Positions 1 through 64,000 of a stretch of DNA of 64,000 nucleotides are shown here, one piece after another. The notes under the pieces were generated by a model that worked only from the letters and a program-made list of their open reading frames with translations, searched no databases and had not been told where the DNA came from. How positions within the stretch are numbered: position 1 is the first letter of the stretch; each line of letters opens with the position of its first letter. The position numbers and the translations under genes were made by a program. This stretch comes from Zygnema circumcarinatum SAG 698-1b (Eukaryota; Plantae; Zygnematophyceae), in the NCBI GenBank assembly GCA_037447605.1, contig CM074809.1, positions 2,904,689 through 2,968,688 on the forward strand. The letters run 5' to 3'.

Positions 1-3
1 TAC

Positions 4-3000
4 CTGTGGTGGACTCGCAGGTCCAGTTTGATGTGCTTCAAGGCCCAAACTTGCTGCGTCTCCTGTTCCATTCCCCATTCCCTTTCCTACTCCTCTTGGC
101 TGGCCCTCCGCAAGATACTCTAGAATACATATGAACATAGTACGTTGCAAAGAGGCATGGCCTGCAGCAGTGTGCTCTGCTATAAAATCCAACAGTAATG
201 CCGCATCCTGTGGTGATACCAATCCAAGTCCTGCTTTGACATCTCCCAGAGGCTGCTCCGCGTAGTTCCCATTCCCGGCTACCACCTTCGCTACCACTCC
301 CTTGCTACGCTCTGCGTCCTTCCCAACGTCAAGAACAATACTGCCTTCGTACACTTCTACTATGGCAGCCACAAGCAATGACAGAAGACGCTTTCCCTCT
401 GCTTCTTTGTCTTCTCCATCCTGACATTCCTCAGTAGTCATTTCATGGCCTTTTTTGGCTTCTGCCTCTAATGCTGCAATGCCTACTTGTTCCATGCCCA
501 CTATCTGCCCCTCAGTGCTTTGTCTGTGAGGGTCCAACGAACTGTCATTTGGAAAGGCAGAAGAGAGCACTGATAGAGTGGCGGCTGTGTCGAGAGCCAA
601 AAGTGACCTAAGTCGCGGAAAGGTGCCACATGGACCGATGAATCGTGGCCGTCCAGTCCGTTCCAAGATATACCCGAGCACCTTATGCTGGACAGAAGCA
701 AGCTTGCTCTCGGGAAGCCTACCGTGTCCTGCACTCACGCAACATCTCCTTGTCCATTACAGGTGAGGGGGAAGGATGTGGAAGTGGGAACGAGAGAAGA
801 GTGCGAAAAGGAGTAAGAGGTTGCGACAAAACGATGCAATGATATAGAATGCAGCTATCAGAGAATCGTTGATTTGACTGGAAATTTTGATCTAGGTTGA
901 GTGAAGGAGTATACAAAAAGCTGATTATCGCAGAGCTACGAAAAAATGTACGGATGTTTAGACGCATGATATGCAATTTTTAGACATGAACAAGAATATA
1001 TCATGGCAATTCTGCTCGAAGGGACATTGGAAAAGATTAAATCAGTACTGGAAGAGCATGCGCTATTATTTTGATGTGGACCATCTTTATGGCAAGTAAC
1101 TTACCAGGCGGAAAGTACAGGCCTGCAAAGCAGTGCTGAAGGTAGACTAGCAGCTTGTACCTGCCATGTCCACCAACCACCCCCCCACAGACGGCGTCTT
1201 GCTCATCTTGTCCACCTTGGTGCACTGGAAACCGATACGCGTCATTAGCACACATGGACAAAACTTTTCTCAAAATGCCGTGCCATATCCGCGACTAGCT
1301 AGCTTGTACAGCAAGCAAGAAGGTGAACGTTTTCCATTCTGACAACCCAACCTGCCCGCATGGTTGCTTGTCCGGCTTACCCTACTTCTCGGCCGTGAGG
1401 GCTGTCGAAATCTCGAGCCACAGCCAAAAGCTCCTCCAGTGGTGAGACGAAGTCATCCAAACCACGAGTAAAGAGGTAGATGAGGGCACTATACAGCTCA
1501 TGGTCACGGCAAAGGTGAACCACCTGTGCACAACCGCACACCTCACATTTAGCGGTAGATTCCAGCATTGACATATGGCAAAAGGAGAGCTTCTCTCTCA
1601 TTGGCTGGACCTTCGTTTATTGCACAATGGCAGAATTGTTCTAATTTAGCAGCTGTTGCAGTAGGCTGATTACATTAATATCTGTAAGTAACACAACCAT
1701 AGTCTACTGTAGCGTCGGCGTATCTATGCCTTTCTTGCAGAAAGCAAGCCACGACAAGCATTTGTGTACATGCATTAGCATAGAACATTGCATGCCTTTC
1801 TTCGCGCAAATTTTCAGAAAACGGAAATCTCCGCTCCGACACTCAAAGCATGATGTGTGAGAGGGAACAAGTGCATGCCTGGTTGAAGTCGAGGGATGCA
1901 ATGTCCATGTGTAGCACACAATGCTCCACGCGCTGCAACCACCCCCGAGCACTGTAGTGCTCCACCAACGCCTGCATCATCTGCTCATCCCTACCACACA
2001 GAGGGCCCCAATGACCCACTTGACACACCTTAATCCCTGACTGCGCATGACCTTCAGATTGTGCGAAGGCATTTAAGCAGCCAGTTTTGCATCAGTTTTT
2101 AACTTTCAAAAAGGTGCAGTAGTGTGGAGATATCATCAAGAACGGCGAATAAATTAGCAAACAAGAAATAGTTTCTTTAGAAAAAATGGCGAAGTGTCGC
2201 ACCTCTGGTGCCAAACCTGGGAGCATGTCCTTCAAAATGTAAGGCTCAAGCAGCTCCAAGAACGTGCCTGCACCACAGCCCTGTTTTCTCAATCATATAC
2301 GCTCATATACTATATCACATTTGACGCGAATCCAAGGAGGGAGAGAGAGTAGTCTGAACGACAGAAAGCTGCCCAAATTAAGGTGACCTGACCTTACCAT
2401 ACACCATCAAGTAACGCAACCACCACAAGGAGCCTGCCTGCCCAAATTTTGATGCTCAGAACAGCTAGGTACAATGAGTAGTATGGTCTTGTACCTCTCT
2501 GCCCCACAGCATCAAACTTTCGGAATACGTCGCCAAAAAGAACTGTTGTTTGGTTCAGATGTACACAAAATTCAACTGCAACACCTCCGACCCGCGCATA
2601 CTGCTCTTTGGCAGCGACTACCATGGCATCATCTGCCAAAACTGCAGTGCCATTCCTGTTTACTGCAGTTTCCACCTTCTCTACATTGCTGTCCTTCCTC
2701 CACCCCTCCTTGTCCACAGCCCCACTGAAGACATGCTGTTTAGGCATCTCATTCTTCAAGCTGCCAAGACCATCGTCAACGTGTCGTTTAGCTAGTCCTC
2801 GCTTACCAGACCCATTCTGCACCTGTTCATGCTTCACCCCATTTCCAAATGACAACGTGGGTTCACTGCCTGCGGATTCAGTATCATTCTGGAAGCCCAT
2901 CTCCGTTGCTCCATTCAAATGAGCTTCGTTTGCAGTGGAAGCAAAGTCCACAACATGCGCTTGGTTGGAACCAATAGCTGTGGAGCGATTAGGATCTGAT

Positions 3001-6000
3001 CCGATTGCCAAGTGTACATAAGCAAATGCTTCGTCTATGTACGCTGAGAGAAGCTGCAGCAGGGCAGGCATGATAGCAGCTCTCATCGCCTCTAAGCCAC
3101 ATGGCAACCCAGTCACTCCCTCTGCGCGACCATCAAAAAGATCCATAGCTATGCGGAATGCGCCCATCCAATCACCTGCTTCCTGGACAGAAACACACGC
3201 CATATACACCTGGGAATGATGGCAGCCCGCGATCGAACCATCGCCTTATCCTCAAGGCTTCCAAGACACTACGATTGCCGCGTAATTATGAAATTCTAAA
3301 TTGAGAACGCATGCTACTCTTATTTAAAAAAGCGGGGAGAGGCTAAATTCCTAGTACCATGCGGCACCTAAGCCCTATCAAGAGCCACAACGTCAGGTGA
3401 AAGTTGTATAGAGTAAAAACGCAATGATACTCAACGATTATTCAAACAACCACCGTGATCTCATCAAGAACTACGCAGCTACTTAGAAACCGACAATGCA
3501 GACCTTTAATGTAGTAGCACATGCTATTTGCATTGCAGAAAAAAATCCCAGAGCACTTTAAGACTCTAAAGAGCCATAAGGAAATCATGCCACTACAAGG
3601 ATTGCAGCATTTGTGCATTCAATTCGACGATGATTCTTTAGTCAAAATGAAATCAGCAGCACACTTGCAAGATTTTTTGTGAAGACAGCGCACCTGTAAA
3701 GCCTTGATGCGTTCATGCCACGGTAGGAGCCGTGCCCGCCGTAAGACTCTTGAACCAAGGCAATAAACTGCAGCGCCTCGTACAGCAATGGAATTGTGAA
3801 AAGCCTTTACTCCATCTGTAAAGTTAGAGTGCGATACCAAAGAGTCTCCAGCCACTTCCAGGCCCACACGTTCGATCTCAGAACCACTGAGATCGAAGAG
3901 ACACAGCTGATCTTTCGCATTCAGGACAACCAGCATCTGCAAGAACATACAAAGTTTCATGCAATGGTCAGAGAGACGTACTAAACATGAAAGGATCACG
4001 ATGGGACAAATCAAATGCAATACTGTTATGTATGAATTTGCTAGAATGAGATCAGAAGCATCGCCAGCTGAGGAGGAAACGCCGAGTTCTAGTGCGGCTC
4101 ATGCGCATCCGTGAAAAGTCACTCTCCTGACAGGAGGGCAGTGAGTTGACTGCACCCTTAGTGCTTCCACGCCGGCCTTAAGGTACCGCATTCTTTTTCT
4201 TTACAGCTCGCGGTGGCTGATAAGAAGAAAGAACATACCTGTTCTGCAATCCACGCCACTCCATTTGCTGGCGCGTCCAGCTGCCATTCCTGAACTACTT
4301 TTACATCTGTTTTAAGAAGCTGTAACACCTGCACACGGCAATCCCAGGCCAATGCAAGCAGCTTTTCTTCCTCCACATCCTCCAGCACCGCGTTCCTCAA
4401 GCCACCAGCTTGCACAGGAGCTTTTGGAACTGCCTCGGCTATGTCTGCCTCACTGCTGTGACGTGTGAGAGAAGCTTCAGTAACACCAGCCTTTCCCGAG
4501 AGCAGAGCCCCAGTAGAACTTCCCCGGTCATGATTATTGCTGTTTTCATGTCCTTGTAAACTAGCTCCAGCACTAGCATCTCCCTGCCCTTTATTTCCTA
4601 ACGCTCCATTAGGAGCAGTTTGGGCTGAGACTCTGCTAGACGCAGAGATCAACGGAACTGGCAGAGAGATTGAATGCTGGAGGTTGGACAAGGATCGTGA
4701 GCGCATTCGTCTCCAGGCAGCATAAGGAATGGACCCATCAAGAGGTGCAGACAGGCCTCCACTTCGAACTGGACGATCGAAGCGGGCCAAGACTTCAAGT
4801 GATGGTACAAGTCGCACCTGTTGCCCCCCAGCACATTCATAATCACTGGAAGTCAAAATGCATTCTATGCTACCAGTACAACTATGCCAATTGACGGATT
4901 TTGGTCATCCGTCTCCGGAATCCAACGTTGACAGACAAATGACGATCATGAGCACAGGAATTGTTGGGCAGGCTGGCGAGGGAATGAGCTGTACCAGAAG
5001 CGCCATGGAGTTGGTAATGAGTGCCACAGGCAAAGAAGCATCCTCCTGTAAGGACCCGTCAAGAAGCTTCTTCCCAGCATCCATTCCTGCCCCAACCATT
5101 CCGCCCATCCCTCCAAGTGCACCCCCCATGACTCCACCTAAGCCTCCCGGCATAGCCTGTGCGCCACCTCCAGAAGATGCTGTGCCAGTTCCCACAGGAG
5201 TAAAGTTGTCTTCTGCAAGGGCGGGTGCAATGGAGAGCACTGGGCCACCTCTCGAACCATCCAATAAGCACTGCACACTCACACAAGAGCATGTCCACGT
5301 GAGTAACCTGCATGTTAGCTCTTTCGTTTGAACTCCCTTTGGGAAAGAAGCGATTTACCTGTGTTGTAACACTGTACCGACGTAAAAGTGGCAGCACTGT
5401 AAAGGAGTGAAGCAGCACAACTCCCCGGGCATCTGCTGTCAATGTGCGTGTACTGCGGCTTGTCAGTTGATCTTGCCCGACAAATCTGCAGTGCACTATA
5501 GTCTGTGAATGTTCCCCAACAATCGCTTTTGCCACAGCTCCTCGAGTTACATCCCAAAGGGTGACCGCCCCACTAGAATAGCCAGCCAACAGAAGGTCGC
5601 CTTGCTGGTTGAAATCAATAGCAGTAGCAGACCCAGCAGACGATGTAGCCGTTCCTCCAAGGAGAAAGGCCTGGTACGAGGAAATCCACAAGCCATATCA
5701 GCAGGTGCAAAAATGAAAATAATTGAGTGCGATTTCGTACATGCAGAAAGGAGAAAGTGGCAGTTGCAGGTAGGATAATAAACGTGTATATATAAGTTAT
5801 CGCCATTCACAAGGTTACCATTGAAAAAGACGAGTACCGAATAAAACTGATTACAGCAAATTAAAGAAGTTTCGCAACATCCAGACAATGCAAAAAGGAG
5901 AGTGAAATCGGGAGCGTGATGTATGAAAAAATTCAGCACTCATTGGACCTTCCATGATCATCATAGTACAACAGCATACCCCTGCAAACCTGTCCTCAGA

Positions 6001-8856
6001 AAGGAAATTAAAAGTTCCAATCCCAAGTTTGTATCTCGAAAGCTTACGAAAACTAGTATTCAAGAGCACAGTGGTGCAACTGCGAGAATAGAGGTTGCAC
6101 CTAAGTGATAAGAATCAGTCACACGACTGCGGCTCCTGGATTCATCCCCTACTTTTATCAGGACTGACCTTGTCCTCAGTGTTATCAGCGCTCCGGTTGG
6201 GGGAATACCGACTTGGAGCCACCAGAATGCCGCCCTTTGACATCCCAACTGCAATGAAGTTGGAGTGTATAGCCAAAGCTAGAGGAGCACCATGGTCTCT
6301 CTTCAGAGCAGGGTTGGCCAAGGCAGCTGACAAGGATGCCACAGTGTCCAATTGGAGCAGCCCAATGGCAGGGGGGCCTCGCTGAATGCCCTCCAGCCTC
6401 ATAGGCTGTGCTGCAGCCCCTTCTTCCCAGGTCAGACCTGAGCTTGCCTTCCTACGCTCCACTTCTACAGCATGCTCCAGAGCTGCCAGCCGCTCATTGT
6501 CAGCTCTCCTTTTCCACTTGTTGCCGCTCTGTTCTTCTTCCAGCGCTTTGTCTGCCTCTTGATCTCTGTGCCTTTTTTCACCACGTGTGGAAAGTTGGTC
6601 ATAAACATCTGCCGCATTTCGTTCTGTTCCTTCCAATGATTTATCTTGCACATCCTCCATAACTGGCAAACTTTCCAGCCCTTCCAAATCCTCCCAATCA
6701 CCATCGTAGTCCCCCATACACTCATCTACAACATCAGTCGCGTGGCCCTGCTCAAGATTAAGCACTTCTATTTCGGAACACTTTCCTTCATTGTGAAGAA
6801 TTGGACTGGTAGGTTTGCTAGTCTTTGAGTCCACAAACGTATGCTCTATCCTTAAAACCTCCTCTGTCTCATTGTTGAATTCTGCTTGAACTGTAGTGTC
6901 CAATTTAGTCAATGAGGCCTCAAGCGGCATCGAATGAACCGGCTCTACAAGCAGTAGCAATGGCTTGGCATCTAGCAGCTGTTGGATCGGTTTCGTTTTT
7001 TCCCGCAGTTCAGATGCATCTCCTGTGTCGCCTCTGCTTGGCAACTTTTCAAGCGTGTTCCGGGGCTCTTCCACCAACCCAAGAAGCTGAGATGAAGTAG
7101 GCCCCCCTGAAGAAACCACTTGATCAGTCTGCTGAGCTTCGAAAACGTGAAAAGGCCTATCAAATCCAGGCTCCTGACTACTTCCTCCTTCACCATCAGT
7201 GCACTCTAGGAGAGCTGGTGAGGAACCCGTCCTTGCAAAAGTGGCAAGAGCTGTAGGTGACTTTGCAATGTGTGATTGAACGCCATTAAATGGAGACGGT
7301 ATCCTCTGTGCTGCTGAATCAAGATGCGGAGGCAGCTGAGCTGAAGGATAAACAGAAATCGAAGTCGAATCATCAACACAGTGTGCATCCTCTAAGGATA
7401 AACTTGAACTGGACAACGAGTTCGGATGAGAGTGCTCTGCTCCTAAACGTGTATCTCCAGGAGAAGTCGTTCCTGTATAACTGGATGAACCTAGCCAACC
7501 ACTGCCAGCAGAGCGACGTTGAGCAGCAGCCGCTGCAGCCGCTTCAGCTGCAGCAAAAGCTGCCCCAGGTCGTAGACCAACACGACTTGACTTGATTGTA
7601 CTGGCTTTTCCTGCTGGTTGCCCTAACGCTAATGTTGCCCAAGAGGCAGTGCTAATCCTACCGAGAGACATGAAACTGGCTGTGCTTTCTATGCTACTAG
7701 CAATGCTCCGTGGGCTTCCTCCCCCTGGACTCAACGCATCACCTCGATGCTCACCGCTGCCAAGTTCTTCATTTTCCCAAACACCGTTGTTGGAGTGAGC
7801 TTTTTGCTTACTCCCGTCTTCATTCTGACACCCCTCAATTCTGGAAGAAGCAGACGCACGAGATGTGCTAGCGCCATCAACACTAGCGCCCAGAAATGCT
7901 AAAGAACTTCCCTTCCAAAGCCCTGCTGCAAACTTGCTGTTTTTCAAAAGACGAGCTGTGGTCGTACCCTCCCAGAAAGTATTTTTCCCTTTTCCCTTAT
8001 CGGCTTTCACAGGCTTGGCGACATCCACAGCTGTGTCCAATACTCCACTTTCCGTTCTCTCGCCTTCCCTTGAATTGTCAGACTGTTTCCCCTTTTCTGC
8101 CTGGCATCTGGAACTAGAAGCAGCAACATCAACTACATTCTCGCTTGCTCCAAGAGTTGAAGGTGGTAAATCTCCGCTGGACGATTTTTTCATGTCTGCA
8201 ACGTGGTGCTCTTTACCTTGTAAAGTACATGTGTTATCTTCATTTAGTGTGGTATCCACATGGCTTGGCCCGACATCAGCTATGGTGGAAGGAAGAGTGC
8301 CGTTGTTGGCATCATATGGTTCATTCAAAATAGAGGCAGTTCTGCTCTGCTTTTCTAGAATATCAACTTCTGCATTTACGCAATAGCTTGTAACTCTGTT
8401 TTGTGCAGCAGTGCTAGAAGAGACTGCTGGCCCAGAATGCACCTCAAGATATTTGATGTCAGGCATGCGTTCTTCACTGCTATCAGAGCCATCGGGGCCT
8501 TGGATAATTTTCGAAGTTACTCCAGACTCTGAATGCATAAATGTTGCTGATTTTCCTGTCCCATGACTAATGCTTACAAGAGCTGGAAGTAGGCGCTTGC
8601 TATTTTCCAAGAAAACATGATTCAACCTGCTTTCTGCTTGCTTCTTGTTCAGGGCAACCTCTTGGGAGATTGGTCCAGTATCTTTGTCCTTTTCCAACTC
8701 AGTTTTACTCTGCAATTGGCCCAACTGTGCCGCCTGTTCCTCCTCCCAGGCGTCATCCAAAATGTCATCCAATGATCGCTCCAAGTCTGGCAGATTCTCA
8801 TCCTCCTCATCTGTTTCAGCAGCTAGCAACGCATCAATGTCAAAATCAAAAGACAT
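4..8856 (-). CDS. VPS8: Vacuolar protein sorting-associated protein 8 (CORVET subunit), 5' part; gene continues beyond the left edge
   Basis: Exons: 8856-6169, 5670-5359, 5270-4995, 4817-4239, 3936-3694, 3182-2495, 2267-2203, 1980-1879, 1523-1381, 1160-1105, 728-4. Phases are consistent (1959 codons). Plant VPS8 motifs include FNQQGDLLLAGY, AGDWMGA, FLELLEPYILKDML, MQALVEHYSARGWLQRVEHCVLHMDIASLDFNQVV and YKLLVYLQHCFAGLYFPPG. Confidence 0.95.
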
Positions 8857-8909
8857 GGTGAACGATGCCAGCCCCTACCACAAGTTCTTCACAGGCTCTC
8901 AGGCCCGTT

Positions 8910-9586
8910 AACCCTAATTACCCTTCATCAGGCCTCACTCTTGCAAGGCCAGCTCCGGAGTTCAGCCCATCATAGACAGCCGTGCAAAGCCACTCTTGAC
9001 AAGGTTCCCCTCTTCTTGGAATGTCCCTCATCCAACCGCATACTGTACTACAATATTCGCTCCTTTTCCAGCTTTTGCACATGCGCTCGAAATATGGCGG
9101 ACGACCTGCTGCCTCTCAGAAGCAACCCCCCAGCCCCCCTAAACCGGGTGGCACGGTTTCGGTTTCAGGGCGAAACTTCGTTTTCCGTCGCAAACTTGAC
9201 CACATACCGTACAAAAGCTGGAAGCCGAGGAGCTTCCAACACGAATAGGAACATGACACATGGTAGCCATGTGGCGTGGAGTCGAGCTACGTCCACAGCG
9301 TTTGGGCAGCTGAAAAATGTCACCTCTTATGGGCAGGACGGGAAATGGCCATGAAGCTCGTGGGATTGGCGGTCGCTCGTACCTCAATCTGCCTGTATTC
9401 TACGGTCTCCCACCGACTCACAAAACGTTAGGCTGACGTGGACTCCACGTCACGTAGAAAATATTCCGAAAAGTTTGCGAGCGCAAACTGCAAATGGCAA
9501 ACTAGGTTGGATGTCGTCATATATTACGTCAGCAAATGGACATCTTTTAGCGAGCGACAGGACAGCATGTCGTTTTTTTAGGGTTT
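8910..9586. promoter_or_regulatory. Head-to-head VPS8/PCD promoter region with telo-boxes and a palindromic ACGT (bZIP-type) element
   Basis: AACCCTAA at 8910-8917 and TTAGGGTTT at 9578-9586. Perfect inverted repeat TGACGTGG-act-CCACGTCA at 9434-9452. Confidence 0.5.
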
Positions 9587-9767
9587 GCGCAAACCGCGAC
9601 AGCTGTCGGTCTTGGGGGCAGGCTGCGGGTCTGCAAGGGCCAGGGAGAAGGCGGGCGGAGGGGCTTTCTCGGGCGCTGCCAACAATGGGGGGAGAACAGT
9701 TGGAGGGGTTATAAAGGCCTTTTTTTTGGCTCTCTTCTGTTGTTTGAGGCGCTTGGGAATCTCCAGG

Positions 9768-12700
9768 ATGGCTGCCATGGTTGGCGGTGAGCTTACATCC
9801 TTCCGGATGGGGGCCAAGTGCCTGGCAGGCGTCGTAGGCCGTTCAGGGTCGAGGGCATTGAGTTCCTCAAGAACAAACGCTCCAATCGTGGGGCAAAAGC
9901 TGAAAGATGTTTTGGTGGGTGCCAAAAGGAACGTTAGAGGGTCGGTTTGCTGGAAAAGAACGGGCATACTCTTTGCGAGAGGATGTTTGAACACAGGTGA
10001 ACCGAAATCTACTCGTTCTATTCTAGAATTGCAGCAAATTTGTCGAAGCACTGGCGTGGCTTCTGTGAGGAATGCCTTTTCTTGGCATTGTTACAGCGGC
10101 AATGGTCTCGTTGCTTACAACTGGAGCCTTATTCGGTTATCTTGCCACTGTCGAAAAATCTTTAGCTGCCTAGGTTGCCATGTATATCAAATTGTCGTAA
10201 ATTATACGTAACGCACTATTTAAATTGATGGACTGGTAGAACACTCAATACTGCTTGCATTTGTTTCAGCTACAATGCCAGAGTAGGGACATTCATTCCT
10301 CTGTCTCTACAATTAGAGTGGTACACAAGTTGAAATTCTCTGCATTTCGCGTCGGAAGTGATTCATAAGTTAAGCCACCGCATGTATTGAGTTTGGTCTT
10401 ACTGGCGCATTAGAGATCATTGTATCATATTACTGTAAAATCATCCTCTGCCTGGGCTGGTCATGTTTGATTCGCTAGGCTAGCCTTGGCCTCGTTTATT
10501 TGCTGAGGCCTTGTCCTAAAAGCAGTCTCCTCCATCGTGAGAGCGATTGCTCCTTCCCGCCCTAGTTTAGTGTGCTTTTGAAAAACATCGTACTCAAGTT
10601 TCTATATCTTACATGTATTCGATTTAAAGGCAGGATGTTGACGAAAATTGAGTTTCAATGCTGTTGATTAATGTTACAGGCACAGTCGGCGAAGGAGAAC
10701 TTGCTCGCAAAAAGTGTGTTCCTTGTGAAGGGAAGGGCATGCAGCCATTGTCCCACGACGAAGTAAGGCTACTCCGTGAAAAGGTGATAATTCTCCCAAC
10801 ATGACGAGACTGACGTCAGCATCCCAGTTTTGTTATTGCTTTGCTTATCAGAATTTCTTTTTTTCAGTCAGGCCACCCTTTTGTATTTATCGAACCTCTG
10901 TCCCACTCCTGCCTACCTTTGCCTTTGTGTTGATACCTCCATTCTTTCCAATATACACAGAAGTTGTGGGTGCTCTGGAAATGCAGGTTCCTGACTGGCA
11001 ACTTGTGGACGTAGACGGCATCCCTCGCCTACAACGTGCGTGGAAAGTGCGGAATTTCAGCAAAGGCCTGGAGTTCTTCCAACGAGTGGGAGAAGTAGCT
11101 GAGGCTGAAGGTATAATCGCAGCAGCCAATCACTCTGTCTCACGTCCTCTCAATTTTCCCTTCTATAATGCTTGCCAGAAGGCAAGAGAGAACAGAAACA
11201 CGAACACGTGCATTATGTCAGATAAAGGCAGCTTTGCGATTGGTTCCTCGTGTATTTTTATTGGATCTGTACCCTGCAGTTGTAGTTATGATCATTGAAG
11301 GTTGTGTGGCAGTCTGTATGATGATAGTCTCCTCTCCTTTGAGGCCCTACGGGTATTTTAAGTTATTTTTATTTTGTCAGATTTATGAGGTTGTCTGGTG
11401 AGGAGAAATTGTGCGCATCTATTAGTCCGAGCTCATTCTTGCCCATTTCCATCTCACCATGGAAAATGAAAAGGTCTAGACATCGATGGGGATATCGATT
11501 ATACATTGTTTTTTTTTTGGATCTAATTGTTTTGGCCAGATGTGCTGAAACAACACTTTGCTGTGAGGGTGACCCTGTCAGTGCTGTATCGGCTTGTGCA
11601 CAGGTCATCATCCCGACCTGCATTTGGTTGGCTGGAACAATGTCAGGGTTGATATTTGGACACATTCCATTGGTAAGGCCATTTGTCTCAGACTTCTGAT
11701 GGCAGGTAGTAATGGCATGTTCAACTTTGTGAACTCAAAGCAGAGGAGTCTCCAATGTTACGCACCTTTTTGGTGCATCAGATCTCTACATATGCCATTG
11801 CCAGGAAACTCTTGGGAAGAATTGCACCTTGTGATTCCTTAATGTATGTGTTCATAAGTTCAGGGAGCTAGTGTGAATTCATGTGGAATGCTTGCCTGCT
11901 CTCACGCTCTCCCCCTCCCCCTTCCCCTCCCCATCCCCCTCCGCCCACCCCCCTTCCACCTCCCCCTCCCCCTCCCCCTCCCCCTCCCCCTCCCCCTCCC
12001 CTCCTCCCTCCTCCCTCCCCCCTCCCCCTCCTCCCTCCCCCCTCCCCCCTCCCCCTCCCCCTCCCCCTCCCCCTCCCCCCTCCCCCTCCCCCTCCCCCCT
12101 CCCCCTCCCCTCTCCCCCTCCCCCTCCCCCTCCCCCTCCCCCTCCCCCCTCCCCCTCCCCCTCCCCCCTCCCCCCTCCCCCTCCCCCTCCCCCTCCCCCT
12201 CCCCCCTCCCCCTCCCCCTCCCCCTCCCCCCTCCCCCTCCCCCCCCTCCCCCTCCCCCTCCTCCTTCCTCCCTCCCTCCCTCCTTCCCCCTCCCCCCTCC
12301 CCCTCCCCCCACCCCCTCCCCCTCCCCCCTCCCCCCTCCCCCTCCCCCTCCCCCCTCCCCCTCCTCCTCCCCCTCCCCCTCCTCCCTCCCCTCCCCCTCC
12401 CCCCTCCCCCTCCCCCCTCCCCCTCCCCCCTCCCCCTCCCCCCTCCCCCTCCCCCTCCCCCTCCCCCTCCCCCTCCCCCTCCCCCTCCCCCCTCCCCCTC
12501 CCCCTCCCCCCTCCCCCTCCACCTCCCCCTCCCCCCTCCCCCTCCCCTCCCCCCTCCCCCTCCCCCCTCCCCCCTCCCCCTCCCCCTCCCCCCTCCCCCC
12601 TCCCCCTCCCTCCCTTCCCTCCTCCCTCCCTCCCTTCCTTCCCCCTCCCCCTCCCCCTCCCCCACCCCCTCCCCCCTCCCCCTCCCCCTCCCCCTCCCCC

Positions 12701-13114
12701 TCCCCCTCCCCCTCCCCCTCCCCCTCCCCCCTCCCCCTCCCCCCTCCCCCCTCCCCCCTCCCCCTCCCCTTCACAATCCCCTCCCTTTCCCCTTTCCTTC
12801 TCCTTTCTTTGGGGACATTCATTTTTTTCTTTAGTTGGATAAATGGCCTAAGGTACCTGGCATAATATGTTACTCTGTTAAAGCCAGTTTAGTTCCATAC
12901 CCAACTTGATGGTAGGGCTCGTAACAAACGGCAAGATAGGATGTCAGGCGAACAGGCTGCATTCGTAACCCTGAAGTTGACCGGCCTGACGATGATTTGT
13001 GCAGGTGGTTTACACGAAAATGACTTCATTCTTGCGGCTAAGATTGGTGAGCTCGATGTCGATGATCTGCTGCGGAAAAAGAAAGTACATACACCACCTC
13101 CCACGAGCGCTTGA
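9768..13114 (+). CDS. PCD: Pterin-4-alpha-carbinolamine dehydratase (At1g29810 type) with N-terminal organellar targeting peptide, 211 aa
   Basis: Exons: 9768-9996, 10680-10783, 10987-11110, 11604-11672, 13005-13114, all GT-AG and in phase. Motifs KKCVPCE, WKVRNFSKGLEFFQRV, EGHHPDLHLVGWNNV, WTHSIGGLHENDFILAAKI. Confidence 0.95.
11907..12810. repeat. Compound (CCCCCT/CCCCCCT/CCCT)n polypyrimidine tract in PCD intron 4
   Basis: About 900 bp that is almost only C and T on the + strand, located between PCD exons 4 and 5 (intron 11673-13004). Confidence 0.97.
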
Positions 13115-14213
13115 AAAATTGTTTTGTAAACTCACCTGTACAGCGAATGCGGTAGCTTCTTGACTACAAGAACCGGTTTTGTCCGCAGATTACAGCTTTT
13201 TTTCAATCTTTGTATATAGTTCATTCGTGTTGGATTTAATGAGTTTCGCAGCGGTACTGTTGACTCCTCTGGTGTGACTCTATACTGTCCTTAACCTAAT
13301 ATCCTACATCATCCATGGTGATGGTTTGATTTGGTATCGGACCACCTCTTCAAGAGCCATCGCTGCGTTGACTGTTCTTTTCTCTGAATCGACCTCACTT
13401 GAAGATTCGAGTAGAACTCCGACTGTTTGGCCAACCTATTGCAGTCAGTAAAAATGCTCCATAAGTTTGAGATGAAGATTGGCTGCCTCCAGTAATTTCC
13501 AGACCTTCCAAACCTCCAATTATAACCTTTATGCCTCGAACTTCCTCACCTCCCCAACCAGCAGTGACTTTGTGAGTAGTGGGTCACCACCATCGATAAA
13601 GCACCCCAACCGACCAACACGGCACAGATGGGAAAGTCACCGAAAGGAGAAAAAAAAACAGAACAACACTTTGCATACAAGAAGGCCAATGCGTTTGTAC
13701 GGTGAGGCCGCCAAAATCTCCCTGAAAATCAAAACCAGCTGCAGCCCAGGCAGCGCTGTCCCCCTACCCCCTCTCTTCTTCTGCTACTAGTTACAACTAG
13801 TAGAGCAAAAATCCCCTTCCCAGAGAATTCCTCGTGCGAAAGAGCCTACAGCCATAGATGCACCTTCGGCCATGGCTCGTCCTTGTACACCTCAATTACT
13901 AAATCACAACAAAACATCTCATAGGTTAAGTCTAACCTCCCTGCTGTGACTGGAATTTTTGGCAACAACATCACCATTTTGCACATGCACATTATGAAGC
14001 GTTCAACCCCTCTTCCTACCGCTTGCCCGGTATCTAGCACCTTCCCTACAGTAACTGCCCCTAGGGTGATCCACGTCAACCTTCTCCTCCTCTAAAATTA
14101 GATGTCTCACCTACTCTCGAAGCCGTTGGTCGCACCACATTTGGAAACACACAGTCGGTGTCAGTGCGACTTCAAGGCCCTACTGTTCCTCTGACAGGCC
14201 TTTCTTTTTCTTT

Positions 14214-16350
14214 TTAACTGCAGGACATCCCCTTCAAGAACCTACCTCCCTCTGATTCCTAACCTATGCAGCAGGCATCGAACTCCTTGCGGATCAGAGC
14301 TGACCTTGCTGGCTCCTCTTTCTCTCTCTTTACCCAGATCGTTCACCCGCAGACGGATAAGGCCTGAAGCGAGTGTCAGGGGCTCGCTGCGTCTGCCTTC
14401 CCGCACCATAGCCGGCACCATAGCCTCCGCTCCCGTTTGCACTGCCGTCCCCTGCGACACCATACGATGCCGAAGTGACTCCTGCACCAGTGTAGTCCGC
14501 TCCCCCTGCTGTCCTCCCCCAAGCACTTTGGTCATAGCCTCCACTGCCATAGATGTCATTGTACCCTGAATAGGCTCCTCCAGCTGCAGCCCCACTCCCA
14601 TATCCTGTCGAGCTTCCATAACCACTTTGCCTGGCACCTCCATAACCACCTGCTGCTGAGCCGTACCCTTCAGCGCCATATCCATAAGCTCCACTCGCCC
14701 CATAAGCAGCGCCAGCCCCTGCCCCAGCTGGACTCCCTTGCCCTCCTGCTGTGGCAGCTGCGCCAGAACCCCAGCCAGCAGCATTCCCATATTGGCTGCC
14801 TCCGCCACTTCCGGCCCCATAGCCTGATGCAGCCCCTGACCCATACCCAGCAGCCCCACTTCCCCAGGAGCTTCTGCCAGCCCCAGAACCGCCATAGGCA
14901 CTCCCTCCGCCGCCGCTTCCGTACCCTGCCGCTCCATAACCCCCCCCAGCTGCAGCTCCATATCCACTCCCATAACTAGACGCTGCAGAACCGTAGCCTG
15001 CACCGCTTCCATAGCCGCTCCCTCCGTAGCCATTGTTCATACCCCCTCCATACCCACCATTTCCACCATATCCAGCAGCTGCCCCATAACCTCCACTGCC
15101 GTATCCGCCATACCCCCGTCCACCTGAGCCCGGGAATCGCGCTTCTCCACGCCCCGCATAGCCGGGGCTGGAGCTGTAGCCGCCACTGTAGCCTCCACCA
15201 CGCCCCCCCCCAAACCCGCCACGACCCCCTCCACCACTCTGCCCTCCAGACGACGCGTCTTTTGGAACGGCCTTCTTCACCTCCACCATCTTATCGTTTA
15301 GTTCATGAAAATGCTTTAAGAGAACATTTTCCACTGCTTCCTCACTGTCAAATGTAATGAAGCCAAACCCTCTCGGCCGCTGCGTATTATGATCATACAT
15401 AACAACGACATCTGTAATAGTGCCAAATTGCTCAAAGTACTTGCGAAAGTCGTCTTCTGTCACAGACGACGCAAGACCACCCACAAAGATTTTCTTCACC
15501 CTGCCAGCTCCTCCTGCAGAAGCACCTCCTCCGCCTCCTCCGCCTGCTCCAACCCGAGAAGCATTCTGCTGTTCCTCGCGGGGGACTGCCTTCTTCGCCT
15601 CCACCTGCCACGCGTGAAAAAAGACAAAAAAAGGTACCTTTCTGCATATGAGAGGGGAGATCCTTTCTGTGTTCGGAGAAGTGACAGAAAGACAATGCTG
15701 TTCTCAGAAATAGAATCTTGTGGTAATGAGAATCATCCAAATGTGCAGAGAGCCTGCCTGTAGTTAGAGGCTTCTCCGGGAGGCATGAAATAAAGATAGT
15801 CCAGGAATTGCAGCAAAATAATGCGCATAAGACAATACGGATCTAGCCCTACAATGTGCTGAGTAAAATTTTCTAATGCATGTGAAAATGCATTCAGAAA
15901 TCTCACAGATCTATAGGAAAAAGAAACAATTCGCAGGATCTGGTCAACTGAAATCCAAGAGTCCACTCATATTCCAGTGCTCTCTTCGGAACGCCGCAAA
16001 CTCCGATCCAATATCACCTCCAAAAACCAAATGCTTTACAGCGAAGTTTTAGCGGATCTGAATTCCTTGTATGCTCCCAACCCCTCCTTCATTCCTCTCC
16101 CTCACGCTACCTTTCCTCCCATTCTCACCTGCCGGCCATCAATTGTGTGCTTTTCCTGCACAACGCGATCTGCGACAGAAGGATCCGAAAATATGACAAA
16201 TCCGAATCCTCGCGCCCTCCCTGTTGCTCGATCCTTCATAATGACTGTCTCCCGCACTTCGCCGTACACGCCAAAGTAGTCTCTCAGCTTCTCCTCAGTC
16301 GTCTCCCACGAGATCCCTCCCACAAACAGCTTCCCCTGGTCGGAATCCAT
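14214..16350 (-). CDS. RNP1: Heterogeneous nuclear ribonucleoprotein, two RRMs plus Gly/Tyr-rich tail (RNP1/RBGD-like), 498 aa
   Basis: Exons: 16350-16129, 15604-14334 and a probable terminal 14217-14214 (unspliced stop at 14332-14330). Starts MDSDQGKLFVGGISWET, has RGFGF in both RRMs and KKIFVGGL, then a long GGY-rich C-terminus. Confidence 0.93.
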
Positions 16351-16490
16351 CTCTCCCTCCCTTCCCTCTCCCCCTCTCTCGCCCCCCTCTCCTCCCTCCC
16401 ACTCCAGATCGCCGCCTCCTTGTTTCCCCGCCGTTAACGGCTGATCTCCGCGGCCCCACCGCCCCTGCTGCCCGATTGCGACCCCATGTC

Positions 16491-16545
16491 GGAGAGAGAG
16501 AGCGAGAGAGAACGAGAGAGAGAGAGAGAGGGAGGGAGAGAGGAG
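16491..16545. repeat. GA/TC microsatellite in the hnRNP 5' leader
   Basis: Interrupted (GA)n run; reads as TC on the transcribed strand just upstream of the ATG. Confidence 0.85.
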
Positions 16546-16912
16546 CAAGAGTGGGTTCAGGTCCCCCTCTGTGGGCCCCGCCTCGCCGCGAGGCGGCCGT
16601 GGTCCCGCGGGGGGGGGGGGCCGCCGCCGCACGTGTGGCGGGGAGGCGCCCCGCCGGTGTGAACGGGGGAGCGGGGCCGCCGGGGGACCTCGGGCAGCAC
16701 CCGTCGATGGGTACAGATCGACGGCGGAGGGAGGCCATTGCGCACGTATAATCTACGGTTTTTCGGAGAAGCCGGGAGAGATCGGACGGCTGGCGTCAAT
16801 CTGTGGCTGCCGAGAGCGGGACACGCCGGCGAATGGGAGGCGGGGGCAGATGCCTCGCCAATATTCGCCGAGCCGTACGGCGGGACGGGGGAAATGCGAG
16901 GGAAAGAGCTAC

Positions 16913-17033
16913 AAATGGGGTATAGCGTAGAACTAGAAGGGGGCAAATGGGGTACAATGAAGAATTAGAAGGGGCAAATTGGGTACAGCACGGAATTGAA
17001 GGGGGGAAAATGGGGTACAGTTGGGCGAATGAA
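16913..17033. repeat. Degenerate 31-32 bp minisatellite, about 4 copies
   Basis: Units start at 16913, 16945, 16976 and 17008; consensus approximately AAATGGGGTACAnnnnnGAATTAGAAGGGGGC. Confidence 0.8.
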
Positions 17034-17530
17034 ATGTCTGCGTTGACTTTGGCGGGCATTACAGTTTGGGTCCCCTCCGAGTTTCCGTTGACTCGTTTTT
17101 AGGGCCGTCGCGGGTGTACGACCGTGATGACGCAACGGCCCGAAACGTGATGACGTCATGTTCAGTTGCAGTTTGCGGCGAGAATCCTCTTCGGAGGTTT
17201 CAATGGCTTTCGGGGGTCGGACCTGGCACGCGTCGAGGGGATCCCCGGGAACTTATGAGCCAATCCAACTTTGCCACGTGTCATTCAGGGTTGTACGGCT
17301 TTCCCCCGATTGGCCGGTTACGAGGGTGCCGGCCGACGCCTGGCCCGAAAACCTTCAAATCGGCTCAAGGGGCTGTCCGGGTGCCACGTGGCGTCTCGGG
17401 CATCACGACGTCGCCGCTGACGCAAGTTGGGTTCGCCTTCAGGTTGACACTTGCCAACCGCGCGACGTGACAGACGGTTTTTGACAAAAAAAGTCGAACT
17501 GGTAGAAGCCGCTCGAAAAATGAAGGGATC

Positions 17531-17912
17531 AACCATTGGAACGATTGCAACCATTGGATTCAATGGTTGCCAGCCATTCAACCATTGGTTGGGGAGTTTG
17601 TTACTTTGTTTAGTTTTTAATCTGGAATTCATCCATGTTTATTTGCATTTGGTTAAAGCAGGTACTCCCGTTGACTATGAAACCTGAGTCCGAATCCAGG
17701 AGACGGCACACAAATTTTTTTGCTTCTTAGGTAATCGTTCCAATCATTGCAATGGTTGCCAGCCATTTGACGCCATTGGTTGCGTCCAATGATTGCGACT
17801 GCCAACCATTCCAATGTTTGCAAACCACTGGCGTCGGACGGAATGAACCCCGGATCATTTGGACGGCCAACCATTGCCATCCAATGGTTGGCAATGGTTG
17901 CCGACCCATTGG
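17531..17912. repeat. Cluster of CCATTGG/CCAATGG motifs with direct and inverted arms (possible transposon-derived subterminal repeats)
   Basis: About 10 exact CCATTG/CAATGG copies plus variants. The 18-bp direct repeat CAATGGTTGCCAGCCATT is at 17561 and 17750. Segment 17548-17572 resembles the reverse complement of about 17865-17895. Confidence 0.7.
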
Positions 17913-18289
17913 TCCGACCTGTGAAGGGCTTCAGCTCTCGAAGGCATGTATTCCATGGAGCCATGGTCAATGCGACTGCGGGGCGATTGTCGGTTGTCTG
18001 TTTTGGTTTCCGAGTATGAATTGCAAACTTGTGTTATAGTCTAGCACTGGCGCAGTTGCACTGAATTGTCCCGGACTTGCAGCACGTACGTCGAAGGTAC
18101 GGTACGGTGGACCGTGCCAAGGGCAAGTTCTAAGTTCTACAGTACTGTACTTTGTATTTACGGCCCAGAGAGGATAATTGTACTGTCAGATACCATACGG
18201 TTTGAAACCATACGGTCATAAAGGCTAGGCTATGCAGTGTAGCAAGAGCTGGAAGCGGAGATCCGCTCAAAGATTTTCTTTCGTTCCAA

Positions 18290-18402
18290 GGTCATTTGTG
18301 ACCATTTCACCCTCGGTTTACCCTCGGTTTTTTTCTTTTTTCCATGGTACCTTTGGCATCGCCATCGTGAAATCAATGCCAATTCCAGCTTGACGGCGTT
18401 GA
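18290..18402 (+). repeat. Dispersed repeat, copy A (inverted homolog at 38148-38262)
   Basis: TGGCATC-GCCATCGTGAAATCAATGCCA (18354-18381) matches the reverse complement of 38169-38199 (19/21 core plus 7/7), with weaker similarity extending on both sides. Confidence 0.7.
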
Positions 18403-19447
18403 ATCCTCTGTACACACTAGAGAGATTTCAGATTTTAGAAATGCTTGGAAATTTTAGAATTCGAAGTCAATACAAGCTTTCCTACAAAGCACATTGAAGC
18501 AGCGATATTCAAAGCACTTCCTTCAAAATTCAATATGGATCCTAACACGTGTCCAAGGGTCCATCATTCCCGTAGCATGTCCTTCGAGCCCAAAGCTCAT
18601 TAACCACTCCACTTCAAATCTCGCGTCCCTCGAAAATGGTCCAAAGACGCCGCTCCATGTAAATTCCGCATGACACTTTGGGGGAAGTTGGGAACCCCGC
18701 CGGCTCCTAGTCGGCCATGCAGCCCCATGCAATGCGCGCCGCACGCGCCCCCCAAAAACTCGGCTTCCTAGACAAATGTCGCCGCCAGTTCCAAGCCCAT
18801 CATCCATCATGCCATGCGGCCCCGAACTTTGCCCAGTCAGTGCCAGCCCACCGCCCGGGCCCGCCGCCCCGGGCCGTCGGGGACTTCGGTCCGCCAAAAA
18901 ACAATGGCCTAGCCCGGGCAGCCAGTCCCGGTCAATCGGCAAGCGGCGTCGCGCGCCACCGCGAATCACAACGCGCCTGACCGGAGCCAAAACGTTTCGT
19001 CTACTGGCCGTCTGGGGCCGCGTCTTGTCACGCATTCAAACTTTGTGCACTCGAAGCGGAGCTGGACGCGAGGATCTCGCGAACTCCAAGACCTCTCCAG
19101 CGCTGCTCGCGGAGGGCCGTCCGATCTGGGATCGGGGAAGATCGGACGGCCCCGGAGCTGCCAAATGGCAGGTGCGCTCACATTTGGCCACGTCGGCTCC
19201 AGTGCCCTCCTGTGCAGGAGCCTCGGTGGAGCTTCAGGTGCTCGGCGCCATGGCGGCAGGTCAAGCGTTTCTTGGAGCTGCCGGGGACGATAGGGGCAGG
19301 GCTGCGGGAGGTTGCGGCTGTGGGGAAGTGGCCGTGGAAGTCGAGGTGTTTTCTGCGGAGGAGTAGGAGGGAAGGAGAAGCTGAGGGGTGAAGGGCATTA
19401 AGGAGACTGTGAGCAAGCAAAGAGTAAAGATTTTTGGAGGAGCTGCT

Positions 19448-22019
19448 ATGGCGTTTTGGGAGGGATATGTCAGCGATAATACCGCAGGGATAGCTTTACC
19501 TATTGTTGTGTACTGGGTTTACTCGGGATTTTACCATGTGGTGGACAGTTTGGAGTTGAAGGTATCATCTTTCACTTTTGGATAGTTTGTGGTGCGAGCG
19601 TTTGCTGTGGTAATTGGTGGATGGCTGAGCTTGATAATATTTGAAGAAACGGCTCGTTGTGTCGGATTCGGGAACAAGGAATATGAAGTTCTGGAAGTTT
19701 TCCGCTGTTTTTTCCGGTCGGGAACAGTTGCTTAAGATACCGAGAAGGCCATTTCTTTCTGAGGAAGTTGTTCGGTTTGACATTTGCTGATATTCGAATT
19801 TGTGTGGGCATTCTACCCGTGAAGGCATTTGAATGTACTTTTTTCTGTTCAGATTGAATCATTTTGTGAACACAAGTAGGATCTCGTTCATCGCTATCAT
19901 GAAAAGGCCTGGCCTTGACGCTTCCGTTGGCTGCATGTGTGCCCTTTCGACAGGGATTGGAGTCTCGCCGGTTGCACCCAAGGCGTGACGTTGATCAGAA
20001 AAACCTCGTGACCATTAAGCAAGGTGAGTGGACGCCCTTAGGGTGTTTATACCCTCTTTTGTTTCAGACTTCTAGAGGGAAGCCATGCGTTCTACTTGTT
20101 TTATGCATTTGGGTGTCAAGTATTCGTATGGCAGTACAGTTCGCAGCAGGAGTGTTTTTTTCGTGTAAGGCAGCGTTTCCGTAGTCATTTGGCAATAGAC
20201 CTGCTGCATTTACCTTGCAAAGTTCGTGTCTTGGGGCAGTTTGCTGACGTAAAGCAGCTGCCTCGACTTACTTTAGAATGGCTTATTTTATTGGGAGGTC
20301 TGTCGTCAGAGTGTTCTAGTAAACTGTCGTTTGATTGGAGTGTTTGGAAAATGATTGTATGTTGTTTGTTTGTTGTGTGGATGCAGTTGTCATAGGTGTT
20401 CTGTTCCAGCAAGCACTGCAGGTCATCGTTGCTTCCCTCCTATTATTTCTTGACCCCAACTCTCAAGCAAGCCAGCCTCTTCCTCCAATGCTTACCTGTG
20501 CGGCACAGTTTGTGATTTCGATGTTCATCATGGATACATATCAATACTTCATGCACCGACTGTTTCATCAGAATAAGTTTCTTTACAGGTAAGGATCCCT
20601 TGTGCTTTTTCATGCTTGAAAAAAGCCTGTCAGTTTTGCTTCTGAAGTTTCAAGAGTTAAAGGATTTAGGTGACTTTCTAATGGGAAATAGGTATTTTCT
20701 CTCCTTCGTTGTGAATAAGAAAAGCAATTATGTAGTAATCACTAGCAGGGAAATTCGCTACTGATTAGCTTTCGTGTCGTTTTCTTTTTATGTAGACGTT
20801 TGTTCATTTCTAGACTAGCCTCGAGTGCTTTGTTAATTGTCCTCCTAGGATATATTAGAGGATTTTTCTGATTGACGTGTCGCGTATTCTAGTTTTGAAG
20901 GCTCTGTTACTTCTGCGGAGGCTGCAGGAAACTTCACAGCTGGCACCACCGTCTGCTTGTACCATATGCGTGCGGGGCGCTATATAACCATCCACTAGAG
21001 GGTTTGTTAATGGATACTGGAGGAGGCGCTCTTGCTTTTCTCCTTTCAGGTGGGCAAAAGCCACTTCATTGTTGCCTGTTGAAACTTTATGTATTGTTTT
21101 TGTGTAGGGTGTAAAGGTAGTTTATCGAAAAAAGCCAACGCCCTATTTTGCCTTTCCTGCCTTCTTTGGTTTTTGCGAGCTTCATTCATCCGCTTACCCT
21201 TGATTTACATCACTGTATTAAGGAAGACATGAAGTGCCTTGAATGCTTTCATAGCTACAGTTATCTATTTTAGAGAAGTAGTGAAATTGAGACCCTGGAT
21301 ATTGGTCAAAGAAGCGTGTGTTGAATTAGTAATAATATGAGTGCGGAAGGAATCCCGTTTGAGGCCGTGTGTTGTAACTGTGTGCCAGTTAATTCTTATT
21401 ATGGACGGAAGTTTTGGTGTTTGCCTGTAACCTTTCTTTTCGATATCCAAAGCCATCGCTGGTCTCTGTAAGCTTCGCAGGGCTTGACGTGGGCTCATTT
21501 GTTGCAGGTATGCATCCTCAAGTGGCAGTTTACTTTTGGTGCTTTGCAACTTTGAAGACGGTGGATGATCATTGTGGCTTGGCACTTGCCACCAACCCTT
21601 TTCAGATGCTTTTTCAGAATAACGCATGTAAGCTTTCACCCTTTCCTCCTTTGTCTGTTGTCAAGCTCTCAGGGGATGGAAAGGTCTCTTGTGAAGTTAA
21701 GAGAAGTAGAAGGGATAGTATTGTGCATCACTCTGCAGGCCGCCTAGGAAAGATTCTTCTGTGCTTTGTGCATTGAGTGAACCAGAAGTTGAAAGCGAGG
21801 ATTAAAGGCAATTGACATGAGCAGCGGAGCTGATGTGCTATGAGTGGATCTGGGGCCACAGCATATCACGACGTGCACCATCAGATGGTGGGCTTGAAGT
21901 ACAATTTCTCGCAGCCTTTTTTTCCTTTCTGGGATCACGTCTGTGGCACATACATGCCATACAAACTCCAGCAGCGAAGTGATGGCGGAGTGGAAGCCAA
22001 GCCCATGCTGCGATCATGA
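19448..22019 (+). CDS. SBH: Sphinganine C4-monooxygenase / sphingoid base hydroxylase (fatty acid hydroxylase superfamily), 261 aa
   Basis: Exons: 19448-19561, 19954-20023, 20387-20588, 20928-21049, 21508-21627, 21862-22019. Motifs DTYQYFMHR, HSWHHRLLVPYACGALYNHPLEG, KTVDDHCG, YHDVHHQ, KYNFSQPFF match plant SBH. Confidence 0.95.
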
Positions 22020-22478
22020 GGCGCGGGTTTCCGCTTGAAATGCTATGTACAGATCCGTTAGGTATCAACCTGTTTAACTTTTGCTTGAAGTGAAGCTCCG
22101 TATTCTTTGTGAGAAGGTGGTGCACCTTGTCTTGTACAAGTGACAAAATTACGCTCTATTTATTTGCTACGCACACGAAGAAACCGTGGCGTAGATCTCA
22201 AGGCTGAGAAATCCCTGAGTGAAGCCTCGAATTGATGACTTTGTGCAAATACGAAATAAAATTTGTGGTTAGTCCTTTGCTTTGTGGCCCAGGACAGACA
22301 GGCCTTCACTGAGCCTGCCCTAAGGCTTCCGACTGGAAGGGGAGGTGCTGCTTTCCAGGTGGTCGAGACACTGACTCGAATAAAAGCATGGCCTCCATAT
22401 TTTTCCTCCATATATTGTCCACTGCCAGAACTTAGACAGATGAGCCCCATAGGAGCATCTCGCTCTTGCCTGCGGGAA

Positions 22479-22777
22479 CGATGCGAAGTGGGCTCCTCTT
22501 TCTCTCTCCCTCTTTCCCCCTCTTTTCCTTCTCTTTCGCTCTCTCCCTCTCTCTCAAGAGTCATATGGCACATTGGCACGACGAATCTGAGACTTGGAAG
22601 GGTACTTTTCTGTCACCGTGGACCCGATGCGAAGTGGGCTCCTCTCTCTCTCCCTCTTTCCCTCTCTCTGTCTTTTCCTTCTCTTTCGCTCTCTCTCTCT
22701 CTATCTAGAGTCATATGGCACATTGGCACGTTGGACGAATCTGAGACTTGGAAGGGTACTTTTCTGTCACCGTGGAC
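22479..22777. repeat. Tandem duplication of a ~146-153 bp unit containing a TC-rich core
   Basis: Copies at 22479-22624 and 22625-22777. Both begin CGATGCGAAGTGGGCTCCTCT and end GAATCTGAGACTTGGAAGGGTACTTTTCTGTCACCGTGGAC. Confidence 0.93.
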
Positions 22778-23743
22778 ATTCTAAAACGGTCCTTGGCCCG
22801 GTTCCATTCACAATGGCGTGCCTGTACAAGTGCCGGCTGTAAGTTCGAGTAATGGGATGTGATAACTGTAGAGTTGTCATATTAGGTGGTTATTAATCGG
22901 AGCATCCTTATTACTGATTTGAAATCATACATTGTACCGTTTATACAAAGGAAGAGCGCAAGTTTGGATCTTCTTTTTTACAGAATTTTTTATAATATTG
23001 GAACGCCCGTACCCCCGTACTCCAGAGAAACCATATGAACGTGAACAGCTTTGTGCACCTTCTCAGTGACATGCATGGATGTGCCATTTTCAATGCTTCA
23101 GAGTATTAAGGGACCGTTTCCATGTAAGCAAAACTAAAACTTTTTTGACGTCGTGTATGCTAGCAGTTCCGGCACTCACGGTTCCCAGATTTTAATTGAA
23201 AGACTAATTGAAAGACTTGACGTCGTGATCATGTCCAACACGGGGTAAACCTGTCTGTAAATGTAAAAGATTGAACTACTACTATGTGGCGGCCACTAGA
23301 GTAAGTAATCCGGAACAATATAAGCAGATGGTATCTTTTGCGAGCGTATTGGCGCGCTTTTATTGGAGACGTCCCCTAATTTTTTTTAGACGAGGCCTCT
23401 GTTCCTACAGCTCTGTAGCCGTCCCCCTTCCGGCCTCTCCGCCTGCTTCAAACTGGAGCCGCACATGCGGATGCCTCCCAAAACCTTTGCATTTTTTAAA
23501 GACCTGAATTGGGCTGGGTCCCAATGTCAGAACGAAACTGGAAAAGAAACTCCATACTTTCGGACATGAAAACGGATCCTAAGCAGGGCCGATGCTGAAA
23601 GAAAAGGCAATATATACAACTGGCCCAAACGACCCACACGTGAAAGTGATCTCAGTGGGACTCAGCTTTCTATACGACGGTGCCTCAAGCCGCCTCTCTC
23701 CCTTGTGGGAGAACGAGCTCTCTCCCCACCCACCCCGGGCCCT

Positions 23744-26700
23744 TCACACACTGCCCGCTGTGACCGGCTGCTGTTGAATGCTTTTTGCGGGATAGGCCGT
23801 CGGCGTGCGCTGGCCCTTCACATTGATGACGTAGGCGGGGCCGGGCGGCTGGGGGACATGCGCCTTCAGCATGGAGAGGAGGTGCTCGTGGAGACCCTTC
23901 GCTCGCCGGGCTCGCTCCAAGAAGGCATTCAAGTCCTGCAAGTGGGGGGTTGGGCAATTGTGAGAATGGTGAGAATCTCACTAAGTCACTATGCCAAGCC
24001 GTGGACCACGTGGAAGAGCGCCTGCTTTACTGGAAGGCCTGCTTTGTAAGTGCTCACTCAGCTGAGATAAAGGGTCAAACAGTCCATAAAGGCATTCCCG
24101 TACAAGTGCACATCGACATGCTCATGACTCGGTTGAGAAACGTCTAGATGCTGCACTGGACTCAAATTAGACGCTGCCGTGCCACAGACTTCTTCTTCGC
24201 ACGTGCCCTTCAGTGAAGTTCACCGCCATGATGATGAATTCAGAAAGGCGATGTGAAGTGCTGCTGAGGGCATATGCATACCTTGGCTGAAAAAGAGACA
24301 TCAGACCCGGGTGTCTTTTTCTCCTGTGGGGCCCCTCCACCACATCCACCTGCATCGAGGTCCGCAAGGCGAAGAATGTGGTATGTATAATCTTGCAGTT
24401 CGAATATCCGCTCCTGCCCAAGAAGGTACACGAGGGTGCAGCCTCCCCAGAACAAGGCATCGTGGCCCGACCCATCAGCTGCCGCAGGGCCACTCTCGTT
24501 GCAGCTCATCTGCATCGCCTCTCTGCCAGCAGTCAGATTCAAGTAAACATCCCTCAGAGAGTGTCTCCATAAGACTCTGCATCTCAAGAAAAATCTCACC
24601 AGCTTTTTACCGATTGCAGCGTAACTATGCGAAACCGAAAATCAATCATCTCAAGCTTAACAGCAACAACACGCGGACAAAAGCGGCAGCATCCACCTGT
24701 TGTAAAGCATGTTCGTGAAAACCACGAGAAAGGAAATAACTCACAAATTGGATGAACGAGAATAAACAGTGAAACTGCACAGCAGAAGTCTCGCCCTGTG
24801 ATGCGGGCCGAGCCCACTGATCTTTAAGGGAAGACAAACTGCTGCCAAGAACAGATAGACTGTGGGCCAGAACGCTTTCCCCTTGCACTCCGCTCCAATA
24901 CATCGCCTCTGCAGTGGCAAGACCCATATGAGCAGCAGTGGTAGCGTGAGGAATGGAGGGTGCAAATGGCCTTGAAAAAGGGTAGGGGCCCTACCTGCTA
25001 CCTGTGCTGCCTGCAGAATGCCAAAAAGCTCCTTTGCTGCAGCAGGGGCGGAGGCAGCTGCCTTTTGCAGGAGGTCGCCAAATGGTGCAGCAACCATGTC
25101 TGGAGAGTCGCCAGTCTCTACCTCTGCTGGAAGCTGCTGCAACTCCCCGTCACTTCCAGGAACGACTCCGAGCCAAGGGGCAGACTGCATCAATTGGACG
25201 GTTTCCGTTTCCCTCTGGACAGGTCCAGAAAAGTCTTCACGTTAGTCAAAGGATTAAACCTTGCGGAAAGAATCGGCTGACAAAACAGACAAGCGCAGAG
25301 TCATTGTTTGCAACGTGTCGATTGTTCTGGAAAACTGAAAAGTAATTGTAGGGGCAGGCTGGAAACTCAGAGAAGTGCTTCTTGAGTAGGTGGTGAGCTG
25401 CACCAAAGCGCAGTCGAGAAGACTGAGGAAGGCGAGAAGCGAGCCGGCACTGCGGAGGGCTCCGACGATTGCCGGAAGCTGAGGGAGTTTGGCCACTGCC
25501 GACAATTGCAGACGGAAAGCTTGCAGACCCTCTGCACCATCACACCCAGTTCGCAGTTTCAGGAGAATGTTCTTTGTTCTGGAAAGACACCAAGGATGGC
25601 GCAGTTTAGCCATAGGTTTTGAAGCACGACATGTTGGCAGAAACTGTTTCAAAATGTTGCTGTGGAGAATGGCTCATTGCGGCTACCGGCAGCAGACGAG
25701 TGGAGAGGGGCCGTGGTCTGCAGGTTGGGCATCAGATGAAGGAGCTCTTCCACTTTTGGGCTCAGCGCAGGCATTATCTGATGGGCAAGCAAGAGAAGAG
25801 GCTGATTATGGCTGCCACAGTTTTAATTTCGTTGGATGAAGATTATCAAGTACCGGCTAACATACGCCTCATTGAGTCTAGTTTATCGGTGAGTTAGTGC
25901 ATATATCTTAGACCTGGATTTGCGAGTAGTTCAGACTGGAAGGTGAATCTGAAGGGCCTTAGAGTCATGAGAATTGGGAAAAAATCAGCAGTTAGAATGT
26001 TCACATCCCAACTGTTTGCTAAGTTACGAGTTTGTCCTCCTTAAAATTAAGCATTCAACTGACTGGAGGGCTCGCACCAGAACTGAAACGTGCCTCTCAA
26101 GGACTTTACGTGTAGTTTGCCTTTTCCAAGTTCCACAGTGAATGAATGACAAACTTTCATCTCTGAAAAACCACCAGGAGTGCTCTTTCTTGCAGCAAAA
26201 AAATGCACAGAATCTGGATAAGTTCTGGATTACCTTCTTTGTGAGAAGTTCAAGGCAGCGCTGGACAACTAAAGGGAGGCTGTGGGGTCCGAGGAGTGCC
26301 ACCAACGCCCTCATGTGCGGTAGACCCACAAAGCGAGAGAAGAGGAGAGAGCAGGCCTTGTACGCTTCAGTCAGCTCCTGCCCACACAGATTTCAAATCT
26401 CAGTTCAAGTTAACAGGGATGCAAAAGAGCTCAGAAGCTGCTGAAAGAGAAAAAATTCAAGCCACTGCTCATCCTTATGAGCACATGTCAGACATGCTGC
26501 AGTCGTTCTTGTTTCCACTGTTCTACGTCGCACAGAACTACCAGTATAAGACGTTCACCATCAGAGGTCCTAACCTGTTTGCCATTGCCAACAATCACAT
26601 GGTCTAAAGTCTCATAGACTAAGCTGGTTCTGATCGACAGAGTCATCTCAAATCCCAAATTTCCAGAATATCTTCGTGAAGGAATATCTCAGCTGGGATG

Positions 26701-29700
26701 CTGGACTTCGATTGAAACCCACCTTTGTACCAAAGAGAAAAGGATCCTCCACATTTTGTACGGCTCGCCTGCTGACAGATGCCTGCTTACTGCCCGTGCG
26801 CACAAACCTTTGCGAGACGGAATTCCATAAGAAATTGGGCAGCAAGTCCTGCTCAACTTCTCTCAACACCTGCAGCCGCCACAAAGTAGTGTTTTCGATA
26901 AAGTTAACGGCTTGTTTCTCTTCCTCGTACCCCCGCCGTTCTCTAGACAATACTCGTACACATGTTGCAAGCACTTGAGGAATGGGAACAGAGGGAGTGG
27001 GCATATTATGGACTTACATATGATGCGACCCGGGAGGAGAAGGAAATGAGGGAGGCTGCATTGGATGCCTCTGCCAGCATGGCAGGAAAGGGGTCAAGAG
27101 GGAGATGCTCCTCCAGGTCTTGATGCGCCGCTCGGAGTATCTCCAGCTGCTGGTATACGCCCTGTTGCGAAGTGACAGAGAGCCCATATGTCAGTCTGCA
27201 GTGATGGCATTCATCACAGAGCATGAGGGGGGAATGGAACATCGAAATACTAATCTGCTTCTGCATTGTGGGTCTTTCGGAAACATGGAAAAGCAAGAGG
27301 GAGACACGGCCATCCGGATTGCAAATGCGGCTCAAGAGATGGACAGTACAATGTCAGGATGAGAAAGTCAGCATAGCGATCGACTGAATGGCTGGAGACT
27401 TGGAGCTATATCTCAATCGTGATCAGCGGGAAAAAAAGAAAAAATGCAATAGAAAGATTTTGGGAGATTTCAAATCCAATGCTGCTTTTGTGCAAGAAGG
27501 GACTCACCACTACCATGCACAGGTCGTTCCCATCAAGATAGTCCAAAATGACATAGAGACTCTTCCTGATATTCTTGTTCATCCGCTGTGCGAGAAGCGC
27601 GCTGAGGTTGATGCTGCGTCCTAGGAGCTGCTCGGAAGAGATACACGCGAGACTAGGGTCAGATTCCACTCTCCGACGACTGGGAAAAATGCTTCTGTAT
27701 GCGTCGAGAGTTTTTAGGCCTTTAGGAATGCGGAAACGCTTCCAATCTTGTGCTTTCCTACGCGTGCTCCTAAAAATGTGGATAACAGCACTGGGTTGTG
27801 TTTGGCTGCTAATGGAGAAACATGAGCATTCTCTATGGGAACTACAGGAAAGAAAAACAGAATCAAGGTGAAGTGGATGTTCTGATAGAAGGTCGACGTA
27901 GCGTCTATTTGCACAACGGAGCTTCAAAACAGAGCGAAAGAAAAGAAGAAAACATCGGCAAGTTGGTGAAGATGCAATGGAGCTGCAGCTACAGGAACTT
28001 TACATGCTGCCGCAAAACTCTCACATAGGAGATTACTCTTGGAGCTACACAGAAAATAGACTTGCTGTCATAATGTTCGCAGTCTTATCAAGACTGCTGC
28101 TTCAAAGATAGAACAAATGATTGCGGTTGAGAATCCAGACCCGCGCCAACCACAAGCAGCTTGCTCCTCAGTGGATTGAACGGAGAGCCCAAAGCATCTT
28201 CTCATCCTATTCATTGCTTGAACTTTGCTACTGTTCTGCCTGCCGATTCTTCCGTTTTCTGAACCTCACACCGAGTTCCATCGCGGAAGTGAGCCCGAGC
28301 TACTCCCGTTCTCACCTGCACGTGTCTCTGCCCGAGGAGAGCCTCATAGTAGAGTGGAAGCACCCGAAGTGAGCTCTGCCTTTTGGCTCCCGCCATAGAA
28401 AAAAATGACTTGTCCAGAAGGGAACTGGCCTCCACCCGCCAATGCCCCCACTCACGTCCTAAACAGACTTAAAAATGCGCTTCCATTTCTATCAAATGGC
28501 CATAAAGGGCTGCTTTTTGTGGCTGCAAACTGTTGTAGCGAGATGGCCACCACACCTCGGCAAATTCATATTTTTGTGGTTTGCAAACATAAGGTGGAGG
28601 AAGTCTGTAAAGTCGGAGGCAGCTGCAAGTTTCTATTCGGAAGGCGTACCTTGCTGCTTTGGCCTTGTAATGGCTGTAAATTTGGTCACCGAGCCTAAGC
28701 ACAAGTTGGCCGAAACAGAATTCCACCTGACATAGGACAGCAAAATGTTGTCAGTGTTGTAACAAGGTGCCTAGCAGTTGGCATTCTGTAGATGGACATT
28801 TCGGCTTTACTGGGGTTTCAGCTTATCCGGGGTTTTCAAGTAGTTGAACCATCGTAGAGAAACTGGAAGCTAGTGCTACTCGGCAGGGGCAATGATAGGA
28901 TTTCAAAACTTGGGCCCTTTTGCAAACGAGCGTGTGACTGCTGCAAATGATATGCACCCTTTCCATTTCCTCACACAGAGCATATCAACATGTGTGTTCA
29001 CGAGCATTGGTGAACTCCGTATTCTAAACGAGCTATTCCTCCCAGAGCTCTGTTTCTCTGCAAATGATTGTCTGGTAATGAATTATTATAGCAGTCTCCA
29101 TCATTGACTTAGGGCCAGCTTTAGCCAATTGCACAACTAATGGTGAAGTGGCATGTACTAATGTGATCAAGTGGTTAAGATTAGGAGCAAAGAGCAGTTT
29201 CCGCTTTGCGAGACCCGAGAACTGCCTCCCTGTGGCCCTCACGAAAGTCATCACATTCACCGATATCACAAGGAATAAGGACCCATAGGTCCCTTAAGAT
29301 CTAAAAGCTATAGGAGCTTGTACTCTTCATCTCTATCAACTCCTGCTTCTGTTTCCGCCAAAAGACGGCTCCTCCATTCTGTCTGCCTTAAGACACCATC
29401 ATCTCAACACAACTTCCCCTTCAATGTGCATCTACGGAAGCGGAGAGGGAGGGCAGGATTTTCCTAGTTGAAGTGCTTACCTCTGCTTCAACCTCGTCGT
29501 AGAGGAACTGTTGGCGGAGTGTGTGCATGGCGGAGTTAGCAGCATCGGCATATATCCCAAAGGGTACAAGGGCAGCATCCATAAAGGGAGCGTCTGAAGC
29601 AGTGCTCAGCTCCTCCAGCACGCACTCTACAAGCATCCACGGAATGCTGCACTCCACAGGGAACTGGCCACCCCTCCGCAAGCAGGGCATCTCTCTGGGC

Positions 29701-31672
29701 GTTAAAAAAAAGAAATGATGATGATGATGATGATGATGATAATTGCAGCATACAAAACTTTACTAGTCAGTGCAAAGCTTGGGAAGAAGTCTGGCAAATT
29801 CTACTGTGCAGTTTCCAGAAAGACGAGAGAATAGTCTGAGAAGCCACAAAGAGGGTGTTTCAGCGGACCTGTAACACTCTGTTGAGCTCCAAATACCACT
29901 CTCTGAACCAAAGGAAGCCGACATTGGTTGCCTCCAAGATTGTGCCTGCCTCCCTTCCCAGAACTTGTATCACAACACCACTCTACCCAGCAGGCAATCG
30001 GCATGCGCCAACACAATAAACGCAAACTACAATAGAAGGCTGCAAGCAGAAAAAACAATGAACACCGAGGGTGCTAGTAGGTAAATTTCACGAAGATACT
30101 TGCTTTATGTCAGCTTGTCTTGACCAGTTCAATAGTACGGTGGCCTCCCGCAAACTTCCTCAAGACTTTCAAACCAAAAAGCAAACCGCTTGCAGCCTTC
30201 TAAAACTACCTTATAGCTCACCATGATAATCAAGCACTTCGGGAAACAGCAGCAGCCTGTGCAGAAAGTCATGGAGGGAGCGCAGCTCATTGGCCGCCAG
30301 ATCGCGCTCCGCGAAGAGCCCTCCCGCGGCCGCAGAGGGGGAGCCCAACAGCAGACTGTGAGCGATGTGGAGCAGCGCGTGCAGCTGCAGAGAGGGGGAG
30401 AGGGAGAGGGAGAGGGAGAGGGAGGAGGAGGAGGAGCAGGCAGGCGAGTGGAGGTAGATATTGGGGTGCAGAACAGGTTGCAGAACAGCAAATGGGTGAA
30501 CGGGGATGCCGAATATTAGTTAGTGGTACATAGTTCATGGGAGCATGTTCTTGTTTAAGAGTCTAGATGGCAGGCTAGTCTAGGGTCTGTAAATGGACAT
30601 GGTGGGAAGGTAAGGATTGCAGACACGAAAGGATGGAGGGCAGCAGCAATGAAGAAAGTTTCAAGCCGGACAATAATGGCCGGACGACTGGGAAAGAAAG
30701 AGTTCCAGTTTCACAAATCAGAGTAGTACTGAAGGAAGGAGCCACCTTACAGCAGTATTACAGCAGCACGCAGAAGCTTAAGACCAACCTTGCTGTACCA
30801 CCTGAAGTGCAGCAACGAATCACCTGTGCGGGGGAGGGTGGCACTGCCCGAGGAATGACCGGCGCAGTCTGTTCTAAATCGATTGGGATAGGGGTGGCAG
30901 ACCCCCCCATTCGGCTCCGCGATTTACGGGGTATGGTTGTGTTCTCAGTGCCCATCCAGTCCGCAACAATTGCTCTCAAATGCAGCAGCATCCTGGGAAA
31001 AGGACGACCAATGTAACCAAATAGTGCCAACAGCAACGAATCGTCAAACAATCGCAGTTGCAGTTGCAGTTACAGTTACAGTTACAGTTACAGTTACAGT
31101 ATTCTCACGCACACGCCAATAACTGAGGAGTCGCTAGTTCCACCGTCTTACACACTTAGAGACATGAGGAAGTCTTTCCTCTACTTCTGAGCAGCCATCC
31201 CTCCTGCCCACCCTCTGAACATCCACTGAGAAGCAGGTGCTCACCCAACCACTTCGCTCCTTGTCTTCTTGCCGTGCTTCTTCAGTAAGGCCGAGAGCGG
31301 CGCCCTGACAAACTCCTGCACTTCTCCGTGAATGGCCTCGCGAATGGCTTGCTGGAAGAGGGCAGCGTTCGACATCATCATAGCGGCAACCCCTTTCATC
31401 CGTCCCAGCAGATCTAGCATCGCCTTCTTCTCTGCACGGTTAAGATTGAATCGCACTGCCTGAAACATACAGCAAGAAAATCATCAATCAGCACTGTGAG
31501 AGATCATCAGCCTGAGTCCTTATCCACAAAGAAACCTCCCCCCTACATTTGCTTCACAACCTCCAGCCGAGATGTCCATGTCTATCGCCCTTCTCAGCTT
31601 AATTTCCAACTGACGTTCCACCACAGAACATCCAGACCATCCCACCAATCGACCACTCAGAGCATATAGACC

Positions 31673-31745
<73 letters not shown>

Positions 31746-34700
31746 GCACCCGCTCATAGCTGCTGACTGTCCCCCTCTCCGACAGCTGCTGCTCTGCCGC
31801 CGCCGCGGTGGCCTCCTCCGGCCGCAGAGGGTGCGCTCCCTTCCAGGCGAAGTGCTGTGCGAGTAGCCCCCCCCACGCGTGTAGGAGCACCACTCCCTCC
31901 GCGGCGCCGCCCAGAGCCTCCCTCGCCAGGGGGGCCCCGAACCCCGCCGCCCTGCTGGAGGAGATGGAGGAGTCCATGCCCGGCCTCGCGGGAGACTCGA
32001 CCACCATTCGCAGCTGGAGAGAGAGAGAGGGAGAGGACGGAGGGGAGGAGATGAGGAGGGGAGGAGGGGAAGGGGGAGAGGGCATGGGAGGGGAGGGAAG
32101 GGAAAGGGAGCGAGGGAGGGAGGGAGGGATGGGATGGGAGGAGGAGGAGGAGGAGAGGAAGGAGAGAGATTTCGCAGATTGCTGACAACAGGGGAGAGAG
32201 ACACTGAGGGGTTTATTCCGACTCTAATGGTGGAAGGGCAAGTGATATTTCACAGCATTTCCCTAGTTGATAGCCTCCCTTAACTTCGTTTAAAGGAAGC
32301 GGCGATGGAGGCTACCCTTGCTTACTTGCATGCACCATCCGTCTTGAAAAATGTTTGCTTAACTACAGAGAAAAGTTGCAACTCCTTATCAGACACAGCT
32401 GATGACATGGTTCGCGCTCGAAAAGAAGTTGCATTGCACCTTACTATTGACTGCAGCGAAGCGCAGGCAGAAGTTGTCATGCGCTGCTTGAATCGCCGGC
32501 AGGTTGGGAAGGATGCCGTACACACTCGCTGCCGTGCATGCTCAAGTCCGCGGGGACGACTGTCAAGGAGCTTTGCTACTGAATATCGTTAGGGCTCAAA
32601 AGTTGAGAACAACAGAATGCACACTAACCAAGGAGAGCTCCGTATTCTCCTGTCTAACAGCTTGATGGGCGGACAGTGGTGCAGAGCTCAACAGTAGGCC
32701 TAAAAATGCTTGTTGCAGATGAACATGGCATGCATATGCAGAATCTGTCATTTGGCCAACACCCAAGCAAACATTTGAGGCTTAGAAAGGATATTCAGAA
32801 TCACTAATGGAGTCGAGAGAGGGTAGCTCGAACTTGCCCTCCTCCACCAGCTTCTTGAAGAATGGTGACAAGTCCACGAGGATGCCACCTGGCACGATGT
32901 GGACTTCTTCAAAAGCAGCCACCACCGGCTCCCTCTGCTCCCTCCACCACCGATTTCAATTTCCCACCAACAACAAAGAAAACGCTGGCAAAGTTGCGTT
33001 GTGACGCCGCCCATTGCGATTGGCCGGCATCACATCAAAACAACCCACGAAAAGAATCATCCCTAGAATCAATCAGGTGCACTCCCCAGCATACCCTGAG
33101 GGGCTGAAGAATTCTGTCGAGCTTGAGCCTCTTTTTGAAGACGGCCTCTCCCTCCTTCTCCGAGGGGGCGAGCAGTGCGAGCAGCAGAGGGAGAGCGCGG
33201 AGGAGGGCGAGCCGGTCTCTGTACCGCACTGTGTGGGCCCCTTCAAGGTTCTCCACGCAGTAGCCCACCAGCTGCACCGTCATCTCCTCTACACTGCGCC
33301 CCTCCGATATCTCTCCTTAAGTAAAGAAGTTAATAACTTTTGACGAGTTGGACAATATTATCAATGATATCCACCACAACTTGGGGGCTCGCTTTCGAAC
33401 GTGCTCCTGCACCGCAAAGCTACTATCGCGACAGGATTGTCACTGGCAGCAAGTAGCAGGAGGCAGGGGCACATGTAAATGCAAGGCGTGGAACAGCACA
33501 GCACAACATCAAGATACTGACTGTGGATTACGGTGAAGTGATGTCAGCGAACCTGCCCACACGCGCTACCTCGCGCTTCAATGTGTTTAGAATGCTCCAT
33601 CGTCCTGTCAGAAACACCTGCATATGAAGATCGCACGCAAGAAGAGTCCCTAGTAAAGTGATAGAGAGATTCGCAGAACAAACAAGACAAGCTTACAGTA
33701 ACATCAAGGGTCTGCCATTGTGCCCACAGAATGGAACTGCACACCAGCAAGCAAACAACTAGTCCCGGAAAAGACGAACACTTGAACCGTTTCGTGCTTG
33801 CAAAGCTGCCTTTCGTGATCATGATTGTTTCGGAAGCGACACTGGAGATATGTATGTAGGCAAGCCCTACCTGAAGCTCCTCGTTTGCTCTTCTCTCGCC
33901 TCCCTCGTCCTTAGCCTGGTGGGACACTGGATATGTTCTGCAGTCAGAGGGCAGCCATGGCCAGATTACATGCCATGCCAAGTCTACCGTCCCTGCAGCA
34001 ACAGCTGCCATATCTCATCGGCTGCTTTACACCAGCAGCCCATACGAAAGGCAGTCAGAAAAAAGATCTCCACTCGCCACTCTCAACTCCTTCAACCCAT
34101 TTCAGTTTGCAGCAGAGTGTAATCTGTTCCTCCTGAGCACACTAGGAAAGAAAGTGCACCTCTTGTACCACATAAAGTCATTGATGAAGCTGGTCTTCAG
34201 GTTCTTCATGAAGTCCAGTACAAGAAGCGAGTCCAGAATCTTCACAAGATACCTGCAAGCACTCTTCATGCAACTTCACTTGACATCTTCACATTTCGAC
34301 AGCCTTCATAAGAGGAAATTAAGAAGACTCAAACATCCAACGAAGCCAGCAACTTGCGTTCTAAAATCAGCTGAAAAGCTGAAAAAAGGGACTCATAAAG
34401 AGTGATCTGTATCCGGCAAAGGTAACGCTCTGCACCATCGTATTAGTGGTAATCTTTTGCGAGAATGCATACCGTAAATGGGACCAGGATGGCCCACTGC
34501 TGCTTCGCCGCTCGGCCCCCAAATCTGCCGCCACCTGCCATTCAAGGAGCTCATTGTGCAGGTAAAATTCTTTACTTGCATAACGAGGCGGATGTTCTCT
34601 TCATTTGTACAAGGATCGCTACATGGCTTTCATCCAAAAAGTCGACAAGAAGCATGAACAATTATGCACGGATGTTATCTCCACCGTGACAAACAATAGC

Positions 34701-37667
34701 AGATCCTCGCTAGAAGGGATGCGTTCAAGATACATTTCTTACATTTTCTGAGTTATGTAGAACAGCAACAGGATGAGGGCATATAAGCTAGGAGGCAGGA
34801 GGTAGGTTATATTTAGGGGCTCGTATTGGAGATAGCCCATGCTGACTGACATTTAAGGTCCAAAATCAGGGGGGTAAATGCGGGCTTTGTACCTGCCGGC
34901 AAGCCTTCGCCTGCCATTGTTGAAGTTTCCGAAGTTTGCTAATCTCCAGATCAAGCACTTTGAAAGTTTCCCAGTAGAGCTCACTCTTGAGCTTTTCAGG
35001 GCCTTCTGAAAGCTGCTCAACAACAGAACACCAACAACTCGATTAAAGCTCAGGGAGCAGTTTCAACCAGTGAAAGATGTACTTCACGCAATCAAACTCA
35101 CAAAACCTGTAGAGAAACTAAAGGCACAGCAATGAATCATGAGCAAACCTGGTTGTTCTAATGAAACGATAAAGGCTACGATAAAGTTTGCAGCAGTGGC
35201 ATTCCAACATCTGATGGTCTGACTTCTTCCAATGCCTAAGGAAGAATTGCGTGCTTTACTCTAGGTAAAGAAATGCTAACCAGCCCAACATACACACTTC
35301 CCTGGAGGGCAATTAAGTCAAAGAATATTTTCAACACCCGAACCTCAGATTCAAGACGGTTTTCCCACTGCGATTTTGTGGCATTATAATCTTTCCAGTT
35401 TTCAGAACCTATCCAGTTTAAATGTTCATCACCTGTGGAAGAGCTTTGACACACGCGCGATAAGTGTAGAGCATCGCCAGCATCTCCCTCGCTTCACTTA
35501 GCAAAGTTTCCTGGATAGGGCAGCACGCAAACCTGAATTAATCTCTCTGACAGTACTGCCATCTCCATTCAAGTAGATGAATCACTGTTACCATTCCAGA
35601 TACAAGCAGTAAAGTTCTTGACACAACTCGAGCACGAGCAGCTTTAAGATCGCCATTCTTGGCTATGGTCAAGAACATCACGAGAAAAAACAACCGGAAG
35701 GTACATTGTACATGTTTCAAACGCAACTGAAATGCAAAACATAATGCTAACCTACAGTAGACACATGTTTGTGAATGAGCTGCTCGCATTGGGAAATGAC
35801 GAGTAAGGGGTTTCAGCCATATAGAAGCGGTAAAGTATACACGTTAATTCGAGGAGCTCACCAATTGCATGATGTGCTTTGTGTCATGCTCCAAGTTGAG
35901 GGAGAACGCTGGCACATCGGCATAATCTGCACCCAAGAAGTGATCTCGACAGTCAGCAACAACAAATAGGTCATCAAATTAACGTTTCTCAATTCGTGCA
36001 CAAACATTCAGCAATCCTGGCACTAGGAGTTCCTCAACTCCTGTGATGTTCTACGTAAATAGGATCACGCAGTATTTCTTACTACTGCCTTCTCAATTGT
36101 AAAGATAGTAAAGTTCAAATAGTTTTCTAATGTAACACCACTGATGTCAGAAGACAACATATTTACACGGCTCTGTGTCAAGAGTAGCAATCCTTTCTAT
36201 TGGATATTTGGTTGTTTCTAGCCTCCAAGTTGTGCAGTTTGCTCCTAACTTGCACTAACAGTGTGGCTAAGAATCCAAAGTCTTCATTTTCATCTTGTTA
36301 CTGCATTATAAGCTGCAGGCTTTAAAGATTGCCAACCCTCGCAAAAACGAAATGTGCATTGTTCATTGTTTCGCCAGCATTGAAAGCTTTAGAATAGAAA
36401 CAAAAGTTGATTCAACTATGGATGGTTAATAATGGCGACATTGAAGTAAATAAATAACTCGTTTAGTATGCTAGTGCATGCTGGTCTTGTCAATGCTCCA
36501 TTGACCTTGTTTGCTACTGACTAATGAACTGATCGCCCCATGTACAGTGGAAATGCGGCAAAATGCTTTCTGCTTGGGAAAATGGTTTGATGGTATTTTT
36601 CTTTCATCAAGAATATTGTCGTAACTGGTTACTCTCAGCCGTCACGAGGAAGAGTTTAATGTCTGAGACCTGGTCAATCACTAGTTCCCTGACAAAAAAG
36701 GAGAGACGTAAGGCTCTGCTAAGGCTATGCGTGGGAAAAGCTATCATTTTAACAGCGTGAACTCAAGTTTATAGTCAAGTTGTTTGTGCATCAAACGAAT
36801 TTTCTTTCTAAAGCAATTTTTTTGTGCTTCCATGGTCAAACATCTGGAATGCTGAGGATTTGGAACTTGTACAATGCACCATCAATGCAATGAAAAGTAG
36901 TCGAAAGAAAATTCTGAAAATGTCAATGAAATCACGAAATCCGCCAATAAGGAACCTTCGGCTTTCTGGTAATGCAACGAGCCTGGTTTCTTGCACAGAC
37001 TGGTTTTAAGTACAGGAACACCTGGCCATGTAAACAAGTCCCGGACCACACGGTACATTCTTATTTAAATAGGCGCCACTAGGATTCAGAACGTGGTTTG
37101 GGGTCTTCGATGACTACAAGAGGAACATTATAGACTTTGTGCGAATAACACGATTTTTTTTGAAGTCGCTCATTCCGAGTGAACGTTTGTGAAGGGGAGA
37201 GAAACAAAGCCCCGACAAAAGAGTCCAATGTCATTTTCTCTTGATGGAGCCTACTATTTTTAGGATATAGCCTATGTTAGTAAGACTTCGAAACGCCAGT
37301 TTTCAGGAACGGTATTCAGAAAACAGAAGGTGAGCTCGACGAGCTCCTGGTAACTTTAAGGCTCTGGGTAACTGTCATCCTTTTTGTGCCATTGCTAGGA
37401 GAGGCTGACTTGGAAGCCCACCGATAAAATCATAGAATTCATGAGAAGATGTTCGCTTGCTTCAGCATTCGTGCTATGCGAAGCTGAAGATGGCTGTGTA
37501 GGGGGCTATGTAGAGCAACAGAACACTTGCCGAGACGCACCTACTTGACTGCCCCTCGATGCAGCATCGCTGTAGTGTGTGTCTGCTAGTCCCGCAATGG
37601 TTGCCTGGTCGTCAGGCAGCGACAGTGTGAGCAATGTCATTATCGCTTCCTCTACAGCGGCAGCCAT
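23744..37667 (-). CDS. PIR: PIR121/SRA1/CYFIP, SCAR-WAVE complex subunit, about 1314 aa, 29 exons
   Basis: Exons: 37667-37541, 35926-35862, 35510-35433, 35012-34893, 34534-34473, 34252-34160, 33937-33871, 33617-33553, 33293-33095, 32934-32795, 32533-32440, 32013-31750, 31459-31245, 30992-30824, 30384-30222, 29945-29869, 29663-29481, 28726-28650, 28424-28316, 27627-27508, 27161-27018, 26869-26723, 26377-26234, 25777-25687, 25531-25404, 25214-24995, 24908-24745, 24509-24282, 23935-23744 (3945 nt, in frame). Motifs VEEAI, LYTYRACVKALPQ, GFLWFREWYLE, QFPVECSIPWML, QFLYDEVEAEV, LLGRSINL, WGGCTLVYLLGQ. Confidence 0.93.
29715..29740. repeat. (ATG)n microsatellite in a CYFIP intron
   Basis: Direct reading, about 9 units. 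Confidence 0.9.
31055..31100. repeat. (CAGTTR)n hexamer microsatellite in a CYFIP intron
   Basis: CAGTTG x2 followed by CAGTTA x5 and a partial unit. Confidence 0.9.
31675..31742. repeat. (AG)34 microsatellite next to the donor of CYFIP exon 12
   Basis: Perfect dinucleotide run of 68 nt. Confidence 0.97.
32534..32794 (-). other. U12-type (minor spliceosome) AT-AC intron in CYFIP
   Basis: 5' end ATATCCTTTC (32794-32785), branch site TCCTTGAC (32569-32562), 3' end CAC at 32534. Removal joins GA|G in frame (DSEAASVY). Confidence 0.78.
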
Positions 37668-37806
37668 GCTGCCTGCCCACGTCCTTCTCACCGGTGGGTG
37701 CCGCCTGCCAGAGAGAACGCGAGCTCGTGGGGGGGGCGCTACGAAGGACACTTCTTTCGCCTCCAGCGCCTGTACGCATTGGTTAGCCCGCGAAGTGACT
37801 TTGTCA

Positions 37807-37968
37807 AACCAAGCCAAGTCAGGCCACGTTAAACCAAACTAATTCAAGCCAAGCCAAGCCAAGCCAGGCCAAGTAAAGCCAAACCAAGCCAAGCCAAGCC
37901 AAGCCAAGCCAAGCCAAGTTAAGCCAGGCCAAGCCGCCAAGCCAAGCAGCTAAGCTAAGCGAAGCCAA
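37807..37968. repeat. Degenerate (CCAAG)n pentanucleotide array upstream of the CYFIP start
   Basis: About 160 bp of AAGCC repeats with variants, 140-300 bp 5' of the ATG at 37667. Confidence 0.9.
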
Positions 37969-38147
37969 AAAAAAGGTCCCCGCGCCAATCGCGTTTCAGT
38001 CGACGGCGCGTGGCGGGCAGTGCTCCGCTACTGCCACCATCGTCGGCGATCCAACGGTCAAATCGCTACGAGTGTACGCATACGTGGCACATCCCGTCCA
38101 TCGCCTAAAGAATCTCGCACGCGTCGAGAATACCGCTTTGAGTGATA

Positions 38148-38400
38148 TCAATGCCAAGTCGAAAGGTGTGGCATTGACCTCACGATGGCGATGATGCCAT
38201 CAATGTACATGGACAAAATCAGCATGGGAAACCACGAGAAACTAACCGGTCATGAAGGACCATGCCAATGCCATGCCAATTCCCCCTGCATCAGGGACCG
38301 AAACGTGGTCTGAGGGCCATTGGCAATGAATTGAGAGCCAACTGTTCACAACCTTGTGCAACCAATGGCTGGAGCCATTGGCAGCAGTTGGCTAGGCCCG
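38148..38400 (-). repeat. Dispersed repeat, copy B, plus adjacent CCAATGG/CCATTGG motifs
   Basis: Inverted homolog of 18290-18402. Hairpin TCAATGCCA (38148-38156) / TGGCATTGA (38169-38177). CCATTGG/CCAATGG at 38317, 38362 and 38375. Confidence 0.65.
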
Positions 38401-38938
38401 CATGGCTCGTATTTCTGAGCCACAGACAGCAATGGCACCTTCATTTACTTTTTGGTGGCATATCATATCGACAGGGGAGCACTGGTGATTTATTCTAGAA
38501 AAGACTGATATTGAATACTTGAAGCACGTGCATGAAGTGCTCAGGAGGAAATCAATCGACTCTGTAAGGCAACTGTTTGTTGAGACCAATGCAAAAGGAA
38601 CACAGCATTGAGCCTCACACGCGACACCAAGAAACAAAAAGCTTTGCCCAACAAAGCAAGACCTCACTTTACAGTATTTACAAAGCTGTCCCACACAATT
38701 GGGACAGCCCTTAGCCCTGAGAATTTGTCGCTGTCCAATGGCTGGCGCTCAACCACCATGAATTCGCCATAGACGCCTGTTGACTGACACAGTTGAAGAG
38801 CAACGGACGTTACTCACGTAGACGATATGTTAGTAAATCCAGATCCTGGAGTCATTGGTGATCCTTCTGAATCTGGGAAAAGAAATGTCACAAGTTCCTC
38901 CCTTTAATTCCATCCGTAACTATGCTGAAATCCCATGG

Positions 38939-41900
38939 TTAGTCACCGTCCTCTGCTTCTTGAAGGAGAATTTCGAACACGTCAGTGCGCAAGTGTATTT
39001 CTTTCTCCCGCATAATGTCAGCAAGCTCTGACTGCTCCTTCGCTGTAAGCACCGTGTTCAACTTGGTGAAGGCTTCCATCCATAGGCTCTTTGACCTGAT
39101 TCAAAGACCGGAAAAAAAAAAATCATTCACTCAGCACAGGGCTAGCTAGCGGAAGAGTATAAAATTCTCCAATTGCTCTGGAAATGAAACGTGTACAGGT
39201 GCACAATCATTGACAGAGCTTTGAATTCCCACCAAGGGCAGGTATGAATTGCTCGAAAAAATATGCGGCGCGCCGCATCTTGGTTCTTTGCCAACTTGAG
39301 CTCATATGCGAGGTACGCTCTCCAAATAAGGACAGACTGCCACGTGGCGGACCTTTGCAGACTATGCTCCATCAAGCTGTGAACACGAGGGCCGGCTCCC
39401 AAGCGACCAACTTCTGTCGCCACTGCAAAGAGCCACAGAGTTGTGGACGGATTTCTGTTCAAGACAAGCGTACGAATTTCAGTAACGCTAGGAGAAAGGG
39501 AACCCGCTCATTTGCAAGAGAATTGTTGCTCATTCTGAGATAACTTGACACCGTTGGTACATAAAAGCAGCAGTGACAAGCCAGCGAAGTCAAAGAAGTT
39601 CCGATGCCTCCTCCGAATGTGCAGGATTTCAAGTGTTCGGTCCCATAAAAATAGATAGCGTTTAGAGTCCTGAAACTCACCGCGTTGCCATGTCATCAAA
39701 GAATCGCCGTAGGCGGTTAGTGAAAGCTGTTCTGGACTCCAACCGGACATATGATCTGAGTAGTTGTGTATTGCACGGGTAGTCTGCCAGAGTTCTCAAA
39801 ATGACCTGGCGCATGCGGGCCGGTCTGACAGATGGAACTGCATGCTCTAACATATCAACATAGCGTTGAACGAGAAGTTCGTATTGTAGATTACGCCTGC
39901 GCTTGTCTGCATCAAAACTCAAAAGCATGTCAGACCCCTAAAGGACTATCATTTTGTGCCAAACAGCACTATCTCGCAGAAGTAATTATGAAGAGCAGCA
40001 GTTGGTGAAGTCCAATCACTCACCTGGCAAGCTCATTGCAAGGCCATCCTCAAAGACCGCTGCTGCTGCACTCACACCGGACGTAAGCATTTCAAAGAGG
40101 GCTGAAGCGGCAATTATGGCTGCCCCCTTCAAGTCCAGTTCTCCTCTAACGACTGCCTGTCTTGTACTCTGCAGCATCTCCTTGAAGCCTTTCTTGGCTT
40201 TCAACACCCTTGTGCTGGGAACCAATGCAACCTGCCCAACAGGAAGCGGCTGGAAAGTTGCCGAATCGCCGAGGTCGGTCAGAATATTGAGAGCCCTTTG
40301 ATGGCCCGTTGAATTTGGATCATTTACAGACGCCCAGAACTGATCAGAGGGGCTGAATGTGGCTGTAGAATGAGCGGCATGAGAAAGCTCCATCTCCGCA
40401 TAGGTCAGAAACAGGTGGGGAGCATCGTGGGCAGCATCCTGAAAGACAACAAACCAGGGGAAGCTGAATTTCAGGTTGCAAACCAGTAGCCCGCTGAAAG
40501 GACAATTTGCTGCAGATGCTCACGACACGTTCGGCTCAAGACTTTGGGGAGGAAACAGCCAAGGCCTTGTAAGGATCGTGACACTGAACCACTCCTCTCT
40601 GTCTAGTAGGGCATAGAGACACAAAAAAAACCGACTTTTCTTATGGTCGATCAATTTGCCATACACGTACAGGAGCCATTCCTTGTCAATGGGTACGGAT
40701 TGAAGCACAACATAAAGAAATAATGTGATTAACATCAGCAGTATCAACAAACATTCGCAAGTATAGTCGTGCTAAAGCTACTCCTGAACAGCAACAAATA
40801 TGGAGCCAATTCTTGACAATAGACGCAGTTCGTTCCAGAAAGGATCCCAGCCCAGTGACCCTGTTCCAAGTCCGTAAGAGATGGTAAGTTTCCCTTCCAT
40901 GATAAGTAAAGGGGCTATACAGAAATTGTATTGCGGTACTTACTGAAGGGAGTGCGGCGAGGGAGGTTAAAGTGGTATCAAACACCTTTCGGGCCGTAGA
41001 CATATTTCCTGCCGCTGCCTCCAGACATGCATAGGCAGCCCAAAGTGCCAAGTCCTACATCCATGGCAGACATAAAGCAGCGATCACAACAAAGATTCAA
41101 GGTGCATCCAACCGTTATCCTCTCACAAGTTCCATGAGCGCACTTAGAGACCGAGCACAATCTAATGATGCTCTTCTGCAGGCATGACAAATGAAAAGCC
41201 CGACTGAGGCTTAGTGGAGCCGACTTAGATACCTGTCGACGTGTCTTTAGAAGCCGCTTGGCTGCTGCCCGAGAGGCCCTCTTTTCTGGGTCTCCCGCAC
41301 TGCCTGAAAGCATGTCCTCTACATGTACAAGGGCTTCCTTGAACGTGCTTGCTGATGGAAAGCGTTTCACAGCTAAAAGCAGAATGTTGCGAACAAATTC
41401 AGCACGTCCGGAGGTTTCTAGAAGCCAAGATGGGTGACCGGCAAGCTCAGCCAGCATGGCTCCACCCCTTCTCACGGCTTCCTCTGAGCTCTCCTGCTCA
41501 TCTTTGTCACTCGGAATTCGAAACATGTCATTTTGTAAGTTAGCTAACGAAGAAGCATCTGCCCATTCCTGAGCTTCGATTTTTTCCCGAGCACTGCTCT
41601 CATTTGTAGAATGCCTGCAATCACTAGCAAAGGAAGTTGAAAAGAAAAAAAGAAATGCTAAAAAACTCATTAACAAATGTCGACCAGAAAAGGAAGAGTC
41701 GCCAGTAAATAGAGATCAATCCTTGTTTCGACGACTACTCGTGGAAAACTCCCCGTTTAGCCAATGCCCCAAGAAAATTGTAGCCTGACACCGTACCATG
41801 GACATGCACTAGGTAGTCAGTCACCTACGGAACATTGCTCTGTTGGAATCAAATCCCTTCTCAATGTTCCAGCCAAATCTCCAGCCTCACTTCAAGGTGA

Positions 41901-44900
41901 TGCAAAACAAAGAGGCCAGCTTCATCAACAGTACCAAATCTCACCAGGGTGGAAGTGGGCCGTCGCAGAAATCGACACAGCAGTGCAGCAAGAGTGCGCG
42001 CGCCTCTTCCGATTCGAGTGAAAAGAGCACTTCTCGCACGTCTTCATAGAGTACCGCCCGCTCCAACTCCAACTCCTCTTCTACCTCAGCCTCTCCATTC
42101 GTGTCTGATTGTTCTCGAGTGCGAGTGAGTGCCCGGCTGGTCTTGCCTAAAGCACGAAGTGGGGGTTAGAATGCTGTCAACCATTGTCCAAGAAAAATGA
42201 CGAGTAGAGATTTCTGAAAAAGCTGAAGGCAGCCCCATTGTCAAAACTGTCATGTTATTACCATTTCATTGGCAGAAATTGATGCCACGAGGAGTGCTAC
42301 TTTGTGGACTTAACACTGCTCTTTTAATGTCTCCCACCATGAGAGTAGTACAGGTGAGAATGGGAATACAATGAAAGGACAGGTTCAACAAGTTGCAGCT
42401 TTGAGGACGGATGAGTCTATTAAACATCAAGTGGCTTCGTTCAAGTTTATTTCATCACCTGAAGTTGGGCGCACAGGCAACCATTGGTCCTTATCTCGCC
42501 TCACTTCTTCCTCTGCCCATCTTAGCCAAACTTTTTCATCTTTCACTCCGTCCTCCTTTCCACCACCGGACCCTAACCCTAAGCGCTCTGCAAGTGCGGC
42601 ATCGTCCTCCTCACTCCCATCATTGCTGGACGCAGTATCATCCTCAGTATTATCACCATCGTTTTCTCTTTCTTCCATAGAATTTGCAGCTTCACTATCC
42701 TTCTCGAGTTCAATGGTTTCCTCTTGTCTGACGGCCTCTCCTGTGCTTTGATTAGTTTCTCCAGCACCCACGCCCGCACTTTGATGAGGCCCCAAACCAC
42801 CACTTTCCTCCTCTTTGTCCGTCGCTTTCCACCCCGTCCAACCACCTGTCTCTTCTGCCTCCTCCTTCTGAGCCCTCAGCAGCAGCTCCTCCTGAAGTTC
42901 AACGAAGGCAGACCAGCCAAGACTACCTTCCTCACCAATATGCGGAAAACCCCCATCCCAAAAGGCCTCAAACAGTCTCTGCTTGCTGCCTTCTGAAACT
43001 TCCAAAGGAGGAGCAAAAACTGCGTACTCTATCTCTGCTTGTATCATCCCAATCGCCCTTTCGTGGTGTCCACACTGCCACTCGAAACGACAGGCCTCTA
43101 GAAACATCTCTACCATCTTGCCCTCAGATTTAACGAACTCCCGATTAGAGGCGAGGTGCTCCTTGCTTGAGTGTGCCTGTCATTAAAATGTAAACCGATT
43201 GACATATCATACTCTAGCTTTGCCAATATTGTTGATGCTGAGGAGGTGTGAGCTGTAAGATGTGAGATGTGAGTGTGCAGCGCAATGGGCGGTGGAAAGC
43301 AGTGCATTATTGTATGGTAAGGACGAAGCAAAGAATAATTCATACAGCGGACTTGATCAGACAAGCGCCGAACCTCTACACTATCTCAGCTCAGCGCCCT
43401 TTGGTTTCAGTGCCAATTTGGCTACATCCTTCACCTGAATAAACAAAATATTTTATTGGAATGTGCAACCGCAGACAAATGTGTTCAAGAATATTAGAAA
43501 GCCACCAAAGTAATTATACCTACCTTTTAATAATCTCTCAACTAATCAATCGATCATGCAAGACTGTATCCTGCATTGCTTTCTCTTATCCTGTAATTGC
43601 ATTTTTTAAGGCTATGCATTAAAAGTCACCTTTATCAACATCAGGTACACATTTGCTTTTAAAAGTTGAATTCATTCGATTCTGATTCTTGTTGGTTTGC
43701 CACGCTTGCTTCCATAAGCAAAATCCAAAATAATGAGCATCTGTGGGGAGTATTCATACTAAACGACACATAAAAGGCCCGTAAAAGGCCCAGTCCGCTC
43801 TATGATTTTACCTCATGGTTCTCTGAAGCGATGCATGCCAATGGAATGAGCCTTCTCATCCATGACTTCAGTGAAGAAACTTGAACCTACCTCTCTTCGC
43901 TTGTAGTTTCGTTCCGCCCCCAACGCATGAATTGCTCGAACAAACATTTCTCGTACTGCCGAGACAGAGAAAGTGGAGAACTGTGCACGACGCCACCGAA
44001 TGTATTCATGCCACAGGAGATAACTACCAGGATTTCGTTCGACTGCCTTCTCCCACTTGCTTTGCAAAGCACTCACTTCATCCCTGCGGGCATGCCAGCA
44101 GCCAAATCCTGCGTTATTGGAACAAGCGTGGATATAGTTGGCACAAACACCACAGATTCTCTTGGAGAAGTCTCTACCGAAACTCAAAACTCACTGGGAA
44201 GAGACCACCCGGTTGCTCTCACCTTTATGCGAAGGAATATACTACCGTAAAACCGAACAGGTTGAGAAAAAAAGAAATTAAAGATTTTGGCTTCTCAAAA
44301 AAAAAAAAAAACTTTCAAAACCAGTTTCTCAAAAAAAAAAACTTATATTTGTGAACACGATTCATTTTGAGAAATGAGAAATGAATTTCTATTTTTTTTT
44401 TCTCAATACAATTTTGATGGAGAACCAATTGAGCATTGAACAATTAATTATCGTTCGTGTTCAATTTGAGTTTTCCTTGGGTTCACTGATCAACAATGAG
44501 ATTTTAGCGGATCGCAAAGCGCGTGGACCCGATTTTCCGTACAGAAATTGTTGATCGGCTCGTGGGAAGAGTCGTACGAAAAAACTGAGGCCCGGGTTAA
44601 CCGGATCCCTCAAATCGCACGAAACCAACGAGGAAAAAAATTGGAATCCTACGTGCGACCGAATGTGTTGAGTCTGTGAACTTTTTCTTTAAGACTTTTC
44701 CGCTTTCTTAAATTGAAAAAGTTTCGACCTCGAGTGTTCAAAGATCAACCCTATTCAATAAGATTGAGAATTGAGAAATTAAGTAAACTCGTTTCGCATT
44801 TTCTCAACCTGTTCGGTTTTACGGTATACCGGCTCTTCAGCTAGCTGCTGCACATTGGCAGGATGCTGGAGGGACAGCAAGGAAGTGGTTTCTCGGAAGA

Positions 44901-47751
44901 GAAGAGAAGTGAAAGCTCTTGTAGAGCTTACGAAATACATACCTATTCCGGCAAGTTTCCAAATACGCTACTTGAAGCTCCTCGTTGTCAGGTAAATAGT
45001 GCAAAGCTTTCTCATACACTGCTATTTTTTTCTCCACAGCTTGCTGAACCGCTGTCGCTTTAATACTCCACCTTGCATATTCATCCTAAACCAGGCCCAA
45101 GTAGAAGCACTTCTAAATTTGAAAAAGGACGACACAAGAGGTGGAATCATAAAGTTGCAAACCTCGTAGCAACATCAGAGTGATATAGTGGCCAACGCTA
45201 GAAGACACCAGAAGGCTTCGAGTGCAATCGTTGAATTTACCTGAAAGCGCGCAAAATCAAGCCACACTGAGGCGTCCATTGGTCTTTCTCTCGTCTTCTC
45301 GTTGAACTCTTTGGTTCTTCTCAATAGCTGCTCCTCCCAGCTCTCACCTTCCACCTTGTTGTCCAATATTTCGCCAGCATTCCTTTCCTCAAACCCTGAA
45401 GATGATTCGTGTCTGGCAGGCTTGGGCATAGCCTCATCGAGAGGAACATACTCCCCCCAGAGATCTTCAGAATTCCTGCCTTTTCCATTCTCAACAAGAA
45501 AGTGGACCTTCGCCCTAAGCCGTTTGAAATCCTTGCTTTTCTCAAGGGCAAGCTGCTTTCCTGTCCAATACCGATTTCGAGCTATTGTCCCGGAAGGACG
45601 GGAAGTGAAATCAATATCATCATCTCCTAAAGACCCCCTTGGACCATGTTTTCCAAATCGAAGTCGACTAATGTGAGTTGATGCAGGAGTTGTAGTGAGA
45701 TGGCGATGATATCTTGCAACGTCAAGCCTGTTAACAACAAAGACAACAATTGTTGATTGGTGAAGTCCTCTTTGTCCTACAGCGACGGTAACATTGCTAT
45801 AAAGGTTGACATAGACTTGCATATTCCTGAATGGAGTACATGCTACCTTACAGCCATATTCGTTAATAACTCATCATTCCTGCTGTGATATCACTTTTCA
45901 GGCTTCGATATTGTGCTGTGCTGCATGTTTTTCAAAATCATCTATGAAATTGACGTAAGAAAACAAATTGTGAGCGTCATCTCGCCTACATACTCTATGG
46001 TTTGCAGTCGGTATGATAGATCTTAAAAAGGCGTCTTTCATTGGCTTCTCCAGTGAATCAAATACAAAAGCGCCTCAGCGTACGGTTGGAAAATTGAATG
46101 AGATGATATATTTAGAAATTCAAGAAGAGGAAAAAGCAATAACTTTAGCTTCTACTTCTCATTCTCCCCAAGCTTCTCTTTACCGTGCCTAATGAGAGGA
46201 GGCGTAGGCTAGCAGCCATATTTGAGCGTAAAATTACTTACGCATAAAGAGAGCCGAATGCCAAGTTGTCTCGATCACCCCTTGTATCAAAGAAATATAC
46301 TTTGGGTAAGCTTTCTGTACTATCCGCCCATATCTTCACTGCTGGCTTTCTCTCAACGCCAAGTCCTTCTAAAGAACCTATCTCTGTTTCCTCGCGCCTC
46401 CTCTTGTGCTTCGATTTCCGACCCTTCCTTTCTCTCCCTGTGTGTCCCTCAACACCCTCCTTTCGTTTCCTCTTTTTCTTCTTCTTCTCAGATCGCTTTT
46501 GCTTCTCACCACTTGATTTGTCACTGCCTGAGGAAAATAGCTCATCTTTGTTCTGGTCCACAATCTTCTGCACCTCATCCGTCCTGCCAGTGTCTCTCTG
46601 GCCCTCGTTGTACGCCACAGTAGCTGTGAACTTTTCACGGAGCGGCAGGAGAGTTTTAGAAAAACTAGGATTTGCCAACCAATCTTGGCCTGCAGCCGTA
46701 GTAATTCCACTCCCTGCAACCTGCAGACGACTTCAACATAATGCCGTCGTATCGTTAGCTTCTCATTCAGGCAAAGTGCCCTTGACGACAACTTGAGCTG
46801 CAAGTGTGATCATGGAATTGAAGTCCGTTTTTTGTCTGTCATTCAAGTAATTATGAAGTGTGACCATGGAACCTCCTGCCAGTGGAAACGAAGTATAGCA
46901 CATATGCTCGGTTTCGAGGAAAACTACAAGTACGGCTGCATAGGAGTGTACACTGATCGAGGCTCATGAACGTTGAAATTTTCTAGAAGCTGAAAGAGAG
47001 ACATCTTTGTTAATGCAAGAGTTGTTTTTCAAGCCGAGTGAAAGTAATTTGACTTAGAAAAAAAACTTAAAGCTTTACTAGACCATCTTAAAATGATGAT
47101 TCCAGTCAAGTATCGGAAATCAGACGTTGCCCTGAAGGTTTAGTTTATTTACTTGGACTCATTTGGAGTTTCAGTTAATGCGATCTTTATTCTCTTATAA
47201 GCGTCACATCTGCTGGAAATCAGTGTGAAGTTATCAGCTATATCTTGGCTCTATCTTCCAAGCAAAAAAAAAAAAAAAAAAAGGCAGGGTGGGGCGGGGG
47301 ACATCACGGAGGAAGCGGCGGCGACATCGCTTACAAATGCAGGAAGCAAATTTAAATTCGTAAACTAGATAATGTCAGGCTGCATCCGAAAAACCCTTTC
47401 GCCTTAGGATATTCAAATATAGGATATTGTTTGTTCGGTTTTGGATGTAAGAATCACCTGCGGGAAAATTGGGAACAATCGACCAGTCGAGCTTTTTGCC
47501 TCTGTTATGGAGGGCACGCTCAAATTATGCATTGTAGCGAGAGGAAAGAGCGGACTTATCGCTGCGTTGCCAATAACTGCAGCTACGCTTCCCGCTCTTT
47601 CAGGTTTGACCGCTGTTCCTTCATCTAGCATTCGCGCCTTGTCAGCTGCAATCTGCGCGTCACTGTCATTCTCATCCTCTGCATCTGCACTGCCACCTTC
47701 TGCACTGTCTGCATGCCCCATAGTGCTCAGTCCTCTTGCACTTTTGTTCAT
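38939..47751 (-). CDS. NRDE2: Nuclear exosome regulator NRDE2 (HAT-repeat protein), about 1342 aa
   Basis: Exons: 47751-47458, 46720-46242, 45727-45241, 45085-44943, 44083-43891, 43176-42459, 42146-41945, 41614-41233, 41054-40944, 40438-40024, 39906-39681, 39454-39233, 39095-38939 (4029 nt, in frame; alternative ATG at 47721). Motifs DWLANPSF, FFDTRGDRDNLAFGSLY, WLDFARFQD, EKKIAVYEKAL, IQAEIEY, FEAFWDG, IFFRAIHTCPWSKSLW, EKEIHLRTD. Confidence 0.93.
44245..44824. mobile_element. MITE (non-autonomous DNA transposon, probably Tc1/mariner-pogo class) in NRDE2 intron 4
   Basis: Perfect 26-bp terminal inverted repeats CCGTAAAACCGAACAGGTTGAGAAAA / TTTTCTCAACCTGTTCGGTTTTACGG. TA on both sides (44243-44244, 44825-44826). 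No ORF; multiple internal TTGAGAA/TTCTCAA motifs. Confidence 0.92.
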
Positions 47752-47950
47752 AGGAAATTGCAATGGAGGAAGAGATGGCACTATCAAGAGGAGCAATACC
47801 CTCCCTCTTATTACTCGGCTCTTGATTCCTGAAGCAATAGGCTTTCGAACTTGGAGGGCTCAAAAGGCTAATTGCCACAACGACGAACCCAGCACGCCTC
47901 AGCTCGCGTGTGAACAGCACCCGCTCTGCGCTCTCCGTGTGAACGCCAGT

Positions 47951-48036
47951 GGTACTGGAGCGTGTACGGACTGAATGTACGGACTTGATGTACGGACATG
48001 TAGCCGTATAAATAGCCGCCGCTATTTTCTCCCACA
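47951..48036 (+). promoter_or_regulatory. GTAC (SBP-box/CuRE-like) array, TATA box and initiator-like site facing the + strand
   Basis: TGTACGGAC at 47963, 47976 and 47989 (13-bp period) plus GGTAC at 47951. TATAAATA at 48007-48014. Pyrimidine patch then CA at 48033-48036, about 27-29 nt after the TATA. Confidence 0.6.
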
Positions 48037-49144
48037 ACGCGACGAGCGCGCAGAGCGGGAGGGTGAAATAAATGGTGGGGGAGAAGATTGTTAAATTATC
48101 TTTGCGCTTGGGGCAATGTCGCAGTCAGTGAGGTTTATCCGAGACGCGACAATTGCTGGTTGAAAACTATTTCCAATCCCCCTTAGTATCTCCTTCGGGA
48201 GTACTAAGAATTTCTGGAAGGCTAAGGCCTCACAAATAATTCTAAAAATGGACAATTGAATTTTCTCTGTCACATGCCTATACCTTGCAGTTACCCTGTA
48301 GATTGGCATATGGCTAACAATTATATTGGGGAGAGTGGTCTGACGGAATTAATATTTTGTTGCCGAGCAGTTCAGCTCACCTTCCGATAAGCAAACCCTG
48401 GCTCCAATATTGTCATCACCCGCTCCGACAATTCTTCAAAAAAAATAGCATCGTTCAAAAGCCCTGAATGTCAGCAGCGTGATCGATCGTGCAACTATGA
48501 CTACTGGCAAACAGTGGCGGGCTCTTGCTATTCTCTGGGGAGGGAGCTCAACCTCCCCTCAGATTTGCAAAAGCTGTTCGCGTTCGAAAGGTTGAATAGC
48601 AGAAATACAATAGAATTTCAGGTTTTTTTTTCCCTAACGCACTCGTCGTCCCCACTTCAACTAAAATCCTGGATCTGTCTCACTTTTTCTGCAGAAAGGG
48701 GTAGCTTTTAAAAGGACTGCTCTCTTGTCCGCCATGCTAGCGGGCCTATGGCTACGATAGCGATCACCAATTGCAAACGGTTGCTGTTGACATTCCTTTC
48801 ATTATGTGCTCGCAAACCGTGGCATGTTCCAAACCATCTCATTGCAAAGGCGATAAACATTCTCATTATTTCCTCATGGTCATATTCGGGGGAGCAAAGT
48901 ATGAGGATACCGCTGACAAGTTCTTCTTCAACGATCAACTTAAATAGACTACCGAATCCCGGCAGTAATGCAGTTACAATTTTTACAACATCCGCAAGGT
49001 TTTTCAACATCTACAATTTACCTACTAGTGCATTCATTCCTTCTTGGTGACAACACTTTGCAGCACGGGCATTGGGTGACTGCTCTGTTTGCGCTCTGAT
49101 CAAAGTAGCATTCCCGCAACTACGTTATTCCACTTTAAAAGGCC

Positions 49145-50878
49145 TTAAATCCTGGTCTGCGCTCCTGCCATGGCTGAACCAGCAGGCTCGTCCTTCCTAT
49201 ATCCGTCACGACCAAGGGTTTCATAATTGCTGTCTCCATAGCCCTCACTCTGCGCTGCAGAATTCTGCACGAGCTTATCCTGAGGGCGTCTCTGGTACTG
49301 CATGTGCTCGTAGCGGTTAAGCAGCAGGTACAGCCAGCCAACGACGGAGAATTGAACGCCAAGAAGAATCTGCACAGTATTCCATACAAACGAAAAAATT
49401 TGAGAAGTCTGACATTTTTGTGGTGAACTGTCTGTTAACAGACAATCCGCGTTATCAGAAATCCAGCATCTAAAAAAAAAAAAAAATGTAGAACTTATTC
49501 CAAGCATACAGTGTTAAAATGTGATGAAAAAGCAGATGATGGTCAATGGCTTCCCCCCATTAACGGCAGAGTAGACCACCGTTGTCACTCCATGAATTAC
49601 AGCCATTATCGTGGGTAGTCTAGTTTGAATACCAACAAGCAAGTTTCAGATTTACTTGCCAGGCAAGTAGGAGAGCATCATCAAAAGTCAAGATGAGAAG
49701 GGAGGAACGAGAAAACGAACGGGAGGGAGAAAAAGCACAAGCAATGCAGATAGGCGCTTGATCGAGGCATGATGCAATCAGATACTGCGAACGGCGAATA
49801 CAGCGGAAACAAATTGCTTTTGAACGCCAAGCCGTCAAGCATATAATTGGCTTCGTTAGCTCTGAAAGGAAAGGTTACAGTGACGAGAAGTTGACATATT
49901 CTTCAGCAATAGCGAGTTCTTGCAGAGTTACTCACCGCCAGGTATCGCAGACCTCCGTAGAATTCACGGTATATGCTCAAACCCAAGTAAATGTTGTACC
50001 AGGCAAGGCCAACGACGGAGACACCAATCGTGAAGTGAATAATATACCAGGGAATTCGAAAAAATTTGCCGACTTTTGGACGAATAAGACCCAGGATGGG
50101 CTGGAGAAGAAGGAAGCCAACAATAAATATCCCAAGGATGGGATGCGTGCCAGCCTGCCATCCATCATCTTTAACGATCTGCAACAGAGACAAAAAAAAA
50201 AAAAGGTGATGAGTACTGGCAAATATCAGCGACAACGTTTTTGTTTGTGAAAATATGCTATTTGGAAAAAACGTGATGTGGCCAACAGTGTCATATTTAG
50301 ACAAAAGACGAGCGATAAATACTAGAGATCATTTAGTCAAGCATTTCCGTCGGCTGCTTCGTCAGCATGCCACAAGCTTGCCCAATAGCTGAAATCTTAT
50401 TCATTTCAGGACGACAATCCAATAAAAGTTCAATTACCACCCTTTAAACATCAAAGCTGAGACATACAGCTTACATGCAAAAACAGACTGCAACAGTGAC
50501 AACTGAATTAGATGAAGACATTTCGGAAGTAACAAAAAGCAACAGAATGAAGGAGTGCAAGGACATGAACGGGATTTCACTGCGCCTCACATTGAACTTT
50601 ACAAAAGCAATAATGGCTCCTGCGACGACTAACGCAGCCGCGAGCGAATTAGTCAGAATGTGTAGGAGCACCCAGTGCCGGCTGCCGTGGCGGCCCAGCC
50701 TTGCAATAAGTATTCCGATCGGAAGAATCACCGTAAACGCCGACCACATCAGCCAGCCATGCGCCACGTACCACCCCTTGGCTGCATCCTGCGCTGCCAC
50801 GCGACATACAAGCGAAAGCACAACTGCGGAAAATACCAGCAGCCGAGTCTTCATACTCGCCGGCCTTTCCACCGCCAT
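49145..50878 (-). CDS. Cytochrome b561 / ferric reductase-like transmembrane protein (At4g18260 type, no DOMON domain), 251 aa
   Basis: Exons: 50878-50591, 50178-49936, 49369-49145 (alternative ATG at 50854). Signal-peptide-like N-terminus and four heme-ligand His in AHGWLMW, LHILT, THPILG and IHFTIG; also LQPILGLIRP and NIYLGL. Confidence 0.9.
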
Positions 50879-51040
50879 GACCAAAACTCTTTATCTCAAC
50901 CCAAATTCTCTATCCCTCTCCTCTCCTCTCCTCTCCCTTCCCCTCCCCTCCCTCGCCTTCCCTCCCTGTACTCCTTCACCTTTCCCTCTCTCCCTCCAGC
51001 GCCCTTCCTTCACCTCCCCCCCCTTTCCATCCGCCCTCCC

Positions 51041-51185
51041 TTTATATCTCCCTCCCTCCCTCCCCAATTCCTCCCTATTCCGCCCGGGGATCTGCCCGCC
51101 GGCCCGCCGGCCCGCCGAGGGACTGAGCAATGTACGGAATGTACGAAATGTACGAATGGTACGAATTATGTACGAATTGTACGAA
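51041..51185 (-). promoter_or_regulatory. Cytochrome b561 core promoter: TATA box plus a six-copy SBP-box binding site array
   Basis: TATAAA on the - strand at 51046-51041. (T/G)GTACG(G/A)A at 51131, 51140, 51149, 51158, 51169 and 51178, reading TTCGTACA/TCCGTACA on the gene strand. Confidence 0.7.
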
Positions 51186-51263
51186 CTAACTGACCGAGTG
51201 CCGGTCAAAGTGCGCGCTGCGCCGCGCTGTAATTCGAAAGTCCGCACTTTTCCCCCCCGAGCA

Positions 51264-51642
51264 GCCACGTGGCGACAAGCTGACCGCATCGGACCGGGGG
51301 CCGTCCAGCGCGCCACGTCAGATGCGACCGGGCGAGATGGCGCCACGCGCATGTGCGGGTCCAGGGAAAGACACGTGGTAAAGTTCTCGTCGATGACGCC
51401 ACGTGGCGAGTGCAGACGGAAGGCGCGTGGGAGATGTGACCCGATCGGACCGGACCAAGTGACCAAGATCCGATTTGTCGGCGCGACTCGCCGGGTGAGA
51501 CCTGGGCGGGCCTTTCTGGCGAGTTGTTGGTGGAATGAGACACGTGGCGGGCTGTGGTTGGGAGAGGCGTCCTGCCCGAAATCGTGGCATCAAACTGTTG
51601 GTACGGCTGGTCAACTATCGGTCAACGACCGTACTGTACGGA
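51264..51642. promoter_or_regulatory. G-box/ABRE cluster plus three further GTAC sites
   Basis: GCCACGTGGC at 51264 and 51398, GCCACGTCA at 51312, ACACGTGG at 51371, GACACGTGGC at 51539, CACGCG at about 51345. GTAC three times in 51601-51642. Confidence 0.55.
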
Positions 51643-51714
51643 AGCGGACGACTAAGAAGATATAAGAAGAATCGGAAGAATCATGCTGAAATTTGAAATT
51701 CGTGCCGCTGTGCT

Positions 51715-51792
51715 GGACATGGGCATGGACATGGACATTGACATGGACATGGGCATGGACATGGACATGGACATGGACATGGACATGGACAT
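51715..51792. repeat. (GGACAT)13 hexamer microsatellite
   Basis: Direct reading with three variant units (GGGCAT twice, TGACAT once). Confidence 0.95.
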
Positions 51793-52894
51793 GGCCCTCC
51801 CACGAAAGAATGATTGAATAGGCTCTTTGTACAAGCAACCAGAATCTGTTGTTCTGACGTTCCATGTTGTTGTTGACAATGGCAAGTTTGGGGAAAGTAC
51901 GTTCCAGCACACACCAGGACATGCACATGGTCCTTCGAAAGGATTCTTTCATGTGGACATGTGGGTATGGTAGAACGTGGAGAATGAATCACAGGGGAAG
52001 CTGTAGCGAGGGTTTGTTGTGGACCAAGGAACATGGAGCTGCCGGGGGGGACCCGGAAGGGGAGGGTGCACATACTATGAAACGCTGGAGATGAAAGAGA
52101 GGAGGGAGGGAGGGAGGAAGGAAAGGAAGGACAAGGGTAGAGCGGAAAGGCTTGGAAGTAGTTGCAAAATTTACACGGCGTCTCTTCTGTGGTCTCTTCA
52201 CAAAATCATCTTTTTCCAAACAAAGGCATCCTGATCTGTCTGCCAGTTCCCACCAAACACAGGTGGGACTGAACACCTCGGTCAGGTTATAATACAAAGG
52301 ACCAGATATCCTGGTTGAATAATCAGTTCACCTGTACGACTCTCCCTGCCTATGAAACGGCTATATCCGTCTGTATAATATGTATAGAAACGAGCATGAG
52401 GAAGGAAAAAGACCACACATTAACCTATCTTGAAATTCAAATGAGAACCACTTCTGCTTTGCTAATGCACCCTGGCTGGTGATCAAGTAAGCACCTTACG
52501 AAGACTTCAAGTAAGGTAACATTGAATGACAAACGGACAGACAAGTGGGAATGCTGCACTGAGTTGGCTTCTAACACGAATTTTGCCGTACGGATATTTG
52601 TAGCTTCCCGCCTCCAAGTTTCTCCTTGCATGGTGTCGGAACGAAAAATATTTGACTGACTCCAACGAATCTCCACTCCTGCTGAAGAGCCCTCAGCTTG
52701 TATGACCGAAGAATGAAGAAATCACTGCATCTTCAATACCTATTGTTAGAGGCATTGTTGTTCTAAAAAGGCATTAACAAGAGCCTTTATGTTCCGGTGT
52801 TTGTTTACACGTGGGCCATTTATTACAAGAGTAAAATTGAGACTAGAATAATTGATCAGCCTCCTAATGGAGTAACCTCGGAGTAACCATCCGT

Positions 52895-55800
52895 TCAAGT
52901 ATAGCGTTCCCCAAGCGATTGCCTGCGGATGATCTGCTGAAACAGCAGCATGGAGGGAGAAGCCTAATCAGAAAAAAAAACAGCTAAGGACTTCAACAAG
53001 CCGAATCCCACAGACACAGAATTGCGAGTTTAGTTCAAAGCACGAAAATAACTGTGATGGTCGCTTTAACTATGCACAGTATCAAATAAAAAGACAGTGA
53101 TAAGGCAAAGACATAGCTAATGCTTCCACACTCAATCCATTCTGGGCCATGACCCATTCAATGGTTCGTGTTGGTGTAGTTAAGCTGCACGTGTCGCAGA
53201 GATACCGACCATTCACTTTTCCCTCTAAACTAGCCACCGCTCTATCACTGAACAGAAAGCAGAACTGACCTCCTCCAACCGCAGGCACTTCTCCTTCACC
53301 TCTTGATGCGCCAATTCGAGCTCTTTGATTCGCGCTAATCCTGCTGCTCTTTCTTCTTGAACCCCCCTCAACAACGTTTCCATGACATCTCCAGATTCGC
53401 GGCGAGAAGAGCCACATGCAGCCTCACTCGCGCCCCCATCTTCCCTGCAGTCTCATAATTTTGGCGTTTCCTTGACGGAATCAGAGGGGACTCTCAGGCA
53501 GACCTCCCACATTGGCGCAGATGTATCCAGAAGTTTCAGATTTTTGTTGCTTTAATCGGCTCAACGAAGTCTTCAAACACAACAATAACTCGATATGAGA
53601 AGGCAAAACTCACCCACGCACAGCGAGACTTTGCAGGTCGTCCAAAAATTCTTCCAACGCAGCGGTTTTCCGGAACAGAACATCGACCAAAACCGGGCCC
53701 ATACGTGCCCAGAAATAATAGAAGACAGCGGCTGTCACAGAGCAGGTAAGGAAGCAACGGCCCACCACCTGCCGGTACGCACGAGTTTGGAGAGTAACCA
53801 ATGAGAGCAGGAAAAGAAAGAGGGAGAGTGTGCCACCTGTCACCACCGTACTGATCCAAGCACCATACCCACACCCACGCAACTGCCAACAGGTGAAAAA
53901 AACAGGGCAAAAAAGGCTGATGGTGAGCAGCATTTTTGTCTCATGTCTCGGTCTAGTGTGCTCAGAGAGCTGCAACCTATTGCATACTTTTCACGCACGT
54001 GCTTTGGAGCATCCTCAGTTTCTTTCTGCATGAGTAAAGCAAGGTCAGGACGTTGGCCCGGTGAGCAGTTTTGCGTACCGAAACTCATTATATCTTGCTA
54101 TGATGTTGCGCAAACGGTAAGCCTGAATCAAGAAAATGAGGAAATACACTGGCACCAATCCCAAAGCGCCTAGAGCCCATAAAATTCCCTGAATAACACA
54201 ATCTCCGCTGTTCGCGTCTGCAGCTATGCATGGCGAATCTTTCGGAGGAGTGATAGAAGGAGGCTCGCATGTCCCCGGCCTACGGAACTCAAATCTGAAA
54301 TAATATTCACAACAAGTTGACACTGTCAGGATGCTACTCTACTAGGAAATAGTATAGCACAGCGCCGGGCCCCGTTTACCTCCTAGCTAACAGGAGTATG
54401 CAGTGAGCATAACCACCATCTGATACTAACAAAGGGCTAACACAACACGCCATTTTTTTGAGGCTGTACGACCGGCGATCAACGGAGAGAATAAAGATCT
54501 GCAGACTTAGTGGGAAAGGGAAGGGGGTGCTCCAGGACACAGCTAAGGGGAAAGTGAAGAATTGCAAACAAGACAAGACAGAGGTGGATAGCTACGAAAA
54601 AGATCAAGGCAGCGGAGGTGAAAACCCAATCAAATTATCTCTTGGAGCTACTCAAATTGCTGAACCAAACAAGAGAAAATTGGCTCATACTTTCTGACTG
54701 AACCTGCCACCCTGAGCTTAAAAACCACAAACATGAACCATGACATGCAAATTCCACAGTTACCATCAAATTTTAACATCATATGCGAGCCCAACCCTAT
54801 CGCTTCTGTCCTTGGACTCACAAAACCCTCAAAGCATCTAAGTGAACAAGCTTGCTGCCGTCCCGGGGCACTCTGCAAACCCAAGCGCAGATTCTTTGGC
54901 ACAAAAGCTCCAAAGTCCCTGATGCCCCGTCACCTGCTTGCAGTCCACACAGTCGCAAACACACAGAACAAAATGGTTGGGAGCAACAGCAGGAAAAGCG
55001 GTCCCACGATCCAATGTATAGGATCCTTCCTGGCGACGAATATGCGATGAATATTGAACAGCCGTGCATTCAGGCAGTTAAGCCAGAGAGCAAAGCCAAA
55101 GCAGAGCTGCAGCCAGAAGGTCCACAGGGGGCAGACAGTCCAAAAGGTTCCCCTGCACAGGGTGATAAAGACACACTGACTATAAACCACATGGATTTAA
55201 ACAGGTCCATCAGTTGTCATCAATAAAGTGAGCATAGTTTACTAATGAGGATTGCATGATGTTTGTGAATACTCGCCGATTTTGACAGCATTCTATTGAT
55301 ATGAAGAGAATACTAATTGGCTGTGATCCACTATTCTCAGTTCTGGCATTCCAAGAACTTTATTTCGAGATGTAAGGCGAGTTGTTAACTCAACGTCTGG
55401 AAGACTGTGGAAATGCTACCTCATGCGTTCTGAAAAGCCTTGATCAGCTAAAACAATTGCCAAAGTTTAGAAGACAAGCAGTAGTGAATCCGAACAATGT
55501 TAATCATGAACACTATTGAGATATGAATGCGTAGCATATATCAACCTGCAATCGTCACGGAAATGAAAAGCTAACGAACCGCGCTGAAGGAAGAACTCAC
55601 CTATCTCGCTCGAAATGACCGTTGACAACAAGAGTAGCAAAGATCCAAACAAATCCTCCTAAGGAACTAAACACAGTGAGGTCCACGCTCTTTGCCTTTA
55701 TAGGCAGATATGACCTGCACAGAAAACAAAGATCATTACTTTAATTGGCAAGCAAGGAAGCCCGGTTCTCTGATTTGCAAAGCGTTCATATCTTGAAATC

Positions 55801-56749
55801 AATCTTGGAACACATATTGATTAGATGTGCCGCACATGGCATCGACCTCCCTTAGTCAACTATTACCAGCTACAGCGCAGCCTAATTCGTCAGCTATGAA
55901 TATCTAAATCTACAGTGCCGCAGCCAAAGAGCCTAGCCTTTGAAACCAGTTCCTGGCCTAACTGCTCATAACCATTGTTCCCTACTAAAAGTCACAGTGA
56001 AATTACCCAAGATAATGCGAATGGTAGACCCAAGCAAGAGGACGGAACGAAGCTAGTCATCCACATGTCCCGCGGGTCCCAAGACCCATCTCAAAAAACC
56101 AAGCCCACTCTTCAATCCCCAATATGCCATTCTTTGGAAAATGGCCAGGAAAATCTGCCATTCCCTCATTGCTTCAGAAATTTGTATCCTCCTGAACGGA
56201 CTTCAAAACTTGACCCTTAAAGTTTTTTATCAATTGTCATCAACAGCTTCACAAACGTTTGAACCGAGCTTTGTCTCAACACCACATATCAGATCACACA
56301 TCTCTCGTTTACATTATAAACACAAGCTACACCCTTTGTCCCAATTTTCCACACTGTCATCTGATCAAGGCATCATCATTTCGTGCAAAACCCTCTAAAT
56401 CTGACCTTGATGGAGGAACCCAGCCGAGTCTTCCCCAGATACTTCTATTGCGCACCCTCCATAAAAGCTAAAGTCATCCAAAACTCTTGCTGCGACTAAT
56501 GTGGTCCTTTGCTTCAAGGTCAAACTTTAAAATTCGACCATTGCATTCTAACTCTTACAGTTAGCATTGTAAAGTGCTGCGGAAGATTTTTTTTATAAGT
56601 CATAAGAAGTAAAGGCCCCACCTGTTCCAGAGAATGAGGACGTTTCCCGCAATAAAAGGAATCATGGCAACACCAATCAAGGCCGTCATCACGATATCCA
56701 AAGCATGGCCTGGAGGCTGAGAAATTTCGCAATCTCCCCTCGGCTCCAT
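52895..56749 (-). CDS. Orphan seven-transmembrane protein related to the RGS1 7TM and class C (GABA-B-like) GPCR domains, with a C-terminal coiled coil, about 387 aa
   Basis: Exons: 56749-56622, 55714-55601, 55152-54934, 54294-54075, 53882-53614, 53444-53270, 52933-52895 (1164 nt). The exon 4 donor is non-canonical and the last exon is tentative. Seven hydrophobic segments; motifs WNRSYLPIKAKS, CPLWTFWLQLCFGF, ARLFNIHRIFV, RNIIARYNEFRYL. Confidence 0.82.
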
Positions 56750-57174
56750 GCCAGCGGGCTCATCCAACCTAAAAAAGTGAAACATGAACCGTTTATTCAC
56801 TGGGAATGCACACCATCCCTCTCACAGACCAGCCCTGCGTTATATATTCCCCCTGTTGGGCCCGAAAAGAGCCTCTCATTGCCTCGAACTGACTCATACT
56901 GCACCGTATTTCCTCTCCTTGCAAGAGAGGTTAGCGACGCCATCAATCGTGCAGGTCGTGCAGAAAGCATACCACCTTCAAAGGACGCCTGGGACGCTGG
57001 CGCTCACATGCCAGCGGACGATTTCTGTGGTGGTAAAAGTCCCTGGGGACGCAGTGGATAAGTTTCGTTCTTGCAAACAAGGGAGGGGGACAAGCAGTAG
57101 TTGCTGCTATTGTCGTCTCGAGAGGGCGGTGAAGCCAAGCCCTCAGAGGGGAAGAGCATTCTTATTGAGCTTCT

Positions 57175-60100
57175 ATGGACGGCATTCTCCTGCATCACTC
57201 AGCGGCAGGAGCTTGCGTGCGGAGGGGATTGCATGAGACCTATCGCCGGACCCTCCTTCAAAAGCACGATGTGGGCTTAATGGCGTCAGAACAGGGTGTC
57301 CCTTTCTCTTCTCACAGGAGTGACTGGGTCGGAGTATCTTGTCAACTGAGTTCACCCCGTCGCCCTTGCGAAAGCTCTGCTGGATACCGTTCCCATCGTT
57401 TTTTAGGCTTTAAGAGTGCCTATCGAATTTTTAAGCGTTTTAGTAATGCTGGCGCTCGTAGTACACCTGTTGTCTCATCCTCCTCAGATAGAGGTGAAGG
57501 AGAGAAATCTAGCGAGCAAGACAACCCTGAGTCCCCTGCAAATCAAGACGACAAGCGTTCTCTTCAAGTCCTGGATGAGGATCAGCCACAAATTCCAAGA
57601 AACATTCAGAGCACGACTGATTTTCTGCGACCGTGGCCTGTTCCTTGGGGATTGAAGGAAACATCTCTCGGCATGATTCTTTGGATTGTAAGGTGTGCTC
57701 GTTAACTGTCTAGAAGTGAAAAATTACAGACTAACAAAAATCACAAGCTCCGGATTCTGATCAATCCGCTGCATTTTTTGCGGAAAGCAACTTTTGTCCC
57801 TATCGTACCGGTAGATTGTGCCGATTTTTAGCAAGAAGTTGATGCCGGGGGCTTGATTACCTGCGGACCGAAATGAACATTTGTCCACGCTTAACGCTAA
57901 GATGGGACGTACATTGATTTTGGAAAGGCTACGTTAAAATGCTACCCACAATTCTATCCCAGTCACAAAAAGTGCATATCTATGTTATGACAAATTCACA
58001 GGGCCACGAAAATGATGACAGTGATGGCAAACAAATCTTCGTGCAGTCGCTCCATCCTGTCTCTCATTCGTTTGTGCCCACGTATCGCTGAGCAGTCCAG
58101 CAGCTCAATCATGAAATGTTGTTCAAAAAGCAATCGCGACGGCAAAGGCGACCACTGAATTATTCGAACCATCCACCACTGATGGGTAGGAGCAGTGACA
58201 TATAACGTGGCCTAATTCCTATTTGCAGTCGTTCGCTAGTAGTTGAAATTCCTGCATCCACATGTACTGAGACTTGTTTCATGGTAAAGTGCTCAAAATC
58301 CAGTGCTTAGATCATGAGCAGAATATGCATTTGTTGATTACCATCTTTTTGTTTGTTGCAGTGTACCAATGTTGGTTGTCCGCTCTGGTTGACAGCTTCA
58401 TTGGGAGTGGATTGGTGGTCCAACTATTGGCGTACGCAGCCGGATGGACTCCCTGGCGCAGTGGCGACCAAGACCAGCAGGCTCTGTTTTTGCTGCTCAA
58501 TCAAGCAGTACGAACAGCCCTGGGAATTGGAGTTGTTTGGGCAGTAACGAGACCATATGAGCCACTCAATGCAGATTTTTTCTCCTTTGGTGCGTTGTCA
58601 AGGCCGTGTTGTTGCAAGTTTTTTGTTGATAGGGTGTAAGCATGAGCTCGCAAGCAGTTTTCTGTGTCAAGAGCAAGAAGTTGTGAATGATGGAGATTGC
58701 AAAGGCGATGTTTTGGCATATTTTAACTGATCTCATCCGATTTTTTTTGGTTAAATGCAGATTTCAAAAAGCCGTTCAGTTTGGAACGAGGTTGGCTGCT
58801 GTGGGCCGGTGTCGGCTTTTTGAGTGCATGTGTTCTCGTGGAGCTTTCTTCTCTGGCGCAAACGTCACTTCAAGGCGTGGAGCCTCCTCGAGATGTGAGT
58901 GTCCCTGGTGGGAAGTATAGTTGAATTGACTGCTTCTACGCTGCTTTGTTTACACGCTTTTAGTTATGTTCTGGTTACCGTTGATATGCATTTCATAGTA
59001 CCCGGAAGGCATGTGTGTTCAGACATAAGATTACTAGGCACGAGCAGACAGTTTGCCATTCAGCAATCACCAAATATACACCGACATCTTGTCAACAGCA
59101 GGTGAAAGTGATGTAGGTGAATGAAGACATGGTTTGCTGGACCTTTCTTCATGGTGCGAATTGAAACTTGGCAATCAAACTAGAAGCAGGGGTAGACTGC
59201 ATAATGCCTGCTCTGACGTTTGATTGATGCTGTAAAATTTTGTGCTGCAGGAGGGTGATGCGCTGTTACAGGTGTTGCCTATCATTGCGGCATCTCCTTT
59301 CAGCACAGGATCGCTCATCTTGGTTGCTGGGGTGTTTGCACCGTTTTTGGAGGAAACAATTTTTCGTGGTTTCCTCATGACTTCGTTGACAAAATGGTAA
59401 TACATGAGATCCAACATTATTTCTTCCTTACAGCACCCAGAAAGCAATGCCTTGCGAGTTAGCGTGTCTGTCAACCACCCTTAAAGACTGGAACTTCCAC
59501 TTGCAGGATGCCACTACCCTTGGCGGCTCTTCTCAGTGCAGGAGCCTTTGCAGGGGCTCATCTGACACCGAGCGAGTTTCCAAAGTTAACTGCCTTAGGT
59601 AAGTTTTGTTGCAGTACTTTCTACTGTTCTCACCCTGCCACCAGTCCCAGTTGCTTTTGGCATCTTTCCCCTTGGTGTCTGATTGCGTCATAACATTTCC
59701 CATTTGCACCAGAGCATTCCTCACTACTTTTGCTCACAAATATTTGGAAGGCATCTTATGCACACTCCAGTTAGCTTGCACACAACATCTACTGCAGTAG
59801 GGCTGCGCAGTCGATATGTCTATTGTTTTTTTGGACCTGTTATTGTCGACAACGATACAGACATGGGTCATTTATGTACATTTAGTCCAGCCTTCTGTAC
59901 TCATCAGAAGGGTTTTTTGTATGTTATGGAGGAATTGCTCAACAGGTCTGGTGCTTGGTTTGACATATGGGAAGACGAGGAACTTGCTGGCTCCGATGCT
60001 TATCCACTCATTGTGGAACTCTGGGATCATTATTCTCCTTACGCTCCTACGGGTATGTGCAGCCTCCTTTGATTATTAGTCTTTTCTCAGTGATGAAGAC

Positions 60101-60441
60101 TACGAAAATTTGCTCATGTTCTCATGTTGTCCGAGGTAAGTCAGTATAGGATCACTTCATTCTGACTTTTCCTCCCTGAGCTAGTTTCATTTCTCAAAGG
60201 TGGACGTACTTAAGTCAAGCTACCTTGCTACCTTGCTATGTGTGAACGACTTATTAGTGTCAGTGACGCAGTGTTGAGTGTCAATATGCAGAGTGAACAG
60301 CGTATAAGCTCATTGGTGACTTGCTGTGTTCGTTGTGTTCCCGATTCTGCCGCACTACTGCATGTTTAGAATAACTCTGCTACTGCGGCAATGGTTTGGG
60401 CACAGCTGGAGGGGTTCGACATTCAGGAGATGATTCAATGA
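57175..60441 (+). CDS. CAAX prenyl protease/Abi (CPBP) family membrane protein, At1g14270-like, with transit-peptide-like N-terminus, 408 aa
   Basis: Exons: 57175-57692, 58396-58589, 58761-58894, 59251-59396, 59507-59598, 59946-60052, 60406-60441 (1227 nt). CPBP motifs APFLEETIFRGFL, FAGAH and KTRNLLAPMLIHSLWNSG; also PWPVPW and GWLLW. Confidence 0.92.
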
Positions 60442-61581
60442 GGCTTCAGACATGTCTCGTCAGCATGTGACCTAGGCATATGGAGGGCAAAAAATATTCA
60501 AGATGTGAATACGTGTGACTGCGCCAGTTTCTCTGTGGGGATGAACTGCCTCAATGACACTACTTTTTGTTACTCCATCAGGAAACTCCAGAACATGGCC
60601 TACCCCGTGTCATAACATGTAAAGTCCCATTATTGTGAATTTGAAGTTGCGCATCCACTTGCTGTCCGCTTGCTCAATTCGTTCGTTAGGTTAAAAAGAG
60701 CGTGAATGGCTGCAGTAGGGCGCTGGTAATAGCAGCCATTTTGCGTGGCTGGCGAGCTTTGAAACTCATACATAAGAGCTTCCTCATGAACCTTTATTTT
60801 GTATCCCATATCCACCTTGTCGCCCCCTTTTGAAGCCCTAGGGGAATGTTTTTTCATGCCTCCCAGCAATCCTTCACCAGCAGGTAGCTAAACCTCTTGG
60901 CTTTCCAAAGCTTTCAGTTTTTCGGCAAACCGGTTGCCGTCCTGAACAACTGCACTTTTCTTTGGCTGCTATACGGACTCCCGGAGCAAGAGAATACTCT
61001 AACCCCAAGAAAAGGACATTTCGTTCACTGAATTGATGACTAGAATTCACTTTGTAGTTTTTTAGTCAATTTGTACTATTTTCCATCACAGTGTAGAACA
61101 CAAACGAGGCGTAGACAGAAGGTGCCAACATCTGTTTAACATTTTTTTATTGCATACTTCCTCACATCATTCCTCCCGTGGCCGAAGCGGCAATTAAAAT
61201 GAATGAATATGCTGCTGGTTCACTCTCCCAACCGAAGGCACCCAGCATGGAACTAAAACAATTCCCTGCAGTGAACGGACGGACTTGCTGGAAAGGAGTC
61301 GCCTGAACGAGCAGAAAGAATCTGAAACATGGTTATGCTTACATTGCTACAGAACCCTAAAAAGCGGGAATGGGGAATCAACGAGAGGTTGCTTCCAAAC
61401 ACTTGGATGGGTCTTCTCTGGCCTTCCTGCTCTCAAGGGGAGCTTCCAGACACTCCTTTAGGACTTCGAAATATCAACACCTGCATCCTATAAATACAGC
61501 CGAAGCACAAGCCCCCAAGCTACAGTAGCGTGCAAAACTGATGTCCAATCGCTGGCAGAGTCTAACAGTCTGTAAGCGTAA

Positions 61582-63509
61582 CTAAGACTCCATGTTTTCA
61601 TCCACTGCGGCGCAACACAAATCGTCCCCGTTAACATGGAACAGCACACGATGGGAATTGGCCAGGGGTGTCCTGGGACGAGGCAGGCCTGGTGGAAGGA
61701 TGGTCGCCCTTCGGGAAGTCTGTTTTGGAGAGCTGGGAGGCGAAGTAGATGATGACTTTTTCGGAGTACTTTGGAAAAGGGGTGCTGCAATTTTCCGCAG
61801 TTCCGCCAAACCAATCCTGGCCTCCATAGGTCGTGGCGGTTGCCTTGGTGCAGCAGGAATGGCAATCCGGCCAGGACCAGCAGCCTCAGCCGCCACTGCT
61901 GCTGCTGTAGCAGCCTCTGCAGAGCTGCATCAGATGATAATAAACTGTAAATAGCGGCATACGAAGATAAATGCAGTTTCATTTAAGAGCAAAACCTGTA
62001 TATGCCGTTTCGCTTTTTGCCGATTCTTTATGCAGCCGGACAATGTGACTATGGTCTAAGGTTATGAACACTTCAACCACGCTGGTCTCCTATATGCAGA
62101 CCTCCACATCTAGACTCATCGGGTCTTTCTGCTTCATGAAGTGAAGGTGACAGGCTGTCCTGGTTTCTGGGGCCGTCATATGCTGAAGCTTGGCGAAACT
62201 CAGCTGTGAAAGTCCTATTCACTAATTGAATTAGAAAAAGATCTCCCTTTCTACCCCTAATATGCTGCTTGGTAATTCGATATATGCTCATCTGCAATGA
62301 GCAGAGATCTTGCTCTATTCTATGTGGACGGACAATAGAATGGGTTGAGATGTACCATTTATATAGCATTGCTCGTGAGCACTTGTTGAGCGCATTTCGT
62401 GGGTCCTGTCGGTGATGATGATCAGGGGTAGTGTAGTTGAAGTGTAGCAACCGGGCGATAGTTGCCTGAATGAGCATGGAAATAAAGCACAGTCAGGTCA
62501 CAAATGCATCAAATTCACGAATGAGTGTCAAAATTTAACGATGCAACTGTAAAAAGTATGTCATGCAGAAGTTGCTCACAACACTCAAAGTAAGCCACAT
62601 GAGCTTAAGAGCTTCCAAAAGTTTTTCTGATGCAGAGACACTGGGCTATGGAACTCACCGCCTCTCGCATCCTTTTGCACACAAAGAAGGAAACCCGCAA
62701 CTCACTGTGTGTGAGACAACAAACAATGCGAATCTGCAACCAGCAAACGTACCCAGCAAACGACTCAGTGCTTGTCTCGCCTTCCTGTCGTGTTTTGTGA
62801 AAGTAGAATTTTGGCCTTGCCAAAGCTGCTTCTCATCCTTTTTGCAAGTTGACAATGGACGCGGAGATCAGCCTAAGTCATTCAATCCAGAAAGCTGTGC
62901 CAGTGCAAAGCCTTTGCAAAAATCATACTATTCTGGACAGAAAACTGAGTAGGACTCCGGGGCTGGGCTCTGGGCTCCACAAACTGGCTAGGCTGGACAT
63001 ACCAGCATCTCAAGGGGCAGACTATCAAAATTGGTTTCCGGCTCCAAGGCTGAAGCATTTATGTCTTCTTCACGAGTTTCCTCTCTTGTCATGGTAGCTT
63101 CTGGCTCAGTTTCTCTAGTGACACGCAAGGCCTGATTCTCGTCCTCGGATGGTTGTGGAATCCTAGGTGCAAAATACTTCTTCCTCTGTCCATTTATCGG
63201 TGTACAGAATGGTGGTAGAGAGAGAGATCTTTCTGATTGTGCTATCCTCGAAGTCTGAGCGGAGTCCCTTCCAAGCATTCCGGCCGTTTCCTCACATCTC
63301 GGACGCTTTCTCCCTCTGCCATTTCCAGCCCTTACATTCCTTGCTGCATCTCTTAACTGAGCAAGAGTTCCAGGACGCAAGTACTTCGAAACCCTTGAGC
63401 TATTGTTCTGTGTTCCAAGTGAACTATGAGAAGACTGCAGTCCTGCAACCTTGCTGGATCCGCTATTGATCCGGCAATAAAGCTTAGAAGTTTCCCCTTC
63501 CAAGGCCAT
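61582..63509 (-). CDS. F-box protein, At4g35930-like, about 344 aa
   Basis: Exons: 63509-63003, 62733-62659, 62465-62356, 61924-61582. Motifs KYLRPGTLAQLR, SLPLEMLIRIVCCL, ARLLHFNYTTPD, IPAAPRQPPRP, LAELRKIAAPLFQ, RVLF...DDLC. The start codon and the last acceptor are less certain. Confidence 0.85.
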
Positions 63510-64000
63510 AGTTGTTACTCCCTGCTTAAGGCCTATGGTGGATTCGAATGCACTGTCGTTCTCTGGCCCAGTTAGGTCTACGTCTGAGTCCACACAGGAA
63601 CGGCAGGTTCCTATTGACTGCTTGGGCCCCCTTCAGAGACCGTGTCTCCCTGTCGTGGACAATGACCCAAGGGTTGAAGGGCTTGCAAGCTCTGCGTCGT
63701 CAAAGAACCCAACTATAAGTTTACATACAAAGACAGGAACAGAACTGAGTGGGGGGAATTAGATTTCCCAAAAGAATGCCAAATCAGCAGCACGCTCCAC
63801 ACGCAAAAAAGCAGGAGAACCGCAAATTAGCATGACATCAAAGTCTAAAATTTTTAGAAATAGTCGCCCTAGCACGTGCGTCTGTTGGGCAAGCCAACAC
63901 ATCTGACGGAGAAAATAAATTACAACTACGAGAAAGCTCCCCTGAGCAGAAGTTCCTCAGAAGCCATATCCAAGCAAGGCTGTACCTCAAGGTCCTCAAG

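Follow-up and report, generated by a model that had tools for sequence, protein, structure and literature searches.

Gene structure and transcript

The window (the whole stretch analysed, 64,000 nucleotides of contig CM074809.1 from Zygnema circumcarinatum SAG 698-1b) contains a seven-exon gene on the minus strand, with an ATG at 56749 and a stop codon at 52895-52897, as determined from spliced RNA contigs of four runs. The six introns are of the GT..AG type, and each junction is canonical and present as a contig joint in several runs. The spliced coding sequence is 1131 nt in length and is predicted to encode 376 amino acids (aa), with a frame that is open throughout. Coordinates are listed in Table 1.

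An earlier, sequence-only reading of this locus had proposed the same start and stop codons, and both are retained. RNA-seq confirms its model except at the exon 4/5 junction: joints in four runs place a CG|GT donor at 54079 and the acceptor at 53850, and the resulting protein sequence is ...YNEFR|TVVTGG... rather than ...NEFRYL.... Two by-eye versions of this junction, one using a GC donor after ...RY and the other an acceptor giving ...R|LFCPVFF, are both ruled out by the RNA joints.

One of the upstream ATGs, at 56785, is in frame and its use would add 12 aa; the candidate start is the ATG at 56749, whose surroundings (G at -3 and at +4) are the more favourable. At the other end of the gene, transcripts are unspliced from 52936 to approximately 52135 and contain no further exon, and RNA depth is zero at 51882-52075, beyond the 3' end. 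Two alternative acceptors affect the C-terminus: a NAGNAG acceptor at 52933, used in one run, removes one Gln, and a joint at 52724/53270, observed in run X3 only, places a TGA straight after ...LRLEE with loss of the final 13 aa. Intron-retaining contigs are also observed at lower depth. A scan of 51000-57200 with Rfam identified no RNA family.

Table 1. Features of the gene and its transcript (window coordinates)
Feature	Position	Strand	Content and evidence
Transcription unit	52135..56989 (ends approximate)	-	RNA contigs: 5' to 56989, 3' to 52135-52176
5' UTR	56750..56989	-	Seven upstream ATGs
Exon 1	56622..56749	-	aa 1-42: short N-terminus, TM1; joint 55712/56620, cut +2, 4 runs
Exon 2	55601..55714	-	aa 43-80: ICL1 (PIKAKS), TM2, beginning of ECL1; joints in 4 runs
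Exon 3	54934..55152	-	aa 81-153: TM3 (C88, R111), ICL2, TM4; RNA joints
Exon 4	54079..54294	-	aa 154-225: ECL2 (C186), TM5, ICL3 (NEFR, E224); joints 54294/54934 and 53850/54079, 4 runs
Exon 5	53614..53850	-	aa 226-304: TM6, TM7 (GRCF, FWARMG), helix-8-like segment; RNA joints
Exon 6	53270..53444	-	aa 305-363: linker, most of the coiled coil (53270-53383); RNA joints, heptad scores
Exon 7, coding part	52895..52936	-	Last 13 aa (QIIRRQSLGERYT) and TGA; joint 52936/53270, 3 runs
3' UTR	52135..52894	-	Contains alternative acceptor 52724
7TM-encoding span, introns included	53673..56704	-	aa 16-285; helix limits carried by alignment from homologue P0001 (AlphaFold model)

The retained introns and the many ATGs in the 5' UTR are features that a mis-assembled model, a pseudogene or chance hydrophobic ORFs might show. 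Such an artefact is scarcely conceivable here, being refuted by the RNA joints (six canonical GT-AG junctions, several runs), by 376 open codons that include every residue invariant in the family, and by the BLASTP homologues, gene tree and shared introns described below; the same architecture recurs in orthologues from roughly the full breadth of the streptophytes. It is almost certain that the locus is expressed and encodes, in seven exons, a class-C-type 7TM protein of 376 aa, in which the helix bundle is followed by a helix-8-like segment, a linker and a conserved coiled coil of approximately 40 residues.

Family members and distribution

BLASTP with the window protein returned a best homologue at E 4e-124 and a Klebsormidium protein at E 1e-97. 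Full-length homologues that are 39-53% identical were found in a EukProt transcriptome (P0001, 53%), Klebsormidium, Riccia, Diphasiastrum, Psilotum and Marchantia (Mp1g05640), and the Selaginella homologue is weaker, at 36-37% identity. Homologue searches added members from Sphagnum, Ceratopteris, Adiantum, Cryptomeria and Picea. The plant members comprise two subfamilies, and Marchantia also has a paralogue of Mp1g05640 that belongs to subfamily B. The family thus extends from green algae to conifers, including Klebsormidium, Sphagnum, liverworts, lycophytes and ferns, and no angiosperm member was found (homologue searches, two protein collections). Exon 3 was the query of the exhaustive search; the other homologue searches were word-indexed, and these returned no plant RGS1 sequences. 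A first profile search, affected by low-complexity tails, gave 13 matches and 8000 candidates, and an alignment restricted to the 7TM region performed better.

The gene tree agrees with the species tree: the window gene branches later than Klebsormidium, where it forms a polytomy together with the mosses, the liverworts and the vascular plants. In the alignment, two phase-2 introns of the window gene occupy exactly the same columns as introns of Marchantia and Klebsormidium. These proteins very probably form a streptophyte family that shares its origin with the 7TM-RGS membrane domain and has no RGS box, with the window gene as an orthologue.

In databases, members are named "hypothetical", "GPCR family 3 profile" or "RGS1". 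The last name is carried in RefSeq by the Cryptomeria orthologue, and is a public annotation error because the Cryptomeria proteins have no RGS domain. The suggestion that the protein was undescribed is therefore correct for the literature, in which no paper on the family was found using the Marchantia locus names or class C/GPCR combined with bryophyte, streptophyte or Klebsormidium, but not for the databases: the family is already present there under automatic names, and the window protein is not an orphan. A lead from "7tm_3" to Arabidopsis 7TM1-7TM5 was discarded, as 7TM3 is the name of an unrelated gene of the LUSTR/GPR107 family.

Protein architecture and conservation

The spliced protein has seven hydrophobic segments, as the sequence-only reading had stated, and its predicted topology is N-out, C-in. 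The N-terminus ahead of TM1 is approximately 15 aa in length (27 aa with the upstream ATG) and holds no Venus-flytrap or cysteine-rich extracellular ligand-binding domain. GPR156 also lacks these domains, so their presence is not universal in class C. Any ligand would bind inside the helix bundle, given how short and variable the N-terminus and the extracellular loops are.

Both cysteines that had been noted by eye in TM3 and ECL2 are present (C88 and C186) and are invariant in the 31 homologous sequences of the family alignment. R111 and E224 (in the NEFR motif) are each at least 90% conserved, and are at the 3.50 and 6.35 ionic-lock positions of class C. A TM3-ECL2 disulfide and the R111/E224 pair would together stabilise the bundle. 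By region, conservation is 0.74-0.77 in TM2, TM3, TM6 and TM7, 0.71 in ICL1 and 0.68 in ICL3; it is low in the N-terminus (0.27) and ECL2 (0.28), and ICL2, a loop that matters for G-protein coupling in class C, is poorly conserved (0.42). The conserved TM core and ICL1/ICL3 face may engage a conserved cytosolic partner.

Class C profile and fold

Exon 3 alone matches positions 79-138 of the Pfam family 7tm_3 (PF00003) with an E value of 0.015 and 15.4 bits (gathering score 33.5), and 7tm_3 is found in 42 of its 100 nearest clusters in the ESM Atlas. Family members above the gathering score have 53.6 (P0010), 46.5 (Klebsormidium), 43.9 (Ceratopteris), 41.7 (Psilotum), 40.4, 39.6 (Calypogeia) and 36.7 bits (Diphasiastrum); several others, including P0001, Marchantia and Cryptomeria, are below it. 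For the window protein itself, assignment to class C is supported at the sequence level by exon 3 (E 0.015) and by orthology.

When the family profile was compared with the sequences of PDB entries, GABA-B1 was the first match (E 8e-6). The HMMER alignment is in register: C88 and C186 pair with both GABA-B1 cysteines, R111 is opposite the Lys of FTKIW (R-to-K at 3.50) and E224 is opposite the Asp of NDHR, the counterpart of NEFR. Three motif pairings previously made by eye occupy the same positions in this alignment. No conserved equivalent of the class C TM7 motif FxPKxY is aligned between the family profile and GABA-B1.

Whole-protein Pfam, AlphaFold and atlas look-ups were made with P0001 as a proxy that is 53% identical to the window protein. 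The AlphaFold model of P0001 (pLDDT 84, pTM 0.76) has seven helices, an ECL2 hairpin and a terminal helix of 58 residues. The best 50 Foldseek matches of this model in the PDB are all class C GPCRs, and VIA-align superposition of P0001 on class C structures gives Z scores of 22-24.6 with an rmsd of 3-5 A over about 250-265 residues. Against the Swiss-Prot AlphaFold models, the P0001 model matches residues 9-275 of AtRGS1 first (E 1.9e-8, 18% identity), then GABA-B1 and GPR156. The proposal of a class C, GABA-B-type bundle is supported by orthologues that pass 7tm_3, by the best PDB match and by the proxy fold.

The coiled-coil tail and absence of an RGS box

Residues 326-367 (approximately 42 residues) form a heptad segment in which 67% of a/d positions are L, I, V or M and 75% of e/g positions are charged or Gln (E, K, R, D, Q). 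In 18 plant homologues the hydrophobic residues keep the 3-4 spacing, and the segment is the heptad tail that had been described at the RGS-box position. Pfam matches of the tail are weak and sub-threshold, and all are to families of coiled-coil type (ZapB, bZIP, ATG16 and Rab11-FIP3). The alignment of the family profile to GABA-B1 extends from TM1 on into the GABA-B1 coiled coil; the likeness of the two coils may be compositional or convergent.

The earlier statement that no RGS exon lies downstream is upheld by the transcript, which ends near 52135 and includes none. By eye, no RGS-like ORF is present in the interval that separates the 3' end from the next gene, where ORFs are short or low-complexity. 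The translation of exon 6 has no Pfam match, to the RGS box (PF00615) or otherwise, and exon 7 contributes only 13 aa. Likewise, no RGS box was detected in any plant orthologue scanned with Pfam, including the Cryptomeria "RGS1" entries.

In three distant relatives, an RGS box follows a homologous 7TM region with the same invariant residues: the protist proteins Ancoracysta twista P0016 and Muranothrix gubernata P0025, and P0011, a 7TM-RGS-LRR protein from a Logan contig. Their 7TM regions share 28-31% identity with the window protein (E 1e-28 to 1e-40), and the tree puts all three outside the plant clade. Unlike the window protein, they have the RGS box in place of the coiled coil, and P0011 also has LRRs. 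Sequence comparison therefore supports the tail as a conserved coiled coil at the position of the RGS box in these relatives.

Comparison with named receptor systems

GABA-B (GB1/GB2) is the solved structure most similar to the window family by both profile (E 8e-6) and fold (Z 24.6). Between the two, the cysteines of TM3 and ECL2, the basic residue at 3.50, the acidic residue at 6.35 and the ICL1/ICL3 motifs are in register, and in both a cytosolic coiled coil follows TM7 with similar spacing. Unlike the window protein, GABA-B has a Venus-flytrap domain; its TM7 PK motif has no aligned counterpart in the window family, and identity is 11-15%.

In the class C orphan receptors GPR156, GPR158 and GPR179, the bundle likewise comes without a flytrap domain for ligand binding; they are top fold matches, with Z about 23 for GPR156, which has only a short N-terminus. 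They differ from the window protein in being animal proteins with long disordered tails and no sequence-level orthology to it; GPR158 has, in addition, a large extracellular domain. R7-type RGS proteins are not known from plants. The coiled coil that GPR158 has in the cytoplasm recruits an RGS protein, RGS7, in trans (PMC8611064). By analogy with these systems, the cytosolic coiled coil of the window protein would probably act either in dimerisation, as in GABA-B, or as a docking helix, as in GPR158.

Capsaspora and Anaeramoeba have short 7tm_3 proteins, also without a flytrap, that resemble the window protein in length (approximately 350 aa) and in their short N-termini, and the Dictyostelium Grl proteins share the 7tm_3 bundle and are fold matches to the P0001 model. 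Unlike the window family, this set is without a conserved heptad tail, at 22-29% identity, and the Grl proteins have large extracellular domains.

AtRGS1 (UniProt Q8H1F2) is also a streptophyte protein in which a short N-terminus precedes a class-C-like seven-helix bundle; that its 7TM domain is most like class C has already been published (PMC11580166). It differs in having an RGS box (PF00615) at the place taken by the coiled coil in the window protein, and in its low identity (18%). Its distribution is roughly the reverse of that of the window family, which occurs in bryophytes and was not found in angiosperms.

Proposed relationship to RGS1 and to G proteins

An RGS-less paralogue might heterodimerise with 7TM-RGS, as a partner or decoy that controls its trafficking, endocytosis or GAP activity. 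GABA-B subunits GB1 and GB2 pair via their C-terminal coiled coils, and the alignment of the family profile into the GABA-B1 coil is consistent with such an arrangement, as are the AtRGS1 7TM region being the best Swiss-Prot fold match and the RefSeq name of the Cryptomeria orthologue. No matching coiled coil is known in AtRGS1, however, and identity to AtRGS1 is 18%, compared with 31% to a protist 7TM-RGS. The family and 7TM-RGS occur together in Selaginella and gymnosperms (PMC3718340), but the family is also kept in liverworts and Sphagnum, and bryophytes reportedly lack 7TM-RGS (PMC3386157 Table 1, PMC3718340, PMC12017998); conversely, RGS1 is kept in most angiosperms, in which no family member was found. 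Because liverworts retain the family reportedly without RGS1, obligate partnership is unlikely, and we consider a partner or decoy role in general to be improbable.

A second alternative is a seven-helix protein without G-protein contact, for example an adaptor for endomembrane cargo or trafficking, a sensor of lipids or sterols or a protein resembling a transporter, with a coil that would bind tethering or cytoskeletal partners. There is precedent in the LUSTR proteins 7TM1 and 7TM5, which were once called GPCR-like and act in Golgi/TGN trafficking (bioRxiv 10.1101/2020.10.20.345868). The lack of an extracellular domain, the weak tail matches to coiled-coil-type families only, and the failure to find an angiosperm member despite the full G-protein sets of angiosperms would all be compatible with this role. 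However, among the nearest relatives, every protein in which a further domain can be recognised has an RGS box, and this links the ancestral bundle with Galpha; conservation extends to the ionic-lock positions and the cytosolic loops; and the top fold matches are all G-protein-coupled or RGS-recruiting class C receptors. On balance, a function apart from G proteins appears rather unlikely.

The best overall explanation, and one that we think is probably correct, is an RGS-less class-C-like 7TM coiled-coil protein for which a partner in the G-protein machinery is suggested. The most plausible specific form of that partner, the heterotrimeric G-protein machinery itself (Galpha/XLG, Gbeta-gamma or a regulator recruited in trans), is put forward tentatively. 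Plant Galpha proteins self-activate, and a GEF-type receptor is for that reason not obviously needed; the model of the field is one of self-activating Galpha restrained by 7TM-RGS (PMC3386157).

Possible significance for plant G-protein signalling

The existence of plant GPCRs is contentious, and earlier candidates have not been established as receptors (PMC11195488). The present family offers a testable candidate in this long-running dispute, as a second conserved streptophyte lineage of the class-C-like bundle in which a coiled coil replaces the RGS box. Bryophytes have Galpha but no RGS1, and the field model leaves them without a known 7TM regulator; precisely these RGS-less lineages have the family, which is apparently missing from flowering plants.

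It is possible, although unlikely, that streptophytes have in this family a genuine class C receptor system: a 7TM protein that lacks a flytrap, dimerises through its coiled coil and directly regulates heterotrimeric G proteins (as an exchange factor, as an inhibitor or through a GAP recruited in trans), replaces 7TM-RGS in lineages without RGS1, for example liverworts, and was lost in the angiosperm stem. Such a loss, if true, would explain why work centred on Arabidopsis and rice concluded that plants have no canonical GPCR. Marchantia (Mp1g05640), Ceratopteris and Selaginella, all tractable models, have members, and in them these predictions can be tested by knockout and interaction assays.

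Gene model and transcripts

The minus-strand gene at 52895-56749 encodes a conserved, expressed, flytrap-less class-C-type seven-transmembrane (7TM) bundle with a conserved coiled coil. In Logan RNA contigs mapped to 51300-57100 (four runs, same organism), six joints appear in this gene; the skipped parts read CT...AC on the plus strand, i.e. GT...AG on the minus strand. The spliced coding sequence is 1131 nt, yielding a protein of 376 aa, and transcripts reach from approximately 56989 (5' end) to approximately 52135 (3' end). Splicing and expression of the gene proposed in the sequence-only reading are seen across the four runs and its start and stop were exact, except that its exon 4/5 junction was wrong: the RNA joints connect ...YNEFR directly to TVVTGG.... 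Of the six introns, only the last is phase 0; the other five are phase 2. Unspliced contigs also occur, at lower depth.

Features of the gene and its 3' flank (window coordinates)
Feature	Position	Strand	Basis or remark
5' UTR	56750-56989	minus	seven upstream ATGs
Exon 1	56622-56749	minus	RNA contig joints
Exon 2	55601-55714	minus	RNA contig joints
Exon 3 (TM3 to TM4)	54934-55152	minus	RNA contig joints
Exon 4	54079-54294	minus	RNA contig joints
Exon 5	53614-53850	minus	RNA contig joints
Exon 6	53270-53444	minus	RNA contig joints
Exon 7, coding part	52895-52936	minus	RNA contig joints
Last-intron acceptors	52724, 52933, 52936	minus	RNA contigs
Simple repeat	51690-51880		hexanucleotide-type

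The last intron has alternative acceptors. Use of the NAGNAG acceptor at 52933 gives a minor isoform with one Gln fewer than 52936, and in one run acceptor 52724 is used, which brings a stop immediately behind ...LRLEE and so removes the last 13 aa. These residues hold RRQS, which resembles a basophilic-kinase site and is kept in part by relatives (RRQTS in Riccia, PRGS in Marchantia and KPRS in Diphasiastrum). At the other end, the upstream ATG at 56785 is in frame and would extend the protein by 12 aa, while the six others open uORFs of 7 to 57 codons; these ATGs may reflect translational control or leaky scanning.

No transcript extends into a further exon, in agreement with the earlier statement that no RGS-like exon was found downstream. 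The stretch from the 3' end to the neighbouring gene holds short or low-complexity ORFs and gave no Rfam match. The simple repeat located there translates as HVHVHV, MSMSMS or CPCPCP runs. RNA contigs cover it at very high depth and have loose ends at either side, so it is probably not an exon but a repeat common to many transcripts.

Protein layout and coiled-coil tail

Seven hydrophobic segments were found, as had been claimed. With helix boundaries carried over from the model of P0001, the closest homologue, the N-terminus before TM1 is 15 aa long and acidic. ICL1, ICL2 and ICL3 are basic (net charges +3, +1 and +2, respectively) and ECL2 is Pro-rich (41 aa). In an alignment of the family (streptophyte 7TM coiled-coil proteins without an RGS box), conservation is highest in TM2/3/6/7 and ICL1/ICL3 (0.68-0.77) and far lower in the N-terminus (0.27) and ECL2 (0.28).

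TM7 is followed by a helix-8-like segment, an 18-aa linker and a heptad segment at residues 326-367, in which 67% of a/d positions are LIVM and 75% of e/g positions are charged or Gln. This tail, proposed from the sequence to stand in place of an RGS box, is conserved: the 3-4 hydrophobic spacing is kept over 36 columns in 18 plant sequences from both subfamilies, with three positions 100% hydrophobic and low overall identity.

Similarity to class C receptors

P0001 was modelled by AlphaFold with the family alignment, as a stand-in for the window protein. The model (pLDDT 84, pTM 0.76) has seven helices and an ECL2 hairpin, and ends in a helix of 58 residues. Foldseek's top 50 PDB matches are without exception class C (GABA-B, GPR156, mGlu, CaSR and GPR158), VIA-align against class C structures gives Z 22-24.6, and AFDB clusters and the ESM Atlas are concordant. 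In the Swiss-Prot AFDB, AtRGS1 residues 9-275 rank first (E 1.9e-8), ahead of GABA-B1, GPR156 and GPR158; this AtRGS1 likeness is a match of fold. The class C and RGS1 likeness first drawn by eye reappears in the fold of this homologue.

Exon 3 alone matches Pfam 7tm_3 weakly (E 0.015), and 42 of the 100 ESM Atlas clusters nearest to it carry 7tm_3. Seven family members score above the 7tm_3 gathering score (36.7-53.6 bits), and others score below it. When a family profile built from 31 sequences was compared with PDB sequences, GABA-B1 ranked first (E 8e-6), in an alignment spanning TM1-TM7 and continuing into the GABA-B1 coiled coil. The two invariant cysteines of the family align with GABA-B1 cysteines, R111 with the Lys of FTKIW and NEFR with NDHR, and the ICL1-TM2 motif is in register. 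The three motif pairings made by eye were positionally right, since the same residues are paired here. The TM7 PK motif of GABA-B1 and class C has no conserved counterpart in the family.

Relatives and distribution

Exon 3, used as the query of an exhaustive HMMER search, recovered 26 representatives; they are mostly 300-415 aa long, and the match lies at the same place in the protein. By BLASTP of the full protein model against the retrieved homologues, identity is 53% to P0001, a EukProt transcriptome protein (354 aa aligned, E 4e-124), 40% to Klebsormidium nitens KFL_001160190 (410 aa aligned, E 1e-97), 39-47% to Riccia, Diphasiastrum, Psilotum and Marchantia, and 36-37% to Selaginella. Other homologue searches added Sphagnum, Calypogeia, Ceratopteris, Adiantum, Cryptomeria, Picea and Taxus. 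Pfam RGS had no match in any plant family protein scanned, Cryptomeria isoforms included.

In the first subfamily, gene and species trees agree: Klebsormidium branches off earliest, and Sphagnum, liverworts, vascular plants and the pair of the window gene and P0001 come next in a single polytomy. The window gene shares two phase-2 introns with Marchantia and Klebsormidium, one after TM4 and one immediately after NEFR, each in the same column of the alignment, and its last four introns (phases 2, 2, 2, 0) repeat the series of the four Marchantia introns. A second land-plant subfamily, comprising the liverwort Riccia sorocarpa, the lycophyte Diphasiastrum, the fern Psilotum and one Logan contig (P0017, P0015, P0026 and P0024), has the same 7TM and coiled-coil layout and evolves faster. 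Since it is sister to the window gene's subfamily, either the duplication is older than the Klebsormidium split or this subfamily is a divergent offshoot.

No angiosperm protein was found in the exhaustive exon 3 search or in three further searches. This suggests loss from angiosperms but is not proof, as those three rely on shared words. The distribution weakens the proposal that the window protein is an RGS1 partner, because it differs from that of 7TM-RGS: bryophytes keep the family though reported to be without 7TM-RGS (PMC3386157, PMC3718340, PMC12017998), and most angiosperms keep RGS1, apparently without the family.

Outside plants, short 7tm_3 proteins occur in Capsaspora, Anaeramoeba and Palpitomonas. 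In three proteins, from Ancoracysta, Muranothrix and a Logan contig (P0011, a 747-aa 7TM-RGS-LRR protein), the same bundle is followed by an RGS box, which occupies the place of the window protein's coiled coil.

Possible function

The topology would be N-out, C-in, with a putative disulfide and ionic lock resembling those of class C; the coil may serve in dimerisation or partner docking, and a conserved cytosolic partner would be expected. The best candidate would be the G-protein machinery, because relatives with an extra recognisable domain all carry an RGS box and the nearest solved folds are either G-protein-coupled or RGS-recruiting via a cytoplasmic coiled coil, as in GPR158 (PMC8611064). 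Three points speak against the protein being a classical receptor: Galpha proteins of plants are self-activating (PMC3386157), conservation of ICL2 in the family alignment is poor, and plant GPCRs are still contentious after earlier candidates (PMC11195488).

Database annotation and other homologues

Publications already describe the AtRGS1 bundle as class C-like (PMC11580166; bioRxiv 10.1101/2025.09.10.672744), and the family is visible in databases, solely under automatic or misleading names; it is therefore not categorically new. In the literature we found neither an RGS-less streptophyte relative with a coiled-coil tail nor the Marchantia locus (Mp1g05640) described. Entries are named 'hypothetical protein' or 'G-protein coupled receptors family 3 (or 2) profile domain-containing protein'. 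Cryptomeria japonica XP_057866107-112 (P0041, P0043-P0045, P0005) are 'regulator of G-protein signaling 1 isoform X1-X5' in RefSeq. The two longest, X1 and X2, have no Pfam match at E<0.001 and X4 matches 7tm_3 only; the label looks like a naming error inherited from 7TM similarity.

P0014, a homologue of 1044 aa, contains 17 tandem matches of approximately 58 aa each to the TM3-TM4 exon, which could point to a repeat protein or to an artefact of assembly. The P0012 cluster has 31 members, on metagenome contigs of up to 207 kb from environmental assemblies; one member is annotated as an ArnT-like glycosyltransferase. Its fragments (171-259 aa) share approximately 40% identity with the N-terminal half of the window protein; they are probably exons from relatives among uncultured eukaryotes.
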